In this document: positions 1-9,444 of the stretch, piece by piece
How positions within the stretch are numbered: position 1 is the stretch's first letter
How the letters are laid out: the number at the start of each line of letters is the position of its first letter
Source of the DNA: a virus
Lineage: Duplodnaviria; Heunggongvirae; Uroviricota; Caudoviricetes
DNA: 9,444 nt
Direction: 5' to 3' (one strand)
Virus record (IMG/VR): IMGVR_UViG_2648501787_000016
The notes under the pieces: generated by a model
Told to the model about the DNA's origin: nothing
Database searches by the model: none
Seen by the model: the letters and a program-made list of their open reading frames with translations, nothing else
Program-made: the position numbers and the translations under genes

Positions 1-1053
1 TTACGGGGTAATGCCAACCGCTGCCGCCACTTTGTCGCCACTTGGCAGCGTTGCCAGAGGATTGAAACGGAGCGCCGTTTCTAGATGATCCGGTGCCAGA
101 TGTGCGTAACGCATAGTCATTTTTATATCGTGGTGTCCGAGAATTTTTTGTAAGGCCAGAATGTTTCCACCCGACATCATGAAGTGCGCCGCAAACGTAT
201 GGCGCAGAACGTGTGTGAGTTGACCGCGAGGGAGCACGATAGACGTTTTTTCCATCACGGATAAAAATTGAAAATAGCAGTCTGTGAAGAAATTGAACCC
301 ATCAAGCGCCATGATCTCTTCGTAAAGCTCTTTACTGATAGGGATGCTTCTGTTTTTCTTCCCCTTCGTTCTGACAAAGGTAATTCGGTATTTGGTCACC
401 TGTGAGCGGGTAAGATTTACGGCTTCACGCCAGCGTGCGCCTGTGCTTAAGCATATCTTAACTACCAGTGCCAGAATTGGGTCCTGACGTTTGCAATCAG
501 CCAGCAATTCAACAATCTGCTCATGGGTAAGCCATGCCATCTCTTTTTCTGCGATGGTGAATTTTCGCATGTTCTCCAGTGGGTTCGGATACGACCATTC
601 GCCCAGACGGGATAGTTCGCTAAAAACACTACTTAGATAGCTTTGCTCCAGGTTAATGGTGACCGGGCTTGCTCCTTTCTTCCATTTCTCGCTGAAGTAG
701 ATCTCGCCTGTCAGGCGTTTATCTCGATAGTGGGCAAACATTTTAGAGGTGAGATCGGTTGCAAGAGGATTGCCCAGAGCGTCAACCATCAACAGCAATT
801 TGTCATAGACATGCTGCCCAGCTGTCAGAGATTTACCATGTAGTTTGAACCATAGCTCAACCACGTCTTTCAGTGTTCGACGATCCACTGATTCACCCAG
901 CCAGGGCTTTGCTTCGGTTTCTTCCATCGTGTGGCGCTCAAAAGCCAGTGCTTCGCCTTTGGTGGCGAATTGTTTACGCACACGACGCCCACTTCGTCCG
1001 GCGGGGTAACATTCGCAAAGCCATTTCCCTGTGGTTAGTTTTCGTACTGCCAT
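1..1053 (-). CDS. int: P2/186-type tyrosine integrase (site-specific recombinase)
   Basis: 350-codon ORF whose stop codon is at window positions 1-3. Translation carries tyrosine-recombinase signatures (LSTGARWREAVNL; C-terminal HVLRHTFAAHF...GHHDIKMTMRYAHL with the catalytic Tyr). It lies downstream of the repressor gene in the same orientation, as in P2/186 phages. Confidence 0.9.
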   Translation of the reverse strand: MAVRKLTTGKWLCECYPAGRSGRRVRKQFATKGEALAFERHTMEETEAKPWLGESVDRRTLKDVVELWFKLHGKSLTAGQHVYDKLLLMVDALGNPLATDLTSKMFAHYRDKRLTGEIYFSEKWKKGASPVTINLEQSYLSSVFSELSRLGEWSYPNPLENMRKFTIAEKEMAWLTHEQIVELLADCKRQDPILALVVKICLSTGARWREAVNLTRSQVTKYRITFVRTKGKKNRSIPISKELYEEIMALDGFNFFTDCYFQFLSVMEKTSIVLPRGQLTHVLRHTFAAHFMMSGGNILALQKILGHHDIKMTMRYAHLAPDHLETALRFNPLATLPSGDKVAAAVGITP

Positions 1054-1057
1054 AAAA

Positions 1058-1077
1058 AGCCCTCATATCAGAGGGCT
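1058..1077 (-). terminator. Stem-loop (7-bp stem AGCCCTC/GAGGGCT, 6-nt loop) followed on the minus strand by five U and then the int start codon; putative attenuator/terminator that also sequesters the int Shine-Dalgarno
   Basis: Perfect complementarity of 1058-1064 with 1071-1077 read directly. On the minus-strand RNA the 3' arm GAGGGCU is followed by UUUU and AUG at 1053-1051. Function is inferred. Confidence 0.4.
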
Positions 1078-1099
1078 AAATTTAACTGTATATGTAACC

Positions 1100-1120
1100 A
1101 GTAATCAATGTGTGATTACT
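1100..1120. repeat. Perfect 8-bp inverted repeat AGTAATCA / TGATTACT with 5-bp spacer, immediately 3' of the cargo gene
   Basis: Read directly: 1100-1107 agtaatca, 1113-1120 tgattact. It sits about 15 bp downstream of the cargo stop codon on the minus strand. AT-rich stem with no U-tract, so more likely a protein-binding site or weak RNA structure than an intrinsic terminator. Confidence 0.45.
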
Positions 1121-1135
1121 ATGAAACATACATTG

Positions 1136-2812
1136 CTAAGCAACATGTAGTTCATCGTTGGCGGAAGTGGCTGCTTTGCGCTCCTGCTCAATAGCTAGAG
1201 ACTCTCTATATTCTTTCGCCTCTGCAAACATTGTCCAGTGGGCGTTGATGTTCATGTCTTCAATAACTGATTTGATTTCTTTTAAATTTACGTTAAAAAA
1301 CTCTTTTCGTGAGTTAATTTTATTGACCTGCTTTTCGTTGAAAACTTTATGCAGATGGTTTTCTAATGATGGTGCATCATCACTATAAATCATCGCATGA
1401 ACATCGAACGAAAAAGGAACACTAGCATCTCCGAGTTCACGAACACGATCAAGTGGTTCAAGGCGGCGTGTCATTCCAATTTTATATACATCTTCGCCAA
1501 ATGAACCAATATTACTAATGATATAGACGTGGCCTGATCTGGTTTGTTGAGCCATAGAAATAGCTCGTTGATTTTTAGCTTCAGCTTCTTCATATTTTAA
1601 CTGTAGTTCAGCTATTTTTTGCTCTAAAGCTAAGCGTTGTTCTTCATTTGCAAGCATAAGTTCTTTCGTTGCTTTATTTATAGCTTGCTGAATAGCTTTT
1701 TCTTCTTTTTCAGCTTCTTTTATCGCTTTTTCATATTCTCTACGAGCTCTTTCCTCTTCACGAAGCTGTTCTTTAATCCTTCTTTGCTCTTCTTTTTCTT
1801 CGAGCATAATTTCATTAACTGCTACACCCCATTTTAGCTCGTTGAGTCTTGCCTGAAGATAGATGTCACTTATTTTTGCGGACCTAAAGGCAGAGCCATT
1901 GTAATTTACTAGTTGAAATGCATCTTTTATTTCTTGGGAAAGTTTTCCAAAATTGTTGTGTTTGACTTTTGATAAAATACTGTCAACTCTTCCATTGAAG
2001 GCATCCAAAACAAAGTTTATGGCAGTATTACGCCTGTTTTGCTCAACATAATCACACGAAGCAGCTTTATTAGTTTTTATTAATGATTTGGTTAACTCTC
2101 TGGCTTTTTGTAATTCCTTGCCTGCATCTGTAAATTCATAATTTTCTGCCAGCTCATCAAGTACACTACGGTTAGGGATGATCCATTCATCACCATAACC
2201 TTCAATTTTATTTTTCATTGATTTTGCAACTGCTTCATATTTTTCTGCAAACTCTTTAGCTTCATATGCTGAACCAGCAATCTCCTTTGCTCTTTCTTCT
2301 GCATCAGAAATAATTTTTACTGCATTGTCATTAGCATTTGAGATTAGCTCATTTGCTTTATTATTAGCATTATCAAGACGTTCTTTGGCTTTCAGGCGTG
2401 CATCGCGAGCGTCTTTGGTGATTGCTATAGCTTCGCTATTAGCGTTGCTTATTGTCATCTGAGCTTGATAATTTGCTTCGTTTACTGTTTTAGCCGCCTT
2501 AATTTGGGCTTCATCTATTTTTTGCTTGGCTATTGAGTCCGCATTTTTTATCTTATTCTCTGCATCCATTACTGCGCTGTGCAATTCTTCGTATTGCCAC
2601 AATGGTGCTGCTCGCCCTTCAAGCTCTGATAATTCTCGTACGGTCTGTGCTAGTTTTTCTTGATTTTCAATCAGTTGGTTAGAAAGGGCTATGTTGTTAG
2701 CTGTCAGGTTATCTATAGCCGCTTTGTGTTTTTTACTTTGTTTAAATAATATTACAGCTAGAACAGGGGCGAGAAATGCTAATAAGAGTATAACGATGGC
2801 AAATGAATTCAT
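1136..2812 (-). CDS. Membrane-anchored coiled-coil protein with C-terminal GIY-YIG-like (T5orf172/MUG113-type) putative nuclease domain; candidate prophage-encoded defence/exclusion protein
   Basis: 558-aa ORF with RBS AAGGA 7 nt upstream of the ATG at 2812. N-terminal hydrophobic helix (FAIVILLLAFLAPVLAVILF, residues 4-23). Ala/Lys/Glu/Asn-rich helical region with 11-residue periodicity (residues ~137-180). Central globular region (~200-330), second coiled coil (EEKEEQRRIKEQLREEERARREYEKAIKEAEKEEK). C-terminal domain with GIY-YIG-like motifs (GHVYIISNIGSFGEDVYKIGMTRR ... conserved acidic residues), residues ~427-530. Domain assignment is from motif recognition, not a search. Confidence 0.85.
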   Translation of the reverse strand: MNSFAIVILLLAFLAPVLAVILFKQSKKHKAAIDNLTANNIALSNQLIENQEKLAQTVRELSELEGRAAPLWQYEELHSAVMDAENKIKNADSIAKQKIDEAQIKAAKTVNEANYQAQMTISNANSEAIAITKDARDARLKAKERLDNANNKANELISNANDNAVKIISDAEERAKEIAGSAYEAKEFAEKYEAVAKSMKNKIEGYGDEWIIPNRSVLDELAENYEFTDAGKELQKARELTKSLIKTNKAASCDYVEQNRRNTAINFVLDAFNGRVDSILSKVKHNNFGKLSQEIKDAFQLVNYNGSAFRSAKISDIYLQARLNELKWGVAVNEIMLEEKEEQRRIKEQLREEERARREYEKAIKEAEKEEKAIQQAINKATKELMLANEEQRLALEQKIAELQLKYEEAEAKNQRAISMAQQTRSGHVYIISNIGSFGEDVYKIGMTRRLEPLDRVRELGDASVPFSFDVHAMIYSDDAPSLENHLHKVFNEKQVNKINSRKEFFNVNLKEIKSVIEDMNINAHWTMFAEAKEYRESLAIEQERKAATSANDELHVA

Positions 2813-2832
2813 TTTAAAATCCTTTTACTATA

Positions 2833-3429
2833 TTAATTCGAGACTATTGTACTTCTTATACAAGCAACCACTTCAATATCAGAAAATGCACATTCAAAGC
2901 TATTCTCTGCCGTTGTAATTTTAATCATTCCTTTAGGAAGCCTTGTGATTTTTCGAATGGAATAGGTTCCGTCGATATTGATTAACCAGTTTCCATCAAG
3001 TACTTCAGAAAATTTTTGATCACAAATGTATGTGACGAGTCCATCCTGAACAACAATTGGTGATGAAAGGTTTGCAGGAAGAAATGATGAATCGAAGACA
3101 TATGAACCGTCTTCAATCATTTTGCCTGCGGCAAGGCGAAACTTAACAAGCTCTTCTGTAGCTGCTGTCAGCGAGCTTTGCTTAAGGCCTTGTCCGGTAG
3201 TTAACCATTTGAGGGAGGTTCCTGTTTCAAGAGCACATTGGATTATCCAGTCAGCAGGAAATGTATCCCGCAAATACCTGTTCGCTAGTGTGCTTTTTGA
3301 TACTTCCAAGTGATCAGCTAAAGCCTGTCGTGTCGTAAAGCCATAGGCTTCGACTAATCGCTCAATCGCAGCCTTACCACCTTTATTGGGATTTATTTTG
3401 ATCTCACTTGGGTACTTTGATGTTGACAT
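2833..3429 (-). CDS. cI: Phage CI-type immunity repressor (186-CI-like: N-terminal HTH domain, C-terminal oligomerisation domain)
   Basis: 198-aa ORF. N-terminal region (AIERLVEAYGFTTRQALADHLEVSKSTLANRYLRDTFPADWIIQCALETGTSLKWLTTGQG) resembles the phage CI repressor HTH family. No obvious Ser-Lys autoprotease motif, consistent with antirepressor-dependent induction. Positioned opposite the apl/cII genes across the switch region. Confidence 0.8.
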   Translation of the reverse strand: MSTSKYPSEIKINPNKGGKAAIERLVEAYGFTTRQALADHLEVSKSTLANRYLRDTFPADWIIQCALETGTSLKWLTTGQGLKQSSLTAATEELVKFRLAAGKMIEDGSYVFDSSFLPANLSSPIVVQDGLVTYICDQKFSEVLDGNWLINIDGTYSIRKITRLPKGMIKITTAENSFECAFSDIEVVACIRSTIVSN

Positions 3430-3451
3430 ATCTCTTTTGCGATCCTAGTAT
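3423..3451 (+). promoter_or_regulatory. Candidate lytic promoter pR: -35 TTGACA (3423-3428), 17-bp spacer, -10 TAGTAT (3446-3451)
   Basis: Consensus -35 hexamer and a 4/6 -10 hexamer with ideal spacing, read directly. The -35 overlaps the cI start codon (3427-3429 on the minus strand). Predicted start site around 3458 falls at the edge of the 16-bp palindrome. Confidence 0.5.
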
Positions 3452-3458
3452 CAGTTTT

Positions 3459-3474
3459 GTACCCAATTGGGTAC
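3459..3474. promoter_or_regulatory. Perfect 16-bp palindrome GTACCCAATTGGGTAC; candidate operator for CI and/or Apl
   Basis: Read directly. The half-site-containing 10-mer TTGGGTACTT recurs at 3408-3417 and 3467-3476, flanking the putative pR. Lies in the 95-bp gap between cI and the apl-like gene. Confidence 0.55.
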
Positions 3475-3524
3475 TTGTCACGATTACTACAGGCTCACCA
3501 CAAGCCAATAGGAGATGTTGCATC

Positions 3525-3746
3525 ATGACCCCTAACATTTCAATAACTCTGAATACGCCACACGTCACAATCGAGCGTTATAGCGAACTTACTGGTCTTT
3601 CAATCGACACAATCAACGATATGTTGGCGGATGGTCGCATTCCTCGGCATCGTCTTCGTAAAGACAAGAAAAGAGAAAAGGTAATGATCAACCTTGCTGC
3701 TCTTACCGTTGATGCACTTACTGATTGCAATGTTGTATTCAACTAG
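3525..3746 (+). CDS. Apl/Cox-like small HTH DNA-binding protein (excisionase / lysis-lysogeny regulator)
   Basis: 73-aa ORF from ATG 3525 with AGGAG 10 nt upstream. HTH-like segment [26 protein letters not shown]. First gene transcribed away from cI, as apl in 186 and cox in P2. The longer TTG-initiated version from 3408 in the ORF track was not used because it would overlap the cI start and the promoter. Confidence 0.6.
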
Positions 3747-3778
3747 TTCCATTTTGGGATACATCAGAGGTGTCGACC

Positions 3779-4288
3779 ATGTTTGATTACCAAGTTTCCA
3801 AACATCCACATTTTGATGAAGCCTGTCGTGCATTCGCACTGCGCCACAATCTGGTGCAACTGGCAGAACGTGCGGGCATGAATGTGCAGATTCTGCGGAA
3901 CAAGCTGAACCCAGCTCAACCTCATTTATTAACCGCACCAGAAATCTGGCTGCTTACCGATCTGACTGAAGATTCAACGTTGGTAGATGGTTTTCTGGCA
4001 CAGATTCATTGTCTGCCATGTGTACCGATTAATGAGGTAGCAAAAGAGAAACTGCCGCATTACGTCATGAGCGCAACTGCAGAGATCGGGCGTGTTGCAG
4101 CAGGTGCGGTATCTGGTGATGTAAAAACTAGTGCCGGTCGTCGTGATGCTATCAGCAGCATTAACTCTGTAACACGACTGATGGCGCTGGCTGCTGTTTC
4201 ATTGCAAGCCCGTTTACAGGCTAATCCTGCGATGGCGAGTGCAGTTGATACCATGACTGGCCTTGGTGCTTCATTCGGTTTGCTGTGA
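3779..4288 (+). CDS. cII: CII-like phage regulatory protein (186 CII family, lysogeny establishment)
   Basis: 169-aa ORF from internal ATG 3779 with AGAGG RBS upstream; the ORF track's 3725 start is an upstream extension. Length and position after the apl-like gene match 186 CII. Sequence character ([45 protein letters not shown]...) fits the CII (CP76) family from memory. Confidence 0.65.
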
Positions 4289-4295
4289 GGTGTTT

Positions 4296-4592
4296 ATGCT
4301 GACGAAAGAACCATCATTTGCATCGCTGCTGGTAAAACAAAGCCCGGCAATGCACTACGGTCACGGCTGGATCACGGGTGAGGATGGAAAACGCTGGCAT
4401 CCATGTCATTCACAAGATGAATTGCTGTCTGAATTGACCACGAGGAAACGGAGAAAGTCCAAATGTATGCGGCAGAAAGTGAAGTGGTTTATCAGTTTCG
4501 TTACAGAGGGGAGAGTTATTCAGTACCTGAAGATGATTTGCTCTGTTGCTATCCGTCATTGTCGGGCGATGGCAGTTACTTTTTCACGTTAA
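4296..4592 (+). CDS. Hypothetical small early protein (position of 186 fil/dhr-type genes)
   Basis: ATG 4296 with GAGG RBS 5 nt upstream, overlapping the cII stop. The open frame runs to 4592, but the 3' third overlaps the next ORF in another frame and looks less protein-like, so the true end is uncertain. Confidence 0.4.
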   Translation: MLTKEPSFASLLVKQSPAMHYGHGWITGEDGKRWHPCHSQDELLSELTTRKRRKSKCMRQKVKWFISFVTEGRVIQYLKMICSVAIRHCRAMAVTFSR

Positions 4593-4687
4593 AGGATGGG
4601 ACGTTTTTACGGGGAGAGCAGGTTAAAGAGACGATACGAAAAAATGTATCTCCTCTTGAGCGTTACCGTAAGAACAAAGAACGATAG
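4463..4687 (+). CDS. Hypothetical small early protein
   Basis: 74-aa ORF with GGAG 9 nt upstream. Protein-like composition (MYAAESEVVYQFRYRGESYSVPEDDLLCCYPSLSGDGSYFFTLKDGTFLRGEQ...). Overlaps the preceding ORF by about 130 bp in a different frame. Confidence 0.45.
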   Translation: MYAAESEVVYQFRYRGESYSVPEDDLLCCYPSLSGDGSYFFTLKDGTFLRGEQVKETIRKNVSPLERYRKNKER

Positions 4688-4709
4688 CTGCGTTTGGGGG
4701 ATATGAAGT

Positions 4710-5051
4710 ATGGCAATTAATGGCGCTGCAGCAACTGTTCCATTAAGCCCCGGTGAACGCCTGAATGGACTTAATCACATTGCGGAGTTAAGGGCGAAAG
4801 TTTTTGGCCTGAATATTGAGTCAGAGCTTGAGCGGTTTATTAAAGATATGCGTGATCCACGGGATATCAATAATGAACAAAATAAACGGGCACTGGCTGC
4901 CATATTCTTTATGGCAAAAATTCCAGCTGAACGTCATAGCATCAGCATTAATGAGCTGACCACTGACGAAAAGCGGGAGCTGATTAAAGCAATGAATCAT
5001 TTTCGTGCAGTGGTGAGCTTATTTCCCAGACGGCTAACCATGCCGAATTAA
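4710..5051 (+). CDS. Hypothetical early protein
   Basis: 113-aa ORF, G-rich RBS upstream, same orientation and tight spacing within the early operon. No motif recognised. Confidence 0.55.
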   Translation: MAINGAAATVPLSPGERLNGLNHIAELRAKVFGLNIESELERFIKDMRDPRDINNEQNKRALAAIFFMAKIPAERHSISINELTTDEKRELIKAMNHFRAVVSLFPRRLTMPN

Positions 5052-5118
5052 CCAACTAATGAAATTAATGGCGTAAACCCGCTGGGCATCCCTTTATCTA
5101 AATTCAGGAGAATTGATT

Positions 5119-5352
5119 ATGCGTAATATTGAAACCCTCACGACTAAAACCGGACCGGATGACGCAGGGCTTAATATTTTACTGACAGAGGCTCGTCTGG
5201 AAGAACGCCGGGCAAGGGCTGAAGCAATGGCTGCTCGCCTTGATAGCCTGGCGTGTCATATCTCATCCCGCCAGCTAAACCACGTGGAAGCGGCAGAACT
5301 GCTGCGCGTGACTGCTGAAGCAATCCAGAACGAAGCGCAGGAGATCCACTAA
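5119..5352 (+). CDS. Hypothetical small helical protein
   Basis: ATG at 5119 with AGGAG 8 nt upstream; the ORF track's 5113 start is a TTG. Its stop TAA overlaps the next ATG by one base (TAATG), suggesting translational coupling. Confidence 0.55.
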   Translation: MRNIETLTTKTGPDDAGLNILLTEARLEERRARAEAMAARLDSLACHISSRQLNHVEAAELLRVTAEAIQNEAQEIH

Positions 5353-5579
5353 TGGCTGATGCAATGGATCTCGTACAGCAGCGCGTTGAAGAAGAACGCC
5401 AGCGCCATATCCGTGCAGCCCGTGCCAAATCACCGGGCGTGTCACGCGTACTTTGCATTGAATGTGAAGCGCCAATTCCGCCAGCACGACGCCGCGCCAT
5501 TCCGGGAGTGCAGCTTTGCATTACCTGTCAGGAAATCGCAGAACTGAAAGGCAAACATTACAACGGAGGTGCTGTATGA
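5352..5579 (+). CDS. TraR/DksA-family C4 zinc-finger protein (phage-type)
   Basis: 75-aa ORF with CxxC-(17)-CxxC (CIECEAPIPPARRRAIPGVQLCITC), characteristic of DksA/TraR zinc fingers common in P2/186 early operons. AGGAG 8 nt upstream. Confidence 0.7.
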   Translation: MADAMDLVQQRVEEERQRHIRAARAKSPGVSRVLCIECEAPIPPARRRAIPGVQLCITCQEIAELKGKHYNGGAV

Positions 5580-6433
5580 GCACCATCCTGAAATGGGCGG
5601 GAAATAAAACCGCCATTATGCCAGAACTGAAAAAATACCTTCCTGCTGGCCCGCGACTGGTTGAACCTTTCGCGGGTTCCTGTGCTGTGATGATGGAAAC
5701 GGATTATCCCAGCTATCTGGTTGCGGATATTAATCCTGATTTAATCAACCTCTATAAAAAGGTTGCCGCTGATTGTGAATCGTTTATATCTCGCGCCAGA
5801 GTTTTATTTGAGATCGCAAACAGGGAGGTGGCTTATTACAACATAAGGCAGGAGTTTAACTGCTCAACTGAAATTACTGATTTCATGAAAGCGGTATATT
5901 TCCTGTATCTCAATCGTCACGGTTACCGTGGTTTATGTCGCTATAACAAGAGCGGGCATTTCAACATTCCCTACGGTAATTATAAAAATCCGTATTTCCC
6001 TGAAAAAGAACTTCGCACATTTGCAGAAAAAGCCCAGCGAGCAACGTTTATCTGCGCCAGCTTTGATGAAACGCTGGCGATGTTGAAGGCGGGAGATGTG
6101 GTGTATTGCGATCCGCCATATGACGGTGTGTTTTCCGGCTATCACACTGATGGTTTCACTGAAGATGACCAGTATCACCTGGCATCCGTTCTTGAACATC
6201 GGTCATCAGAAGGACATCCGGTCATTGTTTCTAACAGTGACACATCCCTGATCCGTTCGCTGTATCGCAATTTTACTCACCACTATATCAAGGTAAAACG
6301 CAGCATCGGTGTGGCAGCTGGCGAGGGTAAATCAGCAACAGAAATCATTGCTGTTTCCGGGCCGCGCTGCTGGATGGGATTTGATTATTCGCGTGGCGTG
6401 GATAGTTCTGCCGTGTACGAAGTACGTGCATGA
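5576..6433 (+). CDS. dam: DNA adenine methyltransferase (Dam family, N6-adenine)
   Basis: 285-aa ORF from ATG 5576 (GGAGG upstream; overlaps the TraR-like stop as ATGA). Close similarity by eye to E. coli Dam: LKWAGNK, VEPFAGS (motif I), [15 protein letters not shown], and catalytic DPPY ([10 protein letters not shown]). Confidence 0.85.
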
Positions 6434-8844
6434 GTCATGCCGATATGAACAACTGCTGCGGCTTTAACGAGGCTGCCGCAGCATTCTCATGGAACAGCCC
6501 GAAAAAGGCCATTAACCCTTATCTGGACCCGGCGGAAGTTGCGCCGGTTTCTACGCTTTCAAACCTGATCACTCTGTACGCTGCCGATAACGAGCAGGAA
6601 CAGTTGCGCCGCGAGGCACTGAGTGATCAGGTCTGGGAGCGTTATTTCTTTAATGAATCACGTGATCCTGTCCAGCGCGAAATGGAGCAGGATAAGCTCA
6701 TTAGCCGGGCAAAGCTGGCGCATGAGCAGCAGCGTTTTAATTCAGACATGGTCATTCTGGCGGACGTCAACGCCCAGCCTTCCCATATCAGCAAGCCGCT
6801 GATGCAACGTATTGAATACTTCAGCAGCCTGGGCAGGCCAAAGGCTTATTCCCGCTATTTACGTGAGACGATTAAGCCATGTCTGGAACGACTGGAGCAT
6901 GTACGCGACAGTCAGCTATCTGCATCTTTTCGCTTTATGGCAAGCCATGAAGGGCTGGACGGCCTGCTGATCCTGCCTGAAATGAGTCAGGATCAGGTGA
7001 AACGCCTGTCCACCCTGGTAGCTGCGCATATGAGTATGTGCCTTGATGCAGCTTGTGGTGATTTGTATGCCACCGATGACGTTAAGCCAGAAGAAATCCG
7101 CAAGACATGGGAAAAGGTGGCAGCGGAAACCCTGCGTCTGGATGTCATCCCACCTGCGTTTGAGCAACTCCGTCGGAAAAGAAACCGCCGTAAACCCGTG
7201 CCCTATGAACTCATTCCGGGTTCGCTGGCGCGTATGTTGTGCGCCGACTGGTGGTATCGGAAATTATGGAAGATGCGTTGCGAATGGCGGGAAGAGCAGT
7301 TGCGCGCTGTTTGCCTGGTCAGCAAAAAAGCATCTCCTTATGTCAGCTATGAAGCCGTGATGCATAAACGTGAGCAGCGCCGTAAGTCGCTGGAGTTTTT
7401 CCGTTCTCATGAACTGGTGAACGAAGACGGCGACACGCTGGACATGGAGGATGTGGTAAACGCCAGCAGCAGCAACCCTGCGCATCGCCGCAATGAGATG
7501 ATGGCCTGTGTTAAAGGTCTGGAGCTTATCGCGGAAATGCGCGGTGACTGCGCCGTTTTCTACACTATCACCTGTCCGTCGCGTTTCCATTCCACGCTAA
7601 ATAACGGCAGACCAAACCCGACCTGGACAAACGCGACGGTAAGACAAAGCAGCGATTATCTGGTCGGCATGTTTGCTGCATTTCGTAAGGCGATGCACAA
7701 AGCCGGGTTGCGCTGGTATGGCGTGCGGGTGGCTGAGCCGCATCATGATGGCACAGTTCACTGGCACCTGTTGTGTTTCATGCGCAAAAAAGACCGCCGT
7801 GCCATCACTGCATTACTGCGTAAGTTTGCCATCCGTGAAGACCGCGAGGAGCTGGGCAATAACACTGGGCCGCGCTTTAAGTCTGAGTTGATTAACCCGC
7901 GCAAAGGAACGCCGACAATCTACATCGCGAAATATATCAGTAAGAACATTGACGGTCGTGGTCTGGCTGGCGAGATCAGCAAGGAAACGGGTAAATCTCT
8001 GCGTGATAACGCTGAATACGTGAATGCCTGGGCGTCTCTGCATCGTGTTCAGCAATTCCGCTTCTTTGGTATTCCGGGGCGTCAGGCTTACCGTGAACTT
8101 CGCTTGCTGGCTGGTCAGGCGGCAAGGCAACAGGGTGACAAAAAAGCAGGTGCGCCGGTACTGGATAACCCGCGTCTTGATGCCATTCTGGCTGCTGCTG
8201 ATGCTGGTTGTTTTGCCACCTACATCATGAAGCAGGGCGGCGTACTGGTTCCCCGTAAATATCACCTCATCAGAACCGCTTATGAAATCAACGAAGAGCC
8301 GACCGCCTATGGCGATCACGGCATTCGTATTTATGGCATCTGGTCACCCATTGCAGAGGGCAAGATCTGCACTCATGCAGTGAAGTGGAAAATGGTTCGT
8401 AAAGCCGTTGACGTTCAGGAGGCGGCAGCCGACCAGGGCGCTTGCGCCCCTTGGACTCGTGGCAATAACTGTCCCCTTGCTGAAAATTTGAACCAACAGG
8501 AGAAAGATAAATCAGCTGATGGGGGCACCAGAACGGACATTACCCGCATGGATGACAAGCAGTTGCACGATTACCTGCACAGTATGAGCAAAAAAGAGCG
8601 CCGGGAACTGGCAGCAAGGTTACGCCTGGTTAAACCGAAACGGCGTAAAGACTACAAACAGCGAATTACAGACCATCAGCGACAGCAGCTCGTCTATGAG
8701 CTGAAGTCCAGAGGATTTGATGGTAGCGAGAAAGAGGTCGATTTACTCCTTCGCGGCGGCAGTATTCCGTCAGGAGCAGGCCTGCGTATCTTCTATCGGA
8801 ACCAGCGTTTGCAGGAAGATGATAAGTGGCGAAACCTGTATTAA
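6430..8844 (+). CDS. A: Rolling-circle replication initiator endonuclease (P2 gpA / 186 A family)
   Basis: 804-aa ORF whose ATG overlaps the dam stop (ATGA). HUH motif (TVHWHLLCF) and paired catalytic tyrosines YxxxY (IYIAKYISK), typical of P2-family A proteins. Size comparable to P2 gpA. Confidence 0.85.
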
Positions 8845-8935
8845 TTACGCGGGTTAACAATTCGTGCTCTTAATAATACCAGGCATATCAGGCTGATGAA
8901 CGTAAAAAACGTTTTACATCAGTAAGATTATTATA

Positions 8936-8970
8936 TACTGTAAATATAAACAGTGGTTATATTTACAGTA
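8936..8970. promoter_or_regulatory. LexA (SOS) box CTGTAAATATAAACAG at 8938-8953, embedded in a perfect 14-bp inverted repeat (8936-8949 / 8957-8970) overlapping candidate -10 elements
   Basis: Matches CTGT-N8-ACAG with an AT-rich centre, about 17/20 to the TACTGTATATATATACAGTA consensus. The 14-bp arms TACTGTAAATATAA are perfectly inverted around a 7-bp spacer. Located about 45 bp upstream of the next ORF. Confidence 0.7.
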
Positions 8971-8995
8971 TTGCTTTGGTGTCATAGGAGGAAAG

Positions 8996-9184
8996 ATGCA
9001 GGACTATTTTTTGGAGTCTTTGAAGCTCCAGCGCATTGATTTTTTTCTTAAGCTTGTAGCGGCTAGTGAGTGTAGTGATGAAGAGAAGGGGCTGGCTTTG
9101 CAGTGGGTTTCTGAACTAACAGATGAACTCATGGCAAAAATCAGAACCCACGAATACAACCGCTCAATGGATGTCATCAGTTGA
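8996..9184 (+). CDS. Small SOS-controlled protein, candidate Tum-like antirepressor
   Basis: 62-aa ORF with AGGAGG RBS 4-5 nt upstream, directly downstream of the LexA box. In phage 186 the LexA-controlled tum operon encodes the antirepressor. Assignment is by context only. Confidence 0.45.
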   Translation: MQDYFLESLKLQRIDFFLKLVAASECSDEEKGLALQWVSELTDELMAKIRTHEYNRSMDVIS

Positions 9185-9195
9185 GGTGACTTTTT

Positions 9196-9444
<249 letters not shown>

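What the first reader, a model, noticed from the sequence alone, without database searches (positions are those of the whole stretch)
1054..3429. Cargo gene is embedded in the lysogenic cI-(cargo)-int operon
Only 20 bp separate the cI stop (2833) from the cargo ATG (2812), with an AAGGA RBS and no terminator-like structure between them. The cargo would therefore be co-transcribed with the repressor from the lysogenic promoter and expressed constitutively in lysogens, which is the expression pattern expected of a prophage-borne defence or conversion gene.
Basis: inference. Interest (0 to 1): 0.6.

Follow-up and report, generated by a model that had tools for sequence, protein, structure and literature searches.

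The report
Defence gene riding the repressor transcript
A 186-type prophage carries a homologue of the SNIPE anti-phage nuclease directly behind its repressor gene, where it is very probably made together with the repressor in every lysogen; the integrase next door looks like a separate unit with its own predicted switch, not the tail of one long operon.

Summary
The cI stop (2835-2833) and the cargo ATG (2812-2810) are 20 nt apart. An AAGGA lies 7 nt upstream of the ATG, and the junction has no terminator or structure.

The cargo (558 aa) is a homologue of SNIPE/PD-lambda-1, a published membrane-anchored nuclease that cuts phage DNA during injection. It sits in a variable slot between cI and int. 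In 157 related loci this slot holds 42 different inserts (Old, AbiU, HEC-01, PDC-S20 and others), and 65 of 66 ORFs point the same way as cI. Co-transcription with cI from the pL and pE analogues is therefore well supported, though only by inference.

The "cI-cargo-int operon" part is not supported. The 82-nt cargo-int spacer is conserved backbone. It contains a terminator-like hairpin that also buries the int ribosome-binding site. It also contains a promoter-like element with a high-scoring LexA box in its spacer, and an inverted repeat of the 186 CII type placed as at pE.

My reading is a cI-cargo bicistron that ends at the hairpin, with int driven by its own promoter, which CII would activate and LexA repress.

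The cargo and the hotspot are of known kinds. The int arrangement appears undescribed and is untested.

The parts
1..1053 (-). int, tyrosine integrase (350 aa); stop codon at 1-3
   Evidence: Pfam Int_N + Phage_integrase; PHROG 1 integrase
1054..1077 (-). Hairpin AGCCCTC/TGATAT/GAGGGCT (1077..1058) followed by a T-run that ends at the int ATG. Terminator-like. The 3' arm contains the int SD (GAGG).
   Evidence: Top terminator-like hit. Leader fold z = -5.5. A hairpin is present in all 51 unique related leaders with the SD in the 3' arm (fully or mostly paired in 50; in L025 only the adjacent GGGC pairs), and the T-run is >=5 in 44 of 51. 5 of 8 pairs show compensatory changes.
1079..1108 (-). 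Predicted int promoter (Pint): -35 TTGATT 1108..1103, 17-nt spacer, -10 TTAAAT 1085..1080. Relatives have TTGACA/TTGACC and TAAAAT/TTAAAT.
   Evidence: (ACATTGA invariant). The predicted start, about 7 nt after the -10, falls inside the 5' arm of the hairpin (inference).
1084..1103 (-). LexA-box-like operator TACTGGTTACATATACAGTT that fills the Pint spacer
   Evidence: PWM score 22.4 (second best in the window, next background score 6.3; 0 of 300 shuffles reach it). CTG and CAG are invariant while the core varies. 51 of 58 unique leaders match CTG[TG]N8[AC]CAG.
1108..1133 (-). Inverted repeat ATGTATG-N12-CACACAT of the 186 CII-site type, abutting the -35
   Evidence: The pattern occurs only here and at the pE CII site in the window, with 0 expected by chance. 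It is conserved while the spacers differ. Its distance to the -10 is the same as at pE.
1136..2812 (-). Cargo: SNIPE/PD-lambda-1 homologue, 558 aa. N-terminal TM helix, coiled coil, DUF4041, GIY-YIG-type (T5orf172) nuclease.
   Evidence: PADLOC PD-Lambda-1 E 2.4e-120. Pfam DUF4041, T5orf172, MUG113. 50% identity over the C-terminal 293 aa to a 500-aa E. coli SNIPE protein, with catalytic E414 aligned to E484. GC 0.33-0.38 against 0.47-0.55 for the backbone.
2813..2832 (-). cI-cargo spacer with SD AAGGA (2824..2820)
2833..3429 (-). cI immunity repressor (198 aa)
   Evidence: Pfam Phage_CI_repr + Phage_CI_C
3423..3451 (+). pR analogue TTGACA-17-TAGTAT
   Evidence: position matches 186 pR in the alignment
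3515..3543 (-). pL analogue TTGAAA-17-CAACAT, face to face with pR and overlapping the apl start
   Evidence: Same position as the annotated 186 pL (TTGCGA-17-CATGAT) relative to the apl ATG. Only 8/12 to consensus, like 186 pL.
3525..3746 (+). apl/cox-like excisionase-repressor (73 aa)
   Evidence: PHROG 575, E 1e-31
3751..3805 (-). pE analogue: CII site ATGTTTG-N13-CAAACAT (3779..3805), then TGGTCG-17-CAAAAT reading leftward (-10 at 3756..3751)
   Evidence: Near-identical to the annotated 186 CII site and pE
3779..4288 (+). cII (169 aa)
   Evidence: Pfam Phage_CP76, E 3e-42

Best explanation
The window is the control region of a 186-type (Peduoviridae) prophage. A variable cargo slot lies between the repressor gene and the integrase regulatory region. 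In this element the slot holds one gene, a SNIPE/PD-lambda-1 homologue. SNIPE is an inner-membrane-anchored nuclease that, in the characterised member, cuts incoming siphovirus DNA during injection.

The cargo has no promoter of its own. It is the second cistron of a cI-cargo transcript and is translated from its own AAGGA site. That transcript starts at pL in lysogens and at the CII-dependent pE during establishment. Every lysogen that makes repressor should therefore also make the nuclease.

The transcript then meets a hairpin plus T-run immediately before int. This element should terminate most transcripts, and in any read-through RNA it buries the int ribosome-binding site.

int is served by its own promoter, which is nested in that spacer. 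Its -35 abuts an inverted repeat of the CII-binding type, placed as at pE. Its spacer is a LexA operator. Its predicted start lies inside the 5' arm of the hairpin, so RNAs that start there can neither terminate nor hide the SD.

Int would thus be produced when CII is present (infection, integration) and when LexA is cleaved (SOS, excision). It would not be produced constitutively.

Shown directly: the sequence anatomy, its conservation and the homologies. Inferred: all transcription, termination and binding steps.
For: Cargo identity: and RefSeq product names. Mechanism of the family: PMC13190303.

cI-cargo coupling:
- 20-nt spacer with a conserved SD; no terminator, structure or conserved promoter.
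- pL and pE analogues sit at the 186 positions.
- 65 of 66 ORFs in 42 slot variants are co-oriented and begin close to the cI stop.
- The cI allele and the cargo are strictly linked in 163-166 of 5426 E. coli genomes.

Slot as a defence hotspot: Old (E 9e-235), AbiU, HEC-01A/B, PDC-S20, PDC-M11A/B and PDC-M18A/B.

int as a separate unit:
- The 82-nt leader is shared by relatives with unrelated cargo, and cargo ORFs end 70-92 nt before the int ATG, at the edge of the inverted repeat.
- The hairpin is conserved with compensatory changes and has the SD in its 3' arm in all 51 leaders (paired in 50).
- The LexA PWM score of 22.4 lies above the median of genuine operators (19.9) and is equalled in the window only by the box at the tum-like promoter.
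- CTG/CAG and TTGA are invariant amid variable flanks.
- The CII-type repeat is unique to pE and this leader and has the same geometry.
- Relatives in which cI and int abut, as in 186, have no leader at all.
Against: - There are no transcript, binding or reporter data for this element or any relative.
- The pL analogue matches consensus only 8/12 (as does 186 pL).
- In this window Pint itself is weaker (TTGATT/TTAAAT, 8/12) than in relatives (up to 11/12), and its LexA box has a CTGG half-site.
- The repeat at Pint has a 12-nt (sometimes 13-nt) spacer against 13 at pE. Its distal half-site is degenerate in some relatives. Relatives have a good -35, which is unusual for an activator-dependent promoter.
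- The T-run is missing in five distant relatives, so termination may be secondary to SD sequestration.
- Terminator efficiency is unknown, and read-through could still supply Int.
- The LexA matrix was built from operators I recalled from the literature, not from a curated file.
- The characterised SNIPE works from its own upstream region in another prophage context.
Confidence: 0.6

Rival explanations
1. One reading: one long lysogenic operon cI-cargo-int from pL/pE, as in phage 186, with the cargo simply inserted into it and int dependent on read-through.
For: In 186, cI and int are co-transcribed (PMC7708051). All three genes are co-oriented. Pint in this window is only an 8/12 match. Five distant relatives have no T-run after the hairpin.
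Against: A canonical terminator-like hairpin plus T-run lies between the cargo and int, and it also pairs the int SD. The leader carries a conserved -35, a LexA box and a CII-type repeat whose footprint pattern is hard to explain otherwise. The leader exists only in lineages where cI and int are separated.
Confidence: 0.15
2. The cargo is an autonomous moron with its own promoter inside the 3' end of cI, so its expression is independent of the repressor promoters.
For: The DNA is AT-rich and looks foreign (GC 0.33-0.38). There is a weak 8/12 match at 2975..2948. A SNIPE homologue in a lambdoid prophage sits alone, opposite to its neighbours, with about 800 bp of upstream spacer. PD-lambda-1 was cloned with only its flanks and was active (PMC13190303).
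Against: The weak match is not conserved in the 82-87%-identical cI genes that carry the same cargo. The spacer is 20 nt. At this slot 65 of 66 ORFs of unrelated families are co-oriented with cI and start within a few tens of nt of its stop. That pattern is the signature of dependence on upstream transcription.
Confidence: 0.15
3. The conserved leader motifs are not promoter or operator elements. They would instead be recombination or architectural sites (Int arm-type, IHF, Apl), or only a translational operator for Int autoregulation.
For: The hairpin's best-conserved property is SD sequestration. From my own memory of the literature, not verified here, P2 int is reported to be regulated post-transcriptionally.
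Against: In 186, attP and its Int, IHF and Apl sites lie on the other side of int. The motifs match LexA and CII consensus in sequence, symmetry and spacing, and they sit in promoter register with a -35 and a -10.
Confidence: 0.07

Closest known systems
SNIPE (PD-lambda-1), E. coli ECOR26; Vassallo 2022 (PMC9519451), Nature 2026 (PMC13190303)
   Same: Same domain order: N-terminal TM helix, coiled coil, DUF4041, C-terminal GIY-YIG/T5orf172 nuclease. Strong match to the PD-Lambda-1 HMM. The nuclease core is about 80% identical to a 500-aa E. coli SNIPE protein, and the catalytic Glu is conserved.
   Different: 558 aa against 500 aa. The N-terminal ~265 residues are unrelated, and the paper proposes this region sets target specificity. 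It sits in a 186-type myovirus prophage behind cI, not as a stand-alone gene in a lambdoid prophage. Its activity and target range are untested.
Defence genes co-transcribed with the immunity repressor: lambda cI-rexAB, Salmonella BTP1 cI-bstA (PMC7067206)
   Same: A defence gene lies directly downstream of the repressor gene, is co-oriented, has no separate promoter, and is expressed in lysogens.
   Different: Those are lambdoid/P22-like switches. Here the switch is the face-to-face pR/pL type of 186, with an additional CII-dependent pE. Transcription is mapped in those cases and only inferred here.
Phage 186 lysogenic operon (cI-int-orf69 from pL/pE)
   Same: Homologous cI, apl, cII. pR, pL, pE and the CII site are at the same positions. 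A LexA-controlled tum-like module is present.
   Different: In 186, cI and int overlap by 1 nt, there is no cargo, and the operon terminator lies beyond int. Here there is 1.8 kb of cargo plus an 82-nt regulatory leader with a terminator-like hairpin before int.
Prophage defence hotspots: the cI-int hotspot of Vibrio K139-like P2 phages (Rousset 2022, PMC9122126) and the 'integrase-primase' hotspot class in P2-like prophages (PMC13586616)
   Same: A small locus between two conserved phage genes with high turnover, holding known and candidate defence systems.
   Different: The enterobacterial slot is delimited here to the base: cI stop on one side, the edge of the int promoter region on the other. 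It is tied to a specific int lineage. The earlier descriptions do not address the regulatory consequences for int.
Lambda pI (CII-activated int promoter), and LexA-repressed recombinase or antirepressor promoters (integron intI; 186 p95-tum)
   Same: An integrase promoter that responds to the establishment activator. An SOS operator overlaps a promoter of a mobile-element recombination function.
   Different: Both inputs would be combined on one promoter, and that promoter is nested in a terminator/SD-sequestering hairpin. 186 CII is unrelated to lambda CII. All of this is predicted, not shown.

Membership tests
SNIPE / PD-lambda-1 defence proteins | Significant match to the family profile | tested here: met
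   PADLOC PD-Lambda-1, E 2.4e-120, residues 106-550 on profile positions 36-481 of 491
SNIPE / PD-lambda-1 defence proteins | Central DUF4041 domain | tested here: met
   Pfam PF13250, E 3e-12, residues 267-322
SNIPE / PD-lambda-1 defence proteins | C-terminal GIY-YIG-type nuclease with the catalytic Glu (E414 in SNIPE) | tested here: met
   Pfam T5orf172/MUG113, residues 427-520. E484 aligns with E414 of a 500-aa E. coli SNIPE protein. That this 500-aa protein is the published one is inferred only from equal gene length (1503 bp).
SNIPE / PD-lambda-1 defence proteins | N-terminal membrane anchor (present in about two thirds of homologues) | tested here: met
   Residues 4-23, FAIVILLLAFLAPVLAVILF, followed by KQSKKHK (sequence). 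No dedicated predictor was run.
SNIPE / PD-lambda-1 defence proteins | Blocks phage infection by cleaving DNA at injection | not testable with these tools
   Needs plaque assays and DNA-entry assays
186-type single lysogenic operon (cI and int on one pL/pE transcript) | pL facing pR, and a CII-dependent pE upstream of cI | tested here: met
186-type single lysogenic operon (cI and int on one pL/pE transcript) | cI and int contiguous, with no terminator between them | tested here: not met
   1779 nt separate them, and a terminator-like hairpin lies at 1077-1054. In 186 the genes overlap by 1 nt.
Prophage defence hotspot | Fixed position between conserved genes with high turnover of unrelated inserts | tested here: met
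   42 insert types and 31 protein families between the cI stop and the int leader
Prophage defence hotspot | Inserts include known defence systems | tested here: met
   Old, AbiU, HEC-01, PDC-S20, PDC-M11, PDC-M18 and PD-Lambda-1
LexA (SOS) operator | CTGT-N8-ACAG palindrome with an AT-rich core, scoring within the range of genuine operators | tested here: met
   CTGG-N8-ACAG, one mismatch. PWM 22.4 against a training range of 13.1-25.9. 0 of 300 shuffles reach it. The matrix came from recalled operators.
LexA (SOS) operator | Overlaps a promoter | tested here: met
   Fills the 17-nt spacer between the -35 and -10
LexA (SOS) operator | Bound by LexA; target derepressed by DNA damage | not testable with these tools
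   Needs EMSA or ChIP and reporter assays
186 CII-dependent promoter (pE type) | Inverted 7-mers ATGTTTG/CAAACAT about two helical turns apart | tested here: inconclusive
   ATGTATG-N12-CACACAT: half-sites 6/7 and 6/7, spacer 12 against 13. Unique to pE and this site in the window. The distal half-site is degenerate in some relatives.
186 CII-dependent promoter (pE type) | Proximal half-site ends 21-22 nt upstream of the -10 | tested here: met
   22 nt at Pint and at the window's pE; 21 nt at 186 pE
Intrinsic terminator | GC-rich stem-loop followed directly by a T-run | tested here: met
   7-bp stem with 5 GC pairs, 6-nt loop, TTTTT; about -13 kcal/mol. The T-run is >=5 in 44 of 51 related leaders, shorter in two, and absent in the five most distant.

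The most novel reading that the evidence does not exclude
In this lineage of 186-type phages the ancestral cI-int operon has been split. A hairpin that is both terminator and SD trap insulates int from repressor-promoter transcription. A promoter nested inside that hairpin's upstream arm gives int two inputs, activation by CII on infection and derepression by LexA cleavage on SOS. This rewiring would be what freed the cI-int junction to become a plug-in site where any defence gene is expressed with the repressor at no cost to integration or excision control.
Probability: 0.45. Interest if true: 0.6.

Novelty: new variant of a known kind. Interest (0 to 1): 0.4.

Why it matters
For the cargo, the value is practical. 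About 3% of complete E. coli genomes carry this cI-SNIPE module. Its N-terminal region differs from that of the characterised protein, so its target range may differ too.

The slot is a precisely bounded place to harvest candidate defence genes. Roughly half of the 31 protein families found there match no known system.

For phage biology, the predicted int promoter would be a compact, testable example of how a temperate phage rewires integrase control so that accessory genes can ride on the repressor transcript. It would also add a CII- and LexA-responsive int promoter to the well-studied 186/P2 switch family.

Tried and rejected
- Rfam scan of the whole window: no family reached threshold, so the leader hairpin is not a described RNA.
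- Relaxed promoter scan for a cargo-specific promoter inside cI: only one 8/12 match, not conserved in relatives. Rejected as the main driver.
- Terminator-like hit inside cI (3118..3090): AT-rich stem in translated sequence. Disregarded.
- Idea that the hairpin belongs to the cargo, as a moron terminator: rejected, because the same leader follows unrelated cargo.
- Idea that the leader motifs are att-associated sites: rejected, because 186 attP lies beyond int.
- Literature search for a LexA- or CII-controlled int promoter in P2-like phages: nothing relevant found. This is absence in the held library only.
- Nesper 1999 (K139 control region) and Brenes & Laub 2025 could not be read.
- A column-wise pair count on alignment A2 was not attempted, because stems of different length misalign. 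I used per-sequence folds and RNAalifold on the hairpin segment instead.
- No structure prediction or large protein-database search was run; the family assignment did not need them.
Full report
**What the window is.** The ORF map and domain searches show the left arm of a 186-type P2-family prophage.
- int: 1-1053, - strand.
- A 558-aa cargo gene: 1136-2812, - strand.
- cI: 2833-3429, - strand (Phage_CI_repr + Phage_CI_C).
- A Cox/Apl-like gene: 3525-3746, + strand.
- cII: 3779-4288 (Phage_CP76).
- Then fil-like, dam, replication gene A and a DinI/Tum-like module.

The region is 99.9% identical to Escherichia phage vB_EcoM-813R9 and 95.5% identical to Klebsiella phage KP12. It occurs in about 164 of 5426 complete E. 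coli genomes.

**The observation.** It is correct to the base.
- The cI stop TAA is at 2835-2833 and the cargo ATG at 2812-2810.
- The 20 nt between them read TATAGTAAAAGGATTTTAAA on the - strand, with AAGGA 7 nt before the ATG.
- There is no terminator-like site at the junction.
- The junction folds no better than shuffled sequence (z = -0.04).
- No promoter-like match of 9/12 or better lies between pL and the cargo. The one 8/12 match inside cI is not conserved in relatives that carry the same cargo behind a cI only 82-87% identical. The spacer and SD are conserved in those relatives.

**What the cargo is.**
- It matches the PADLOC PD-Lambda-1 model at E 2.4e-120.
- It has Pfam DUF4041 plus T5orf172/MUG113.
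- RefSeq now names identical proteins "SNIPE associated domain-containing protein".
- PD-lambda-1 was found in ECOR26 by functional selection (PMC9519451; supplement). It has since been characterised as SNIPE, an inner-membrane-anchored GIY-YIG nuclease that cleaves phage DNA during injection. Its DUF4041 binds DNA and tape-measure protein, and its N-terminal region is highly variable (PMC13190303).
- Against a 500-aa SNIPE protein from a lambdoid E. coli prophage, the window protein is 50% identical over the C-terminal 293 residues. That protein's gene is the same length as the ECOR26 gene. The nuclease core is about 80% identical, and E484 aligns with the catalytic E414.
- The first ~265 residues (TM helix 4-23 and a long coiled coil) are unrelated.
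- It is therefore a family member with a different N-terminal "adapter", and its target range is unknown.

**The cargo sits in a slot, not a one-off insertion.** I fetched 157 loci that encode relatives of this integrase. In each I located cI, cII and int.
- Where int is at least about 55-70% identical and the leader described below is present, cI and int are separated by 393-3286 nt.
- These gaps hold 42 distinct inserts with 66 ORFs in 31 protein families, at GC 0.29-0.40.
- 65 of the 66 ORFs are co-oriented with cI. The first ORF starts a median of about 15 nt after the cI stop.
- The last ORF usually ends 70-92 nt before the int ATG.
- Inserts include a full-length homologue of P2 Old (E 9e-235), AbiU, HEC-01A/B, PDC-S20 (KAP NTPase), PDC-M11A/B, PDC-M18A/B and an AriA/Old-like ATPase. 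Many families have no match.
- In 16 loci with more distant integrases (50-56% identical), cI and int abut (1-10 nt). In phage 186 itself they overlap by one base.
- A cI-int hotspot has been described for Vibrio K139-like P2 phages (PMC9122126). A recent survey lists an "integrase-primase" hotspot class holding 8% of P2 defence systems (PMC13586616). The kind of locus is therefore known.

**Co-transcription with cI.**
- Alignment with the annotated 186 switch places a pR analogue at 3423-3451.
- A pL analogue (TTGAAA-17-CAACAT) lies at 3543-3515, at the same distance from the apl start as 186 pL.
- The CII site ATGTTTG-N13-CAAACAT lies at 3779-3805, followed by a pE-like -10.
- Both promoters read through cI into the cargo.
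- Three further points make a cI-cargo bicistron the most economical reading: the tight spacing, the near-universal co-orientation of unrelated cargo, and the almost one-to-one co-occurrence of this cI allele with this cargo (163, 166 and 164 genomes).
- This mirrors lambda cI-rexAB and the mapped BTP1 cI-bstA operon (PMC7067206).
- It remains an inference, because no transcript data are available.

**Why int is probably not part of that operon.** The 82 nt between the cargo stop and the int ATG are conserved backbone, shared by relatives with entirely different cargo. Read on the - strand, they contain the following elements.
- An inverted repeat, ATGTATG-N12-CACACAT (1133-1108).
- A -35 TTGATT (1108-1103); relatives have TTGACA or TTGACC.
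- A 17-nt spacer that is a LexA-type palindrome, TACTGGTTACATATACAGTT (1103-1084).
- A -10 TTAAAT (1085-1080).
- A hairpin AGCCCTC/GAGGGCT (1077-1058) whose 3' arm is the int SD.
- A T-run that ends at the ATG.

In an alignment of 28 diverse leaders the invariant columns are ACATTGA, CTG, CAGT, the SD and the ATG. The box core and the flanks vary.

*LexA box.* A LexA matrix built from 20 E. coli operators gives 22.4 for this site. I recalled those operators from the literature; they are my own knowledge, not a curated file. Only the box upstream of the tum/DinI-like genes scores comparably (23.1, 8936-8955). That promoter has a second, overlapping box at 15.5, and the next best score in the window is 6.3. 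No score of 22.4 was reached in 300 shuffles. Related leaders score 15-26. 51 of 58 unique leaders match CTG[TG]N8[AC]CAG.

*Inverted repeat.* The pattern ATGTWTG-N12/13-CAHACAT occurs only twice in the window, at the pE CII site and here, with zero expected by chance. Its promoter-proximal half-site ends 22 nt before the -10 at both promoters, and 21 nt before it at 186 pE. The repeat persists across relatives whose spacers are unrelated, although the distal half is degenerate in some.

*Hairpin.* All 51 unique leaders fold into a hairpin of -8 to -17 kcal/mol with the SD in its 3' arm; the SD is paired in 50 of them (in L025 only the adjacent GGGC pairs). At least six different stem sequences occur. 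5 of 8 consensus pairs show compensatory changes. The T-run is at least 5 in 44 of 51, shorter in two, and absent in the five most distant.

**Model.**
- Transcripts that arrive from cI-cargo contain the complete hairpin. They should terminate at about 1054. If they read through, the int SD stays paired.
- Transcripts that start at the nested promoter begin about 7 nt after the -10, inside the 5' arm. They would lack the hairpin and translate Int.
- That promoter is predicted to be activated by CII, as lambda pI is by lambda CII, and repressed by LexA.
- This fits a phage whose antirepressor module is also behind LexA boxes.

Confidence by step, in my estimate:
- cargo identity: about 0.95;
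- cI-cargo co-transcription: about 0.8;
- a genuine LexA site: about 0.8;
- int mainly served by its own promoter: about 0.65;
- CII activation: about 0.55.

**Novelty and score.** The cargo is a new member of a characterised family. The hotspot and the "defence gene behind the repressor" theme are both established. On its own the finding as written is ordinary to mildly interesting.

The split of the 186-type lysogenic operon is, as far as the searchable literature shows, undescribed. It combines a terminator/SD-trap with a nested, dual-input int promoter. It is a new variant of known regulatory parts, and it is entirely predicted. Overall interest: 0.4.

Noticed in passing
window 8936-8970 (+), upstream of ORFs 8996-9184 and 9196->9444: Two overlapping LexA boxes: TACTGTAAATATAAACAGTG (PWM 23.1) and CAGTGGTTATATTTACAGTA (15.5). 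They precede a 62-aa ORF and a DinI-like ORF. This looks like the analogue of the 186 p95-tum SOS antirepressor module, here split into two genes.
   Followed up: partly
window 1054-1135 (- strand) and the equivalent 82-nt leaders in L008-L164: The cargo-int spacer is a conserved int regulatory leader. It holds a CII-type inverted repeat, a -35, a LexA box, a -10 and an SD-sequestering terminator-like hairpin. It has become central to the explanation.
   Followed up: yes
cI-int slots of L008-L164 (e.g. L120, L025, L028, L018, L016, L022): The slot is a defence hotspot. It holds Old, AbiU, HEC-01A/B, PDC-S20, PDC-M11A/B, PDC-M18A/B and an AriA/Old-like 662-aa ATPase. About half of the 31 protein families have no PADLOC or Pfam match, for example a 324-338-aa coiled-coil membrane protein in 7 slots, a 342-350-aa + 201-226-aa pair, and 488-493-aa, 395-aa and 468-aa proteins. 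These are candidate new defence genes.
   Followed up: partly
L013/L014 slot (565-aa SNIPE homologue + 309-aa ORF); L077 third ORF (307 aa); L015 (286-aa ORF on the opposite strand): In some relatives the SNIPE homologue is followed by a second gene. The 309-aa family recurs in an unrelated slot (L077). L015 has the only opposite-strand ORF among the 66. Their functions are unknown.
   Followed up: no
L008 and 42 other loci, slot of 393-395 nt; also first ORF in L113 and L140: The commonest insert is a 60-67-aa ORF with a signal-peptide-like N-terminus and a Cys-rich C-terminus (…[23 protein letters not shown]…). It has no family match. It can stand alone or precede a KAP-NTPase gene, which suggests modular build-up of the slot.
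   Followed up: no
L165 3984-5486 (E. coli CB6886, lambdoid prophage): The 500-aa SNIPE protein sits alone between ren and a P22AR-like gene. It is opposite to its neighbours and has about 800 bp of upstream spacer. This is a stand-alone moron context, in contrast with the repressor-linked context in the window.
   Followed up: partly
L001 (Klebsiella phage 4LV2017, KY271398) 1082-1851: The deposited annotation starts int at 1082. Homology to the window's int and the conserved leader place the start about 72 nt further upstream. A 201-aa membrane ORF (MKYTFNPEDL…), paired with the annotated 349-aa cargo in relatives, is not annotated.
   Followed up: partly
window 2851-3150 versus 3150-3429: Low GC (0.33-0.37) extends from the cargo into the C-terminal half of cI. 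Some E. coli cI genes match only the N-terminal third (query positions 389-597). This suggests recombination breakpoints inside cI, so the cI C-terminal domain and the cargo may move together.
   Followed up: no

What the first reader, a model, noticed from the sequence alone, without database searches (positions are those of the whole stretch)
1054..1077. Hairpin sequestering the integrase Shine-Dalgarno, terminator-like, directly upstream of int
On the minus-strand RNA the stem AGCCCUC / GAGGGCU (5 G-C pairs) is followed by UUUUU and then the int AUG. The 3' arm contains GAGGG, which is the only plausible int ribosome-binding site. The structure could both terminate read-through from cI-cargo and block int translation initiation, keeping integrase low in lysogens. 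Post-transcriptional control of int is known for P2-family phages, but the mechanism here is inference.
Basis: partly seen in the sequence, partly recalled or inferred. Interest (0 to 1): 0.5.

Follow-up and report, generated by a model that had tools for sequence, protein, structure and literature searches.

The report
Integrase hairpin embedded in SOS promoter
The hairpin is real and conserved, but it sits inside a previously unnoticed LexA-controlled promoter for the phage integrase, so it probably silences integrase only on RNA arriving from upstream genes, while RNA started at the integrase's own DNA-damage-inducible promoter escapes it.

Summary
The stem-loop at 1058-1077 (minus strand), followed by UUUU and the int AUG, exists as described. 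Its free energy is -13.3 kcal/mol, it looks like a terminator, and the only Shine-Dalgarno (GAGGG) lies in its 3' arm. A hairpin of this kind recurs upstream of int in relatives from Escherichia to Rahnella and Pantoea. The arm sequences differ between relatives but still pair, so the structure is under selection. The U-tract occurs only in the Escherichia/Klebsiella-type relatives. The conserved role is therefore SD occlusion, and termination is an addition.

The whole 82-nt cargo-int spacer is one conserved module. It holds a 186-CII-like inverted repeat, a -35 element, a high-scoring LexA box in the spacer (same layout as the recA promoter) and a -10 element. The 5' arm of the hairpin begins 2 nt after the -10.

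A transcript from this promoter should start inside the 5' arm and lack the hairpin. The modelled cost of opening the SD then falls from about 12 to about 2-4 kcal/mol.

My best reading is an insulator. RNA from cI and the SNIPE-like defence cargo is terminated or left untranslatable, and int is made from its own SOS-inducible promoter. P2, 186 and K139 lack the module. I found no description of it in the literature I could search. No transcript or binding data exist for it.

The parts
1108..1133 (-). Inverted repeat ATGTATG (1133-1127) - N12 - CACACAT (1114-1108). It is a candidate activator site of the 186-CII type. Its right half abuts and overlaps the -35 by one base, and its left half begins 2 nt after the cargo stop codon.
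   Evidence: This site and the perfect pE copy at 3779-3805 are the only two sites in the window within 2 mismatches of ATGTTTG-N12/13-CAAACAT. Shuffles give 0.02 such sites. The 186 CII operator is annotated in NC_001317, and I read its sequence. The repeat is conserved with at most 1 mismatch to ATGTWTG-N12/13-CAWACAT in 56 of 70 module-bearing relatives, across unrelated upstream genes. Binding is inferred.
1103..1108 (-). -35 hexamer TTGATT of the int-proximal promoter. Relatives have TTGACC, TTGACA or TTTACA here.
   Evidence: In alignment A1 the T, T and A of TTGAnn are invariant in 38 representatives. The type-B relative is flagged as a sigma-70 promoter by the scan. The window copy scores 8 of 12 and falls below that scan's threshold.
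1084..1103 (-). LexA (SOS) box TACTGGTTACATATACAGTT. The 16-mer CTGG-N8-ACAG is 1101-1086, and it fills the promoter spacer.
   Evidence: It scores 23.6 bits on a PWM of E. coli LexA operators. The median for known sites is 19.3, and the maximum in 200 shuffles of the window is 17.5. Of 100 distinct upstream regions of int homologues, 70 have a hit of at least 15 bits at -47 to -54, and the other 30 score 6.4 bits or less. The layout matches the recA promoter.
1080..1085 (-). -10 hexamer TTAAAT with a 17-nt spacer. The alternative is TAAATT at 1084-1079 with an 18-nt spacer.
   Evidence: In all clades a TAnnnT-like hexamer directly follows ACAG: TAAAAT, TAGAAT, TAATAT and TTAAAT.
1070..1075 (-). 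Predicted transcription start zone of the int-proximal promoter, 6-10 nt after the -10. It falls in the last bases of the 5' arm or the first loop base.
   Evidence: This is inferred from promoter geometry and no TSS data exist. Searches show the consequence for SD accessibility.
1071..1077 (-). 5' arm of the hairpin, AGCCCUC (the anti-SD).
1065..1070 (-). Loop UGAUAU.
1058..1064 (-). 3' arm GAGGGCU, which contains the int Shine-Dalgarno GAGGG (1064-1060).
   Evidence: The SD lies in the 3' arm in nearly all relatives.
1054..1057 (-). U-tract UUUU between the stem and the AUG. It is the terminator tail and is present only in the Escherichia/Klebsiella/Enterobacter-type clade.
1..1053 (-). int, a 350-aa P2/186-family tyrosine integrase and the regulated gene.
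   Evidence: Pfam Int_N and Phage_integrase. RefSeq annotation.
1136..3429 (-). Upstream transcription unit whose RNA runs into the hairpin. It comprises the 186-type cI (2833-3429) and, 20 nt downstream, the cargo gene (1136-2812), a SNIPE-like DUF4041 + T5orf172/MUG113 nuclease.
   Evidence: Pfam, annotations and the SNIPE preprint found. No other convincing terminator lies between cI and the hairpin.

Best explanation
The hairpin is a transcript-selective insulator built into the integrase gene's own promoter. RNA made from the lysogenic promoter runs through cI and the defence cargo and then contains both arms. The stem forms, and in this lineage the stem plus the U-tract terminates most of that RNA just before int. 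Any RNA that reads through has its only Shine-Dalgarno locked in the stem, so it makes little integrase. The 5' arm, however, occupies the stretch between the -10 hexamer and the start point of a recA-type, LexA-repressed promoter that lies directly upstream of int. RNA started there begins inside or just after the 5' arm, cannot form the stem and has an open ribosome site. Integrase synthesis is thereby uncoupled from the constitutively transcribed cI-cargo unit and tied to the SOS response, when Int is needed together with Apl for excision. It may also be tied to the phage CII activator during establishment, through the CII-like repeat next to the -35. What is shown: the hairpin, its stability, its conservation with compensatory changes, the SD in its 3' arm, the LexA-box and promoter sequence features with their conservation and fixed position, and the modelled change in accessibility. 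What is inferred: promoter activity, LexA and CII binding, the start point, and actual termination and translation effects.
For: (1) The hairpin is -13.3 kcal/mol with z = -2.8. Its stem energy and U-tract score fall within the range of the annotated phage 186 terminators tB, t95a and the lysogenic-operon terminator. (2) A hairpin with the SD in its 3' arm recurs in 45 distinct sequences. There are at least 8 unrelated arm sequences, including AGCCCUC/GAGGGCU, AUGCUCUCC/GGAGGGCAU, CCCCCUU/AAGGGGG, CACAUUCUC/GAGGAUGUG, ACAGUCCUC/GGGGGCUGU and GUAGCCC/GGGCUAC. In 41 of the 45, at most 5% of shuffles that keep the SD fixed fold as well. (3) On a covariance-model alignment of 45 distinct sequences, 97.6% of cells pair against 83.3% in shuffles (0 of 500 reach it). 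Six of 7 pairs show changes on both sides. The covariation score is 0.422 against 0.189 for shuffles (0 of 500) and at most 0.126 for slid registers. The many U-G pairs fit RNA of the int sense strand only. (4) The LexA box scores 23.6 bits, above the median of known operators, and ranks among the top three in the window alongside the double box of the tum operon. It is present at a fixed distance in 70 of 100 distinct upstream regions and cleanly absent in the rest. The order -35, box, -10 is the same as at recA. (5) The module stays attached to int whatever lies upstream. I found more than 20 unrelated cargo families, and in Rahnella and Pantoea the late gene ogr followed by its own canonical terminator. 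In those loci int must have its own promoter. (6) The 5' arm begins 0-2 nt after the -10 or overlaps it in all clades. The modelled cost of opening the SD drops from a median of 12.3 kcal/mol in read-through RNA to 3.0 in RNA starting 7 nt after the -10. The drop is at least 4 kcal/mol in 41 of 45 sequences, and in the window it goes from 12.1 to 2.2. (7) In an IMG/VR pattern scan for the -35 plus LexA box, 65 of 80 matches are followed within 120 nt by an int homologue. (8) Relatives in which int is translationally coupled to the upstream gene have neither box nor hairpin: 186, K139 and the P2-type loci.
Against: There are no transcript, 3'-end, reporter or binding data, so everything functional is inferred from sequence. 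The window's own hexamers are only moderate: TTGATT and TTAAAT, 8 of 12, with no A at -11 unless the 18-nt-spacer reading TAAATT is used. The tool's promoter scan did not call them. The start point is a prediction. The bases at +6 to +9 are all pyrimidines in the window, which is not ideal for initiation. Even without the 5' arm the SD is not fully free, with about 2-4 kcal/mol still needed to open it. Within the window's own clade covariation is thin, with one double change and 40 of 500 shuffles reaching it. The strong covariation figures come from an alignment fitted to the structure. A LexA-repressed promoter as the only source of Int leaves open how Int is supplied at lysogenisation. The CII-like repeat would answer this, but in this clade it has 2 mismatches and 12-nt spacing instead of 13, and the -35 is good enough not to need an activator. 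A few module-bearing relatives (L026, L045, L036) have no convincing hairpin.
Confidence: 0.55

Rival explanations
1. int has no promoter of its own and is the last gene of the cI-cargo operon. The hairpin is a leaky terminator and SD clamp that sets a constitutively low Int level in lysogens, and the small read-through fraction is the source of all Int.
For: [quoted passage not shown] The hairpin has terminator anatomy and holds the SD. The window's -35 and -10 are only moderate.
Against: It does not explain a 23.6-bit LexA box flanked by -35 and -10 elements in recA geometry, held at a fixed distance from the AUG in 70 distinct relatives. In Rahnella and Pantoea the same module follows ogr and a canonical terminator, where no lysogenic operon can feed int.
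Confidence: 0.15
2. The hairpin is part of the int mRNA made from the LexA-controlled promoter, with the start point at or before the first base of the 5' arm. It then acts on all int transcripts as a 5'-terminal stem-loop that dampens translation and/or stabilises the mRNA, and in the Escherichia clade as a promoter-proximal attenuator. Int stays low even during SOS.
For: Integrases are generally kept at low levels. In clades with 10-13 bp stems a part of the stem could survive a start inside it. Start-site choice cannot be read from sequence with certainty.
Against: The 5' arm starts 0-2 nt after the -10 hexamer or overlaps it. From general knowledge of E. coli promoters, sigma-70 starts lie about 6-10 nt after the -10, which removes 4 or more of the 7 arm bases here. 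A start at 1075-1078 would be only 2-5 nt from the -10. In one search the cost of opening the SD falls with each base the start moves downstream, from 7.1 kcal/mol at 1075 through 5.9 at 1074 to 3.8 at 1073, and then plateaus at about 3.3-3.4 from 1072 onward.
Confidence: 0.15
3. The hairpin is simply the intrinsic terminator of the cargo (moron) or cI-cargo unit, and the overlap with the int SD is incidental, caused by a tight spacer.
For: It has a GC-rich stem and a U-tract 58 nt after the cargo stop, and no other terminator follows cI-cargo. Rfam gives only sub-threshold matches to the terminator hairpins of sRNAs.
Against: The hairpin travels with int and not with the cargo. The same hairpin type sits next to many unrelated cargo families, and the same cargo family sits next to different hairpin types. 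SD pairing is conserved where the U-tract is absent, and in the two loci read in full a separate terminator already sits upstream.
Confidence: 0.1
4. It is a DNA-level element, either a palindromic operator for a phage protein (Int, Apl or CI) or a cruciform, and not an RNA structure.
For: It is an inverted repeat lying over the predicted start point of a promoter, which is a typical repressor position.
Against: The sequence is not conserved but the pairing is, which is the signature of RNA and not of a protein site. Frequent U-G pairs (for example 12 cells at one pair) would be A-C mismatches on the other strand. It does not resemble the annotated 186 CI half-sites ATTCAC/GTGAAT.
Confidence: 0.03

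Closest known systems
IS10/Tn10 'fold-back inhibition' and the 5' terminators or RBS-sequestering stems of insertion sequences (Davis, Simons & Kleckner 1985; IS200, Beuzon et al. [quoted passage not shown]
   Same: In both cases a recombinase gene of a mobile element is shielded from transcription coming from outside. Read-through RNA carries a segment upstream of the element's own start point that pairs with the ribosome site and/or forms a terminator, and the native transcript lacks that segment.
   Different: Here the gene is a phage tyrosine integrase and not a transposase. The 'outside' transcription is the phage's own lysogenic and defence-cargo unit. The native promoter carries a LexA operator. 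The start point is not mapped, so membership rests on geometry. My account of the IS10 mechanism is from memory and the original paper was not readable here.
Canonical SOS promoters such as recA, and LexA control of integron integrases intI (PMC3108266)
   Same: A CTG-N10-CAG LexA box fills the -35/-10 spacer in the same order as at recA. As in integrons, it would make a site-specific recombinase inducible by DNA damage.
   Different: No LexA binding or induction has been shown. The integrase belongs to a different family and to a prophage. The combination with an anti-SD/terminator hairpin and a CII-like repeat is not part of the integron arrangement.
Phage lambda int control: the CII-activated PI promoter and sib retroregulation (lambda CII activating int is stated in PMC7708051; the rest is from general knowledge)
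   Same: Whether an int transcript is productive depends on which promoter made it, and an RNA structure does the discriminating. A CII-type activator site next to an int-proximal promoter would parallel PI.
   Different: In lambda the discriminating structure is 3' of int and works through RNase III and RNA decay. Here it is 5' of int and works through termination and SD occlusion. LexA does not act at lambda PI. The 7-bp stem here is too short to be an RNase III site.
The lysogenic operons of phages 186 (cI-int) and P2 (C-int), the model relatives
   Same: The integrase family is the same (186 Int 54.5%, P2 Int 38% identity). The 186-type cI/apl/cII switch and the LexA-controlled tum operon are present in the window.
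   Different: In 186 the cI stop overlaps the int start, with no spacer, box or hairpin. P2 has a 115-nt spacer with a different hairpin that does not include the SD, and no LexA box. K139 couples glo and int.

Membership tests
Intrinsic (Rho-independent) terminator | GC-rich stem of about 5-14 bp with a 3-8 nt loop | tested here: met
   The stem has 7 bp (5 G-C), the loop 6 nt, and the energy is -13.3 kcal/mol. This is comparable with the annotated 186 terminators.
Intrinsic (Rho-independent) terminator | U-rich tract immediately 3' of the stem | tested here: met
   The window has UUUU plus the closing U. The tract is not conserved: it is absent in the Yersinia, Serratia, Rahnella, Pantoea and Brenneria relatives.
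Intrinsic (Rho-independent) terminator | RNA 3' ends at the U-tract in vivo or in vitro | not testable with these tools
   This needs Term-seq, 3' RACE or in vitro transcription.
SD-sequestering 'fold-back' insulator of the IS10 type | Ribosome binding site base-paired in the stem | tested here: met
   GAGGG lies in the 3' arm. Opening it costs about 9-14 kcal/mol in read-through RNA. The pairing is conserved with compensatory changes.
SD-sequestering 'fold-back' insulator of the IS10 type | The complementary arm lies upstream of the native transcription start, so the native mRNA lacks it | tested here: inconclusive
   The 5' arm begins 0-2 nt after the predicted -10 in all clades, so a start 6-10 nt after the -10 removes most of it. 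The start point is not mapped.
SD-sequestering 'fold-back' insulator of the IS10 type | Read-through transcripts are translationally inactive while native ones are active | not testable with these tools
   This needs translational fusions driven from upstream and native promoters, with stem and compensatory mutants.
LexA-repressed (SOS) promoter | Match to the gammaproteobacterial LexA operator CTGT-N8-ACAG | tested here: met
   TACTGGTTACATATACAGTT scores 23.6 bits against a median of 19.3 for known sites and a maximum of 17.5 in shuffles. The operator list was recalled from memory.
LexA-repressed (SOS) promoter | Operator overlaps core promoter elements | tested here: met
   The box fills the spacer between TTGATT and TTAAAT, in the same order as at recA. 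The type-B relative is called as a promoter by the scan.
LexA-repressed (SOS) promoter | Conservation of the operator across orthologous loci | tested here: met
   Of 100 distinct upstream regions, 70 score at least 15 bits at -47 to -54, and the rest score 6.4 or less.
LexA-repressed (SOS) promoter | LexA binding and DNA-damage induction | not testable with these tools
   This needs EMSA or ChIP, and reporter or RNA-seq assays with and without mitomycin C in lexA(Ind-) and lexA(Def) strains.
Phage 186 CII-activated promoter (pE type) | Inverted half-sites ATGTTTG / CAAACAT 13 nt apart, with the proximal half next to the -35 | tested here: inconclusive
   The window has ATGTATG-N12-CACACAT, with 2 mismatches and spacing short by 1, abutting the -35. 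Relatives show 0-1 mismatch in 56 of 70, with both N12 and N13 spacing.
Phage 186 CII-activated promoter (pE type) | Weak -35 that depends on the activator | tested here: not met
   Most relatives have TTGACC, TTGACA or TTTACA, which are near-consensus -35 hexamers.
Known RNA families (Rfam: riboswitches, thermometers, leaders, sRNAs) | Score at or above the family's gathering threshold | tested here: not met
   The best hit is RyhB at 28.5 bits against a threshold of 55. All hits are sub-threshold matches centred on the terminator-like stem.

The most novel reading that the evidence does not exclude
A large lineage of P2/186-like prophages of Enterobacterales has replaced the textbook arrangement, in which int rides on the lysogenic operon, with a compact control node of about 80 nt that I did not find described. 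The node is an int-private promoter that is LexA-repressed and possibly CII-activated, and its discriminator and start region doubles as the anti-SD arm of a terminator hairpin. Only RNA born at this promoter can make integrase. This frees the cI-int junction to act as a swap site for constitutively expressed defence genes (SNIPE here, and more than 20 other families) without disturbing integration and excision control.
Probability: 0.4. Interest if true: 0.7.

Novelty: new variant of a known kind. Interest (0 to 1): 0.6.

Why it matters
Integrase levels decide whether a prophage stays put, excises cleanly or is lost. The model phages P2 and 186 suggest that int simply rides on the repressor transcript. 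This locus suggests a different and widespread solution. About a fifth of complete E. coli genomes (1135 of 5426) have a megablast match to this int-cargo-cI region. In this solution int is walled off from upstream transcription by an RNA stem and has its own DNA-damage-responsive promoter.

That would explain how a defence-gene hotspot can sit between repressor and integrase and be expressed in lysogens without over-producing a recombinase. It would add a second SOS input to 186-type induction, namely Int supply alongside the Tum antirepressor. It would also give a compact natural part, a promoter nested in a terminator/anti-SD hairpin, for insulating genes from read-through. All of this can be tested directly with standard reporter and 5'/3'-end mapping experiments.

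Tried and rejected
Rfam search of 950-1250 found nothing above any gathering score, so I rejected riboswitch, thermometer, leader and sRNA readings.

A MAFFT alignment of 38 representatives (A1) aligned the promoter and LexA box well but scrambled the hairpins between clades. I therefore used per-sequence folding and a covariance-model alignment.

Covariation within the window's own clade was too thin to carry weight: one double change, with 40 of 500 shuffles reaching it.

I checked whether the model phages carry the element. In 186 the cI stop overlaps the int start. P2 has a different, non-SD hairpin and no box. K139 couples glo and int. I fetched ENT90 hoping for the ogr-int arrangement, but it turned out to be 186-type in reverse orientation.

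I considered other identities for the upstream inverted repeat. The Ogr/B late-promoter dyad TGT-N12-ACA (from memory) does not fit, because the spacing here is TGT-N18-ACA. The 186 CI half-sites ATTCAC/GTGAAT show no resemblance. It is not an RNA hairpin either, because it is AT-rich and conserved as sequence without covariation.

I rejected an RNase III, sib-like site because the stem is only 7 bp and lies 5' of int.

Literature searches for LexA or SOS control of P2/186-family int, and for this hairpin, found nothing. The P2 hotspot and regulatory-region papers do not mention LexA or terminators in this context.
Full report
OBSERVATION. The minus strand reads TTAAAT-TT-AGCCCTC-TGATAT-GAGGGCT-TTTT-ATG. 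The stem is 1077-1071 paired with 1064-1058 (7 bp, 5 G-C). The loop is 1070-1065, four unpaired U follow at 1057-1054, and the int ATG is 1053-1051. RNAfold gives this hairpin as both the MFE and the centroid at -13.3 kcal/mol. Shuffles average -7.2 +/- 2.2 and 1 of 200 folds as well. The hairpin survives in a 151-nt context. The terminator scan lists it, but that scan over-calls, with 18 sites found against 10 expected. GAGGG (1064-1060), 6 nt before the AUG, is the only candidate Shine-Dalgarno. RefSeq uses the same int start.

CONTEXT. The window is the early region of a P2/186-like (Peduoviridae) prophage of E. coli. Its first 3.5 kb are identical to strain SCU-118 and 99.9% identical to phage vB_EcoM-813R9. 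On the minus strand lie a 186-type cI (2833-3429), a cargo gene 20 nt downstream (1136-2812) and then int (1-1053), 82 nt after the cargo stop. The cargo has DUF4041 and T5orf172/MUG113 domains, and newer RefSeq annotation calls it 'SNIPE associated'. SNIPE is a membrane-bound anti-phage nuclease (bioRxiv 10.1101/2025.11.03.685801; Pfam). On the plus strand are apl/cox, cII, fil, B, a methylase, A and a split tum operon.

THE HAIRPIN IS PART OF A LARGER CONSERVED MODULE. I fetched 159 loci encoding relatives of this int from genomes and IMG/VR and compared the DNA upstream of the start codon. Relatives with 55-100% Int identity share a module that fills the whole spacer. They come from Escherichia, Klebsiella, Enterobacter, Citrobacter, Raoultella, Kluyvera, Serratia, Yersinia, Rahnella, Ewingella, Pantoea, Brenneria, Winslowiella and Mixta. 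The module consists of:
- an inverted repeat ATGTWTG-N12/13-CAWACAT;
- a -35 hexamer (TTGACC, TTGACA, TTTACA; TTGATT in the window);
- a 16-mer CTG(T/G)-N8-ACAG;
- a TAnnnT-like -10 hexamer;
- a hairpin whose 3' arm is the SD;
- the ATG.

In the window these elements are at 1133-1108, 1108-1103, 1101-1086, 1085-1080, 1077-1058 and 1053-1051.

THE 16-MER IS A HIGH-QUALITY LexA BOX IN A recA-TYPE PROMOTER. I built a PWM from 25 E. coli LexA operators recalled from memory (Lewis 1994; Fernandez de Henestrosa 2000). On it the 20-mer 1103-1084 scores 23.6 bits. Leave-one-out scores of the known sites have a median of 19.3, and the best score in 200 shuffles of the window is 17.5. The only other high scorers in the window are the two overlapping boxes at 8936-8970 in front of the tum operon (pattern count). 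Among 100 distinct upstream regions of int homologues, 70 have a hit of at least 15 bits (median 23.8), always starting 47-54 nt before the ATG. The other 30 score 6.4 bits or less. The order of elements matches the E. coli recA promoter, TTGATA-CTGTATGAGCATACAG-TATAAT (the hexamer assignment is established knowledge). The type-B relative TTGACA-CTGGTTATACATACAG-TAAAAT is called as a sigma-70 promoter by the scan. The window's own hexamers, TTGATT and TTAAAT, score 8 of 12 and fall below that scan's cut-off. A pattern scan of IMG/VR for the -35 plus box returned 80 loci I could analyse. In 65 of them an int homologue begins within 120 nt. Most of the remainder look like chance matches, and two are double-box SOS promoters of another gene.

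THE HAIRPIN IS UNDER SELECTION AS RNA. Folding the -10-to-ATG segment of 45 distinct sequences gives a hairpin with the SD in the 3' arm in nearly all of them. The arm sequences are unrelated between clades. Type A, as in the window, is AGCCCUC/GAGGGCU. Type B is AUGCUCUCY/GGAGGGCAU. Kluyvera has AAACUCUCCUAAA/UUUAGGAGAGUUU, Serratia has GUAGCCC/GGGCUAC and Yersinia has CCCCCUU/AAGGGGG. Rahnella has CACAUUCUC/GAGRAUGUG, Ewingella has UCCUCCAUU/AAUGGAGGA and Brenneria has ACAGUCCUC/GGGGGCUGU. The outer parts of the stems are not constrained by the SD, yet they are complementary in every clade. When only the bases between the -10 and the SD are shuffled, at most 5% of shuffles fold as well as the real sequence in 41 of 45 cases. 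Within the window's clade the evidence alone is thin: one C-G to U-A double change, two wobble changes, and 40 of 500 shuffles reaching the observed value. I built a covariance model on that clade and used it to align 45 distinct sequences from all clades. On that alignment 97.6% of cells pair against 83.3% in shuffles (0 of 500), and 6 of 7 pairs have changes on both sides. There are 37 double-change cells against 8.9 expected. The covariation score is 0.422 against 0.189 (0 of 500) and at most 0.126 for slid registers. That alignment is fitted to the structure, so these figures lean towards it. The many U-G pairs would be A-C mismatches on the opposite strand, which points to RNA of the int sense strand and not to a DNA palindrome.

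TERMINATION IS LINEAGE-SPECIFIC AND SD OCCLUSION IS GENERAL. The U-tract is present in the Escherichia/Klebsiella/Enterobacter-type sequences. It is absent in Serratia, Yersinia, Rahnella, Pantoea and Brenneria, where the 3' arm runs up to or into the start codon. In the Rahnella and Pantoea loci I read in full, the gene upstream of the module is not cI-cargo but the late genes D and ogr in the same orientation. A canonical terminator (GCCCGC-GAAA-GCGGGC-TTTTT in L078, AGCCCGC-TCA-GCGGGCT-TTTT in L031) sits between ogr and the module. Two conclusions follow. First, int must have its own promoter there, which is independent support for the LexA-box promoter. Second, the hairpin is kept even where a separate terminator exists, so its core job is SD occlusion. 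In the window's lineage there is no other terminator after cI-cargo, and the hairpin has gained a U-tract. Its stem energy and U-tract score (-13.3 kcal/mol; T score 3.47; d about +10 on the d'Aubenton-Carafa discriminant as I recall it) fall within the range of the annotated 186 terminators tB, t95a and the lysogenic-operon terminator.

GEOMETRY. The 5' arm starts 0-2 nt after the -10 hexamer, or overlaps it, in every clade. From general knowledge of E. coli promoters, sigma-70 transcripts start about 6-10 nt after the -10, most often at 7. In the window this is 1074-1070, that is, the last four bases of the 5' arm or the first loop base. In type B the best start is the A in the loop. I computed the partition-function cost of making the SD single-stranded. 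In the window it is 9-14 kcal/mol for RNAs that begin anywhere upstream of 1076. It is 3.8 kcal/mol for a start at 1073 and 3.3-3.4 for 1072-1068. Across the 45 distinct sequences the median is 12.3 kcal/mol for read-through RNA and 3.0 for RNA starting 7 nt after the -10. The drop is at least 4 kcal/mol in 41 of 45. The spacer is short, so the position of the arm is not independent evidence of design. The consequence still holds: the stem cannot form in RNA born at this promoter.

MODULE AND NEIGHBOURS. The gene immediately upstream of the module belongs to more than 20 unrelated families, and most end 70-110 nt before the int ATG. The same hairpin type occurs beside different cargo families and the reverse also holds. 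Int proteins that are 100% identical carry either type A or type B modules. The megablast match to Klebsiella phage 4LV2017 breaks at 1064, inside the stem. The module is therefore an int-linked unit at the edge of a cargo-exchange site. A defence hotspot between cI and int has been described for K139-like Vibrio phages (PMC9122126). The P2 survey in PMC13586616 reports a minor hotspot between integrase and primase. Neither paper mentions LexA or a terminator. In K139 itself glo and int overlap, with no module. In 186 the cI stop overlaps the int start. P2 has a 115-nt C-int spacer with a different hairpin that does not include the SD, and no LexA box.

THE UPSTREAM REPEAT. The 186 CII operator at pE, annotated in NC_001317, reads ATGTTTG-N13-CAAACAT. 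The window has a perfect copy at its own pE (3779-3805) and encodes a CII (Pfam Phage_CP76). The only other site in the window within 2 mismatches is ATGTATG-N12-CACACAT at 1133-1108, next to the int -35, against 0.02 such sites in shuffles. In 56 of 70 module-bearing relatives the repeat has at most 1 mismatch to ATGTWTG-N12/13-CAWACAT, and both spacings occur. This suggests a CII input like lambda PI, which would supply Int at establishment. It remains a lead for four reasons: the spacing differs by 1 in this clade, the -35 is already good, I found the pattern by eye, and I could not check whether the Rahnella-type phages encode CII.

MECHANISM. My best explanation (confidence about 0.55) is a transcript-selective insulator. 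RNA from pL/pE through cI and the cargo is terminated at 1054-1057, or if it reads through, has its SD locked. RNA from the int-proximal LexA-repressed promoter starts inside the 5' arm and is translatable. Int is thus uncoupled from the constitutively transcribed repressor and defence unit and tied to the SOS response. In a 186-type phage the SOS response also releases Tum (LexA boxes at 8936-8970) and, through CI inactivation, the excisionase Apl. The rivals are:
- int has no promoter and depends on leaky read-through (0.15);
- the hairpin is part of the int mRNA and dampens or stabilises all int transcripts (0.15);
- it is a plain cargo terminator whose SD overlap is incidental (0.10);
- it is a DNA-level operator (0.03).

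COMPARISON WITH KNOWN SYSTEMS. In logic the closest systems are the insertion sequences that protect their transposase from outside transcription. They use a 5' terminator and/or a stem that pairs the ribosome site with sequence upstream of the native start. The examples are IS10 'fold-back inhibition' (Davis, Simons & Kleckner 1985) and IS200 (Beuzon 1999). Both are cited in PMC2965389, whose Figure 7 legend describes such IS 5' elements. My account of the mechanisms is from memory. LexA control of a recombinase is known for integron integrases (PMC3108266). Promoter-dependent fate of int RNA is known for lambda (PI/CII and sib), but there the structure is 3' of int and acts through RNase III. 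The element here combines these ideas in a phage integrase gene and is absent from the model relatives P2 and 186. In eight full-text searches and several targeted reads I found no description of it. The library lacks most subscription-journal papers, so this absence is weak evidence. I class it as a new variant of a known kind.

LIMITS. Nothing here measures RNA, protein or binding. Promoter activity, LexA and CII binding, the start point, termination efficiency and the translational effect are all inferred. The LexA operator list, the terminator discriminant and the rule for start-site distance come from memory. The loci were sampled through peptide patterns of this int, so the counts describe that sample and not nature.

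Noticed in passing
window 8936-8970 (+), upstream of ORFs 8996-9184 and 9196->9444: Two overlapping LexA boxes, TACTGTAAATATAAACAGTG and CAGTGGTTATATTTACAGTA (24.0 and 17.6 bits), precede a 62-aa ORF and a DinI-like ORF. This looks like the 186 p95/tum operon with tum split in two. PMC3121763 describes the same split for Fels-2 and PSP3, with the antirepressor upstream and the DinI homologue downstream.
   Followed up: partly
window 9173-9198 (+): A second 'hairpin + TTTTT + ATG' arrangement, GTCATCAGTTGAGGTGAC-TTTTT-ATG. It overlaps the stop codon of the 62-aa ORF and holds the GAGG of the DinI-like ORF's ribosome site. The stem is weaker (6 pairs, 3 G-C). I did not test it for conservation.
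   Followed up: no
window 3779-3805: A perfect 186-type CII operator, ATGTTTG-N13-CAAACAT, at the start of cII. It is presumably the establishment promoter pE reading leftward into cI.
   Followed up: partly
window 1136-2812 (-); loci L003-L159: The cI-int junction is a cargo swap site. More than 20 unrelated gene families occupy it in relatives. They include this SNIPE-like DUF4041 + T5orf172 protein and a 64-aa secreted or lipoprotein-like peptide (L081). Most cargo ORFs end 70-110 nt before the int ATG, so the conserved int-proximal module fills most or all of that gap. In the window the cargo ORF ends 2 nt before the module's left edge.
   Followed up: partly
L163 (E. coli SCU-118 chromosome, between rcdA and ybjL): In this strain the element is a remnant of about 4.6 kb: int, SNIPE-like gene, cI, apl, a truncated cII and ogr, followed directly by host DNA. 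The defence gene and the int control module are intact although the phage is dead.
   Followed up: no
L078 2602-3010, L031 2615-3010 (Rahnella, Pantoea prophages): In these relatives int lies downstream of the tail gene D and ogr in the same orientation, which is the opposite orientation to P2 and 186. It is separated from ogr by a canonical terminator and the same LexA-box module.
   Followed up: partly
window 1102-1120 (-): An AT-rich inverted repeat, GTAATCA-CACAT-TGATTAC, overlaps the -35 and the right half of the CII-like repeat. It is seen only in the SNIPE-linked variant of the module and is probably a by-product of TTGATT replacing TTGACC.
   Followed up: no
L021 (Buttiauxella MAG), about 40 nt upstream of the int homologue: There is no LexA box, but a strong hairpin TTAGCGCCA-TTAG-TTGGCGCTAA followed by TATTTTATG lies directly before the apparent start. 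This may be an independent case of a terminator abutting an int start.
   Followed up: no

Follow-up and report, generated by a model that had tools for sequence, protein, structure and literature searches.

A SNIPE (PD-λ-1) family gene in the cI–int slot of a 186-like prophage

The gene studied here lies in a stretch of viral DNA of 9,444 nucleotides, referred to hereafter as the window. Its product belongs to SNIPE, or PD-λ-1, a defence system that is already known, named and characterised. We consider it very likely that the gene is a SNIPE family cargo gene, expressed in the lysogen and that it occupies the position between cI and int (the cI–int slot) in a prophage related to phage 186 (186-like; Peduoviridae). 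PD-λ-1 was discovered by functional selection (Vassallo et al. 2022, PMC9519451), and it was renamed SNIPE in the work that established its mechanism (Saxton et al., Nature 2026, PMC13190303; this source is cited throughout for a part of its text). Publications or databases already cover the family with its architecture and mechanism, and also the annotation of the exact sequence found in the window. An earlier note on this DNA, made from the sequence alone, had proposed a cargo gene that could be a single-gene anti-phage system with a membrane-anchored GIY-YIG-type nuclease, and it was right on these three points. The same note could not assign the architecture to any named defence system, but PADLOC, the current Pfam naming and RefSeq all recognise it as PD-λ-1/SNIPE.

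The 1.7-kb gene that the note had placed between cI and int corresponds, in a six-frame listing, to an open reading frame of 558 codons that begins with ATG and occupies exactly 1136..2812 on the minus strand. The features of the gene, of its product and of its neighbours are given in Table 1. The SNIPE gene starts 20 nt after the stop codon of cI, and a promoter scan of the minus strand found no promoter-like site in this interval. A database protein search returned homologues of 558 amino acids, with identities of 82-85%, from Klebsiella, Citrobacter, Salmonella, Enterobacter and other Enterobacteriaceae. The open reading frame is a real gene, since it has more than 8,000 database homologues and a dN/dS of 0.05, which together rule out a chance reading frame. 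This dN/dS was calculated over the whole gene against an E. coli allele of 94.5% identity; in the same comparison the value peaks at 0.17 in the first 80 codons. The Klebsiella allele was left out of the calculation because its synonymous sites are saturated. The SNIPE gene is thus shown here to be under strong purifying selection.

Table 1 Features of the SNIPE gene, its product and the neighbouring genes in the window.
Feature	Coordinates	Strand	Basis and remarks
SNIPE / PD-λ-1 family CDS, 558 aa	1136..2812	−	ORF listing, PADLOC, BLASTP, RefSeq; identical to WP_021574262
Shine-Dalgarno AAGGA	2820..2824	−	Sequence; ATG 7 nt downstream
N-terminal transmembrane helix, aa 4-23	2744..2803	−	Hydropathy; layout shared with reference SNIPE
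Long helical region, aa 25-204, variable 'adapter'	2201..2740	−	Lag-11 periodicity, AlphaFold2 helices, weak ATP synthase b/DivIVA matches
DUF4041 (PF13250, now named 'SNIPE'), aa 267-322	1847..2014	−	Pfam, E 3.1e-12
Glu/Lys-rich linker helix between DUF4041 and nuclease, aa 323-425	1538..1846	−	AlphaFold2 helices 316-387 and 390-425
GIY-YIG-type nuclease domain (T5orf172/MUG113), aa 427-520	1253..1534	−	Pfam, conservation, AlphaFold2
Codon of E484, counterpart of catalytic E414 in reference SNIPE	1361..1363	−	Alignment of primer oDS93
186-type CI repressor, 198 aa	2833..3429	−	Pfam Phage_CI_repr, Phage_CI_C; directly upstream, co-oriented
P2/186-type tyrosine integrase, 350 aa	1..1053	−	Pfam Int_N, Phage_integrase; downstream, co-oriented
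Terminator-like hairpin AGCCCTC-TGATAT-GAGGGCT, then TTTTT	1058..1077	−	Terminator scan, sequence; 3' of the SNIPE gene, int ATG directly after

The assignment to the family has several sources. The PADLOC model PD-Lambda-1 PDLC03976 matches the protein with an E-value of 2.4e-120 and 400.7 bits, over residues 106-550, which correspond to positions 36-481 of the 491 positions of the model; a second PD-Lambda-1 model, PDLC03977, gives an E-value of 7.9e-117. As a calibration, the experimentally studied SNIPE protein, hereafter the reference SNIPE, scores 659 bits in PADLOC, against 401 bits for the window protein. PHROG 1847 covers nearly the whole protein, copies with 100% identity are called 'SNIPE associated domain-containing protein' in RefSeq, and one phage record labels a homologue 'PD-lambda-1'. 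In keeping with a single-gene system, there is no conserved partner gene: cI and int flank the gene both in the window and in Klebsiella, whereas ren and a P22AR-like gene flank that of the reference, so that no neighbour is shared. Other phage records carry different labels. Escherichia phage vB_EcoM-813R9 shares 99.9% identity with the window and Klebsiella phage KP12 shares 95.5%, and both records describe the gene as 'chromosome segregation ATPase'. This label, and the label 'V-type ATPase subunit H' that is also found in phage records, are misleading and are corrected here. A Pfam search of the window protein found no ATPase domain, and NCBIfam gave only sub-threshold coiled-coil matches (DivIVA, V-ATPase E, SMC), which we treated as compositional.

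For a direct comparison, the reference SNIPE was rebuilt from the published supplementary primers, and it is a 500-aa 'DUF4041 domain-containing protein' of the WP_109866709 type. The primers match the reference gene in 131 of 5,426 complete E. coli genomes; in strain 118UI the gene is found in a lambdoid prophage, between ren and the P22AR-like gene. The rebuilt protein carries, at the stated positions, all nine residues that were mutated in the paper (E414, L253, W257, E264, K305, I308, T319, E223 and N250), and its termini agree with the cloning primers. BLASTP aligns the window protein to the reference with 50% identity over residues 265-555 (E 4e-77), and hhalign gives a probability of 100; with both programs, nothing upstream of residue 265 aligns to the reference. 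The identity differs between regions, with 26% in the DUF4041 segment, taken as the part that the ΔDUF4041 construct of the reference lacks, 47.5% in the linker and 74% in the nuclease domain. E414 of the reference aligns to E484 of the window protein. Primer oDS93, which introduces E414A, encodes APSL[A]KKLHDVF, and the counterpart in the window protein is APSLENHLHKVF.

The window protein can be described as composed of a membrane anchor, a long helical region, DUF4041, a linker and a nuclease domain, so that the full architecture of the family is present together with the catalytic glutamate. The transmembrane helix [4-23] that the earlier note had predicted has a Kyte-Doolittle value of 3.16 over 19 residues and is the sole segment of the protein above 1.6. 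Because only three residues precede this helix and the Lys-rich sequence KQSKKHK follows it, the protein is predicted to have its N-terminus outside and its C-terminus inside. The long helical repeats, also described in the note, are seen as an 11-residue periodicity in residues 25-215 (lag-11 autocorrelation, z = 7.0 against shuffled sequences), in which the motif ISNAN recurs. The Pfam families that the note had proposed to look for, T5orf172, MUG113 and DUF4041, were all found above their gathering thresholds. DUF4041 scores 46.6 bits (cutoff 27). In the C-terminal region, T5orf172 matches residues 427-520 with 63.3 bits (cutoff 20) and MUG113 matches residues 443-520 with 72.7 bits (cutoff 22.3); the E-values of the nuclease domain for T5orf172/MUG113 are 3.7e-20 and 3.2e-17. 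The two GIY-YIG-like motifs pointed out in the note are there, GHVYIISN at residue 427 and YKIGMTRR at residue 443. The motifs of the GIY-YIG superfamily are all present, as G427-H-V-Y430, Y443-K-I-G446, R449/R450, E484 and N497/N500. Among 40 diverse homologues, with identities down to ~33%, residues G427, V429, Y430, K444, G446, R449, R450, E484, N497 and N500 are nearly invariant, and of the superfamily motif positions Y443 alone is not.

The structure predicted by AlphaFold2 from an alignment of the 40 diverse homologues has a mean pLDDT of 78. A model made from a shallow alignment of 21 close homologues had a mean pLDDT of 51.9 and was discarded. The N-terminal part of the retained model is composed of helices [2-67], [69-179] and [181-204], and the DUF4041 region [229-309] is also helical. 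It is followed by a long linker [316-425], made of helices [316-387] and [390-425], which correspond to the second coiled coil of the earlier note, and by a core [427-490] with secondary structure elements in the order β-β-α-β-α. A Foldseek search against the PDB gave no significant match, and neither phmmer nor a profile hmmsearch picked up any PDB sequence that matches the DUF4041 or the nuclease domain. We take T5orf172 and MUG113 to be members of the GIY-YIG clan, following the Pfam classification. The nuclease is assigned to the GIY-YIG type on the strength of these families, of its motifs and of the 74% identity that it shares with the validated domain, rather than of an independent fold match. 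HHpred results reported by Saxton et al. support the GIY-YIG assignment for domains of the T5orf172/MUG113 type (PMC13190303).

The mode of action of the reference SNIPE has been described in detail (PMC13190303). It is a single-pass protein of the inner membrane with its N-terminus outside, and its DUF4041 and nuclease domains are cytoplasmic, a topology established by experiment. A conserved, positively charged DNA-binding face of DUF4041 is counted among the characters of the family. It associates with ManYZ, through its N-terminal region, and with the tape-measure protein; adsorption is left intact, and λ DNA is cleaved during injection and not after it. [quoted passage not shown] From the homology to this protein, we infer a similar mechanism for the window protein. 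When a phage injects its genome (a siphovirus in the case of the reference), DUF4041 would engage the tape-measure protein and the DNA, the nuclease would cut the entering DNA, and the cell would survive, which amounts to direct defence.

A membrane-tethered nuclease could also act as a toxic effector of abortive infection, released or activated on infection to degrade the host chromosome and kill the host. The reference protein without its transmembrane helix is indeed toxic and produces double-strand breaks that depend on E414 (PMC13190303), so in principle the nuclease can attack the chromosome. However, cells with the intact reference SNIPE survive infection and continue to grow even at high MOI, unlike those with the abortive-infection control PD-λ-3 (PMC13190303), and both the architecture and the catalytic residues are conserved in the window protein. 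We therefore regard a host-killing role as very unlikely. Of the two analogies that the earlier note had drawn, abortive infection does not fit the reference, which gives direct defence, and superinfection exclusion is closer, as Saxton et al. liken membrane-acting superinfection-exclusion systems to SNIPE (PMC13190303).

The lysogenic operon of phage 186 is made up of cI and int and is transcribed from pL. The gene layout and this paradigm suggest that the SNIPE gene probably shares a transcript with cI that starts at the lysogenic promoter; a promoter scan upstream of cI found no lysogenic promoter. Co-transcription with cI would mean that the lysogen is protected continuously.

Outside these three genes, the window has the character of a 186-like early region, and Pfam finds CII, DUF5347, DUF2732, a TraR/DksA zinc finger, a Dam methylase, the replication protein gpA and DinI there. 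The earlier note had taken repressor and integrase genes to be normally adjacent in such phages. This is so in 186, RE-2010, SEN8 and ST437-OXA245phi4.1, in which the slot is empty and cI abuts int, but not in many other relatives, in which the slot is occupied. PsP3 has a DUF2511 gene there, Klebsiella phage 4LV2017 a gene for a hypothetical protein of 349 aa, and Yersinia phage vB_YenM_31.17 an AriA/AriB (PARIS-like) pair. In E. coli prophages that share the rcdA-side attachment site, the slot contains either ORFs of 63-71 aa or a PDC-M11A/B cluster with an IS4 element. Phage 4LV2017 also has a hairpin at the same place as that of the window, with another sequence. The survey of relatives suggested in the note thus found the slot empty in some and filled with other cargo elsewhere, and the SNIPE gene is not a core gene. 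The cI–int position of enterobacterial 186-like prophages is a variable cargo slot, and in two of the relatives looked at it contains defence genes that are either known or candidates.

The SNIPE allele, at a nucleotide identity of at least 90%, is present in 164 of the 5,426 complete E. coli genomes, always chromosomal and in a single copy. The same int allele occurs in 1,135 of these 5,426 genomes, and the SNIPE gene is accessory, since it adjoins int in only 165 of the 1,135. In the genomes with this int allele, the homology to the window breaks at several positions from 1064 to 1152, including 1133-1135, which abut the SNIPE stop codon at 1136. On the other side of the gene, all of the full-length matches of the cI allele in E. 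coli genomes (161/161) include the 5' end of the SNIPE gene. The SNIPE gene has a GC content of 0.37, which is low in comparison with its flanks, and its GC3 of 0.27 is close to the 0.33 of cI, while int and gpA have values of 0.51-0.57. As both genes are AT-rich, this suggests that cI and the SNIPE gene are a co-inherited module. In Klebsiella prophages the arrangement cI(198)–SNIPE(558)–int is kept, with identical spacers of 20 nt and 82 nt. Homologues are found in 41 phage records, including ES18, phiP27 and streptococcal prophages, and phage records of Synechococcus phages and Marinitoga viruses contain homologues with more than 50% identity.

T5orf172-type domains occur also in phage endonuclease-like genes. 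This fact, the low GC of the gene (0.37; GC3 0.27) relative to its flanks and the 'chromosome segregation ATPase' label would be compatible with a selfish homing-type GIY-YIG endonuclease or a housekeeping protein of the phage, with no role in defence. We consider these readings extremely unlikely. A transmembrane anchor, DUF4041 and a match to PD-Lambda-1 over its full length are foreign to homing endonucleases, the ATPase names fit an artefact of coiled-coil composition in a protein that has no ATPase domain, and the gene has no core function, because it is absent from 186 and from most of its relatives. The homing-endonuclease, ATPase and core-phage-gene readings were rejected on these grounds, the last for the patchy presence of the gene.

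The N-terminal region, which does not align to the reference, is not confined to the window protein. A search with residues 1-264 against a representative library of 1.84 billion proteins gave 325 matches at E ≤ 1e-3, of which 204 reach E ≤ 1e-10, and most of the alignments cover residues ~80-264. Eight of the ten long matches are again proteins with DUF4041 and T5orf172/MUG113, which gives no support to the idea that the region is a module shared with other types of effector. From these matches and the composition of the long ones, the window protein is a member of a large SNIPE subfamily. The adapter also has a weak match, with an E-value of 0.035, to 6N2Y, the b subunit of the Bacillus PS3 ATP synthase, and there are weak NCBIfam matches of the helical region to DivIVA and V-ATPase E. 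Saxton et al. analysed 474 SNIPE homologues, and a transmembrane helix within the first 70 residues is given for 66% of homologues (PMC13190303). Their Supplementary Table 3 lists, among the homologues with a transmembrane helix, the N-terminal classes ATP synthase subunit b (66 hits) and DivIVA (11 hits), and it includes 6N2Y. The window protein fits this catalogued class, and in the part of that paper cited here we found no experimental test of a member.

The N-terminal region is poorly conserved across SNIPE homologues, so that a lack of similarity there does not bear on membership of the family, and it has been argued to be a variable adapter that sets the phage specificity; the adapter and DUF4041 are both proposed as specificity-setting regions (PMC13190303). 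Since the N-terminal ~264 residues of the window protein are unrelated to the reference, the association with ManYZ and the target range cannot be transferred to it, and it probably has another membrane partner and another range of phages than the reference. One version of such a difference is that the family assignment is correct and the targets are related P2/186-like phages or other non-siphoviruses, the protein serving superinfection exclusion in connection with the immunity module rather than general defence against siphoviruses. The gene is inside the lysogeny operon and strictly accompanies a single cI immunity allele, in each of the 161 full-length matches, and the adapter and much of DUF4041, the two proposed specificity-setting parts (PMC13190303), differ from the reference. 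However, the linkage may just reflect co-inheritance of a low-GC module, nothing in the present analysis points to a myovirus, and the reference SNIPE gave no protection against any of the BASEL myoviruses or podoviruses (PMC13190303). We consider a non-siphovirus target unlikely. Within the reading that we prefer, a SNIPE protein that cuts phage DNA as it enters, it is possible, and we propose it tentatively, that the ATP-synthase-b-like adapter and the diverged DUF4041 retarget the nuclease to another inner-membrane entry route, with a phage range unlike that of λ, ManYZ and siphoviruses. If this were true, the strict coupling to one cI allele would combine immunity and entry defence in a single co-inherited module of 186-like prophages. 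The gene is a natural and widespread SNIPE variant with a different adapter, and it could be used to test the specificity hypothesis.

The closest known system is the reference SNIPE. Each of the two is a single-gene system borne by a prophage, and in each protein an N-terminal single-pass transmembrane helix is followed by DUF4041, by a linker helix rich in Glu and Lys and, at the C-terminus, by a GIY-YIG/T5orf172 nuclease whose catalytic glutamate (E414/E484) is conserved. The window protein is 58 residues longer, and its N-terminal ~264 residues are ATP-synthase-b-like with an 11-residue periodicity, whereas the corresponding part of the reference is a Glu/Lys-rich region. The carriers are also different: a 186-like myovirus prophage, with the gene in the cI–int slot, for the window protein and a lambdoid prophage for the reference. 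Residue W257 of the reference is replaced by K327, which resembles the gain-of-function change W257R; in the reference, W257R strengthens binding to the tape-measure protein, and this change is described as frequent in homologues (PMC13190303). Also related are the PADLOC candidate PDC-S57 and other stand-alone T5orf172 proteins, which have the T5orf172/GIY-YIG domain in common with the window protein (E 4.5e-20, residues 424-546); in these the nuclease domain alone matches, without the module of transmembrane helix and DUF4041. As for the location of the gene, we found no description of the enterobacterial 186-like cI–int position as a hotspot in the defence literature cited here. It resembles the known prophage defence hotspots, such as the old/tin and fun loci of P2 and the cI–int locus of the Vibrio K139-like phages, in that a small variable locus between conserved phage genes carries defence systems. 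The hotspot described by Rousset et al. 2022 (PMC9122126) in the P2-related Vibrio K139-like phages has the same cI–int position as the SNIPE gene, while the host phages of the latter are enterobacterial and 186-like.

The slot between the cI repressor gene and int, the tyrosine integrase gene, is a variable cargo slot in enterobacterial 186-like prophages. In the window it holds the SNIPE gene, whose 558-aa product of the PD-λ-1 family combines a membrane anchor, DUF4041 and a GIY-YIG-type nuclease. The slot was compared with the equivalent region of the relatives L003 (Klebsiella phage 4LV2017), L006, L008 and L016-L020. It is empty in 186, RE-2010, SEN8 and ST437phi4.1. PsP3 carries DUF2511 at this position, 4LV2017 a hypothetical gene of 349 aa, and Yersinia vB_YenM_31.17 a PARIS-like AriA/AriB pair. 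The slot of E. coli EC0880B contains PDC-M11A/B, a DUF3644-like gene and IS4, while other E. coli prophages that share the int have ORFs of 63-71 aa.

Coordinates of the features in the window.
Feature	Position	Strand	Remarks
cI–int slot	1054-2832		
Terminator-like hairpin	1058-1077	−	Its 3' side is followed by a T-run that leads directly into the int start codon
SNIPE stop codon to hairpin	1078-1135		
SNIPE gene	1136-2812	−	
cI allele	2833-3429	−	
Orphan Dam-type N6-adenine methyltransferase	5576-6433	+	Pfam MethyltransfD12; PADLOC oMTase 4e-110

The cI allele is always found with the SNIPE gene among full-length E. coli matches (161/161). Furthermore, both genes are AT-rich, with GC3 values of 0.33 for cI and 0.27 for the SNIPE gene, versus 0.51-0.57 for int and gpA. 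This strict pairing and shared composition suggest that the two genes were acquired, and are passed on, as one immunity-plus-defence module.

The segment that separates the SNIPE stop codon from the hairpin is partly kept in SNIPE-less prophages (ACTGTnTnTnTAACCAGTnnTCAATGT in 4LV2017), and many E. coli matches reach window position 1115-1135; this segment is therefore part of the int module rather than of the cargo. The hairpin includes the int Shine-Dalgarno sequence (GAGG) within its 3' arm. A hairpin also occupies the equivalent place in 4LV2017 (L003, about 1085-1110) but differs in sequence, so it is the structure before int that looks conserved. This hairpin may limit the expression of int from the lysogenic transcript.

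On the other side of int, a DUF4917 gene lies between int and rcdA in E. coli NCTC8623 (L018:4636-5619), and it matches PADLOC PDC-S21 with an E-value of 9e-122. Its placement suggests that the prophage end offers a second position for cargo. The methyltransferase gene of the window overlaps the start of gpA (6430), an arrangement that is also present in RE-2010, SEN8 and the E. coli prophages compared.

Public annotation of the SNIPE gene (phage records ON470620 and OM835953; JGI names) reads 'chromosome segregation ATPase' or 'vacuolar-type H+-ATPase subunit H'. No ATPase domain is detectable in its product, so these names look like artefacts of coiled-coil composition. Synechococcus phages and Marinitoga (Thermotogota) viruses encode window-type SNIPE homologues that are 52-55% identical along most of their length, and this host span is very wide for such an identity. 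A 506-aa thioredoxin-like/NHL-repeat protein, P0214, matches residues 162-264 of the SNIPE product through its C-terminal part, 385-487 (E-value 4e-19). P0214 has neither DUF4041 nor a nuclease domain, and its gene call may be truncated or a fusion. Residue 327 of the SNIPE product is a lysine, while its equivalent in the reference SNIPE of E. coli is W257. In that protein, W257R belongs to the gain-of-function changes that strengthened tape-measure binding (PMC13190303).
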